Positions 1 to 4,526 of a stretch of DNA of 4,526 nucleotides are shown here, one piece after another. The stretch is from Escherichia phage EC6098. Under the pieces are notes generated by a model, which ran no database searches, was not told where the DNA came from, and saw nothing but the letters and a program-made list of their open reading frames with translations. Numbering within the stretch: the stretch's first letter is position 1; each line of letters opens with the position of its first letter. The stretch lies in sequence record MT185428. One strand, written 5' to 3'. Position numbers and translations under genes: made by a program.

Positions 1-1
1 C

Positions 2-29
2 GTTAAACTAAATATACATTATGCGCACT
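2..29 (-). other. dif-like XerC/XerD recombination motif (candidate attachment site), reverse orientation relative to canonical E. coli dif
   Basis: Plus strand 2-29 is GTTAAACTAAATATACATTATGCGCACT. The reverse complement of E. coli dif (GGTGCGCATAA-TGTATA-TTATGTTAAAT, recalled from memory) is ATTTAACATAATATACATTATGCGCACC. By hand alignment: XerC arm 10/11, central hexamer 6/6, XerD arm 7/11, total 23/28. Confidence 0.5.
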
Positions 30-41
30 AAGGTGCGCATA
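20..41. repeat. Perfect 9-bp inverted repeat TATGCGCAC-(TAAG)-GTGCGCATA; duplicates the XerC-arm-like sequence in inverted orientation
   Basis: Positions 20-28 (TATGCGCAC) are the exact reverse complement of 33-41 (GTGCGCATA), with a 4-nt spacer. The repeat overlaps the dif-like motif and lies just upstream of the Rep ribosome-binding site. Confidence 0.9.
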
Positions 42-62
42 TGCGTATTCTGGAGGTGTGTC

Positions 63-926
63 ATGGCTTGTACCCGTCCTTTGAACGCGTACCAGATGCC
101 ATCGGGGAAGATTTTTTTCACGCCGTCACGTGGCGCTAAATTCATTCAGTTGCCCTGCGGTCAGTGCATCGGTTGCCGTCTTGCTCATTCTCGTGACTGG
201 GCGACCCGCTGCGTTCATGAAGCCCACATGCACGATCACAATTGTTTTATCACCCTGACTTATTCGCCTGAGAATTTACCTGAAGGCGGTACTCTCGTTC
301 GTAAACATTTCACCGATTTTATGAAGCGTTTGCGTAAGGCTTTGGCTGTTGATGATATTTCGATTCGTTTTTTTGGCTGTGGTGAATATGGCTCTAAATT
401 AGAGCGACCGCATTATCACGCGATTATTTTTGGATATGACTTTCCGGATAAGACATTACACAAGGCTGGAAGATTTAATTTATATAGGTCTTCGCTTCTT
501 GAAAGATGTTGGACTTTTGGTTGGTCTGTTGTTGCTGCTTTTAGTTTTGAGTCGGCTGCTTACGTGGCGCGATACTGTGTTAAAAAAGTCACCGGTTCCC
601 GTGCAGATGAGCATTATGGACATCGCATACCCGAGTTTTCGGCTATGAGCAACAGGCCTGGTATTGGCTATGATTTTTTTATGGAATATTACGATGACAT
701 AGTTAATTCAGATGCGTGTATTGGTCGCGGCGGTCGTCAGATAAAACCGCCCCGCTATTATGACAAGTTATTATCAGGCTGTGATTTTGAGAAGTTGCAG
801 CAAAATAAAGAACGCCGACAGTTAAATGCCCAGGTATTAGACCCGTGGCGTTTGCAGGATTTGGATAAATTTAATCTGGTTAAATTCCAGCGAATGATGA
901 GGAAATTAGAAAATGGCTCACTCTGA
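63..926 (+). CDS. VP4: Rolling-circle replication initiation protein (HUH endonuclease, Microviridae VP4 / phiX174 gpA-like)
   Basis: Carries the three rolling-circle motifs: FITLTY (motif 1), HYHAIIFG (HUH motif 2) and YVARYCVKK (motif 3, two tyrosines spaced like the phiX174 gpA catalytic pair, YVAKYVNKK as recalled). Cys-rich N-terminal segment CGQCIGC...C...HEAHMHDHNC. Start chosen at ATG 63 because GGAGG at 52-56 lies 6 nt upstream. The track's ATG at 21 has no Shine-Dalgarno sequence and sits inside the palindrome, so it is less likely. Confidence 0.9.
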   Translation: MACTRPLNAYQMPSGKIFFTPSRGAKFIQLPCGQCIGCRLAHSRDWATRCVHEAHMHDHNCFITLTYSPENLPEGGTLVRKHFTDFMKRLRKALAVDDISIRFFGCGEYGSKLERPHYHAIIFGYDFPDKTLHKAGRFNLYRSSLLERCWTFGWSVVAAFSFESAAYVARYCVKKVTGSRADEHYGHRIPEFSAMSNRPGIGYDFFMEYYDDIVNSDACIGRGGRQIKPPRYYDKLLSGCDFEKLQQNKERRQLNAQVLDPWRLQDLDKFNLVKFQRMMRKLENGSL

Positions 927-1182
927 TGCAGTTTATGTAATTCACGACAAGCTGATTAATGCTGATGTTTTTATGTTTATGGCCCAGCATGACGGTATTG
1001 CGAAAGGACATTTGCACGCGTTTTGTAACCGTATGCAGCGCACTGATTTTTCGTTGCACCGCGTGACTGCTTATGATTTTGCTGACCAGCAGCTGGTTCC
1101 GGTCGATATTGACCGTGTTTATGTTTGTGAAGCTACTCCGGCGTTCCTGAAGGATTCTGAAGATGCGTACATCGAAGCCTAA
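913..1182 (+). CDS. VP5: Small protein downstream of Rep, VP5-like (possible ssDNA synthesis/packaging accessory protein); function not established
   Basis: 89-aa ORF whose start overlaps the Rep stop by 14 nt (ATG 913, Rep stop 924-926). Same strand and syntenic with gokushovirus VP5. Purine-rich GAGGA about 10 nt upstream. Assignment rests on position and size, not on a recognised motif. Confidence 0.55.
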   Translation: MAHSDAVYVIHDKLINADVFMFMAQHDGIAKGHLHAFCNRMQRTDFSLHRVTAYDFADQQLVPVDIDRVYVCEATPAFLKDSEDAYIEA

Positions 1183-1660
1183 GTTCCATACCCGCTATAA
1201 CCCGCCACCGTCGCCCGGCATCGTGTTTGAAGAACCGACGATGACCCAGCAGCATTTTCGCGACGAGTGCGACATTAACAAGATTGTTGAGCGTGCGATA
1301 AGAACGGGAGACACGACAGTCTTTACCAGTGCTCAACGTGCTGAATTCTACGATGCATCCGCGATTACTGATTACGTGGACGCAATGGCTTTAATTGACG
1401 ACGTTCACGACGACTTTAAGAGCCTGCCGTCCACGATTCGCTCGATGTTTGGTAATAACGTTAAACAGTACGTTGAGTGGATGAGTAATCCAGCAAACTG
1501 GAATCAAGCGCGTGAGCTTGGATTGTTGAGCGGCGGAGAGGTTTCGGCGACCGAACCGAAGGTTCGCGAGTCGGAACCTGCTCCGGCGTCCCCGCGGGAG
1601 CGTTCCGGTGCTGAAATGAATAAAGCACCAGATGCAGGTTCCGAACCTGCCAAAACCTGA
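1163..1660 (+). CDS. VP3: Internal scaffolding-like protein (VP3-like), acidic
   Basis: 165-aa ORF immediately upstream of the capsid gene, overlapping the VP5-like ORF by 20 nt. Acidic, D/E-rich core (DECDINKIVERAIRTGD...DYVDAMALIDDVHDDF) resembling gokushovirus VP3 as recalled. The C-terminal 45 aa are Pro/Ser/Glu-rich and probably disordered. Start is uncertain: an in-frame ATG at 1241 (MTQQHF...) is an alternative. Confidence 0.7.
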   Translation: MRTSKPKFHTRYNPPPSPGIVFEEPTMTQQHFRDECDINKIVERAIRTGDTTVFTSAQRAEFYDASAITDYVDAMALIDDVHDDFKSLPSTIRSMFGNNVKQYVEWMSNPANWNQARELGLLSGGEVSATEPKVRESEPAPASPRERSGAEMNKAPDAGSEPAKT

Positions 1661-1680
1661 AGACGGCTCCGGCCCTTCAG

Positions 1681-1717
1681 CCTGGCACAGCGCCCTACTT
1701 GATGTAACTGTGCCAGG
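1681..1717. repeat. Intergenic hairpin: 10-bp perfect inverted repeat (CCTGGCACAG / CTGTGCCAGG) with a 17-nt loop containing ACTTGAT
   Basis: Positions 1681-1690 are the reverse complement of 1708-1717. Loop 1691-1707 is CGCCCTACTTGATGTAA. Lies in the 157-nt VP3-VP1 intergenic region. No T-tract follows, so it is not an intrinsic terminator. Confidence 0.85.
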
Positions 1718-1729
1718 TGACACCGAAAC

Positions 1730-1757
1730 TTACAGGCGGCTCCCACGAAGCCTGTAA
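1730..1757. repeat. Second intergenic hairpin: 8-bp stem (TTACAGGC / GCCTGTAA) with a 12-nt loop
   Basis: Positions 1730-1737 are the reverse complement of 1750-1757. Followed by AAA rather than a T-tract, so not a classical terminator on either strand. Confidence 0.8.
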
Positions 1758-1759
1758 AA

Positions 1760-1817
1760 AGGTGTCAGTTTATACAGTAGTTTGTATAGTATTTAAACAA
1801 TTCCCTGAGGGGGGTTT
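1760..1817 (+). promoter_or_regulatory. AT-rich leader of the capsid gene with a candidate -10 element (TATAGT, 1785-1790) and G-rich Shine-Dalgarno sequence (GAGGGGGG, 1807-1814)
   Basis: TATAGT matches TATAAT at 5/6 and is preceded by TG at 1783-1784. No convincing -35 hexamer at 17-bp spacing. The Shine-Dalgarno core lies 3-7 nt upstream of ATG 1818. Confidence 0.3.
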
Positions 1818-3518
1818 ATGAGTAAATTCGGTCGTAAAGTACCTAGTAATGCAAAAAGTCAGCATAATTTTTCAGTAATCCCGAGTGCCAATATTCAGCG
1901 TTCGGTCTTTAACCGCAGCTCTGGTTATAAAACCACTTTTGACGCTGGTTATTTGATTCCCGTGTTTCTGGATGAGGCTTTGCCGGGTGATACGTTCCAC
2001 CTGAAAACGTCCGTACTGGCGCGTTTATCCACGCCAGTGGTGCCGTTTATGGATAACCTGCGACTGGACATCCAGTATTTTTCCGTGCCCTACCGTCTGG
2101 TCTGGGATAACTGGCAGAAGTTCAACGGTGAGCAGAAGAATCCAGGCGATTCGACGGATTACCTTATCCCGCAGATTAAAGCCCCTGCAGGCGGCTTCCC
2201 TGTAGGCTCCCTTGCCGATTATTTTGGTGTTCCCACAGGTGTGGAGAATATCAGTGTAAGCGCTCTGCCGTTCCGCGCTTATAACCTGATTTATAACGAG
2301 TGGTATCGTGATGAAAACCTGATTAATTCCGCCCCGCTTCCGCTTGGCGATGAGGAAGAAACAGGCCTCGCCAATTTCCCGCTGCGTAAGCGTGCCAAGC
2401 GTCACGATTACTTCACAAGTGCCCTGCCGTGGCCTCAGAAAGGTGAAGGCGTTGAGATTGGTTTAGGCGTTCCGCCGTCGTATACGCTGGAGTACCCTTA
2501 TTACAAGGAAGGTATGGGATTTATTTCGTCTAACTATGGTGCGTCTGGAAATATTGGTCGTACTTTTCCGACGTATATTGCTCGTAGTAGTGTTGGTGAT
2601 GATTCTTCATCTAACATTGGTAATGCTGCTTATTTTTCCGAAGGCCTGGAGAATGGTATTAATTTTCCGAATGCTCCGGCTCGTGGTCGCTATGATGTGC
2701 TTGGTGGTTTTGACCCCAATACACCTCCGGTTACGTTGAAGAAAGAAGGTGGTGAAGTTGTTGATAACCTCACGATTAACTCGCTGCGTCAGGCGTTCCA
2801 GCTTCAGCGGCTGCTTGAGCGTGATGCTCGCGGTGGTACGCGATACATTGAGATTATTCGCAGTCATTTTGGCGTCATTTCTCCTGATGCCCGTGTTCAG
2901 CGTCCTGAGTATCTTGGCTCTGGTTCGTTCGATATAAATATTAATCCCGTTCTTCAAAACTCCGCGACTACCGACGCCAGTCCGCAAGGTAACCTTGCCG
3001 CTTATGGCGTTTCAGGAGGTGTTAACCGTGGTTTTTCTCACTCTTTTGTTGAGCATTGCTTTGTTATTGGCCTTGTCTCCGTTCGAGCAGATTTGACCTA
3101 CCAGCAAGGCATTCCGCGCATGTTCTCCCGTCAGACCCGCTTTGATTTCTACTGGCCTGCACTGGCCCACCTGGGCGAACAGGCTATTCTTAACAAAGAG
3201 ATTTATGCGCAAGGTAACGCCAAGGATGATGAAGTCTTTGGCTACCAGGAACGTTATGCGGAGTACCGCTACCGACCGTCCCAGATTACTGGTAAATTGC
3301 GTTCTACCGACCCGCAATCCCTCGACGTGTGGCATTTAGCCCAGCGGTTCGACTCTCTGCCCGCACTGAATCAGGAGTTTATCGAGGAGAATCCACCGAT
3401 GAAGCGCGTTCTCGCCGTACAGGACGAACCCCAGTTCATCATGGATGCGTTCTTTGACCTGAAGTGTGTGCGGCCTATGCCTGTTTACTCAGTACCAGGT
3501 CTTATTGACCATTTCTAA
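1818..3518 (+). CDS. VP1: Major capsid protein (Microviridae VP1 / F-like)
   Basis: 566-aa ORF with strong Shine-Dalgarno sequence. N-terminus MSKFGRK...FSVIPSANIQRSVFNRS...FDAGYLIPVF and the central block LRQAFQLQRLLERDARGGTRYIEIIRSHFGV are characteristic of Microviridae capsid proteins as recalled. A Gly/Ser/Asn-rich insertion at roughly aa 210-315 is consistent with the gokushovirus surface loop. Confidence 0.95.
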   Translation: MSKFGRKVPSNAKSQHNFSVIPSANIQRSVFNRSSGYKTTFDAGYLIPVFLDEALPGDTFHLKTSVLARLSTPVVPFMDNLRLDIQYFSVPYRLVWDNWQKFNGEQKNPGDSTDYLIPQIKAPAGGFPVGSLADYFGVPTGVENISVSALPFRAYNLIYNEWYRDENLINSAPLPLGDEEETGLANFPLRKRAKRHDYFTSALPWPQKGEGVEIGLGVPPSYTLEYPYYKEGMGFISSNYGASGNIGRTFPTYIARSSVGDDSSSNIGNAAYFSEGLENGINFPNAPARGRYDVLGGFDPNTPPVTLKKEGGEVVDNLTINSLRQAFQLQRLLERDARGGTRYIEIIRSHFGVISPDARVQRPEYLGSGSFDININPVLQNSATTDASPQGNLAAYGVSGGVNRGFSHSFVEHCFVIGLVSVRADLTYQQGIPRMFSRQTRFDFYWPALAHLGEQAILNKEIYAQGNAKDDEVFGYQERYAEYRYRPSQITGKLRSTDPQSLDVWHLAQRFDSLPALNQEFIEENPPMKRVLAVQDEPQFIMDAFFDLKCVRPMPVYSVPGLIDHF

Positions 3519-3535
3519 GTTACATTGTCACTTTT

Positions 3536-3558
3536 GGCCTCTGCGGAGGCCTTTTTTT
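3536..3558 (+). terminator. Rho-independent terminator between the capsid and pilot genes
   Basis: GGCCTC-(TGCG)-GAGGCC forms a perfect 6-bp GC-rich stem (3536-3541 / 3546-3551) with a 4-nt loop, followed by seven T residues (3552-3558). Begins 18 nt after the capsid stop codon (3516-3518). Confidence 0.8.
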
Positions 3559-3572
3559 CATGAGGTGAAATT

Positions 3573-4352
3573 ATGGGCTTTTTATCATCTGCCGTTGGTG
3601 CTGTTGGTTCCATTGCCGGTTCTCTTCTCGGTGCCCACTCTGCCCAGCAGAACGCCGCACAGGCGAACAAGTTAACGATGGATTTGGCCAAAAACGGTAT
3701 GCAGTACCGCGTACAGGATTTGCGAAAAGCTGGTCTTAACCCGATTCTGGCCGTTACTGGTTCCGGTGGTCTTGGTTCCGTCAGTTCGTCAGGTATTCAG
3801 GCCGCCCAGCCTGCCGATTTCTCAGGAGTGGTTAATTCTGCGGTTAGCGTATTTGACGCCTTAACGCGCCGTCAGCAGCAGGAAGTTGCCCGTGAAGGCA
3901 TCATGTCTCAGATTGCGTTACAACGTAACCAGATTGCGAATAGCGCGGCTGATGTGAAGCTTAAAGAGGCTCAGGCTGCCCAGGCTATCCAGAGTGCCGA
4001 TAACATGCGATCGCAGTCGAATCTGATTAATCAGCAGGTTTTGACCGAGGCTTCCCGCCGTGCCAATATTGAATCTCAGACAGGCCTTAATTCTGCACAG
4101 CGGATTAGAACACAGTATCAAACTATGCAGGATAAGGTTATTCATGACTATTTACAGACTGATGCCGGTAAGGCTTCTACGGTAGGTTCTTATGATGCAA
4201 AATCTGGCGGGCTTCCAGCTCTTGGTAATTATATTTTTGGTGCTGGCGCTCGTTTCTTTGGTGATAAAAGTTCTGCGAAAGCGGTAAGCAAGGGGGGACG
4301 CCTCCCCCCTAACCAGTTCCAGCAGCAATTGATTAACAACTATAGGAGGTAA
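3573..4352 (+). CDS. VP2: DNA pilot / minor capsid protein (VP2-like, functional analogue of phiX174 H)
   Basis: 259-aa ORF with Shine-Dalgarno GAGGTG (3562-3567) 5 nt upstream. Gly/Ala/Ser-rich hydrophobic N-terminus (MGFLSSAVGAVGSIAGSLLGA) followed by a long Gln/Ala-rich, probably coiled-coil segment. Sits directly after the capsid gene, as in gokushoviruses. Confidence 0.75.
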   Translation: MGFLSSAVGAVGSIAGSLLGAHSAQQNAAQANKLTMDLAKNGMQYRVQDLRKAGLNPILAVTGSGGLGSVSSSGIQAAQPADFSGVVNSAVSVFDALTRRQQQEVAREGIMSQIALQRNQIANSAADVKLKEAQAAQAIQSADNMRSQSNLINQQVLTEASRRANIESQTGLNSAQRIRTQYQTMQDKVIHDYLQTDAGKASTVGSYDAKSGGLPALGNYIFGAGARFFGDKSSAKAVSKGGRLPPNQFQQQLINNYRR

Positions 4353-4354
4353 TT

Positions 4355-4474
4355 ATGGCTCGTTCTCGCCGTCGTATGTCTAAGCGTTCTTCCCGTCGTT
4401 CGTTCCGTAAGTACGCAAAGACGCATAAACGTAACTTTAAAGCCCGCTCCATGCGTGGCGGCATTCGTCTTTGA
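4355..4474 (+). CDS. Small arginine-rich DNA-binding/packaging protein (phiX174 J-like; gokushovirus small basic ORF)
   Basis: Hand translation gives MARSRRRMSKRSSRRSFRKYAKTHKRNFKARSMRGGIRL (39 aa, roughly 45 percent Arg/Lys), ending at TGA 4472-4474. Consensus AGGAGG at 4344-4349 lies 5 nt upstream of ATG 4355. The start is 2 nt past the VP2 stop codon. Not in the supplied ORF track, presumably because of a length cutoff. Confidence 0.75.
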   Translation: MARSRRRMSKRSSRRSFRKYAKTHKRNFKARSMRGGIRL

Positions 4475-4504
4475 TTGACAAAGTTGATCGTAACGATCTA
4501 TGAT
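4475..4504 (+). promoter_or_regulatory. Candidate sigma70 promoter reading rightward across the window end (toward Rep if the genome is circular)
   Basis: Perfect -35 TTGACA at 4475-4480, an 18-bp spacer, then -10 TATGAT at 4499-4504 (5/6 to TATAAT). Predicted transcription start near 4511. Located immediately after the small basic ORF stop codon. Confidence 0.5.
4486..4498. repeat. Short palindrome GATCG-TAA-CGATC containing two GATC (Dam) sites, within the promoter spacer
   Basis: Positions 4486-4490 (GATCG) are the reverse complement of 4494-4498 (CGATC). Lies between the -35 and -10 elements of the candidate promoter. Confidence 0.6.
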
Positions 4505-4526
4505 AATTATCGTAAGTCGTTGTTTT

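Follow-up and report, generated by a model that had tools for sequence, protein, structure and literature searches.

The questions raised by this locus are which replicon the window (the whole stretch of 4,526 nt that was analysed) represents and where its (+)-strand origin could lie. Based on its sequence, the window is almost certainly the complete circular genome of enterogokushovirus EC6098 (Microviridae, Gokushovirinae; NC_048874.1). Positions 27-4526 correspond exactly to 4210-8709 of contig PTSN01000025 from Escherichia marmotae MOD1-EC6098 (GCA_002965865.1; locus L004), and positions 1-26 exactly to 8710-8735. Because both segments are contiguous there, the last position of the window continues directly into the first one within the prophage, which bears out the earlier claim of a complete genome and shows that it is circular. 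No mismatch to this contig is observed across the whole window after circular permutation, the window being base-for-base the MOD1-EC6098 prophage once circularised, and its linear form corresponds to the circle opened just 5' of a dif-like site. Also, it is identical to IMGVR_UViG_2974561223_000001 in IMG/VR.

EC6098 is the type enterogokushovirus, the phage published by Kirchberger and Ochman (2020, eLife 9:e51599; PMC7062461), and supplementary file 1 of that work gives MOD1-EC6098 with GCF_002965865.1, PTSN01000025, the same dif sequence, and clade E. A comparison of the window with the published phage reveals the same sequence, gene order, dif motif, and 566-aa capsid, the only difference being where the circle is opened. 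Since this genome is already known from a publication, with a laboratory revival of the phage and a cryo-EM structure of its capsid (PDB 8DES), the identification of the window as a gokushovirus is correct but not new. It adds nothing to what was known, and its value is that of a positive control for a reading made from the letters only, which got the family, gene map, lifestyle, and host right. A side observation, a hairpin located after VP3, could matter more than the identity of the genome.

The ORF list, together with Pfam and PHROG profile searches, gives six genes on the + strand and a coding fraction of about 93% of the window:

63-926, + strand: VP4/Rep, rolling-circle replication initiator (HUH endonuclease), 287 aa (PF23343 1.5e-20; phrog_942 1e-113)
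913-1182, + strand: VP5-like small non-structural protein, weakly supported (PF20577 5e-4, below the cut-off; phrog_1670 5e-3; BLASTP to Chp2 ORF5, E 0.001)
1163-1660, + strand: VP3 internal scaffolding protein (PF09675 Chlamy_scaf 5e-34; phrog_1642 5e-37)
1818-3518, + strand: VP1 major capsid protein, 566 aa (PF02305 Phage_F 4e-185, residues 19-562; phrog_514 1e-217; PDB 8DES)
3573-4352, + strand: VP2 minor capsid/DNA pilot protein (phrog_8693 pilot protein 8e-20)
4355-4474, + strand: VP8-like arginine-rich basic 39-aa protein, putative DNA-binding (phrog_10695 1.6e-10; BLASTP to Chp2 ORF8, E 1e-4)

The order Rep-VP5-VP3-VP1-VP2-small basic protein and the position of each gene agree with the preliminary description (ORFs, Pfam/PHROG, BLASTP), as do the overlapping or near-abutting gene ends, with overlaps of 14 and 20 nt and otherwise gaps of 2 to 157 nt. 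Profile matches are strong for four of the six proteins and weaker for VP5 and VP8, which are assigned from weak similarity and position; the position of VP5 agrees with the published gene map (PMC7062461), and the VP8-like protein has the C-terminal MRGGIR in common with Chp2 ORF8. The expected capsid of about 566 aa is present, residues 1-566 of VP1 aligning with residues 1-566 of 8DES chain A (1313 bits). VP2 has no Pfam match and is linked to eleven further PHROG families, mostly annotated as pilot or minor tail protein. The motifs ascribed to Rep are located at residues 117-119 (HYH, nt 411-419) and 167-171 (the tandem-tyrosine YVARY, nt 561-575). Regarding this gene, its presence and families are confirmed and its start has to be moved: the mechanical ORF extends back to 21, but translation most likely begins at the ATG at 63, which is preceded by GGAGG at 52-56 and matches RefSeq and the other gene calls in the E. 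coli prophage loci L001 and L002 and in L004. For the ten other + strand ORFs of at least 40 aa, no Pfam or PHROG family match is obtained.

This gene content bears on whether the window could be a phiX174-like microvirus (Bullavirinae) and not a gokushovirus. The Phage_F capsid and HUH Rep families are common across Microviridae, and phiX174 infects the same host genus. However, phiX174 encodes D, G, E, K, A*, and J, and the Bullavirinae set of D, G, overprinted E/K, and A* inside A is not detected in EC6098, with no match to the D, G, E, K, or J families among the sixteen + strand ORFs tested. VP1 is instead of the Phage_F type with gokushovirus size (566 aa, matching 8DES) and the large gokushovirus insertion, and the single internal scaffold is of the Chlamydia-phage VP3 type (PF09675), with neither external scaffold D nor separate spike G. 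Moreover, the only near-full-length nucleotide relatives found are Microvirus mar4 and E. coli dif prophages, and the hairpin query described below matched gokushovirus-type genomes. A Bullavirinae identity is therefore hardly conceivable, and the placement among gokushoviruses made beforehand stands. The order VP4-VP5-VP3-VP1-VP2-VP8 in 4.3-4.7 kb is that by which Enterogokushovirus was defined (PMC7062461).

The junction of the circle carries the elements relevant for the temperate lifestyle:

2-29, - strand: phage dif-like site (attP), with XerC arm AGTGCGCATAA, spacer TGTATA, and degenerate XerD arm TTTAGTTTAAC
20-41, no strand assigned: perfect 9-bp palindrome, TATGCGCAC-taag-GTGCGCATA

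The E. coli-like dif motif proposed earlier is present, attP agreeing with E. coli dif in 23 of its 28 bases (no other site in the window exceeds 17/28), with the correction that the differences are five, four of them in the XerD arm. The palindrome consists of the XerC arm and, after it, another copy of this arm in inverted orientation (GGTGCGCATAT at 32-42), and it is kept in L001, L002, L004, and L008 and absent from Microvirus mar4. The identical prophage occupies the dif locus of E. marmotae MOD1-EC6098, where integration leaves two dif-like sites, attL with 27/28 (first base A) and attR with 24/28 (first base G); attL is a hybrid site, because the phage half-site carries A as the first base of the XerC arm. 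This A is also found in the window, as in a natural excision product, whereas the PCR-built circle (PMC7062461) would carry the G of the reverse primer. The same layout is observed in the E. coli loci L001 and L002, the two prophages inspected, both between a fimbrial operon and hipBA with dif sites on both sides, and relatives at 86-94% identity are present in 7 of 5,426 complete E. coli genomes.

According to the published experiments, EC6098 has no integrase of its own, and host XerC/XerD recombine the phage dif-like site with the chromosomal dif (PMC7062461). Lysogeny at dif depends on XerC and XerD as well as on the two arms of the phage motif, lysogens being 0% without xerC or xerD or with phages lacking difC, difD, or both, and complementation with xerC restored it (PMC7062461 Table 1). 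Together with the prophage at dif, this upholds the description of the phage as enterobacterial and temperate. The occurrence of the identical sequence inside a 56.8-kb bacterial contig, and the chromosomal location of all E. coli relatives found, could also be read as a chromosomal fragment with a decayed, non-viable prophage. However, the order of the sequence in the window departs from that in the chromosome and corresponds to the circle that attL x attR recombination would release, and all six genes are intact. Moreover, the phage made from the MOD1-EC6098 prophage forms plaques on E. coli K-12, with tailless icosahedral virions seen by electron microscopy, and MOD1-EC6098 itself yielded plaque-forming phage (PMC7062461). 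This published revival refutes the decayed prophage, which is left with a very small probability as compared with a complete phage genome. Among the sixteen + strand ORFs scanned against Pfam and PHROGs, no integrase or recombinase family is found.

Integrative mobile elements exploiting Xer (IMEX), among them CTXphi, VGJphi, and TLCphi of Vibrio cholerae, have no integrase and integrate at the host dif; in their dif-like attP, the XerC arm is conserved and the XerD arm degenerate. EC6098 shares with them the dif-like attP with a degenerate XerD arm, the integration beside the host dif, and the absence of its own recombinase. Nonetheless, those three are filamentous inoviruses, whereas EC6098 is an icosahedral microvirus that needs both arms and excises continually (PMC7062461). 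The E. coli dif prophages (for example in strains C41, E9, and MEI7BO1-21) and Microvirus mar4 (MZ089750, marmot faeces) align to 85-95% of the window with 86-94% nucleotide identity and have the same six genes, most of the divergence falling into the C-terminal part of VP2 and the spacer between VP8 and Rep. Mar4 differs also in one extra small ORF and in lacking the inverted second XerC arm.

The spacer between VP3 and VP1 contains the feature that raises the question of the origin:

1681-1724, + strand: conserved hairpin and TGACACC box, candidate (+)-strand origin, CCTGGCACAG-cgccCTACTTGATGTAA-CTGTGCCAGG then the box

The hairpin itself (1681-1717) has a 10-bp stem and the loop CTACTTGAT, and the box follows at 1718-1724. 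Among 80 gokushovirus genomes chosen by capsid (VP1) similarity alone, at least 62 have this design once per genome. It sits just 3' of VP3 in 59 of 60 genomes and, over all instances, nearly always on the + strand, with one clear exception (L083). A 44-nt block is invariant among otherwise unalignable microviruses, and a 59-nt query matched 284 phage records, all among the matches listed being microviruses, mostly in unannotated DNA. A stem of at least 8 bp around CTTG[AT]T is present in 55/80 genomes, compared with 0-7/80 for eleven permuted control motifs. Also, the stem covaries, with 154 cells changed on both sides of the pair against 66 +/- 7 in shuffles (0/500 as high) and a covariation score of 0.354 against 0.06-0.13 in slid controls; these sequences were preselected for having the stem, which raises the percentage paired but leaves the variety of pair types unaffected. 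In 69 instances, the box begins at +18 or +19, irrespective of stem length.

Chp2, phiMH2K, and SpV4 are known as lytic phages of intracellular or wall-less bacteria and have the same protein set as EC6098 (VP1-VP5, VP8). In their genomes, scanned for the loop motif only, the hairpin with a CTACTTG(A/T)T loop is present after VP3 with unrelated stems. In these three, the genes run VP1-VP2-VP3-[hairpin]-VP8-VP4-VP5, as opposed to EC6098, in which VP3 and the hairpin lie between VP5 and VP1. No description of a hairpin after VP3 was found in the searchable literature; older subscription papers on SpV4, Chp2, and phiMH2K may mention it.

We tentatively propose, at somewhat less than even confidence, that 1681-1724 may be the long-missing gokushovirus (+)-strand origin, homologous to that of phiX174, and as part of the same joint reading that the hairpin and VP3 could move as one unit between the two gene orders. 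In such a mechanism, EC6098 would replicate by rolling circle with the HUH protein VP4 as initiator, and VP4 would nick the + strand in the loop at ACTTG|AT, between G1701 and A1702. The TGACACC box, 17 nt 3' of the predicted nick (17-18 nt for the TGACAC element across genomes), would act as a second recognition element, as in the 30-nt phiX174 origin. Some features expected of such an origin are found here, namely a conserved nick-like motif in a hairpin loop, one per genome, on a covarying stem. Moreover, phiX174 has a capsid homologous to that of EC6098 and likewise a HUH Rep with two tyrosines, its cleavage site CAACTTG|ATA (G4305/A4306) has the core ACTTG|AT carried by the EC6098 loop, and its GACCAC lies at +18 from the nick, the EC6098-type box being likewise 17-18 nt downstream. 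However, the phiX174 origin is inside gene A and outside any hairpin loop, whereas the EC6098 candidate is in the loop of an intergenic hairpin. An ungapped 30-nt match to the phiX174 origin gives 16/30, not better than shuffled sequence (17 typical), and a 7-mer like ACTTGAT is expected by chance about once per two genomes of this size. Also, the TGACAC box may be one arm of a structure and not a linear element for recognition, because it has an inverted partner of at least 6 bp in about a third of the genomes (24/73).

Perhaps the hairpin is not the Rep nick site and corresponds to a complementary (-)-strand origin, at which host priming proteins would be loaded onto the incoming single strand, or to a transcription or translation signal after VP3. 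We consider this rather unlikely, though several points speak for it: the PriA-dependent (-) origin of phiX174 is a hairpin in an intergenic spacer, the hairpin reads on the packaged strand, which fits either type of origin, and its position is always downstream of a gene end, that of VP3. A second hairpin after the first (1718-1767), likewise present in a subset of relatives, recalls multi-hairpin primase origins. Nonetheless, both the sequence of the loop and its distance from the box are retained across phages infecting Chlamydia, Spiroplasma, Bdellovibrio, and Escherichia, hosts whose priming machineries differ, VP4 being the common phage protein, and the core conserved in the loop is the sequence at which the homologous A protein of phiX174 is known to cut. 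Since no T run follows the stem (1681-1717), the hairpin is not a typical intrinsic terminator. For the candidate (+)-strand origin, the predicted nick at 1701/1702 is directly testable, because EC6098 can be propagated in E. coli K-12 and reconstructed from synthetic DNA, being the only gokushovirus for which this is the case. If true, a defined origin would help to annotate microvirus genomes, to orient thousands of metagenomic ones consistently, and to build vectors.

Finally, three further signals are located in or near the intergenic spacers:

1762-1790, + strand: weak promoter-like site upstream of VP1, GTGTCA-17-TATAGT, 9/12
4475-4504, + strand: near-consensus sigma-70 promoter-like site upstream of the dif site and Rep, TTGACA-18-TATGAT, 11/12
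3536-3558, + strand: intrinsic-terminator-like hairpin just 3' of VP1, GGCCTCtgcgGAGGCC then T7

Both promoter-like sites are consensus matches only, and sites like the one upstream of VP1 are not more numerous than in shuffles; the hairpin after VP1 is followed by a run of seven T.

The element studied here was already known in detail and is not a new discovery. A VP1 protein identical to its own is specified by a 56.8-kb contig in GCA_002965865.1, an assembly and contig belonging to Escherichia marmotae MOD1-EC6098, whose prophage was placed in clade E with an identical phage dif motif (PMC7062461, supplementary file 1). In the locus on that contig (L004, PTSN01000025), positions 4210-8709 equal window 27-4526, and the following 26 bases, 8710-8735, equal window 1-26. 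These two exact matches indicate that the window is the integrated element as a circle, linearised immediately ahead of its dif-like site. The end and the start of the window are contiguous in the integrated copy (L004 8709/8710), which bears out the complete circular genome proposed in the preliminary description. Kirchberger and Ochman (2020) amplified and circularised the MOD1-EC6098 prophage, and the circularised EC6098 plaqued on E. coli K-12 and formed tailless icosahedral virions; no lysogens (0%) arose when xerC, xerD, or either phage dif arm was missing (PMC7062461). The identical prophage in E. marmotae and this XerC/XerD-dependent lysogeny agree with the enterobacterial and temperate nature suggested earlier. 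A later paper gives NC_048874.1 as the EC6098 accession, IMG/VR UViG_2974561223_000001 is the same sequence as the window, and PDB 8DES matches VP1 across 566/566 residues. In a phage collection set without NC_048874.1, the best match is Microvirus mar4 (86%).

Six ORFs on the + strand fill approximately 93% of the window's 4,526 bases. Their order, Rep-VP5-VP3-VP1-VP2-small basic protein, is the one first read from the sequence, and HMM and BLASTP searches confirm it, more weakly for VP5 and VP8.

Genes of EC6098 and the matches that identify them
63-926, + strand, Rep (VP4); PF23343 1.5e-20, phrog_942 1e-113
913-1182, + strand, VP5-like small protein; weaker, PF20577 5e-4 (below cut-off), BLASTP to Chp2 ORF5 E 0.001
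1163-1660, + strand, internal scaffold (VP3); Chlamy_scaf 5e-34
1818-3518, + strand, capsid VP1, 566 aa; Phage_F 4e-185
3573-4352, + strand, DNA pilot protein (VP2); phrog_8693 8e-20
4355-4474, + strand, VP8-like small protein; weaker, phrog_10695 1.6e-10, BLASTP to Chp2 ORF8 E 1e-4

The positions of the VP5-like and VP8-like proteins are those of VP5 and VP8 on the published map (PMC7062461). The Chlamy_scaf scaffold and the 566-aa VP1, together with the lack of a recognisable gene for a spike, an external scaffold, or an E- or K-like protein among the window's + strand ORFs, uphold the view of a gokushovirus-like rather than phiX-like genome. The window's other + strand ORFs of at least 40 aa, ten in all, have no match in Pfam or PHROGs, and the sole match in an Rfam search of the window at a permissive threshold is a chance snoRNA (E 0.99). 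In Rep, residues 117-119 are HYH and residues 167-171 are YVARY. The Rep start is likely the ATG at 63, since GGAGG precedes this codon and Rep is called from the corresponding start in three related loci; with the alternative start at 21 in the ORF list, the ORF would cross the dif site. A near-consensus, sigma-70 promoter-like element (4475-4504, TTGACA-18-TATGAT) lies directly 3' of VP8 and 5' of the dif site and Rep, and an intrinsic-terminator-like hairpin with T7 (3536-3558) lies directly 3' of VP1.

Inside Rep, in its +1 frame, a 70-codon ORF (436-648) encodes a strongly hydrophobic segment, GLLVGLLLLLLVLSRLL. The frame is open in four close relatives, and changes synonymous in Rep relative to mar4 are threefold rarer inside it (5/71 codons versus 47/216). 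Compared with synonymous-codon shuffles, however, it is not unusually long (81 versus an expectation of 79, p 0.36), and across 72 Rep genes there is no excess in the +1 frame; we do not claim it as a gene, and it is at present a possible, so far unsupported, lead to an overprinted lysis gene.

Regarding integration, a search allowing at most three mismatches to E. coli dif gave no match in the window because the phage site has five; a scored scan located it at 2-29 on the - strand (23/28 to E. coli dif), as expected from the E. coli-like dif motif noticed initially. This site comprises an A-type XerC arm and a degenerate XerD arm. Copies of the element at 86-94% identity occur in 7 of 5,426 complete E. 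coli genomes, chromosomal in every case, and the two copies inspected, each with dif-like sites on both flanks, have a fimbrial operon to one side and hipBA to the other. In MOD1-EC6098, the left site (L004 4185-4212) is AGTGCGCATAATGTATATTATGTTAAAT, 27/28 to E. coli dif, and the right site (L004 8711-8738) is GGTGCGCATAATGTATATTTAGTTTAAC, 24/28. At base 1 of the XerC arm, the phage circle and attL, the left hybrid site, have A, and attR, the right one, has G. The left, right, and window sites fit the prediction of reciprocal exchange within a shared core. The upstream site, regarded in PMC7062461 as bacterial and differing at one position from canonical dif, is by this first-base pattern a hybrid whose base 1 is phage-derived.

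Around this site, window 20-42 holds an inverted second XerC arm (GGTGCGCATAT, 10/11) 4 nt past the XerC arm of the dif site. The two arms form a perfect 9-bp palindrome, which could fold in single-stranded DNA and is kept in L001 and L002 (the two inspected E. coli loci), L004, and L008, being absent in mar4. Outside the window, at L004 8853-10489, the prophage is separated from hipA by a helix-turn-helix gene and a gene for a 285-aa SIR2-domain protein; the SIR2 gene matches the candidate defence family PDC-S25 (8e-73) over the profile's first half only. No third dif-like site was found beyond the SIR2 gene in L004. The prophages of E. coli C41 and E9 directly adjoin hipA.

The 157-nt VP3-VP1 spacer folds better than its shuffles (z = -3.6) and contains a perfect 10-bp inverted repeat (1681-1690/1708-1717). 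The resulting hairpin element (1681-1724) has CTACTTGAT as its loop, with a TGACACC box downstream of the stem. A megablast with the whole window returned short 92-96% matches in unrelated microviruses, falling exactly at the hairpin in unannotated DNA. An alignment of EC6098 with an Eel River methane-seep virus and a rodent-faeces virus reveals an invariant 44-nt block, CCTGGCACAG-nnnn-CTACTTGATGTAACTGTGCCAGGTGACACC, with flanks that are not alignable among the three. With a 59-nt query, a more sensitive search retrieved 284 phage records, all those listed or tallied by name being microviruses, and the matches fall mostly in unannotated DNA. Scanning IMG/VR for the exact EC6098 hairpin pattern gave just two matches, the window itself and one close relative; the element is widespread only if the stems are free to vary.

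This variation was surveyed in 80 IMG/VR gokushovirus contigs selected by VP1 similarity alone (52-60% identity). A hairpin around NCTTG(A/T)T, one per genome, is present in at least 62 of the 80, almost always on the coding strand, and its stem sequences vary widely. A stem of at least 8 bp surrounds the motif in 55/80 genomes, compared with 0-7/80 for eleven permuted control motifs. Among 71 distinct instances aligned, pair changes on both sides occupy 154 cells versus 66 ± 7 in shuffles (0/500 as high), and the covariation score is 0.354 versus 0.06-0.13 with slid partners; the instances were chosen for having a stem, so the percentage paired is inflated and the variety of pair types is unaffected. 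The (T)GACAC box starts 18 or 19 nt past the G of CTTG in 69 instances, independent of stem length. Chp2, phiMH2K, and SpV4, classical gokushoviruses, share the hairpin design of EC6098 with unrelated stems.

The gene directly 5' of the hairpin is VP3 in 59/60 genomes, in both gokushovirus gene orders; VP3 and the hairpin hence move together, with one rearrangement breakpoint at the hairpin. The majority order in the surveyed contigs (L019-L098) is VP4-VP5-VP1-VP2-VP3-[hairpin]-VP8, and the EC6098-like order, VP4-VP5-VP3-[hairpin]-VP1-VP2-VP8, is found in 16/60. An exception to the coding-strand rule is contig L083, with a clear copy at about 3824 (- strand), opposite to VP1. Contigs L059 (8.3 kb), L069, and L084 (6.2-6.3 kb) exceed one genome and repeat genes, L059 having two hairpin copies; they are probably concatemer or mis-joined assemblies.

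In phiX174, a Bullavirinae phage whose protein A is a homologue of VP4, the rep_origin feature of the record places the cut at CAACTTG|ATA, between G4305 and A4306, a site also given in a 2026 preprint, and GACCAC begins 18 nt past it. The core of this nick site is the core of the gokushovirus loop, and the positions invariant in gokushoviruses match the phiX174 ones. On this correspondence, we propose that the hairpin is a candidate (+)-strand origin, whose loop VP4 would nick between G1701 and A1702. A 30-nt ungapped likeness of the hairpin region to the phiX174 origin was rejected as evidence, its 16/30 identities being at chance level (shuffles typically reach 17); because this similarity is set aside as not significant, the argument rests on which positions gokushoviruses conserve. 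A real rival is that the hairpin acts as a complementary-strand origin. However, the sequence is kept in phages of Chlamydia, Spiroplasma, Bdellovibrio, and Escherichia, where the host priming proteins differ and Rep is the common phage protein, which speaks against this rival. In the searchable literature, which does not include the older SpV4, Chp2, and phiMH2K papers, no account of a gokushovirus origin or of this hairpin was found.

Finally, in roughly one genome in three, the TGACAC box is matched downstream by an inverted partner, with covarying variants. This arrangement resembles rolling-circle plasmid origins with their nick-plus-bind layout; given this partner, the box could be structural instead. 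In the window, 1718-1724 pairs with 1761-1767.

Follow-up and report, generated by a model that had tools for sequence, protein, structure and literature searches.

The 4526-nt genome of Escherichia phage EC6098 (MT185428) contains, close to the start of its Rep gene, a sequence resembling the chromosomal dif site of Escherichia coli fused to a perfect palindrome. This raises two questions: is the dif-like sequence an attachment site for the host's XerC and XerD recombinases, and what is the palindrome for? We analysed the whole genome, hereafter the window, and compared it with related prophages and viral contigs. We are confident in an answer with two parts: positions 2-29 are an attachment site (attP) used by XerC and XerD on double-stranded DNA, and the palindrome is an accessory stem-loop of the Rep leader.

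The first part is not new. Xer integration of EC6098 is already known, having been demonstrated experimentally for this same phage (PMC7062461). A first-pass annotation, made from the raw sequence, recognised a genuine Xer site, but finding it again adds nothing to the published work. The adjoining hairpin seems to be undescribed: the text of the EC6098 paper mentions neither a hairpin, nor a stem-loop, nor a promoter at this locus, and uses 'palindrom' once, about dif itself (PMC7062461). What we add is small, namely hybrid junctions that pin the crossover to the spacer, a comparison with the known classes of Xer-exploiting elements, a recurring but optional hairpin, and a predicted promoter that would be cut off by integration.

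The EC6098 genome

EC6098 is the gokushovirus revived by Kirchberger and Ochman (eLife 2020, PMC7062461), whose Supplementary file 1 lists PTSN01000025 as the MOD1-EC6098 prophage. Positions 11-4526 of the window are 100% identical to the prophage on this contig (assembly GCA_002965865.1), which comes from Escherichia marmotae MOD1-EC6098. The MT185428 sequence is the excised circular form, because its positions 1-10 are supplied by the phage XerD arm found at attR. It contains six genes, all in one orientation:

63 (ATG) to 926 (stop), plus strand: Rep/VP4 gene (Pfam PF23343 REP_ORF2-G2P, E = 1.4e-20)
913-1182, plus strand: VP5-like gene
1163-1660, plus strand: VP3 scaffold gene (Pfam Chlamy_scaf, E = 5e-34)
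1818-3518, plus strand: VP1 capsid gene (Pfam Phage_F, E = 4e-185)
3573-4352, plus strand: VP2 gene
4355-4474, plus strand: VP8 gene

The VP4-VP5-VP3-VP1-VP2-VP8 set, the capsid and scaffold matches, and the presence of the prophage in an Enterobacteriaceae host identify EC6098 as an enterogokushovirus (Gokushovirinae). The exact Rep protein is present in 78 blocks of a public collection, and the nearest match in the phage collection is Microvirus mar4 (86%). A Pfam search of the six proteins revealed no integrase domain.

Three features away from attP deserve mention. Two of them hint that the capsid gene may be transcribed as a unit of its own: a weaker promoter-like site (GTGTCA-17-TATAGT, positions 1762-1790) upstream of VP1, and a canonical intrinsic terminator (GGCCTC-tgcg-GAGGCC followed by TTTTTTT, positions 3536-3551) directly behind the VP1 stop codon. 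The third, at 4291-4310 inside the 3' end of VP2, is AGGGGGGA-cgcc-TCCCCCCT, a palindrome that is perfect over 8 bp. The counterpart of this palindrome in a free viral contig (L010) is followed by a T-tract and was called as terminator-like on both strands.

A dif-like attachment site

The features of the locus are as follows:

2-12: phage XerD-binding arm of attP, GTTAAACTAAA, degenerate (7/11 to the dif XerD arm); found at attR once the phage is integrated
13-18: central region (spacer) TATACA, the strand-exchange site (6/6 to E. coli dif)
19-29: phage XerC-binding arm, TTATGCGCACT (10/11), recognisable as phage-derived by its T at position 29
20-41, plus strand: perfect 9-bp palindrome or stem-loop, TATGCGCAC-taag-GTGCGCATA, with arms at 20-28 and 33-41 and a 4-nt loop at 29-32
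32-42, plus strand: lone half-site, the XerC arm copied in inverted orientation, GGTGCGCATAT (10/11)

Read in the order XerD arm, spacer, XerC arm, positions 2-29 are GTTAAACTAAA-TATACA-TTATGCGCACT; the reverse complement of E. coli dif is ATTTAACATAA-TATACA-TTATGCGCACC. The two agree at 23 of 28 positions (XerD arm 7/11, central hexamer 6/6, XerC arm 10/11), and we reproduced all the counts of the first-pass annotation. The layout is that of a XerCD core site: two arms of 11 bp, one for XerC and one for XerD, on either side of a 6-bp central region. The next-best match on either strand of EC6098 reaches only 17/28, and the best score on either strand never exceeded 20/28 in 2000 mononucleotide shuffles. 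The palindrome at 20-41 is indeed perfect over 9 bp. The partial half-site annotated at 32-42 is likewise real: it matches the inverted XerC arm at 10/11 positions, while the stretch 32-59 read as a full dif site scores 13/28, the 17 nt beyond the copy giving neither a spacer nor a XerD arm.

Reverse-complemented, the motif given in the paper, GGTGCGCATAATGTATATTTAGTTTAAC, equals positions 2-29 save for the outermost base of the XerC arm (PMC7062461). At this base (window position 29; position 3980 of L010) the free viral contig has C instead of T, and the synthetic EC6098 likewise carried C (PMC7062461). With C at position 29, the XerC arm matches at 11/11 and the palindrome grows to 10 bp with a 2-nt gap.

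The function of the site has been established by published genetics (PMC7062461). In wild-type E. coli, EC6098 formed lysogens at a frequency of 17.7%; the frequency was 0% once xerC or xerD had been knocked out, as in the mutants in which the first-pass annotation had proposed to examine lysogen formation. Complementation rescued the xerC knockout, but not the xerD knockout. Likewise, no lysogens (0%) were obtained with phages from which either arm, that of XerC or that of XerD, or both had been deleted (Table 1 of PMC7062461). Because the XerC-arm deletion retains the inverted copy at 32-42 and still abolishes lysogeny, the copy cannot substitute for the XerC arm. According to the published primers, the XerC-arm and whole-motif deletions also take out the left arm of the palindrome, and these phages still infected cells and made circular genomes (PMC7062461). 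The palindrome is dispensable for infection. Lysogenic colonies keep integrated and non-integrated cells at a ratio of ~4:1, a mix that the authors ascribe to ongoing excision and reintegration; they left the exact mechanism of integration open (PMC7062461). We found no evidence against an attP function of positions 2-29. The view of Microviridae as strictly lytic, from which the annotation started, is outdated, as it partly acknowledged itself. Its proposal that this microvirus integrates at dif by means of the host XerCD is borne out by the published experiments and by all the junctions that we fetched.

Prophages and their junctions

A collinear prophage is present in seven of 5426 complete E. 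coli genomes, at 86-94% identity, between a fimbrial cluster and hipBA. More than 15 other contigs carry prophages, from E. marmotae, other Escherichia backgrounds, Intestinirhabdus alba, Enterobacter cloacae and metagenomes; the scan of genome contigs contributed only the one from I. alba. The more than 20 prophages examined sit exactly at dif and are flanked by two dif-like sites with swapped arms. The predicted arrangement, an element next to dif and bounded by a second dif-like copy, was thus seen in every prophage fetched. In the EC6098 clade, attL is ATTTAACATAA-TATACA-TTATGCGCACT, combining the host XerD arm with the phage XerC arm (27/28), and in attR, GTTAAACTAAA-TATACA-TTATGCGCACC, the phage XerD arm is joined to the XerC arm of the host. 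The outermost base of the XerC arm is T at every natural attL, the host C at nearly every attR, and C in empty E. coli sites.

Given that host and phage arms are swapped between attL and attR, the crossover lies between positions 10 and 29. The hybrid junctions place it in the spacer and fit double-stranded recombination. In the published table, the motif on the left is labelled 'bacterial' (AGTGCGC...) and that on the right 'phage' (PMC7062461); strictly, and unlike these labels, both junctions are hybrids, as shown by the outermost XerC-arm base, which changes sides as expected for a conservative exchange across the spacer. An empty site rebuilt from the two host flanks and canonical dif was matched at 100% identity in E. 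coli genomes and was covered to at least 80% in 3354 genomes. As the rebuilt site occurs intact, insertion neither adds nor removes host bases. EC6098 can be classed as an IMEX: it is integrated at dif between swapped-arm flanks, encodes no integrase of its own, and depends on xerC and xerD according to the published work.

Several loci contain tandem or compound gokushovirus arrays at dif (L089, 1581-10263; L142, 1186-9586; L143, the whole locus). The I. alba locus (L089) harbours two different phages, with Rep genes at 1661 and 6001, L142 has two prophage copies, and L143 at least three head-to-tail copies; the latter array may be an assembled concatemer.

Transposable elements are also found at these sites. 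A circular 5.9-kb gokushovirus genome (L009) has acquired a 1.5-kb insertion sequence (1-1600; 5931-5956) located 5 bp from the phage XerC arm, where it occupies the place of the right arm of the EC6098 palindrome; it encodes a 491-aa transposase with HTH_28/23/32/29 domains. Related transposase genes lie 5 bp from the attR XerC arm in EC6098's own host (L100, 10494-11110), followed by a SIR2_2 gene, and in a second locus (L099, 10505-11960), followed by a TIR_2 gene. The 5-bp spacer in the EC6098 host, AAGGT, is of the phage type, not the host type. All three elements fit the dif-targeting IS1202 family (PMC10132070).

Six distant gokushovirus contigs (L041, L045, L049, L061, L064 and L071), whose Rep proteins are 43-45% identical, contain dif-like motifs of other types, for example ATTTCACATAC-TATATA-TTGTGCGCCAC; L064 and L071 have two motifs with perfect XerD arms. 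These motifs suggest Xer-mediated lysogeny in other hosts.

Mechanism of integration

The likely course of integration can be pieced together from the site and its junctions. attP mimics dif through its near-perfect XerC arm, its identical 6-bp spacer, and a XerD arm that is degenerate yet required. On the double-stranded replicative form, XerC and XerD would pair attP with dif and swap strands across the spacer, thereby inserting the phage. The resulting attL is a functional dif (27/28) and attR a weaker site, and the reaction is reversible. The palindrome does not belong to the recombination site; it is an accessory stem-loop of the plus strand, with the XerC arm serving a second time as its 5' half. 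As for the order of strand exchange, the identity of the spacer (6/6) allows either XerC or XerD to act first. The failure of complementation to rescue the xerD knockout (PMC7062461) is a point against this account.

Elements that exploit Xer recombination fall into several classes. Members of the CTX-phi class use a folded single strand in an irreversible, XerC-only reaction. The VGJ-phi class is double-stranded, has spacer homology on the XerC side only, and is recombined XerC-first. The TLC-phi class is also double-stranded, with a dif-like XerC arm and spacer and a degenerate XerD arm, and is recombined XerD-first with the help of the activator XafT. Judged by sequence, the EC6098 site is most similar to the class of TLC-phi of Vibrio cholerae and the gonococcal genetic island. 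In all of them, the XerC arm and spacer are near-identical to dif and the XerD arm is degenerate; the integrated element ends up between a genuine dif and a weaker site, and integration is reversible. There are differences, too. Host and phage family are not the same as those of TLC-phi and the gonococcal island, and the EC6098 XerD arm is only partly degenerate (7/11) and is required (PMC7062461). Unlike TLC-phi, EC6098 has no detectable XafT: none of its six proteins matches XafT/DUF3653 in Pfam at E <= 1, a search that is blind to non-homologous activators. A TLC-phi/gonococcal-type site without a XafT-like gene sharpens the mechanistic question left by the original paper.

With VGJ-phi, EC6098 shares a single dif-like site of 28-29 bp that is used double-stranded by a single-stranded DNA phage, as well as the position of the prophage between two Xer sites and reversible integration. 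However, the VGJ-phi spacer has no homology on the XerD side, which forces XerC-only exchange, whereas the EC6098 spacer TATACA is identical to that of dif at all six positions. The VGJ-like pattern is present in the sister gokushovirus clades A, B and D, in which the spacers TGTAAG and TGTAAA keep only the XerC-side bases.

The palindrome and its distribution

A perfect hairpin of at least 9 bp occurs somewhere in 8.9% of Markov-simulated genomes; for a hairpin that copies a pre-specified arm with a loop of 3-8 nt, the expected number is ~2e-5. The EC6098 hairpin dominates the fold of the single-stranded plus strand (z-scores of -2.2 to -3.8). Its right arm and loop contain a 12-nt sequence, AAGGTGCGCATA, that is invariant in 13 haplotypes of the clade, while six of the ten adjacent nucleotides are variable. 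An Rfam scan of the whole genome at E <= 1 gave nothing at the hairpin, the sole match being a chance snoRNA at 2345-2376.

Related phages differ at this location. Some have an inverted copy of the XerC arm: L137 and L138 (Rep identity 86% and 84%) have the same 9-bp, loop-4 form, L145 (66%) has GTGCGCA 9 nt past the arm, and L107 (65%) has GTGCGCAT 10 nt past the arm, followed by TTTTTG. Tested lineage by lineage, such copies are improbable in shuffled leaders (P = 0.0002-0.005). The hairpin also recurs in L142-1 (74%), with yet another spacing: here the XerC arm is a variant, TTATACGCA, and its partner, TGCGTGTAA, is found ~31 nt downstream, the two enclosing an inner hairpin; the stem features one compensated pair (G-C to A-T) and one wobble, and z = -4.3. 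In L141 the place is taken by a 10-bp palindrome of unrelated sequence, with TTCTCTT behind it. The inverted copy is missing from class B (L005, L006, L092), class C (L007, L094), mar4, L139, L140, L143, L146 and L089-1. Overall, about half of the sampled lineages (~10/16) have no hairpin and are still found at dif. We therefore discarded the idea that the palindrome is needed for integration, as L005, L006, L007, mar4, L139, L140, L143, L144 and L146 carry dif-type sites, or sit at them, without it. A pattern scan of IMG/VR for a XerC arm with an inverted copy returned, beyond L010/L125 and L107, only unrelated hairpins with no dif context, and the same architecture was not found in the six distant dif-bearing gokushoviruses mentioned above.

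The variable spacing, the compensated pair and the substitute hairpin favour a structural stem-loop over a second XerC site of fixed geometry. On the plus strand, the EC6098 stem is followed by ATGCGTATTCT and was not called as a terminator; the minus strand was called (tail ATGTATATTT). With such a poor U-tract after the stem, the hairpin of the EC6098 clade is unlikely to be a canonical plus-strand terminator. T-tracts do follow the analogous plus-strand hairpins of L107 and L141, as given above. We rejected a minus-strand terminator, since there is no minus-strand gene or promoter that would give it meaning. In several RNA folds the XerC arm pairs with the ribosome-binding site of Rep, but we set this pairing aside as well: the z-scores are weak (-0.9 to -1.5) and there is no covariation in lineages with variant arms.

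The Rep leader

Two further features are needed to place the hairpin relative to Rep:

52-58, plus strand: Shine-Dalgarno sequence GGAGGTG, preceding the Rep ATG at 63
4475-4504, plus strand: predicted sigma-70-like promoter TTGACA-18-TATGAT, just upstream of attP, identified by an 11/12 consensus match only

The start at ATG 63 agrees with the RefSeq annotation of homologous prophage genes. The first-pass annotation had the palindrome immediately upstream of Rep; its counts hold, and the start that goes with them is ATG 63, not the in-frame ATG 21. The latter has no ribosome-binding site, and the 14 codons it would add to Rep are not in frame in class-B relatives and, within the EC6098 clade, show non-conservative changes.

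The predicted promoter is kept in all palindrome-bearing haplotypes. In the circular genome, transcription from it would cross attP and the hairpin before reaching Rep, so that the hairpin would belong to the Rep leader; in the prophage the hairpin lies just within attL. With the promoter upstream of attP and Rep downstream, integration moves them to opposite ends of the prophage, ~4.5 kb apart: the promoter ends up on the right and Rep on the left, a separation that the EC6098 paper does not address. No promoter-like site was found in the host DNA upstream of attL.

Role of the hairpin

An inverted repeat containing Xer-arm sequence, in a single-stranded DNA phage that uses the host XerCD at dif, brings to mind CTX-phi, and the first-pass annotation had speculated about a folded attachment site. 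XerCD would then recombine the folded plus strand directly with dif. The 9-bp stem does recreate a duplex XerC arm in the plus strand of EC6098, and it can be extended imperfectly over the spacer. However, the folded structure of CTX-phi, ~150 nt in size, is built from two complete dif-like sites in inverted orientation, ~90 nt from each other, whereas EC6098 repeats only the XerC arm. No duplex XerD arm is available: the best plus-strand complement of the XerD arm and spacer matches at 12/17 positions and is located at 2518, 2.5 kb away. The hairpin strand that XerC could cleave, GGTGCGCATAT followed by GCG, is not homologous to the dif spacer TGT. If exchange took place at the hairpin, Rep would end up beside the host XerC arm in the opposite orientation, as is seen in none of the more than 20 prophages, and GGTGCGCATAA-GCGTATTC junctions would result; the prophages instead match the double-stranded site at 2-29, and lineages without a palindrome integrate with the same junctions. 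Finally, integration of EC6098 is reversible (PMC7062461), that of CTX-phi irreversible. We give virtually no credence to a folded site in EC6098. It is also improbable, if less extremely so, that the inverted arm at 32-42 is a second XerC half-site that tunes Xer recombination at attP or attL, for instance by increasing XerC occupancy locally, which would offset the weak XerD arm, or by biasing integration versus excision. The copy matches the XerC arm at 10/11 positions and does not vary in the 13 haplotypes, GGTGCGCA-type copies appear again in L107 and L145, and after integration the copy remains beside a functional dif (attL). Against such a role, its distance from the true arm is 3, 9, 10 or ~31 nt, which is hard to square with a fixed protein geometry, and the L142-1 copy tracks that phage's own variant arm rather than the XerC consensus. 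The two arms are back to back, so they do not form a recombination site, and many lineages integrate without any copy; the synthetic wild type and natural phages lysogenise regardless.

Hairpins serve as minus-strand origins or primosome entry signals in the intergenic regions of other single-stranded DNA phages, and the EC6098 hairpin could act in this way on the packaged single strand. No other local structure of the plus strand is as stable, and the region in which it lies is the only non-coding one of any size. Yet the XerC-arm and whole-motif deletions, which destroy the stem, still give infectious phage and circular genomes (PMC7062461), and about half of the related lineages have no equivalent hairpin; a role in complementary-strand synthesis is therefore very unlikely. 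Somewhat easier to entertain, but still unlikely, is a palindrome without any function, arising by quasi-palindrome correction through template switching in single-strand replication or left over from past Xer events. Partial versions that template switching could perfect do exist in relatives (GCAC-taagag-GTGC in L007; CGCAC-tacgg-GTGCG in L089), and the palindrome is dispensable for both infection and integration. What speaks against a neutral origin is its recurrence in three or four lineages that are divergent and differ in loop length, with the low probabilities given above for each, the absence of any change in 12 nt beside a linker with six of ten sites variable, and the unrelated hairpins at the same position in L141 and L142-1.

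Most likely, then, the palindrome forms an optional plus-strand stem-loop in the Rep leader. What this stem-loop does can be suggested only tentatively: it may be a modulatory attenuator or a terminator-like insulator of Rep expression, a role that we rate as a real possibility falling somewhat short of an even chance. More speculatively, attP might be a dual-use switch in which the XerC arm doubles as the 5' half of a recurrently selected stem. Integration would cut Rep off from its only strong promoter, located beyond the crossover point, silencing the prophage without a repressor, and the stem-loop inside attL would shield Rep from host read-through; on the circle it would attenuate Rep, possibly with the involvement of XerC binding. 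We doubt that this full scheme is correct. The hairpin and the separation of the promoter from Rep could nevertheless explain how a six-gene phage without a repressor keeps lysogeny.

The predicted promoter itself contains further symmetry. Its spacer includes the palindrome GATCG-taa-CGATC (4486-4498), with two GATC Dam sites; across lineages, including class B, the GATCG stem is conserved and the loop varies (TAA, TAT or TGA). A second palindrome, GATAATTATC (4502-4511), is overlapped by the -10 element. Both may be operators or methylation-sensitive elements.

Follow-up and report, generated by a model that had tools for sequence, protein, structure and literature searches.

The window, meaning the whole stretch of 4,526 nucleotides of Escherichia phage EC6098 (MT185428) analysed here, carries six open reading frames, all on the same strand (Table 1). 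The starts of the first three genes, at 63, 913 and 1163, fall on 0, 1 and 2 modulo 3, so that three frames are used by three genes. An earlier note on this DNA had described overlaps of 14 nt (Rep/ORF5) and 20 nt (ORF5/VP3) in separate frames and a small basic ORF beginning 2 nt past the VP2 stop codon, and these coordinates are correct. The gene identities it had assigned hold as well, for Rep and VP3 by their Pfam families (PF23343 and PF09675) and for ORF5, as a VP5-like gene, by weak profile matches, position and fold. Rep, the VP5-like ORF and VP3 almost certainly share a single transcript, given their tight co-oriented packing, which leaves no room for intergenic signals.

Table 1. Genes, overlaps and translation signals of the window
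Feature	Position	Strand	Details
Rep / VP4 rolling-circle replication initiator	63-926	+	PF23343 E=1.4e-20; PHROG 942 E=1.8e-113
VP5-like ORF (ORF5), small nonstructural protein, 89 aa	913-1182	+	ATG 913, TAA 1180-1182
VP3 internal scaffolding protein, 165 aa	1163-1660	+	ATG 1163, stop 1658-1660; PF09675 E=5e-34
VP1	1818-3518	same strand	PF02305 E=4e-185
VP2 DNA pilot / minor capsid protein	3573-4352	+	PHROG 8693 E=8e-20; TAA 4350-4352
VP8-like small basic DNA-binding protein, 39 aa	4355-4474	+	PHROG 10695 E=1.6e-10; ATG 4355
Rep/ORF5 overlap, 14 nt (ATGGCTCACTCTGA)	913-926	+	Rep TGA 924-926
ORF5/VP3 overlap, 20 nt	1163-1182	+	ORF5 C-terminal tail and VP3 residues 2-4
SD-like GAGGA for ORF5	899-903	+	within Rep coding sequence, 9 nt before ATG 913
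In-frame TGA closing the VP3 frame upstream	1148-1150	+	overlaps SD-like AAGGA 1150-1154
SD-like AAGGA for VP3	1150-1154	+	8 nt before ATG 1163
Met27 codon inside VP3, rejected alternative start	1241-1243	+	SD absent (-1.0 kcal/mol)
SD AGGAGG for small basic ORF	4344-4349	+	inside final VP2 codons, 5 nt before ATG 4355

The first possible start of Rep is position 21, while the likely one is the ATG at 63, which is preceded by a Shine-Dalgarno (SD) motif GGAGGTG at 52-58 with a duplex energy of -10.6 kcal/mol, against +1.2 for the start at 21. The PGAP annotation of seven out of seven E. coli prophages contains the equivalent 864-nt gene, and Rep likely begins at 63, not 21.

The window is identical to the IMG/VR entry UViG 2974561223_000001. 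Seven complete RefSeq E. coli chromosomes contain prophages with 86-94% nucleotide identity to it, which adjoin hipA, and Microvirus mar4 shares 86% identity. Enterogokushovirus prophages have been described as elements of 4300-4700 bp that contain a dif-like motif and share the gene order VP4-VP5-VP3-VP1-VP2-VP8 (Kirchberger and Ochman, 2020; PMC7062461), an order which the open reading frames and family matches also recover in the 4526-nt window. Judged from its nucleotide identity to the chromosomal gokushovirus prophages of E. coli, the window very likely belongs to Enterogokushovirus, prophages of which, such as EC6098, have the same size class, six-gene order, dif-like motif and integration beside the chromosomal dif/hipA region. 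At window positions 2-29 lies a phage dif motif, which agrees at 23 of 28 positions with the E. coli dif consensus in reverse complement. The prophage L001 carries a bacterial-type dif copy (27/28) at one end and the phage-type motif at the other, immediately behind the sequence with which the window ends; these copies at its ends indicate that the window is a circular permutation of the prophage. The window is very likely an Enterogokushovirus prophage of E. coli (Gokushovirinae, Microviridae) in its circular form.

The VP5-like frame and the start of VP3

ORF5 can start only at 913, given the in-frame TAG at 907-909. Over 15 genomes, nucleotide diversity in this frame amounts to 0.196, 0.120 and 0.352 at the three codon positions, 68 of 79 third positions being variable against 67 of 157 first and second positions (Fisher p=6e-11), and pairwise dN/dS ranges from 0.16 to 0.37. 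With 20.1 bits, the ORF5 of the window stays under the 27-bit gathering score of the Pfam family Phage_ORF5 (PF20577) and thus below the Pfam cutoff; 16 of 18 ORF5 family members match this family at E<=0.01, the best at 2.3e-5, and PHROG 1670 matches ORF5 over its full length (E=0.005). Direct homology to the VP5 proteins of the type gokushoviruses Chp2 (a Chlamydia phage) and phiMH2K (a Bdellovibrio phage) is weak, with only 24 residues matched by BLASTP (E=0.001) and a probability of only 17% in an hhalign comparison of ORF5 with both proteins, and the assignment leans on the fold and on the weak Pfam matches throughout the family instead. The AlphaFold (AF2) model of ORF5 has a pLDDT of 86.7 and finds 53 matches in BFVD at E<=1e-3, the few named ones among them being 'nonstructural' or 'DNA binding' proteins of Microviridae (TM 0.55-0.70). 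By position and model, ORF5 is a small protein adjoining Rep with the fold of the small nonstructural proteins of microviruses, as is expected of a VP5 of about 85 aa. Its C-terminus is variable, and the pLDDT of the model drops below 50 for residues 86-89 and averages 49 over the last block. Sequence searches of the PDB with VP3 and ORF5 returned no relatives and no deposited chain showing an experimental N-terminus. By its range of dN/dS and its microvirus nonstructural-protein fold, the VP5-like ORF is a real gene.

The start of VP3, which the earlier note had left uncertain between 1163 and 1241, settles on 1163. As the TGA at 1148-1150 closes the frame, these two ATG codons are the only candidates, the latter being Met27 of the ORF that opens at 1163; besides this stop, the SD energies (-5.5 kcal/mol at 1163 against -1.0 at 1241) and purifying selection on codons 8-26 decide for the upstream codon. 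Between the stop of ORF5 and 1241 lie 58 nt that evolve in the manner of coding sequence (diversity 0.095/0.060/0.283 by codon position), and within codons 8-26 third positions are variable in 17 of 20 cases against 10 of 38 first and second positions (p=2e-5), with dN much lower than dS in every one of 10 comparisons. PF09675 aligns VP3 residues 12-144 to positions 3-130 of its 134-position profile with 117.7 bits, well over the cutoff of 25, the alignment of PHROG 1642 begins at residue 5, and the VP3 proteins of Chp2 and phiMH2K also have 20-22 residues ahead of the conserved TQQ..ECDIN motif. In one GenBank relative, a longer VP3 has been called.

The overlaps would be annotation artefacts if the true start of VP3 were Met 1241 and the VP5-like ORF were unexpressed, the scenario which the earlier note had named as refuting its proposal. 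It might draw on the Pfam score of the window's ORF5 under the gathering threshold (20.1 vs 27 bits) and on many distant tblastn matches to VP3 that start at residue 26-28. It is contradicted by the purifying selection on ORF5 and on VP3 codons 8-26, by the strong codon periodicity of ORF5 and its confident fold common to microvirus nonstructural proteins, by profile alignments that set in at residues 5-12 of VP3 and by the missing SD at 1241, so that this scenario is very unlikely and close to refuted.

Conservation and spacing of the gene junctions

The comparison of start positions across related genomes which the earlier note had proposed returned the same geometry in all genomes examined. 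By script, the upstream TGA lies at -14 and the upstream TAA at -20 in 15 of 15 relatives, down to an ORF5 identity of 65%, the junction calls coming from three independent annotation sources. In all seven prophages, PGAP gives an identical 864-nt Rep, a 270-nt ORF5 and identical overlaps; these RefSeq E. coli Enterogokushovirus prophages have the same -14/-20 junctions and differ from the window in sequence divergence only. An alignment of 11 genomes has GAGGA, ATG 913, the Rep TGA, ATG 1163 and the ORF5 TAA invariant. More divergent ORF5 copies, taken from the protein database and contig look-ups, extend the homologues to 23 clusters, Salmonella included, down to 65% identity, all with 88-89 aa except one truncated cluster of 55 aa, and on the contigs fetched for four of the most divergent clusters Rep ends 14 nt past the ORF5 ATG and VP3 begins 20 nt before the ORF5 stop. 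A scan of IMG/VR with the VP3 protein gave 73 loci, in only three of which VP3 comes after VP5; the remaining ones have the order VP2-VP3-VP8-Rep and are for this reason uninformative on the VP5/VP3 junction. A second IMG/VR scan, with the ORF5 alignment as query, found the same three loci and none further. As read from these genomes, the overlap arrangement is not a product of chance, since the same ATG and stop positions recur in 15 genomes and both downstream ORFs show codon periodicity and dN far below dS.

Chp2 and phiMH2K possess homologous VP1, VP3 and Rep proteins and a small VP5-type protein on compact same-strand genomes, but differ in gene order, with VP3 after VP2. In Chp2, a gap of 29 nt separates ORF4 (Rep) from ORF5, and VP2 and VP3 abut without overlap; in phiMH2K, VP5 stands ahead of Rep. 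By this gene order and spacing, the -14/-20 chain is specific to the lineage of the window. In a heuristic scan of 32 distant IMG/VR gokushoviruses, the spacing from Rep to the small ORF ranged from -17 to +66 (-4 in nine, -1 in four, -11 in two, -17 in two, separated in fifteen), nearly all with an SD; across the subfamily, as far as these genomes represent it, the Rep-to-small-ORF junction is tight and its spacing free. From gene A to C, phiX174 shows a similar order of Rep, small switch protein, scaffold and capsid with an overlap of the -4 type, and its extra genes A*, B and K are embedded in A. The description of Enterogokushovirus gives the gene order and says nothing about the junctions or how they are translated (PMC7062461).

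The small basic VP8-like ORF, which has a strong SD of its own, was found at 35 loci by tblastn, and its distance from VP2, +1 or +2 among the E. coli prophages, reaches +104 in Microvirus mar4, so that tight VP2/VP8 spacing is not essential. The VP8-like small ORF is a real gene. PGAP annotation lacks VP8 in seven out of seven RefSeq prophages.

Initiation at the overlapping starts

Translational coupling works best at spacings of -4 to +3 nt, with growth of an overlap reducing it more than growth of a spacing (Brown and Wade, PMC12548453); in a systematic E. coli study it decayed steeply from -4 to -25 nt, none being left at -25, and the only classes enriched among natural overlaps are -4, -1 and -8 (reviewed in PMC12548453). 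With spacings of -14, -20 and +2, the window holds co-directional cistrons with the stop near the start on what is presumably a single mRNA, as in coupled pairs, and classical coupled pairs of E. coli (-4 ATGA, -1 TGATG) are likewise co-directional, with the start near the stop and the SD inside the upstream gene (PMC12548453). The overlaps of 14 and 20 nt, however, fall outside the efficient range of about -4 to +3 nt and outside the enriched -4/-1/-8 classes, in the range of weak coupling (PMC12548453), whereas the +2 spacing of VP2/VP8 is within the range of efficient coupling.

Calculated as the duplex with the 16S 3' end, SD energies in kcal/mol are -10.6 for Rep at 63, -6.3 for ORF5, -5.5 for VP3, -11.7 for VP1, -6.9 for VP2 and -11.5 for VP8, with a background mean of -2.4 over all window positions. 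The SDs of ORF5 and VP3 are the weakest of the six genes and lie in roughly the 8-14% tail of background positions. In 11 relatives the ORF5 SD keeps an energy of -6.0 to -6.4 kcal/mol, while the VP3 SD differs in sequence among relatives, with GGAG or AGGA always there and energies of -5.5 to -9.3 kcal/mol. In thermodynamic predictions, segments of 100 nt surrounding 913 and 1163 form weaker folds than dinucleotide shuffles (z +1.19 and +1.94), 178 of 200 shuffles folding at least as well at the first junction and 199 of 200 at the second. The opening energy of the ORF5 start region belongs to the lowest 4% of the window and is low in all relatives too; that of the VP3 start region belongs to the lowest 15% in the window and is average at most in relatives. 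Neither folds nor opening energies predict an inhibitory RNA structure over the ribosome-binding sites (RBS) of ORF5 and VP3.

The earlier note had held that such junctions usually mean dependence of the downstream gene on upstream termination. This generalisation is unsupported, documented coupling occurring mainly from -4/-1 to about +3 nt, and at the present locus ORF5 and VP3 each have a conserved SD of their own, in mRNA less structured than shuffled sequence. What stands of its proposal for the Rep-VP5-VP3 block are the co-oriented packing and the gene identities; the dependence on upstream termination does not stand, and obligatory translational coupling at both overlaps is not supported.

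We favour instead, with a confidence moderately above even, a polycistronic mRNA with independent, SD-directed initiation at each of the two starts, 913 and 1163, and genome compaction as the origin of the overlaps. The Rep, VP5-like and VP3 scaffolding genes would form a compact and presumably co-transcribed block, in which each downstream cistron comes with a conserved ATG of its own, a moderate SD 8-9 nt upstream and little predicted mRNA structure, and in which ordinary SD-directed initiation would serve both starts. The VP5 start would be overprinted on the last five Rep codons and the VP3 start on the variable, probably disordered C-terminal tail of VP5; upstream-terminating ribosomes may add some re-initiation, on which VP5 and VP3 would not depend. 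Nucleotide diversity in the 14-nt Rep/ORF5 overlap is about 0.03 at all codon positions, conservation in both frames that is attributable to double coding and to the invariant ORF5 N-terminus (MAHSDAVYV). The 20-nt overlap is cheap, because it encodes the variable, model-disordered ORF5 tail and the variable VP3 residues 2-4. An invariant -14/-20 geometry is also what would be expected if the distance from stop to start mattered for re-initiation; dual coding alone penalises indels there.

In microviruses, the scaffolding protein is required in far greater quantity than the catalytic Rep. Against this requirement an obligatory termination-reinitiation relay has to be weighed, in which ribosomes that finish Rep would scan back 14 nt to VP5 and those that finish VP5 would scan back 20 nt to VP3, with downstream yields set by upstream translation. 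The co-directional overlapping genes with a spacing invariant in 15 genomes, the only moderate internal SDs and the -4/-1 junctions common after Rep among the 32 distant gokushoviruses speak for it, as does coupling without RBS structure, which is documented and enhanced by SD motifs (PMC12548453). Yet at -14 and -20 coupling in E. coli has largely decayed, with zero at -25 (PMC12548453), the spacing is unconserved in the subfamily (-17 to +66), and such a relay could not supply scaffolding protein in far larger amounts than Rep, which renders it unlikely. We regard it as a shade less probable still that the overlaps constitute a two-step backward-scanning relay that fixes the Rep:VP5:VP3 ratios, as an unusual case of efficient coupling over long overlaps. 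The converse, negative coupling by occlusion, in which upstream translation would limit VP5 and VP3 initiation with their RBS lying under the footprint of terminating ribosomes, fits the geometry, no downstream SD or ATG being more than about 27 nt from the upstream stop, and the strong Rep SD (-10.6); the same geometry is compatible with neutral compaction, and the need for abundant VP3 runs contrary to a throttling design, so that we give it little credence, as little as the ratio-fixing relay. Far less probable than any of these is coupling by RNA unfolding, with a hairpin-locked downstream RBS opened only by the upstream ribosome, as in MS2 coat/lysis: an overlap of 14-20 nt would allow the upstream ribosome to melt structure in the start region (PMC12548453), but the predictions contain no structure of this kind, folding at both junctions is weaker than in shuffled controls and the opening energy is at the low end for ORF5 in the window and all relatives and average at most for VP3.

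Two further candidates were rejected. A programmed frameshift leading to a Rep-ORF5 or ORF5-VP3 fusion finds no X XXY YYZ heptamer in 879-926 or 1129-1182, and the downstream frames are closed by the stops at 907-909 and 1148-1150, shortly before the ATG codons. For an internal VP3 promoter, one 9/12 site lies within Rep (734-761), and the seven sites found are no excess over the 5.3 +/- 1.8 of shuffles.

Partial coupling by re-initiation may contribute besides independent initiation, since the geometry is invariant, the two starts have the two weakest SDs and coupling without RBS structure is documented. Some help from upstream ribosomes at the ORF5 and VP3 starts is plausible on account of these weakest SDs of the six, while the balance between de novo initiation and re-initiation most likely lies with the former.

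The overlaps most likely reflect the compaction usual for an ssDNA genome of 4.5 kb, in an organisation that has already been described, and the junctions are already visible in public annotation. The value of the analysis lies at the level of annotation, with VP3 starting at 1163, Rep at 63 and the VP5-like and VP8-like small ORFs being real genes. Should strong coupling at -14/-20 be true, it would modestly extend present knowledge of the spacing limits of re-initiation, for which the synthetic EC6098 system would be suitable.

Start of Rep and the ends of the prophage

The mechanically called Rep reading frame opens at ATG 21, which lies within a hairpin at 17-43 (DNA fold, z = -3.7) and overlaps the dif motif, a phage dif-like sequence whose GTGCGCAT arm recurs behind it in inverted form. 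ATG 63 is preceded by a strong Shine-Dalgarno sequence, GGAGGTG, with an energy of -10.6 kcal/mol, the value for ATG 21 being +1.2 kcal/mol, and the equivalent of ATG 63 is the Rep start given by PGAP in all relatives. As the E. coli prophage L001 carries a 27/28 copy of dif at its left end and the phage-type motif at its right end, the window is the excised circular permutation of such a prophage.

Features located in the window and in Microvirus mar4
Feature	Sequence	Position	Description
Phage dif-like motif with inverted arm copy	window	2-43	23/28 positions against reverse complement of E. coli dif
Hairpin	window	1682-1718	VP3-VP1 intergenic; CCTGGCACAG arm, 17-nt loop CGCCCTACTTGATGTAA, CTGTGCCAGG arm
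Weaker sigma-70-like site	window	1762-1790	9/12; upstream of VP1
Terminator-like element	window	3536-3558	GGCCTC-TGCG-GAGGCC, then T7
Sigma-70-like promoter	window	4475-4504	TTGACA-18-TATGAT, 11/12; highest-scoring in window
VP3 as annotated in GenBank	mar4	3875-4432

Putative transcription signals and annotation of the small genes

The stronger promoter-like site, immediately behind the VP8 stop codon and ahead of both the dif motif and Rep, is likely the promoter of the Rep-VP5-VP3 transcript. The terminator-like element stands just behind the VP1 stop codon and before VP2, suggesting attenuation between the genes for the capsid and pilot proteins. The 39-aa VP8-like gene carries no PGAP annotation in any of the seven E. 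coli RefSeq prophages, although it is 90-100% conserved. In mar4, the GenBank VP3 begins at an ATG 60 nt farther upstream, which creates an 80-nt overlap; because the same upstream frame is shut by a stop codon in the window, the mar4 annotation probably extends VP3 too far.

VP3 and the hairpin at its 3′ end

The intergenic hairpin folds, as DNA, with -11.7 kcal/mol (z = -3.5). At least 13 distant gokushoviruses of IMG/VR, with VP3 proteins of only ~30-38% identity, share its core ACTTGATGTAACTGTGC at 100% identity; unannotated DNA of bajarodmic viruses and of an Eel River pequenovirus matches the core at 92-96%. The resemblance of its loop to the phiX174 origin nick site makes the hairpin a candidate for the site nicked by Rep or for the (+)-strand origin.

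In most gokushoviruses, Chp2 among them, the gene order is VP1-VP2-VP3-VP8-Rep-VP5 with VP3 behind VP2, whereas in the enterobacterial clade VP3 lies behind VP5. Irrespective of gene order, the core was immediately 3′ of VP3 in the loci checked, and VP3 and its 3′ hairpin element appear to have moved as a single unit.

Follow-up and report, generated by a model that had tools for sequence, protein, structure and literature searches.

The window, by which we mean the whole 4,526-nucleotide stretch that was analyzed (Escherichia phage EC6098, sequence record MT185428), is a complete 4.5-kb gokushovirus of the E. coli type with all genes on the plus strand (Table 1). Prophages that are 86-94% identical to the window are present in seven E. 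coli chromosomes, and hipA adjoins the prophage in all five E. coli chromosomes that we examined. A dif-like site lies at the start of the window, and hybrid phage/bacterial dif junctions are present in the prophages. These prophage and dif features agree with the enterogokushoviruses described in PMC7062461, which mentions neither an origin nor a hairpin. The terminator-like site of the window, identified by a terminator scan, is located at 3536-3551.

Table 1. Genes and sequence features of the window
Feature	Position	Strand	Remarks
Rep/VP4 gene	63-926	+	HUH endonuclease; Pfam PF23343, E = 1.4e-20
VP5	913-1182	+	
VP3 internal scaffolding gene	1163-1660	+	Pfam Chlamy_scaf, E = 5e-34
VP3-VP1 spacer	1661-1817		157 nt; largest noncoding stretch of the window
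Hairpin 0 (CTGAAG...CTTCAG)	1657-1680	+	Abuts hairpin 1 on its 5' side
Hairpin 1, candidate plus-strand origin	1681-1717	+	10-bp stem, 17-nt loop
Loop core CTACTTGAT	1695-1703	+	Best core-matrix site of the window
Predicted Rep nick	G1701/A1702	+	Inferred by analogy with phiX174 G4305/A4306
TGACACC box	1718-1724	+	Candidate Rep-binding part of the origin; no binding data
Hairpin 2, composite	1718-1767	+	Outer stem 1718-1724/1761-1767; inner stem 1730-1737/1750-1757
VP1 capsid	1818-3518	+	
VP2	3573-4352	+	
Small basic protein	4356-4473	+	

Three hairpins, numbered 0 to 2 here, tile positions 1657-1767 without gaps, the most upstream of them overlapping the VP3 stop codon (1658-1660). In hairpin 1, the arm CCTGGCACAG (1681-1690) is perfectly paired with CTGTGCCAGG (1708-1717) around the loop CGCCCTACTTGATGTAA. 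Folded as single-stranded DNA, hairpin 1 has an energy of -10.1 kcal/mol (z = -4.22), which none of 200 shuffles equaled. Hairpin 2 folds at -11.4 kcal/mol (z = -3.99) and consists of an inner stem of 8 bp within an outer stem, TGACACC/GGTGTCA, that starts directly 3' of hairpin 1. When positions 1650-1820 were folded as one region, the z score was -4.48. An Rfam scan of the window gave a single match, a chance-level snoRNA elsewhere in the sequence (E = 0.99).

A preceding sequence-only reading of this locus had proposed that a perfect 10-bp stem at 1681-1717 encloses a 17-nt loop displaying the heptamer ACTTGAT, and that this motif sits in a hairpin loop in the largest noncoding region. Both statements held, with coordinates and sequence unchanged. 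The second hairpin that had been described, at 1730-1757, is also real and forms the core of a larger structure, hairpin 2, as its inner stem. The gap of 12 nt that was said to separate the two hairpins had to be corrected, since those 12 nt hold the conserved TGACACC box, which forms the outer stem of hairpin 2. The claim that neither hairpin is a terminator stood: there is no T-tract, and neither structure was terminator-like in the terminator scan of the window. The likeness of the heptamer to the phiX174 origin was a weaker point. ACTTGAT is present as a single copy in the window (1697-1703), but this is the chance level, with 0.58 copies expected and at least one copy in 88 of 200 shuffles. 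The heptamer alone is thus not significant, and the idea was rescued by comparison with relatives.

A megablast search of the whole genome against phage records returned one close relative and three otherwise unalignable microviruses, in which the match was confined to a stretch of unannotated DNA within 1677-1724 (44-48 nt). Across this element of ~45 nt, identity to the window was 92-96%, although the Rep proteins of these genomes share only 41-45% identity with that of the window, and in the one of these three genomes that was compared for VP1, the capsid protein was 50% identical. A BLASTN search with the 51-nt element matched 276 phage records, and all listed organism names were those of microviruses. 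Among plasmid records, only 2 of 72,556 matched. One is an E. coli record of 4.5 kb, as long as a gokushovirus genome, and the other is a Citrobacter plasmid of 171 kb; neither record was examined. The exact 14-mer CTACTTGATGTAAC was found in >120 IMG/VR contigs, of which ~90 are microviruses of 4-5.5 kb that carry the 14-mer inside a hairpin. A few contigs contain two such hairpins in the same orientation, an arrangement that would be awkward for a functional origin unless these contigs are chimeras.

To avoid selection on the motif, we assembled an unbiased sample of 80 genomes chosen only by conserved Rep peptides. A hairpin-aware scan detected the element in 74 of these 80 genomes when the criteria were strict and in 78 when they were relaxed. 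It was also present in all four cultured gokushoviruses examined (Chp1, Chp2, phiMH2K, and SpV4), the hosts of which are Chlamydia, Bdellovibrio, and Spiroplasma, although their stem sequences are unrelated. Written as 5' arm, loop, 3' arm, and following sequence, the element reads CTAGCGTATAACAG, t-CTACTTGAT, CTGTTATACGCTAG, and gtgatagc in Chp2; AGTTCGGCTAC, ggacc-CTACTTGTT-gtaa, GTAGCCGAACT, and cacag in phiMH2K; TGGGGCATAT, a-TTACTTGTT-ata, ATATGCCCCA, and ttgacgac in SpV4; and GGGCTATAT, CCTCTTGGC-t, ATATAGCCC, and gagcgacac in Chp1. In almost all genomes, the element lies directly 3' of VP3, whatever the gene order. The two common orders are VP4-VP5-VP1-VP2-VP3-element and VP4-VP5-VP3-element-VP1-VP2, the latter being that of the window, and such rearrangements are explained if VP3 and the putative origin move as a single block.

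Two candidates from outside this group were considered and set aside. A match in an Eel River "pequenovirus" was rejected as evidence for the element beyond gokushoviruses, since the capsid protein of this virus is 50% identical to that of the window and only weakly similar to phiX174 F. In the Amoyvirinae (Ruegeria phage DSS3-P22), there was a weak antisense candidate inside a gene, for which we make no claim.

We next consider how the element varies. In an alignment of 77 sequences, all 14 stem pairs had changed on both sides. Cells with such two-sided changes numbered 180, compared to 73.5 in shuffles, and none of 500 shuffles reached 180; the covariation score was 0.381, compared to 0.149 in shuffles and no more than 0.131 in slid controls. 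G-T was almost absent from the central stem pairs. That these pairs almost never pass through G-T would be expected of a DNA hairpin and not of an RNA hairpin. The inner pairs covary too (e.g., GTAAC/GTTAC, TCAAC/GTTGA, and ACAAC/GTTGT), indicating that the loop shrinks to a core of 8-9 nt in many genomes.

This loop core, NNACTTGAT, is nearly invariant. In the pattern N-N-A-C-T-T-G-A-T, positions C4, T5, T6, G7, and T9 are 92-98% conserved, while A3 and A8 are conserved at 85% each, and G-T-A-A is usually found directly 3' of the core. Further 3' follows a box with the consensus (A/G)(C/G)TGACA(C)(C), in which T, G, A, C, and A are each 96-98% conserved. The distance from core position 1 to the G of the box is 25 nt in 59 of the 77 elements and 26 nt in another 16, regardless of the sequence of the stem. 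Core variants visibly track Rep clades, but we dropped this observation as evidence because vertical descent predicts the same pattern.

The hairpins on either side of hairpin 1 are variable in sequence and recurrent in structure. A stem of at least 6 bp with the box as its 5' arm was found in 52% of genomes, compared to 4% of shuffles, and an upstream hairpin of at least 6 bp was found in 40% of genomes, again compared to 4% of shuffles. Among E. coli prophages, the pairing of the inner stem of hairpin 2 is kept via compensatory changes, and hairpin 0 of strain C5 shows a compensatory change to CTGCAG/CTGCAG. The TGACAC box and the recurrent hairpin 2 are good candidates for an adjacent Rep-binding sequence, but there are no binding data. 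More generally, hairpins 0 and 2 might serve in Rep binding, complementary-strand priming, or termination, roles that we could not separate here; for hairpin 0, it is conceivable that it is a terminator or a complementary-strand origin.

For comparison with phiX174 and G4, we derived a weight matrix from gokushovirus cores only and scanned both strands. In the window, the matrix scored 22.1 bits at 1695 and 7.6 bits at the next best position, and there was no second core-matrix site in the window, the Rep gene included. On phiX174, the mapped origin ranked first of 10,772 positions, with 12.8 bits compared to 6.4 for the next position. On G4, the site with the same 30-nt origin sequence ranked first of 11,154 positions (12.6 versus 9.0 bits). 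A score of 12.8 bits was reached somewhere in 13% of shuffled phiX174 genomes, and the significance of this result therefore rests on the coincidence of the best match with a prespecified mapped origin and not on the score.

When the box was included in the matrix, the phiX174 score dropped from 12.8 to 7.2 bits, and the origin still ranked first. A score of 7.2 bits is not significant, given that the maximum in shuffled sequences was 2.3 +/- 3.7 and ranged up to 14. Given this drop, the case for homology in the 3' part of the origin amounts to three bases in register and is suggestive at most, and we do not claim homology of the box. The register is as follows: with the first core base as position 1, the G of the box in the window is position 25, GAC starts at position 25 of the 30-nt phiX174 origin, and the core-to-GAC distance in gokushoviruses is 25-26 nt. 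In one gokushovirus, L168, the loop is CAACTTGATATTAAC, which begins with the same 14 nt as the phiX174 origin.

The putative cognate enzymes also resemble each other. The Rep protein encoded in the window contains the motifs PHYHAIIF and AAYVARYCVKK, the latter with Tyr167 and Tyr171. BLASTP aligned it with phiX174 protein A (E = 1e-5) across motifs 1-2, pairing FITLTY with FDTLTL, EYGSKLERPHYHAIIF with EYGTANGRLHFHAVHF, and PHYHAIIF with LHFHAVHF. A motif search revealed a tyrosine motif that is common to both proteins, AAYVARYCVKK in Rep and GFYVAKYVNKK in protein A, and Y343 and Y347 of the latter are the catalytic tyrosines of protein A.

The orientation of the element relative to the genes is not fixed. 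The coding strand was unambiguous in 141 genomes. In 22 of these (~16%), hairpin 1, the box, and hairpin 2 lay together, as one module, on the strand opposite to that of all genes. Inverted modules occur in three GenBank genomes that originate from separate studies (MH992184, ON111452, and MG945591). The first of these records is Apis mellifera associated microvirus 13, and the second is Microvirus AZ-2020. Based on a Rep tree of 142 genomes, orientation has changed at least seven times independently.

An initial comparison of strand skew in 70 genomes showed too much overlap to be decisive and was replaced by a larger sample and by sister-clade contrasts. In the larger sample, the coding-strand AT skew averaged +0.37 (standard deviation [sd] 0.06) in genomes with an inverted module and +0.01 (sd 0.17) in genomes with the normal orientation, and none of 118 normal genomes reached the median skew of the inverted group. 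The contrasts were drawn on a rough neighbor-joining Rep tree that ignores recombination. In all seven, the inverted clade had the higher coding-strand AT skew (+0.02 to +0.45, mean +0.25), corresponding to a p value of ~0.008 in a one-sided sign test (our own calculation). The motif-bearing strand is T-rich in phiX174 and in the window, and the shift in skew is what would be expected if this strand spends time single-stranded and becomes T-enriched. From the link between orientation and composition, we infer that the orientation of the element seems to determine which strand is displaced and packaged, as expected of a plus-strand origin.

Taken together, sequence and comparison show the structure of the element, its conservation, the similarity of its core to that of phiX174, the motifs of the Rep protein, and the link between orientation and composition. 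What we infer from these results is that hairpin 1 most likely serves rolling-circle replication as the plus-strand (leading-strand, double-strand) origin; cleavage has not been shown. The element and the 30-nt phiX174 origin are apparently homologous, although only the former is displayed in a hairpin. We found no cleavage, nick-mapping, or replication experiment for any gokushovirus in the searchable literature.

A putative mechanism follows by analogy with phiX174. The inverted repeat formed by 1681-1690 and 1708-1717 would extrude in the supercoiled replicative form, or fold in the displaced strand, and extrusion would expose the loop as single-stranded DNA. Rep (VP4), an HUH enzyme with a Y-x-x-x-Y motif like that of protein A, is predicted to recognize the core CTACTTG/AT (the slash marks the nick) together with the TGACACC box, at a distance of 25 nt from the first core position. 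It would then nick between G1701 and A1702 and become covalently joined to the 5' end, leaving a 3'-OH that may prime leading-strand synthesis. After one round, the second tyrosine would cleave and ligate the hairpin regenerated in the displaced strand, and a circular single strand would be released and packaged as it is made, as in phiX174. Under this mechanism, the motif-bearing strand would be the packaged strand, which in the window is the coding strand.

These results also bear on the remaining claims of the sequence-only reading. The phiX174 origin that it gave, CAACTTG/ATATTAATAACACTATAGACCAC, was correct (the rep_origin is annotated at 4306, inside gene A), and the proposed resemblance to phiX174 held in a formal test, since the matrix built from gokushovirus loops placed the phiX174 and G4 origins at rank 1. 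It had stated that a lack of conservation of hairpin and heptamer among relatives would refute the proposal, but the outcome was the opposite, as both are nearly universal in gokushoviruses. A nick site inside the Rep gene had been named as another possible refutation, and the core matrix found no matching site there in the window. The claim itself had been worded as a rolling-circle origin or a packaging signal. The first half is supported as a strong inference without an experiment that shows cleavage; the second, as a role of its own, is a conjecture from sequence.

The main alternative is that hairpin 1 is a complementary-strand (minus-strand, single-strand) origin that is read by host primase, PriA, or RNA polymerase, modeled on the G4 complementary-strand origin and the phiX174 primosome assembly site. 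In its favor, hairpin 1 is a stable hairpin of the viral strand in the largest intergenic region, and the minus-strand origins of phiX174 and G4 are intergenic hairpins. In addition, conserved hairpins have been reported in two other clades of small microviruses and were tentatively tied to minus-strand synthesis (PMC9865509), and such a role would likewise allow the module to be inverted along with the packaged strand. However, phages of Chlamydia, Spiroplasma, Bdellovibrio, and E. coli show almost no variation in the loop, even though the priming machineries of these hosts differ, whereas the minus-strand origins that are known vary even from phiX174 to G4. The partner that all of these phages have conserved is their own Rep and not a host protein, and the core matches the plus-strand origins of phiX174 and G4 rather than their minus-strand origins. 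Moreover, a host signal that depends on structure only would be better suited by the sequence-variable hairpins 0 and 2 than by hairpin 1. We therefore regard this explanation as very unlikely, while noting that a hairpin in the viral strand could conceivably also, or instead, prime complementary-strand synthesis.

A similarly improbable explanation is that the element is bound by another phage protein and is not nicked. It might then be a signal by which the small basic protein VP8 packages or condenses the DNA, a signal for the VP5 switch protein, or a transcriptional operator. The box at fixed spacing and the palindromic hairpin 2 do resemble a protein-binding site, and the constant place right after VP3 suggests a link to morphogenesis genes. 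The 3' arm of hairpin 2 also overlaps a weak promoter-like sequence, GTGTCA-17-TATAGT (1762-1790), but we rejected a promoter reading because a 9/12 match is at the chance level (7 sites found versus 5.3 expected). Against this explanation, it accounts neither for the match to the phiX174 nick core nor for the orientation-linked shift in composition, and an operator has no need of a single-stranded loop maintained by covariation. Packaging in phiX174 is coupled to origin-dependent strand synthesis, and a separate packaging signal is not known. An RNA-level element, whether a terminator, a hairpin that stabilizes mRNA, or a site at which processing separates the VP3 message from that of VP1, can be all but ruled out. 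It would fit the location between two genes on the transcribed strand, and intergenic regions of phiX174 hold terminator hairpins. Yet the hairpin has no T-tract and is not terminator-like by the scan, a terminator gives no reason for a conserved loop sequence, the central pairs almost never change via G-U intermediates, and no Rfam family matched. Furthermore, because the module is on the antisense strand in 22 of the 141 genomes, where a transcript would carry the complementary loop, an RNA-level role of the loop is unlikely.

The plus-strand origin reading has a bolder extension, for which the arguments on either side seem to us evenly balanced. If the module sets the displaced and packaged strand, a recurrent minority of gokushoviruses would package the antisense strand, and, in the same reading, the 30-nt origin of phiX174 would be a derived form. 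It would correspond to the loop, 3' stem arm, and box of an ancestral hairpin, the 5' arm of which was lost on absorption into gene A. Microviridae are thought to be uniformly positive-sense. The family is not known to package the antisense strand, and this counts against the origin reading of the inverted genomes. Inverted modules predict virion DNA of the opposite polarity; if this is true, the phages that carry them are negative-sense single-stranded DNA (ssDNA) phages, and a textbook property of the family would change.

We found no description of the gokushovirus origin, of its hairpin form compared to phiX174, or of the inverted state in the searchable literature, but older closed-access papers on SpV4, Chp1, Chp2, and phiMH2K were outside our search, and an earlier mention is possible. 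A literature search with the motif as a text string returned only primers. In viromes from the gut and the environment, few ssDNA phages are as abundant as gokushoviruses. For the annotation of thousands of metagenomic genomes, the putative origin module of ~45-110 nt offers a natural zero point and a strand orientation, and it would make it possible to construct minimal replicons, as well as phagemids or transducing vectors, for the cultivable E. coli gokushoviruses. In addition, the phiX174 origin, which has been studied for a long time, would be connected with an older form, the hairpin that is typical of HUH replicons.

With regard to known systems, the proposed origin is of a known kind, a rolling-circle origin of the HUH type in which a hairpin loop carries the nick site (for the framework, see PMC5703833). 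The trait that characterizes such hairpin origins is present, namely, a conserved loop motif (here 85-98% per core position) on a stem that is kept by compensatory change. The origins of CRESS-DNA viruses (geminiviruses, circoviruses, and nanoviruses) likewise have a conserved motif of ~9 nt in the loop of a sequence-variable paired stem, are intergenic, and are cut by an HUH Rep. They differ in that their motif is unrelated and their Reps have one tyrosine and a helicase domain, whereas the Rep of the window has two tyrosines. Ambisense genomes are normal in CRESS-DNA viruses and are not known in Microviridae. In the double-strand origins of rolling-circle plasmids such as pT181 and pMV158, an inverted repeat puts the nick site in a single-stranded loop next to a Rep-binding sequence, and a separate single-strand origin lies nearby (PMC5703833). 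The nick site of pC194 and pUB110 is CTTGATA, to which the CTTGAT core of the element is similar. Here, the differences are that the replicon is a plasmid and not a phage and that the Rep family differs from the PF23343 family of the window. Complementary-strand origins (those of G4 and M13 and the phiX174 PriA site) are viral-strand intergenic hairpins as well, but host proteins recognize them, and conservation does not extend from one phage group to another.

The closest likeness is to the 30-nt origin of phiX174 and G4, which protein A cleaves (at G4305/A4306 in phiX174). The nick-site core is CTACTTG/AT in the window and CAACTTG/AT in these phages, with ACTTGAT identical, and GAC occupies positions 25-27. 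In phiX174, as in the window, the motif is on the coding strand, and the cognate HUH Reps share the motifs EYG...HxHA and YVA(R/K)Y..KK. In contrast to the intergenic element of the window, however, the phiX174 origin lies inside gene A and has an AT-rich spacer, and neither phiX174 nor G4 has a hairpin around the core. The 30-nt unit has the same overall length in both, but the corresponding spacer of the gokushovirus element contains GC and is the 3' half of a covarying stem, paired with a 5' arm, and inclusion of the box lowers the phiX174 score. The box is TGACACC in the window and AGACCAC in phiX174. Finally, in gokushoviruses, a second hairpin usually follows, and the element can take either orientation relative to the genes.

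The proposed plus-strand origin module (hairpin 1, the TGACAC box and hairpin 2) is not fixed in its orientation. Among the genomes and contigs compared, the entire module and the full set of genes are on opposite strands in L056, L058, L068, L070, L071, L102, L103, L110, L131, L132, L133, L135-L137, L146, L149, L150, L171 and L206, and the same arrangement was found in three GenBank records (see table). These modules usually occupy the unchanged slot after VP3, and at least seven independent flips were counted. The coding-strand AT skew of genomes carrying an inverted module is extreme, at about +0.37.

Some larger contigs (L160, L162 and L139) carry two differing origin-type hairpins in equal orientation. 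These hint that a block of VP3 plus origin might have been shuffled via the origin. L139, with its two Rep genes, could be a chimera or a heterodimer. The origin element was also found in two records labeled as plasmids. The E. coli record is probably a gokushovirus replicative form deposited under a plasmid label, while the Citrobacter element may represent an integrated copy.

Features in the window (EC6098) and in compared records
Feature	Record	Position	Strand or orientation	Context
Origin element	CP057117.1	1472-1522		4,549-bp E. coli "plasmid"
Origin element	NZ_CP053574.1	58983-59029		171-kb Citrobacter plasmid
Inverted module	MH992184 (L217)	587-629	Opposite to all genes	GenBank record
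Inverted module	ON111452 (L218)	62-106	Opposite to all genes	GenBank record
Inverted module	MG945591 (L219)	46-86	Opposite to all genes	GenBank record
Paired origin-type hairpins	L160	4981 and 399	Same orientation	VP3 gene between
Paired origin-type hairpins	L162	5201 and 681	Same orientation	VP3 gene between
Paired origin-type hairpins	L139	95 and 4593	Same orientation	Contig with two Rep genes
Weak origin-like hairpin	L216	about 2190-2225	-	Antisense, within gp03
Strong sigma-70-like promoter, TTGACA-18-TATGAT (11/12)	Window	4475-4504		Upstream of Rep
Textbook intrinsic terminator, GGCCTC-TGCG-GAGGCC then T7	Window	3536-3558		After VP1
Perfect 11-nt inverted repeat, TCGGAACCTGC / GCAGGTTCCGA	Window	1571-1581 / 1634-1644		Inside VP3 gene, 3' end
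Palindrome adjoining 11-nt inverted repeat	Window	1634-1650		Inside VP3 gene, 3' end
G-run/C-run palindrome, AGGGGGGA-cgcc-TCCCCCCT	Window	4291-4310		Inside VP2, 3' end
Dif-like XerCD site, agtGCGCATAATGTATAtttagtttaacg	Window	1-45 plus circular junction with 4474-4526	-	
9-bp palindrome	Window	20-41		Same region as dif-like site

E. coli prophages adjoining hipA have hybrid phage/bacterial dif junctions, from which it follows that the window represents the phage in its excised, circular state. The inverted repeat and palindrome inside VP3 lie just upstream of the hairpin cluster.

No hairpin surrounds the origin core of phiX174 or G4. The single origin-like candidate in the Amoyvirinae phage DSS3-P22 of Ruegeria (L216, MF101922) is a weak hairpin, TCGGGCTT-tCCACTTGTTatctggcgag-AAGCCCGA. 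Chp1 (L129, NC_001741) has a hairpin with the conserved core CCTCTTGGC at about 2750-2790, between ORF3 and ORF8, which is not among the four "hairpin-like structures" (h1-h4) of its GenBank annotation. In the gokushovirus L168 (around 2226-2270), the stem includes ATTAAC paired with GTTAAT and the loop is CAACTTGATATTAAC. The opening 14 nt of this loop match those of the phiX174 origin exactly.

Follow-up and report, generated by a model that had tools for sequence, protein, structure and literature searches.

A probable intrinsic terminator between the capsid and pilot protein genes of a temperate Escherichia coli gokushovirus

Genome and host

The window analysed here, a stretch of 4526 nt, is a complete enterogokushovirus genome, and the IMG/VR contig UViG_2974561223_000001 is identical to it. 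All six genes (6/6) are encoded on the + strand. There are only three noncoding stretches in the window, and the 54-nt spacer between VP1 and VP2 is one of them. The features are as follows.

63-926 (or from 21), + strand: VP4/Rep (Pfam REP_ORF2-G2P)
913-1182, + strand: VP5-like gene
1163-1660, + strand: VP3 scaffold (Chlamy_scaf, 5e-34)
1762-1790, + strand: candidate promoter GTGTCA-17-TATAGT upstream of VP1, a consensus match only
1818-3518, + strand: VP1 major capsid, stop TAA at 3516-3518, the last gene before the putative terminator (Pfam Phage_F, 4e-185; ORF list)
3519-3535, + strand: 17-nt spacer from the VP1 stop to the hairpin, poorly conserved, with substitutions and indels in the alignment of relatives
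3536-3541, + strand: 5' arm of the hairpin, GGCCTC, invariant in close relatives, with compensatory changes in the lineages L012 and L013
3542-3545, + strand: tetraloop TGCG, of the UNCG type, with a C-G closing pair
3546-3551, + strand: 3' arm of the hairpin, GAGGCC
3552-3558, + strand: T7 run (U-tract of the RNA), with no gap to the stem
3562-3568, + strand: VP2 Shine-Dalgarno region GAGGTGA, with GAGGT invariant in the close-relative alignment
3573-4352, + strand: VP2 DNA pilot or minor capsid protein (PHROG 8693 'pilot protein for DNA ejection', 8e-20)
4355-4474, + strand: VP8-like gene, 39 aa, Arg/Lys-rich, downstream of the putative terminator (PHROG 10695, 1.6e-10; gene order in PMC7062461)
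4475-4504, + strand: candidate sigma-70 promoter TTGACA-18-TATGAT upstream of VP4, with 11/12 consensus matches only

Among phage records, Microvirus mar4 comes closest, with 86% identity, and its annotation at the position of VP2 reads 'DNA pilot protein'. Prophages that are 86-94% identical to the window are found in 7 complete E. coli chromosomes. In all 7 they sit between a fimA-like gene and hipA, adjoining dif, and because of this the host is taken to be E. coli. To our knowledge, no gokushoviruses other than the enterogokushoviruses can be cultured on E. coli.

Both the gene order of the window and the dif integration of the prophages agree with the enterogokushoviruses of Kirchberger & Ochman 2020 (PMC7062461), and the small ORF at 4355-4474 corresponds to their VP8. 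The dif-like motif at window 5-32 on the - strand, AGTGCGCATAA-TGTATA-TTTAGTTTAAC, is the XerCD integration site described for this group (PMC7062461). For comparison, the dif of E. coli reads GGTGCGCATAA-TGTATA-TTATGTTAAAT. One prophage locus (L002) has, on the two sides of the integrated prophage, a bacterial dif that is near-perfect and a phage dif that diverges more. At position 443 of the metagenomic contig L012 there is a dif that is perfect for the E. coli type.

Structure of the hairpin

The spacer between VP1 and VP2 holds the hairpin GGCCTC-TGCG-GAGGCC (3536-3551), followed at once by seven T's (3552-3558). The initial annotation had reported exactly this, a GC-rich 6-bp stem plus seven T's between the two genes. 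It also put the stem 18 nt after the VP1 stop codon, which is right as an offset: with the stop at 3516-3518 and the stem starting at 3536, 17 nt intervene. The 14 nt to the VP2 start were likewise correct, given that the T-run ends at 3558 and the ATG is at 3573.

Five of the six base pairs in the stem are G-C, the loop is 4 nt long, and the T7 run starts without a gap. A prediction of the RNA folding energy had been proposed as a check, and it yields -11.7 kcal/mol for the hairpin. Within a 220-nt context, each of the six stem pairs has a pairing probability of at least 0.986.

An intrinsic terminator has a GC-rich hairpin, its stem roughly 5-14 bp and its loop 3-8 nt long, and a U-rich tract that starts 0-2 nt from the stem; the element has both. 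It is found on the sense strand and belongs to, or ends, a transcription unit whose upstream promoters are consensus matches only. Its structure is kept over its sequence, as judged from a hand-registered alignment in which the variation comes from two lineages. A d'Aubenton-Carafa-type score for the window comes out at +42; as the formula was run with modern energy parameters, this score is given no weight.

The element resembles those intrinsic terminators of E. coli that have C(UNCG)G tetraloops, with a short GC-rich stem, a stable tetraloop and an uninterrupted, abutting U-tract. It differs from the canonical ones in that its stem is only 6 bp and there is no upstream A-tract. Because this A-tract is absent, the element would be unidirectional.

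How often does such a site arise by chance? A strict scan was set to require a perfect stem of at least 5 bp, a dG of -8 or lower and at least 6 T's in 8. It finds a single site on the + strand of the window, the hairpin at 3536-3558, and zero sites on the - strand. A hairpin next to a T-run could still be a chance palindrome that does nothing. A loose scan is in keeping with that, since its 7 sites compare with 5.4 expected in shuffles, which is not significant, and the + strand is T-rich, with three more T7 runs. Set against this, only 5 of 500 dinucleotide shuffles have a comparably good site anywhere (dG of -11 or lower, at least 7 T's in 8). The other T7 runs on the + strand lie inside VP4/Rep (112-118, 368-374 and 674-680), none of them with a preceding hairpin.

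Conservation

The close relatives compared are the 7 E. coli prophages, Microvirus mar4, the IMG/VR contigs L010 and L011, and four metagenome contigs. In all of these, 12/12 stem positions are unchanged and the T-run has six or seven T's (T6-T7). The spacer from the VP1 stop to the stem comes in five versions, with indels. The loop varies at its second base alone, and reads TGCG, TCCG or TTCG. This pattern suggests that the stem and the T-run are under purifying selection in the close relatives. Flanks that diverge around an invariant stem also argue against a chance palindrome.

Farther away, the upstream prophage of Intestinirhabdus alba, with 62% VP1 identity, has the stem of the window plus TTTTTGTT, 6 nt past its VP1 stop. 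In full, its element is AGGCCTC-TCCG-GAGGCCT and then TTTTGTTG. Lineage L012 (65% VP1 identity) has GGCTCC-CGCG-GGAGCC followed by TTTATTT, and L013 (62% VP1 identity) has GCGTCCC-CCCG-GGGACGC followed by T8. Both share the gene order VP4-VP5-VP3-VP1-VP2-small ORF.

Eight distinct sequences were aligned by hand and registered on the loop. All 48 cells (48/48) are paired, and four of the six pairs show changes on both sides, where the covariation support comes from two divergent lineages (L012 and L013) and a register chosen by hand. Control registers, slid by 1-3 columns, have 0 double changes and 38-67% pairing. The variants in L012 and L013 could be independent gains instead of compensated descendants. 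By gain or by descent, a hairpin with a T-run recurs at the same genomic position. Such compensatory variants at one position in distant relatives again speak against chance, and a palindrome without function is, in our view, extremely improbable.

A T-rich tract directly follows the stem in 8/8 lineages. The loops of all lineages (TGCG, TCCG, TTCG, CGCG and CCCG) fit YNCG with C-G closing.

The anatomy, the sense strand, the conservation and the compensatory stem changes down to 62% VP1 identity together appear to bear out the initial reading of the site as an intrinsic terminator. It is quite likely that this temperate E. coli gokushovirus carries a Rho-independent terminator, on the mRNA-sense strand, directly after VP1.

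Further searches were made for relatives and for an origin of the element. A comparison of the whole window with the covariance models of Rfam 15 gave no relevant match at E <= 1, and a known RNA family was rejected as its identity for want of such a match. Among 5,426 complete E. coli genomes, the 35-mer of the element occurs inside the prophages only; at that sensitivity a copied host terminator was rejected as well. A gapped DNA pattern that left the hairpin free, run against IMG/VR and a metagenome collection, found no haplotypes beyond the known ones. With tblastn against the phage collection there is one close relative, mar4. A scan of species-representative genomes found 5 loci, of which the I. 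alba locus alone was informative. Searches seeded with the VP1 of L012 and that of L013 found both to be singletons.

The I. alba locus (L089, NZ_WMJZ01000007.1, 1-6600) has two different gokushovirus prophages in tandem. In the upstream one VP1 ends at 1287 and VP2 starts at 1328, with the terminator-like element present. In the downstream one, which is without it, VP1 occupies 3998-5635 and VP2 starts at 5645. There is a dif-like site at about 6589.

RNA or DNA

In microviruses, the strand found in virions is the one with mRNA sense. Strand therefore cannot separate a role in RNA from a role in DNA, since the viral ssDNA has mRNA sense. It is conceivable that the hairpin acts on the packaged or entering ssDNA, as a complementary-strand origin (a priming or PriA-type site) or as a packaging signal. 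It does form in DNA too, at only -5.9 kcal/mol, and in the F-G intergenic region of phiX174 both ori(-) and the PriA site overlap the hairpin of T_F, which likewise follows the capsid gene. The phiX174 site is of another size however: its 5' stem alone is nt 2308-2326, far more than the 16 nt found here. A complementary-strand origin of that type is a long imperfect ssDNA hairpin of tens of nt that PriA or primase recognises, and 3536-3551 is no such hairpin.

There is also a better structured region elsewhere. The VP3-VP1 region (1661-1817, 157 nt) is far more structured as ssDNA, with a fold of -28.8 kcal/mol (z -3.6), and one of its hairpins, which has a phiX-like ACTTGAT loop, is conserved throughout the family. 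Furthermore, an essential origin cannot generally reside between VP1 and VP2, because most gokushoviruses have no spacer there. The YNCG loops and the kept T-run are features of RNA and of terminators, and a T-run is useless to a DNA hairpin. All this makes a role in ssDNA very unlikely.

A YNCG loop closed by C-G is reportedly exceptionally stable in RNA, and not in DNA. The kept T-run, these loops and the weak ssDNA fold point to a hairpin that would act in RNA, as a terminator does.

A Rep nick site (ori+) for rolling-circle replication would have its nick motif in a hairpin loop. The loop here is TGCG, and this identity was rejected for 3536-3551, given that the conserved hairpin with the ACTTGAT loop is in the VP3-VP1 region.

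Transcription

Two candidate promoters lie upstream. The one at 4475-4504 starts directly behind the stop codon of VP8, ahead of the dif-like site and VP4; at the same place L010 has TTGACA-18-TACGAT. This is a likely source of transcripts reaching the terminator, going by its consensus match. For the candidate at 1762-1790, mar4 and L010 have a site identical to GTGTCA-17-TATAGT upstream of VP1.

A VP2 promoter overlapping the terminator was also considered. The sequence TTGGCC-16-TTTCAT (3534-3561) matches at 8/12 positions and fails the scan criteria. It was rejected since its -10 hexamer is without an A at position 2, and its leader would be about 5 nt, without a Shine-Dalgarno site.

The 14 nt from the T-run to the VP2 ATG contain the Shine-Dalgarno site only. 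Because this gap is too small for a promoter, VP2 and VP8 should be transcribed by read-through only, as the initial annotation had suggested for VP2 and the small basic ORF. As these genes need read-through, termination must therefore be incomplete. Most likely this is an ordinary, leaky terminator, at which the majority of transcripts with VP1 would end and be stabilised.

The proposed mechanism is then as follows. Host RNA polymerase would start at the upstream candidates, 4475-4504 before VP4 and 1762-1790 before VP1, and would eventually transcribe GGCCUC-UGCG-GAGGCC and then U7. The 6-bp hairpin, with its 5 G-C pairs and stable UNCG-type tetraloop, would form in the exit channel while a weak rU:dA hybrid occupies the active site. 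A fraction of the polymerases would release their RNA, and the release site is expected at about 3556-3560. These RNAs would have VP1 as their last cistron, and the hairpin at their 3' end should protect them from 3' exonucleases.

The Shine-Dalgarno region at 3562-3568 lies downstream of the expected release site and should therefore be present only in read-through RNA. Polymerases that read through would make the sole RNAs with this site, VP2 and VP8, and could run on into VP4, the replicative form being circular. The terminator would in this way set how much capsid mRNA there is relative to pilot-protein mRNA. Transcripts ending at the hairpin, the efficiency of termination and the effect on protein ratios are what we infer from this arrangement.

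The hairpin could instead be mainly a 3' stabiliser or processing barrier of the VP1 mRNA, with little real termination. Polymerases would then mostly read through, 3' exonucleases would trim back to the hairpin, and VP1 mRNA would accumulate by stability and not by attenuation. A stable hairpin with a UNCG-type loop suits this role. In phiX174, the terminators are weak, with a block of 20-40%, and context-specific effects on expression have reportedly been put down to mRNA stability or enhancer sequences (Hayashi & Hayashi 1985; Hayashi et al. 1989). For a pure stabiliser the U-tract would be superfluous, yet a T-rich tract is kept in all eight lineages, and we regard this explanation as unlikely. 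The two roles are compatible: the difference between them is one of degree, in the same element.

A translational role is also imaginable. The minimum-free-energy fold of 3519-3572 (-16.4 kcal/mol, z -2.55) has an outer helix that encloses the hairpin and pairs UCACUUU (3528-3534) with GAGGUGA (3562-3568), which could hide the VP2 Shine-Dalgarno site in read-through RNA. A C-to-T change in E9 and mar4 leaves a G-U pair in this helix. The upstream arm is, on the other hand, unconserved in L010, L011, C5, L012, L013 and the I. alba prophage, and a T-rich spacer is expected, by its composition, to pair to some extent with a Shine-Dalgarno site rich in purines. The helix was rejected as the main function because the arm is not conserved, and such regulation is highly improbable.

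A mini-ORF, ATG AGG TGA (window 3560-3568), overlaps the VP2 Shine-Dalgarno sequence. It is kept wherever CATGAGGTGA is conserved and is absent in strain C5. It is probably incidental.

Comparison with phiX174

In phiX174, the leaky terminators T_J, T_F, T_G and T_H follow genes J, F, G and H, and transcription falls stepwise. The block is 20-40% for each of T_J, T_F and T_G, and about 70% for T_H. The measured efficiencies are uncorrelated with folding energy. The initial annotation called the site in the window strong, a statement on efficiency that goes beyond what sequence can tell.

Within this series of Bullavirinae terminators, T_F is the natural counterpart of the element described here. 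Both are Rho-independent, with a hairpin and a U-tract, in a genome with a single coding strand and directly after the major capsid gene. Both would be leaky of necessity, with essential promoterless genes downstream, and in both cases these include the pilot gene (H in phiX174, VP2 here).

There are also clear differences. phiX174 has four terminators in series and the window has a single strict one. T_F is a long hairpin, whereas the one in the window is minimal and has no sequence homology to it. The efficiencies in phiX174 are measured values, and termination in the window is a prediction.

Such terminators are textbook material for phiX174, but we found no earlier description of one for enterogokushoviruses in the literature. 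The founding paper on this group does not mention a terminator, promoter, hairpin or transcript, and a search of the literature, in which 11 papers name the genus, found no transcript data for enterogokushoviruses.

Terminators across gokushoviruses

The same strict criteria were applied to 187 non-redundant gokushovirus genomes. On the + strand, strict terminators are 4.3-fold denser in noncoding DNA (61 in 119 kb) than in coding DNA (90 in 752 kb). There are 151 on the + strand versus 76 on the - strand, a twofold difference. At least one noncoding strict terminator is present in 46 of the 187 genomes.

At least 30 of 52 noncoding strict terminators lie after VP3 or before VP1. Most gokushoviruses, among them the downstream prophage of I. 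alba, have no VP1-VP2 spacer, and their VP1 stop is followed at once by the ribosome-binding site of VP2. The position between VP1 and VP2 is confined to the clade of the window (mar4, L010, L011, L012 and L013), and outside this clade there is one weak match only, in L200. The L013 site is masked by a spurious ORF in the noncoding scan. The VP3-VP1 region of the window itself has no strict terminator.

Elements of this kind thus exist in other gokushoviruses too, where they use the same strand and are enriched in noncoding DNA; an example from gut gokushoviruses is GATCGCCCGCTTGCGGCGATC followed by T8. The usual place there is after VP3 or before VP1, which leaves the VP1-VP2-...-VP3 set as one unit, whereas in the clade of the window it comes between VP1 and VP2. 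The element is ordinary in kind, and its position is clade-specific. For gokushoviruses in general, it is dispensable.

The initial annotation had explained the site by stating that partially efficient terminators in microviruses tune the abundant capsid protein against low-copy proteins. The leaky terminators of phiX174 are a precedent for this. As a statement on microviruses it is too general, as most gokushoviruses lack the VP1-VP2 spacer and have their terminator after VP3. A stoichiometric rationale for VP1 versus VP2 is plausible, but it is incomplete since it fails to explain the VP8-like basic protein downstream. If VP8 is a J-like DNA-binding protein it would be needed in many copies, which goes against a simple stoichiometry argument.

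A bolder reading gives the displacement itself a function. In the enterogokushoviruses and the two nearest lineages, the only canonical terminator would have moved from its usual place after VP3 and before VP1 to the one between VP1 and VP2. Read-through would then gate VP2, VP8 and, on a second pass around the circular form, the Rep gene. Modulated read-through would serve as a control point for a six-gene temperate phage that has no recognisable repressor, with host factors, the growth state or a phage protein as conceivable modulators. If true, read-through would decide between quiet carriage and productive virion assembly. We consider this distinctly unlikely.

As an ordinary leaky terminator, the element together with the two candidate promoters would provide the first testable transcription map of an enterogokushovirus. 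In this map, transcription from promoters before VP4 and VP1 would proceed through VP1 to the terminator, with read-through into VP2 and VP8. The site would also offer an easy way to engineer the ratio of capsid to pilot protein. The comparison adds a small point on how regulatory punctuation moves in very compact genomes: the position of the terminator differs between gokushovirus clades even with the same gene order. The current view of microvirus biology is not changed by this.

Other hairpins

The VP3-VP1 region of the window is 92-96% identical to that of otherwise distant gokushoviruses. It has a hairpin at 1681-1717 (within 1677-1724), with a 10-bp stem CCTGGCACAG/CTGTGCCAGG and a 17-nt loop containing ACTTGATGTAAC. 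The ACTTGAT motif is presumably at the core of the gene-A nick site in phiX174. It is found on the + strand in 148 of 188 gokushovirus genomes, versus 33 for the - strand, usually upstream of VP1 and with TGACAC after it; the flanking stems differ in sequence and still pair. The hairpin at 1681-1717 is probably the Rep nick site, or (+) origin.

Window 1718-1767 has a second large hairpin, GACACC...GGTGTC, around a smaller one. Its 3' arm and the candidate VP1 promoter overlap at the -35 hexamer. In other gokushoviruses, the same GACACC/GGTGTC stem with a short T-rich loop and a T-run scores as a strict terminator before VP4.

Near the VP2 end, L010 (3731-3750) and mar4 (L001, about 2465-2487) have a palindromic G6/C6 hairpin (AGGGGGGATTCTTCCCCCCT). 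It scores as terminator-like on both strands and is absent from the window. The VP2-VP8 region in which it sits is variable according to Kirchberger & Ochman (PMC7062461).

Follow-up and report, generated by a model that had tools for sequence, protein, structure and literature searches.

The 39-amino-acid open reading frame at 4355..4474 (plus strand, stop codon included) of the 4,526-nucleotide stretch of DNA analysed here, which we refer to as the window, is almost certainly the VP8 gene of an enterogokushovirus, with a proposed role in tethering the viral genome to the capsid. It is a real gene, conserved and under purifying selection, and it belongs to the Chp2 ORF8/VP8 family. It is also a gene that was already known: VP8 figures among the six genes named for this virus, and it is modelled in the virus's solved virion. 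Since VP8 had been named before and had been seen in a capsid structure, the biology gains little from its recovery here, and the practical point of the analysis concerns annotation.

The reading frame and its start site

The translation of the frame, MARSRRRMSKRSSRRSFRKYAKTHKRNFKARSMRGGIRL, contains 12 arginines and 5 lysines and neither aspartate nor glutamate, which gives a net charge of +17. Its net charge of 0.44 per residue makes it the most basic ORF of the window by a wide margin; the runner-up has 0.24. The protein encoded at 4355..4474 is thus Arg/Lys-rich; it is internal to the virion and presumed to bind single-stranded DNA. For the purposes of this analysis we divide it into two parts. 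Codons 1-30 (4355..4444) form a basic N-terminal part, which holds 15 of the 17 lysine and arginine residues and is the presumed ssDNA-binding arm. Codons 31-39 (4445..4471) encode RSMRGGIRL, a C-terminal motif to which family conservation, together with the published structure, assigns the role of capsid anchor.

The sequence around the junction of VP2 and VP8 reads ctatAGGAGGtaattATGgct. The last two arginine codons of VP2 form a perfect Shine-Dalgarno sequence, AGGAGG (4344..4349, plus strand), which lies 5 nt from the VP8 ATG; the stop codon of VP2, TAA (4350..4352, plus strand), is separated from that ATG at 4355 by only 2 nt (tt, 4353-4354), so that stop and start form a tight junction. 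The initial annotation had described the same arrangement, with AGGAGG 5 nt before the ATG and the ATG 2 nt past the VP2 stop, and all of its coordinates are right. The window contains two AGGAGG motifs, and only the one at VP8 precedes a gene; no other Shine-Dalgarno sequence in the genome is as good. The codon usage of the frame is similarly one-sided, in that all 12 of its arginines are encoded by CGT or CGC. Both are arginine codons favoured by E. coli genes with high expression.

A perfect 8-bp stem, AGGGGGGA-cgcc-TCCCCCCT, is found at 4291-4310, within the 3' end of VP2 and 45 nt before the start of VP8. The C-run of this stem is also found in Microvirus mar4, one of the relatives considered below.

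Identity, family and relation to protein J

The peptide is identical at 39 of 39 positions to chain E of PDB entry 8DES, where it is called 'Putative DNA binding protein', and the VP1 of the window is identical at 566 of 566 positions to chain A of the same entry. 8DES is the cryo-EM structure of the gokushovirus phiEC6098 (Lee et al. 2022, as cited in the SpV4 structure paper, PMC11281519), and VP1 is the hypervariable gene of the E. coli gokushoviruses (PMC7062461). The window is therefore either phiEC6098 or a genome that shares its VP1 and VP8 exactly. The initial annotation had suggested looking for the peptide in purified virions by mass spectrometry; its presence in virions is established, by cryo-EM (8DES) rather than by that method.

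The gene likewise has a place in the literature. Kirchberger and Ochman 2020 named the last of six genes 'VP8 (putative DNA-binding protein)' (PMC7062461), and VP8 is among the annotated genes of the EC6098 reference genome, NC_048874.1 (PMC9239249). Under this published name it is described as a J-protein analogue located in the capsid interior (PMC7062461, PMC11281519). Thus, when the initial annotation spoke of an unannotated arginine-rich ORF of 39 aa, it was correct about the ORF, which is real, and mistaken in calling it unannotated, as the literature names VP8 for this very virus.

Beyond this one virus, VP8 is a member of a wider family. It matches phrog_10695 end to end, with residues 3-39 aligned to positions 2-39 of the 39 in the profile (E 1.6e-10), and it has the features of that family: a length of 39 aa, strong basicity, no acidic residues and a terminal MRGGIRL. 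The same profile also captures Chp2 ORF8 (E 5.8e-19), along with a microvirus protein whose annotation reads 'DNA binding protein' (E 1.4e-13). Compared directly by BLASTP, VP8 and Chp2 ORF8 align with E 1e-4, with 10 of 17 identities over the C-terminus. Neither Pfam nor NCBIfam holds a model for VP8.

To delimit the family we searched 1.84 billion proteins with a profile of eight close homologues, at a threshold of E <= 0.001, and obtained 326 cluster representatives. Among the best 150 of these 326, most are 36-40 aa long, 88 have MRGGIRL at their end, and the profile match either reaches the C-terminus or stops one to two residues short of it. In an alignment of 152 sequences, conservation across the family is highest at positions 33-39 (MRGGIRL): R34, G35 and G36 do not vary at all, and I37, R38 and L39 hardly vary. 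Conservation in the same alignment is at least 90% at R5, S13, F17, N27 and R38. Because invariant positions include non-basic residues, we conclude that this is a true protein family and not an artefact of composition. In a tblastn search of a phage collection, all 58 matches (58/58) fall in Microviridae-type records. The initial annotation had suggested a search by profile against the small basic proteins of Microviridae.

Depending upon how the resemblance to protein J of phiX174 is read, VP8 could be placed in a different family altogether. That is, VP8 could be a true member of the J family (Pfam Microvir_J) which has diverged beyond easy recognition. The two proteins are similar in size (39 versus 38 aa) and both are extremely basic, with no acidic residue in either; both end in the pattern GG-x-x-hydrophobic (RGGIRL in VP8, VGGQQF in J); the last four C-terminal residues superpose in all solved microviruses (PMC11281519); and a review terms VP8 a 'J-protein homolog'. 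However, comparisons by BLASTP, Pfam, PHROGs, hhalign and PDB profile searches are all negative, and the N-termini of VP8 and J follow different paths inside the capsid (PMC11281519). VP8 has no Pfam match at E <= 1, and hence none to PF04726 (Microvir_J), and the PHROGs search gives no match of VP8 to phrog_2354 ('DNA condensation'); the positive control, phiX174 J itself, matches PF04726 with E 1.7e-16 and phrog_2354 with E 2e-28. BLASTP of VP8 against J yields no alignment at E <= 100, a VP8 profile of 100 sequences reaches a probability of 0.4% against J in hhalign, and the profile searches of the PDB with VP8 retrieve 8DES chain E as their sole hit, with no J chain at E <= 10. We consider membership in the J family unlikely; given the shared GG-x-x-hydrophobic ending, a very old common origin keeps a minor share of the probability. 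We regard J as an analogue of VP8, in function and partly in structure, and not as a detectable sequence relative.

The initial annotation had likened the peptide to J and to the small basic ORFs of gokushoviruses at once. The second likeness stands, given that VP8 shares phrog_10695 with Chp2 ORF8 and is identical to 8DES chain E. The first stands for function and for the structure of the C-terminus, and does not extend to a detectable sequence family.

It is also conceivable that VP8 is non-structural, acting only in replication or packaging and forming no stable component of the virion. Chp2 ORF8 is indeed annotated 'nonstructural protein', and two E. coli members of the cluster bear the same name; this label appears to have been inherited from older annotation. 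But the virion model 8DES includes VP8 as one of its chains, and the C-terminus of VP8 is reported to be ordered in the phiEC6098 capsid (PMC11281519). We judge a purely non-structural role to be very improbable.

Conservation in relatives, genomic setting and annotation

In order to assess the gene at the level of nucleotides, we compared it with its counterparts in eight relatives (n=8), namely Microvirus mar4 (MZ089750.1) and seven E. coli prophages. The VP8 ORF is intact in 8/8. Each relative differs from the window at 4-19 nucleotides of VP8 but at only 0-2 amino acids; third codon positions account for 20 of the 25 variable columns, and dN/dS ranges from 0 to 0.10. The other two forward frames over the same bases show the reverse pattern, with dN far above dS. 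The start region is preserved as well: the arrangement GGAGG-TAA-(1-2 nt)-ATG, with a gap of 4-5 nt, is kept in all eight relatives even where the C-terminus of the upstream protein differs, and the GGAGG is formed in these relatives by the final two codons of the upstream gene. VP8 is encoded identically by six of the seven RefSeq E. coli prophages. Conservation of the ORF and of its Shine-Dalgarno sequence had been put forward in the initial annotation as a check on the gene, and both are conserved throughout the eight.

These patterns bear directly on the reading that the ORF is a chance open frame between VP2 and VP4 which yields no protein, its basicity being a by-product of CGT-rich DNA. 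Several simple statistics are compatible with chance. The length of 39 codons is not above chance expectation and is unremarkable among the 45 ORFs of at least 30 aa in the window; the number of AGGAGG motifs in the window is by itself not significant, with 2 observed versus 1.22 expected and thus no excess; and gene callers skip the ORF in 7/7 RefSeq prophages. A chance frame, however, would not be expected to appear as an identical peptide modelled in the virion structure 8DES, to show a dN/dS of 0-0.10 in eight relatives with changes concentrated at third positions, or to belong to a family of 326 representatives with invariant non-basic positions, and we assign this reading next to no probability. 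The alternative that the true gene is the antisense ORF at 4333..4464 (minus strand, 43 aa), or else the stop-free +2 frame on the same bases, is improbable in the extreme: both frames are open in the window, and the antisense translation varies less among the relatives than do other wrong frames, but 6/8 relatives have an Ile codon in place of the antisense ATG and the antisense stop shifts in position, microvirus genes all run in one direction (PMC9239249), and the +2 frame lacks a start codon and shows 14-15 amino-acid changes versus mar4 and E. coli C5 (the most divergent relatives), with dN far above dS.

The spacer between VP2 and VP8 has been described as a variable region (PMC7062461). 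In mar4 (MZ089750.1), an extra hydrophobic ORF of 32 aa, MFSRLLTPVLLALDSLYVAVDAIVKIVRSFGG, occupies 2533-2631 between VP2 and VP8; its end likewise forms a GGAGG-TAA-ATG junction, and it has no counterpart in the window.

The setting of VP8 in the window is that of an E. coli gokushovirus. The genes follow the order VP4-VP5-VP3-VP1-VP2-VP8, all on the plus strand, as microvirus genes all point one way (PMC9239249). VP4 is the replication initiator (phrog_942, E 1e-113); VP5 has a weak ORF5-type match; VP3 matches the Chlamydia-phage scaffold (PF09675, E 5e-34); VP1 is the F-type capsid protein (PF02305, E 4e-185); and VP2, the DNA pilot protein (3573..4352; phrog_8693, E 8.2e-20), lies directly upstream of VP8, in the published order. 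The position of VP8 directly upstream of VP4, on the same strand, is found likewise in Chifec UA13_19 and in Chp2. The six-gene order together with a phage dif site has been described for E. coli gokushovirus prophages by Kirchberger and Ochman 2020 (PMC7062461), and the window shows what is expected of an enterogokushovirus on each count: the six-gene arrangement, a phage dif motif, and prophage relatives integrated beside the bacterial dif.

The dif-like site, AGTGCGCATAATGTATATTTAGTTTAAC, occupies 2-29 (minus strand). Its spacer is the same as that of E. coli dif, from which it departs at 5 positions; the XerD arm accounts for 4 of these. Seven complete E. coli chromosomes contain prophages with 86-94% identity to the window, in every case beside hipA and flanked by dif sites. 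These prophages carry a near-canonical dif on their VP4 side, and 6/7 also carry a divergent dif downstream of VP8. This arrangement fits XerCD-mediated integration as published for enterogokushoviruses (PMC7062461).

Several further elements flank the genes. A palindrome, TATGCGCAC-CTTA-GTGCGCATA, at 20-42 overlaps the XerC arm of the phage dif and yields a second, inverted sequence resembling the XerC arm, GGTGCGCATAT, at 32-42; the same palindrome was also scored as a terminator-like hairpin on the minus strand. The longest VP4 ORF begins inside the dif site, at the ATG at 21, where there is no Shine-Dalgarno sequence. The RefSeq annotation of the prophages places the start of VP4 at the equivalent of window position 63, preceded by GGAGG at 52-56. 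Because of that annotated start and that GGAGG, as opposed to the bare ATG at 21, the real start of VP4 is probably at 63.

The best sigma-70-like site in the genome, TTGACA-18 nt-TATGAT (11 of 12 positions), lies at 4475-4504; it starts one base past the VP8 stop and is directed towards VP4. Over the -35 hexamer and the adjoining spacer of this site, four prophages are identical and the others differ. Overlapping its -10 element, in the intergenic region between VP8 and VP4, there is an 18-nt imperfect palindrome, AACGATCTATGATAATTA / TAATTATCGTAAGTCGTT, at 4492-4521, which could be an operator or an origin-related hairpin. Finally, a terminator-like hairpin, GGCCTCTGCGGAGGCC, followed by T7, lies at 3536-3558 between VP1 and VP2. 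If this hairpin is functional, then VP2 and VP8 would be expressed through read-through or from another promoter.

A gene that is named in the literature can nonetheless be absent from sequence records, and this is the case for VP8 across its relatives. PGAP annotates five phage genes in all seven (7/7) RefSeq E. coli prophages, and VP8 is not among them. In 38 of the 58 Microviridae records with a tblastn match there is no feature under VP8, and just 2 bear the label 'DNA binding protein'. A collection of 15 billion proteins does not contain the exact VP8 sequence, and near-identical E. coli entries are named 'hypothetical' or 'nonstructural protein'. The ORF lister used for the window has a default minimum of 60 aa, under which a 39-aa ORF falls. 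These 7/7 prophages and 38/58 matches without annotation bear out the remark in the initial annotation that ORF callers with a length threshold easily miss it. A short family profile, or the terminal MRGGIRL motif alone, would recover VP8, and its recovery matters to completeness checks and to gene-content comparisons of microvirus genomes.

Proposed role and comparison with known systems

The role of VP8 has been considered mainly by reference to phiX174. VP8 is described as an Arg/Lys-rich analogue of phiX174 J with an important part in DNA packaging, and capsids of phiX174, alpha3, G4, phiEC6098 and SpV4 have all been seen to contain VP8 or J (PMC11281519). In the description of phiEC6098 given in that study, only the C-terminal 10 aa of VP8 are ordered, and the remainder leads into the capsid interior; the N-terminal part is disordered in the virion map, which is interpreted there as DNA-bound. 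A buried pocket of VP1 receives the C-terminus, in the same area of the capsid where the C-terminus of J lies buried (PMC11281519). J itself enters the procapsid with the ssDNA, displaces the internal scaffold and tethers the DNA to the coat. Because no sequence relationship between the two proteins is detectable, the transfer of this mechanism from J to VP8 is by analogy.

With that understanding, the following scheme can be proposed. A strong ribosome-binding site within the last codons of VP2 would drive the translation of VP8, of which roughly one copy per coat subunit would be required. By analogy with phiX174 J, VP8 would then accompany the single-stranded genome into the procapsid; the basic first two thirds of the protein would neutralise and hold the ssDNA, and its MRGGIRL tail would plug into a pocket on the inner face of VP1, so that the genome is tethered to the capsid. 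We infer the copy number of VP8, its high expression and any translational coupling to VP2, and the N-terminal arm presumably binds ssDNA, in keeping with the 'putative' of the PDB name. A demand of about one copy per coat subunit would account for both the perfect Shine-Dalgarno sequence and the choice of codons. VP2, by analogy with phiX174 H, would be needed in far fewer copies, and so independent initiation at VP8 likely dominates over re-initiation. SpV4 VP8 is present in empty capsids too (PMC11281519), and because of this the packaging route may differ from that of phiX174.

The pattern of conservation adds a further consideration. R5, S13, F17 and N27, which are near-invariant in the family, all lie within the part of VP8 that PMC11281519, in its account of phiEC6098, reports as disordered in the virion. 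Near-invariance in a disordered part suggests a specific contact, beyond the neutralisation of charge. Candidate partners are the inner surface of VP1, the VP3 scaffold that VP8 displaces, or the VP4 packaging complex; in SpV4, residues 14-20 of VP8 contact the inner surface of VP1 (PMC11281519). We therefore offer, tentatively and as a possibility that we would rate below even, the view that VP8 is more than a non-specific polycation: it may make a specific, possibly transient contact during packaging, and the GGAGG-TAA-(1-2 nt)-ATG junction may set the ratio of VP8 to VP2 through re-initiation combined with strong independent initiation.

Among the known systems, the J proteins of phiX174, G4 and alpha3 resemble VP8 in size, in charge and in the placement of the C-terminus in the same buried area of the capsid. 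Unlike VP8, whose gene follows the pilot gene, phiX174 J is encoded between D/E and F.

The VP8 of SpV4 (structure 9CGM) is likewise small, basic and located in the capsid interior, and it ends in RGG-x-R-[FL]. Its seven C-terminal residues can be superposed on those of phiEC6098 VP8 (PMC11281519). The sequences agree less well: an hhalign comparison is in register over the last 18 aa and is weak, with a probability of 7.4% that is not significant, and SpV4 VP8 has no match to phrog_10695. The extent of order differs too, since residues 9-38 of SpV4 VP8 are ordered and line the capsid, compared to about 10 ordered residues in phiEC6098 VP8, as that study describes the latter (PMC11281519).

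Chp2 ORF8 shares with the VP8 of the window its membership in phrog_10695, the pattern H-x-[KR]-N ... MRGGIR[LF]-COOH, and a location directly upstream of VP4/ORF4. It differs in being longer and richer in arginine (44 aa, 18 R); identity between the two is only about 59% over the C-terminal 17 aa. Because the gene order of Chp2 differs, ORF8 comes there after VP3 and not after VP2.

The closest known system, finally, is phiEC6098 itself, from which no difference is detectable at the protein level: the amino-acid sequence of VP8, VP1, the gene order and the phage dif site are all the same as in the window.

What the first reader, a model, noticed from the sequence alone, without database searches (positions are those of the whole stretch)
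4475..4526. Near-consensus sigma70 promoter at the 3' end pointing out of the window, with a two-GATC palindrome in its spacer
TTGACA, an 18-bp spacer and TATGAT form a strong promoter whose transcript would start about 15 nt before the window end. If the molecule is circular, it reads through the dif-like site and palindrome into the Rep Shine-Dalgarno sequence (52-56), so this is probably the Rep promoter and the window is a circular genome opened in the Rep leader. The spacer holds a GATCG-TAA-CGATC palindrome. The two Dam sites and the dyad symmetry could let host methylation or a repressor regulate Rep expression, which is relevant to a lysogenic state. phiX174 is thought to avoid GATC altogether (from memory), which would make GATC sites in a promoter noteworthy.
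Basis: partly seen in the sequence, partly recalled or inferred. Interest (0 to 1): 0.45.

Follow-up and report, generated by a model that had tools for sequence, protein, structure and literature searches.

The report
Rep promoter split by prophage integration
A small temperate single-stranded-DNA phage of E. coli has a strong-looking promoter that can reach its replication gene only when the genome is a circle, and the promoter is built around a conserved pair of Dam methylation sites of unknown function.

Summary
TTGACA (4475-4480), an 18-nt spacer and TATGAT (4499-4504) score 11/12, the best sigma70-like site in the genome. The spacer holds GATCG-TAA-CGATC (4486-4498).

The window is a 4526-nt enterobacterial gokushovirus opened at its dif-like attP. 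A circular metagenome contig and four prophage attR junctions confirm that 4526 joins 1. In the circle the promoter therefore reads through attP and a 9-bp hairpin into Rep (ATG 63).

- In all 18 E. coli prophages examined, XerCD integration puts Rep at the left end. In the 15 that carry the promoter, it sits at the right end facing outward toward hipA, so it cannot drive Rep while integrated.
- The promoter hexamers occur in only one intergenic lineage (type A). The palindrome is kept in six lineages, with invariant arms, a free 3-nt loop and diverged flanks. All genomes are depleted in GATC (2-8 observed, 11-18 expected).
- The likely Rep origin is elsewhere, a covarying stem-loop with CTTGAT in its loop at 1681-1717.

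The promoter is probably real but lineage-specific and dispensable. The palindrome is an older independent element. A Dam/SeqA role is plausible but untested.

The parts
4355..4474 (+). VP8 gene (39 aa, Arg/Lys-rich DNA-binding protein). It is the last gene before the intergenic region; its stop codon TGA is at 4472-4474.
   Evidence: Translation. The same protein is found in all close relatives. The gene is named in PMC7062461.
4475..4480 (+). -35 hexamer TTGACA (6/6), abutting the VP8 stop codon.
   Evidence: Invariant in 16 type A sequences (10 haplotypes). Absent in all other intergenic lineages.
4486..4498 (.). 13-bp dyad GATCG-TAA-CGATC with two Dam sites (4486-4489 and 4495-4498), lying in the promoter spacer at about -26 to -14 relative to a start near 4511.
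   Evidence: The arms are 10/10 invariant in 6 intergenic lineages. The loop is 0/3 invariant and the flanks 1/10 invariant on each side. The dyad always starts 10-11 nt after the VP8 stop. As a ssDNA hairpin it is worth only about -3 kcal/mol.
4499..4504 (+). -10 hexamer TATGAT (5/6).
   Evidence: Type A variants are TATGAT (8), TACGAT (7) and TATGGT (1). Only positions 3 and 5 vary; T1, A2 and T6 are always kept.
4509..4514 (+). Predicted transcription start zone. It implies a leader of about 75-80 nt running across 4526 to 1 and on to the Rep ATG.
   Evidence: Inferred from the usual distance between -10 and +1. Not mapped.
2..29 (.). Phage dif-like attP. The XerD-type arm is GTTAAACTAAA (2-12). 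The central region TATACA (13-18) and the XerC arm TTATGCGCAC (19-28) are identical to E. coli dif.
   Evidence: Comparison with attL and attR of prophage L001. XerC/XerD and the dif motif were shown to be required for lysogeny in PMC7062461.
20..41 (+). 9-bp hairpin TATGCGCAC-TAAG-GTGCGCATA in the Rep leader. The XerC arm pairs with an inverted copy of itself.
52..926 (+). Rep (VP4) Shine-Dalgarno GGAGG (52-56) and Rep coding sequence (63-926).
   Evidence: Pfam PF23343.
1681..1717 (+). Context only: probable (+)-strand origin. A 10-bp stem (1681-1690 with 1708-1717) carries the loop CGCCCTACTTGATGTAA.
   Evidence: Used here to exclude the rival reading that the GATC palindrome is the origin.

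Best explanation
The site at 4475-4504 is most likely a working sigma70 promoter that belongs to one intergenic lineage, type A. Type A was the commonest lineage in the Escherichia sample.

**In the circle.** The promoter sits between the last gene (VP8) and the phage's dif-like attP. In the circular replicative form it would start transcription near 4511. The transcript would read through attP (2-29) and the 9-bp hairpin (20-41) into Rep.

**In the prophage.** XerCD recombination happens inside attP, so integration cuts this unit. The promoter ends up at the right prophage end, firing outward across attR toward the 3' end of hipA. Rep ends up at the left end behind the host dif, with no promoter-like site upstream. 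Promoter and Rep are rejoined only by excision or at the junction of a tandem array. This could help explain how a phage with no repressor keeps Rep low as a prophage and resumes replication once excised.

**The palindrome.** The GATC dyad in the spacer is an older and separately conserved 13-bp element. Type A appears to have built its -35 (by substitutions) and its -10 (in an insertion of about 8 nt) around it. The most likely role of the dyad is sequence-specific protein recognition linked to Dam methylation, for example SeqA binding to the hemimethylated pair 9 bp apart. In type A this would make it an operator inside the promoter.

**Shown versus inferred.**
- Shown: the sequence features, circular continuity, prophage topology and conservation patterns.
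- Inferred: promoter activity, the start site, silencing of Rep by integration, and any Dam/SeqA effect.
For: **Promoter quality and placement**
- It scores 11/12 and is the only site of 10/12 or better in the genome.
- It lies on the coding strand in non-coding DNA about 84 nt upstream of the Rep ATG in the circle.

**Selection within type A (16 sequences, 10 haplotypes)**
- Positions 4475-4500 show 0 variable sites out of 26.
- The adjacent VP8 gene shows 14 variable sites out of 120.
- Positions 4501-4526 plus position 1 show 5 variable sites.
- The two changes inside the -10 fall on positions 3 and 5, the hexamer positions I take to be least constrained (own knowledge of sigma70 promoters), and TAnnnT is always kept.

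**Topology**
- All 18 E. coli prophages examined are collinear with the window. They lie at the chromosomal dif next to hipA, with Rep first and VP8 plus the intergenic region last.
- Six hundred nt spanning attL and the host DNA upstream of Rep contain no promoter-like site.
- No terminator-like site lies between the promoter and hipA.
- Lysogenic cultures release fewer particles, and excision is continuous (PMC7062461).

**Palindrome**
- The arms are 10/10 invariant across six lineages whose flanks are only 51% identical and whose loops differ: TAA, TGA, TTT, TCT, TTT, ACA.
- GATC is depleted in all 24 genomes examined (2-8 observed, 11-18 expected), and no other GATC position is shared by all the palindrome-bearing genomes.
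- SeqA binds pairs of hemimethylated GATC and works best when they are close to 10 or 20 bp apart (PMC2912659).
Against: - The promoter is absent from lineages B, C, L010, L100-L107, L229 and the robinz microviruses.
- Type B prophages encode Rep with the same protein accession as type A prophages and lack the promoter. Rep can therefore be expressed some other way, for example by read-through from upstream promoters.
- An 18-nt spacer is suboptimal, and there is no extended -10.
- A site of 11/12 or better arises by chance in 5.5% of shuffles.
- The invariance of 4475-4500 could be caused by the palindrome and its neighbours rather than by promoter function.
- No transcript data were available.
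- For the Dam/SeqA idea, the invariant G and C flanking each GATC and the strict dyad are not required by SeqA or Dam as far as I know.
- The element has been lost repeatedly, so it is dispensable.
Confidence: 0.5

Rival explanations
1. The hexamers are a fortuitous promoter look-alike. Rep would be transcribed in all lineages, type A included, by read-through from upstream promoters. One candidate is the site conserved inside VP2 at 4041-4070. On this view the constraint on 4475-4500 reflects only the palindrome element.
For: - Most intergenic lineages have no promoter-like site here.
- Types A and B share Rep with the same protein accession.
- A TTGACC/G site with a 17-18 nt spacer and a (T)AATAT(T) hexamer occurs inside VP2 in all lineages.
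- TTGACA also occurs as part of the XerD-type arm in type C, so the motif can arise in this region for other reasons.
- The chance rate for a site of 11/12 or better is 5.5%.
Against: - Both hexamers are needed together at an allowed spacing, and both are type A novelties. The -35 arose by substitutions and the -10 inside an insertion of about 8 nt.
- The -10 varies only at positions 3 and 5, which I take to be the least constrained, in 16 sequences.
- The -35 and the AAAGTT stretch are invariant although they lie outside the palindrome.
Confidence: 0.2
2. The palindrome acts in the single-stranded viral DNA as a small hairpin. It could be a signal for complementary-strand priming. It could also form a duplex GATC that lets Dam mark the viral strand, so that MutH or SeqA treat the incoming strand as parental. 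On this view the overlap with the promoter is incidental.
For: - The genome is ssDNA in the virion (PMC7062461).
- All six variants fold into the same hairpin of 5 bp with a 3-nt loop.
- Loop length is fixed while loop sequence is free.
- In phiX174, engineered intergenic GATCs near the A promoter had the strongest mismatch-repair effect (PMC5014478).
Against: - The hairpin is marginal, at about -3 kcal/mol with z-scores of -1 to -1.9.
- The arms show no covariation and are sequence-invariant, which suggests sequence recognition rather than shape recognition.
- Much stronger hairpins exist elsewhere: 20-41, 1681-1717, 3536-3551 and 4291-4310.
- Many viable-looking lineages lack the palindrome.
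Confidence: 0.15
3. The main role of the promoter is in the prophage. It would fire outward across attR into the convergent hipA toxin gene. This would produce antisense RNA or transcriptional interference that changes host HipBA activity.
For: - In every type A prophage the promoter faces the 3' end of hipA about 120 nt away.
- No predicted terminator lies in between.
- Type A was the commonest lineage among the lysogens sampled.
Against: - The idea rests on position only.
- Types B and C integrate at the same place without such a promoter.
- Lying next to hipA follows automatically from using dif.
Confidence: 0.07
4. The palindrome is the Rep nick site (the (+)-strand origin), or it is an intrinsic terminator that ends the VP2-VP8 transcript.
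For: - It is a dyad in an intergenic region immediately upstream of Rep and immediately downstream of the last gene.
- L100 and L101 have a T-rich tract after it.
Against: **Against the origin reading**
- A stem-loop with CTTGAT in the loop resembles the phiX174 nick sequence. It is found in 83 of the 107 distinct gokushovirus loci then held (84 of 109 records counting the window and its duplicate L009), with compensatory changes at 8 of 8 stem pairs. In this window it lies at 1681-1717.
- The palindrome is missing from genomes whose Rep is 93% identical (L010) and from type C and mar4.

**Against the terminator reading**
- The stem is only 5 bp, most lineages have no T-run after it, and the terminator scan does not list it.
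Confidence: 0.04

Closest known systems
phiX174 gene A promoter (pA) in the H-A intergenic region
   Same: Both are Microviridae. In both, the replication-initiator gene is preceded by a short intergenic region that follows the last structural gene and contains its promoter (PMC5014478). Both genomes are depleted in GATC.
   Different: phiX174 has no GATC at all, no dif-like site and no lysogeny, and its origin lies inside gene A. Here the promoter carries two GATCs and is separated from Rep by an attP. It exists in only one lineage of the genus.
Promoter-gene units that work only in the circle, for mobile elements (own knowledge): Tn916 transfer genes read across the circular joint; junction promoters of IS911, IS30 and IS2 circles; lambda int/sib retroregulation
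   Same: The promoter and its target lie at opposite ends of the integrated element. They are joined only when the element is circular. Expression state therefore follows topology.
   Different: Here the complete promoter sits on one side of the recombination site, not split between the ends. The recombinase is the host XerCD, and the element is a 4.5-kb ssDNA phage. No expression data exist for this case.
Promoters controlled by Dam or SeqA (own knowledge): IS10 transposase pIN, the dnaA promoter region, agn43/OxyR, pap/Lrp
   Same: GATC sites lie inside a promoter in a Dam+ host. The pair spacing of 9 bp is close to the roughly 10 bp that SeqA prefers (PMC2912659).
   Different: In the known cases the GATCs overlap a hexamer or the binding site of a known regulator. 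Here they form a strict dyad in the spacer. The dyad is also conserved where no promoter exists. Methylation dependence was not tested.
Mobile elements that integrate by XerCD at dif (IMEX), such as CTXphi, VGJphi and TLCphi; and the enterogokushovirus EC6098
   Same: There is a dif-like attP whose XerC arm and central region match the host dif. Integration is at the chromosomal dif, and both sites are retained (PMC7062461).
   Different: As far as I know, CTXphi controls its replication gene through a repressor, RstR. This phage encodes no regulator. Promoters and GATC sites are not mentioned in PMC7062461.

Membership tests
sigma70-type promoter | -35 and -10 hexamers close to consensus, including A2 and T6 of the -10 | tested here: met
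   TTGACA is 6/6 and TATGAT is 5/6.
sigma70-type promoter | Spacer of 16-18 nt | tested here: met
   The spacer is 18 nt, the upper limit and not the optimal 17.
sigma70-type promoter | Located upstream of a gene, on the same strand, in non-coding DNA | tested here: met
   In the circle it lies about 84 nt upstream of the Rep ATG. Continuity is shown by L011 and by attR junctions.
sigma70-type promoter | Conserved in relatives | tested here: inconclusive
   The -35 is invariant and the -10 keeps TAnnnT in 16 type A sequences. The promoter is absent from all other intergenic lineages.
sigma70-type promoter | Mapped transcription start or demonstrated activity | not testable with these tools
   No RNA data were available.
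Dam/SeqA-controlled promoter | Two or more GATC sites within the promoter, about one helical turn apart, in a Dam+ host | tested here: met
   GATC lies at 4486 and 4495, 9 bp apart. The hosts are E. coli. The spacing preference is from PMC2912659.
Dam/SeqA-controlled promoter | Expression depends on methylation state or on SeqA | not testable with these tools
   This needs reporter assays in dam and seqA hosts, or methylome data.
Rolling-circle (+)-strand origin (Rep nick site) | A nick motif resembling CTTGAT, conserved wherever Rep is conserved | tested here: not met
   The palindrome has no such motif and is absent from genomes with 93% identical Rep. The motif is found instead at 1681-1717 in a covarying stem-loop.
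Intrinsic terminator | G+C-rich stem followed by a T-run | tested here: not met
   The stem is 5 bp and is followed by TATGATAA. The terminator scan does not report it.
Circle-dependent promoter-gene unit of a mobile element | Promoter and gene lie at opposite ends of the integrated form and are joined in the circle | tested here: met
   Prophages L001-L003, L007, L089-L093 and L095-L099 show the separated form. The window's own 4526-to-1 junction and circular contig L011 show the joined form.
Circle-dependent promoter-gene unit of a mobile element | The gene is expressed only, or mainly, from the circular form | not testable with these tools
   There is only indirect support: no promoter-like site upstream of Rep in the prophage, and fewer particles from lysogens (PMC7062461).
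XerCD/dif-integrating element (IMEX) | A dif-like site, with integration at the chromosomal dif | tested here: met
   Window 13-28 is identical to the dif central region plus XerC arm. All 18 prophages lie at dif beside hipA. The XerC/XerD requirement is from PMC7062461.

The most novel reading that the evidence does not exclude
A 4.5-kb temperate ssDNA phage might control lysogeny with no regulator protein of its own, using two host systems. First, XerCD integration at attP disconnects Rep from its promoter, giving a topological off-switch. Second, the conserved GATCG-N3-CGATC dyad acts as a Dam/SeqA-timed operator, or as the site of an unknown host protein. It would transiently silence freshly made hemimethylated replicative forms. 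This would limit Rep and allow either integration or a non-lethal carrier state.
Probability: 0.15. Interest if true: 0.8.

Novelty: new variant of a known kind. Interest (0 to 1): 0.5.

Why it matters
Enterogokushoviruses are the only tractable model for the abundant gokushoviruses. They lysogenize without an integrase or a repressor, and how the prophage stays quiet is not explained in the founding paper (PMC7062461).

The geometry found here gives a simple hypothesis that can be tested directly. The promoter and Rep sit on opposite sides of attP, so replication-gene expression follows integration state automatically.

The conserved double-GATC dyad stands out because GATC is counter-selected in these genomes and is completely absent from phiX174. 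It is a defined 13-bp target for mutagenesis.

The comparison also locates the probable (+)-strand origin of gokushoviruses. I found no description of it in the open-access literature I searched.

Tried and rejected
- **Rep origin at the palindrome: rejected.** A covarying stem-loop with CTTGAT in the loop lies at 1681-1717. The palindrome is also missing in genomes with near-identical Rep.
- **Intrinsic terminator: rejected.** The stem is only 5 bp and has no T-run after it.
- **Known RNA family: none.** Rfam gave only a chance snoRNA hit at E = 0.99.
- **Intergenic region acquired from a plasmid or another phage: no evidence.** There was no plasmid match. The only phage matches were two robinz microviruses, over the dif and hairpin part only, and they lack both promoter and palindrome.
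- **Metagenome scan with a VP8 C-terminus pattern.** It returned 120 stretches, almost all distant gokushoviruses, plus one type C prophage. It gave no new palindrome lineage.
- **Two scans of species-representative genomes.** One gave 0 hits and the other 24 hits, none in Enterobacteriaceae by record title.
- **IMG/VR pattern scans.** They recovered only the window and L011.
- **Alternative promoters in the VP8-Rep spacer of lineages B, C and L100-L102.** None reached 9/12.
- **Resemblances judged by eye and not pursued.** I compared the sequence with Fur box, ARG box, IHF, matS and DnaA box motifs. All were weak, and none is claimed.

Full report
**What the window is**

The six open reading frames all lie on the + strand:

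| Gene | Coordinates |
|---|---|
| Rep (VP4) | 63-926 |
| VP5 | 913-1182 |
| VP3 | 1163-1660 |
| VP1 | 1818-3518 |
| VP2 | 3573-4352 |
| VP8 | 4355-4474 |

This is the gene order described for enterobacterial gokushoviruses that lysogenize through host XerCD at dif (PMC7062461). The window is identical to IMG/VR contig IMGVR_UViG_2974561223_000001. Seven of 5426 complete E. coli genomes carry a collinear prophage at 86-94% identity. All seven lie at the chromosomal dif next to hipA.

**Checking the observation**

All the described features are present at the stated coordinates:
- TTGACA at 4475-4480, immediately after the VP8 stop codon.
- An 18-nt spacer.
- TATGAT at 4499-4504.
- The dyad GATCG-TAA-CGATC at 4486-4498.
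- The Rep SD at 52-56.

The site scores 11/12. It is the only site of 10/12 or better on either strand, and a site this good appears in 5.5% of 2000 dinucleotide shuffles.

GATC occurs 4 times against 13-17 expected, and no shuffle out of 1000 was that low. Two of the four sites are the palindrome arms.

**Circularity and the Rep leader**

The first 29 nt of the window form a dif-like site. Positions 13-28 are identical to the central region and XerC arm of E. coli dif. The XerD-type arm (2-12) is diverged.

In prophage L001 the right junction reads window 4475-4526, then window 1-27, then host DNA. The left junction reads host dif, then window 29 onward. A circular metagenome contig (L011) carries VP8 stop, TTGACA, palindrome, TACGAT, dif-like site, hairpin, SD and Rep ATG without interruption.

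The window is therefore a circle opened at attP. A transcript starting near 4511 would have a leader of about 78 nt. That leader contains attP and the 9-bp hairpin at 20-41 and ends at the Rep SD.

**What integration does to the unit**

Recombination occurs inside attP. As a result, every prophage has Rep as its first gene behind the host dif, and VP8 plus the intergenic region as its last segment (18 prophages, 15 of them type A).

The promoter then points out of the prophage, across attR, toward the 3' end of the convergent hipA gene about 120 nt away. No terminator-like site lies between them. Six hundred nt spanning attL and the host DNA upstream of Rep contain no promoter-like site.

The promoter can therefore serve Rep only in the circular form, or at the internal junction of a tandem array. 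Tandem arrays do exist in relatives L105 and L106. This is a sequence-level fact. That it actually silences Rep is an inference. It is consistent with the report that lysogenic cultures release fewer particles and that excision is continuous (PMC7062461). That paper does not mention promoters, transcription or GATC.

**Comparative anatomy of the VP8-Rep spacer**

I collected about 30 enterogokushovirus spacers: the window; 18 E. coli prophages (seven from complete genomes, eleven from draft or run assemblies); prophages in other or unidentified hosts; and circular contigs or phage records from metagenomes and faeces. They fall into at least a dozen unalignable types.

*Promoter distribution.* The hexamers exist only in type A (16 sequences, 10 haplotypes). 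No other type has a sigma70-like site of 9/12 or better in this spacer. Type B prophages encode Rep, VP5 and VP3 proteins with the same accessions as type A prophages. The spacer is therefore exchanged by recombination, and this promoter is not required for Rep function.

*Constraint within type A.* The pattern still looks constrained:

| Segment | Variable sites |
|---|---|
| 4475-4500 | 0 of 26 |
| VP8 gene | 14 of 120 |
| 4501-4526 plus position 1 | 5 of 27 |

The two variable positions inside the -10 are positions 3 and 5, giving TATGAT, TACGAT and TATGGT. T1, A2 and T6 are always kept.

*Likely origin of the type A promoter.* Alignment with the other types shows that type A gained its -35 by substitutions. 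It gained its -10 inside an insertion of about 8 nt placed right after the palindrome.

**The palindrome is a separate, older element**

GATCG-N3-CGATC is present in six spacer types: A, B, L100, L101, L102 and L103. Rep identity to the window in these types goes down to 78%.
- It always starts 10-11 nt after the VP8 stop.
- Its arms are invariant at 10 of 10 positions.
- Its loops are unrelated: TAA, TGA, TTT, TCT, TTT and ACA.
- Its flanks are only 51% identical.

It is absent as a clean indel from type C, mar4, L010, L104-L107, L229 and the robinz microviruses. It is therefore dispensable.

All 24 genomes examined are GATC-poor (2-8 observed, 11-18 expected), and no other GATC position is shared by all the palindrome-bearing genomes. 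Invariant arms without covariation, a fixed spacing and retention against a genome-wide bias all point to sequence-specific recognition that involves the GATCs themselves. A purely structural role fits poorly, because the ssDNA hairpin is worth only about -3 kcal/mol.

SeqA binds pairs of hemimethylated GATC and works best when they are close to 10 or 20 bp apart (PMC2912659). The 9-bp spacing fits that preference. However, nothing here tests SeqA or Dam, and the conserved flanking G and C are not explained by them.

**The origin is elsewhere**

While following a short match to unrelated microviruses (window 1677-1724), I found that 1681-1717 is a perfect 10-bp stem. Its loop, CGCCCTACTTGATGTAA, resembles the phiX174 gene A nick sequence CAACTTG/ATATTAATAAC (my own knowledge).

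A stem-loop with CTTGAT in the loop occurs on the Rep-sense strand in 83 of the 107 distinct gokushovirus loci then held (84 of 109 records counting the window and its duplicate L009), with Rep identity down to about 41%. The stems differ but remain complementary. In 59 distinct sequences, all 8 predicted pairs show compensatory double changes.

One caveat applies: the sequences were chosen for having an inverted repeat, so the pair counts are biased upward. The stem-loop is also present in the lineages that lack the GATC palindrome. This removes the main structural rival, that the palindrome is the Rep origin.

**Most likely mechanism and rivals**

My best account has confidence about 0.5. 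Type A carries a real promoter that boosts Rep expression from circles and is uncoupled from Rep by integration. It was assembled around a pre-existing protein-recognition dyad, which thereby became a potential operator.

| Rival | Confidence |
|---|---|
| Chance look-alike, with Rep read from upstream promoters in all lineages | 0.2 |
| ssDNA hairpin or strand-marking function of the dyad | 0.15 |
| Outward promoter acting on hipA in lysogens | 0.07 |
| Origin or terminator | 0.04 |

**Novelty and score**

A sigma70 promoter upstream of a microvirus replication gene is ordinary; phiX174 has one in the equivalent place. Three things are not described in the literature I could search:
- The placement of the promoter across an XerCD attP from its gene.
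- The conserved double-GATC dyad in GATC-depleted genomes.
- The lineage-restricted assembly of a promoter around that dyad.

The principle of circle-dependent expression is already known from transposons and IS elements. I therefore rate this a new variant of a known kind, with interest 0.5. It turns the open question of how repressor-less gokushovirus prophages are kept quiet into a few simple experiments.

Noticed in passing
window 1681-1717 (VP3-VP1 intergenic region): A perfect 10-bp stem carries the loop CGCCCTACTTGATGTAA. A stem-loop with CTTGAT in the loop occurs in 83 of the 107 distinct gokushovirus loci then held (84 of 109 records counting the window and its duplicate), and all 8 predicted stem pairs show compensatory changes. 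The loop resembles the phiX174 origin nick sequence. This is probably the (+)-strand origin of gokushoviruses. It also explains the 92-96% matches of window 1677-1724 to unrelated microviruses.
   Followed up: partly
window 20-41: A 9-bp hairpin, TATGCGCAC-TAAG-GTGCGCATA. The XerC arm of the dif-like site pairs with an inverted copy just downstream. In ssDNA this would make the XerC arm double-stranded. Other lineages (type C, mar4, L102) instead have inverted repeats that flank the whole dif-like site.
   Followed up: partly
L004, L100-L103, L105, L107: between the VP8 stop and the dif-like site: A second sequence resembling the XerD arm (TTAAC..., or CTGTAACA in L105) lies 11-33 nt upstream of the true XerD arm, in direct orientation. 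In B and L100-L103 it sits 6-8 nt after the GATC palindrome. Its function is unknown.
   Followed up: no
L001 7461-7620 and the equivalent region in other type A prophages: In lysogens the promoter points out of the prophage across attR into the 3' end of the convergent hipA toxin gene about 120 nt away. No predicted terminator lies in between, so antisense hipA transcription is possible.
   Followed up: partly
window 4041-4070 (inside VP2): A promoter-like site, TTGACC/G with a 17-18 nt spacer and a (T)AATAT(T) hexamer, is kept in all lineages, including those with Rep only 84-86% identical. It could be the shared promoter for VP8 and Rep, or it could merely reflect coding constraint.
   Followed up: no
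window 1762-1790 and 3536-3558: GTGTCA-17-TATAGT lies in non-coding DNA 28 nt upstream of VP1 and is conserved in types A and B and in mar4. A strong terminator-like hairpin, GGCCTC-TGCG-GAGGCC followed by seven T, lies just after VP1. Together they suggest a separate capsid-gene transcription unit.
   Followed up: no
window 4291-4310 (3' part of VP2): A G6/C6 hairpin, AGGGGGG-ACGCCT-CCCCCCT, lies inside the coding sequence. L011 has a similar hairpin with a different loop at the same place. This is the hypervariable C-terminal part of VP2.
   Followed up: no
window 4502-4511: A perfect 10-bp AT-rich palindrome, GATAATTATC, overlaps the -10 and the predicted start. It is broken by natural variants at 4503 (L003) and 4511 (L090), so it is probably not essential.
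   Followed up: partly
L105 686-9199 and L106 5001-10861: Two gokushovirus prophages lie in tandem at one site. The internal junction recreates the circular arrangement, with the VP8 end followed by attP and then Rep.
   Followed up: no
L002 versus L004: Type A and type B prophages encode Rep, VP5 and VP3 proteins with the same accessions, but differ in VP1, VP2 and the VP8-Rep spacer. This indicates recombination that swaps the right half of the genome.
   Followed up: partly
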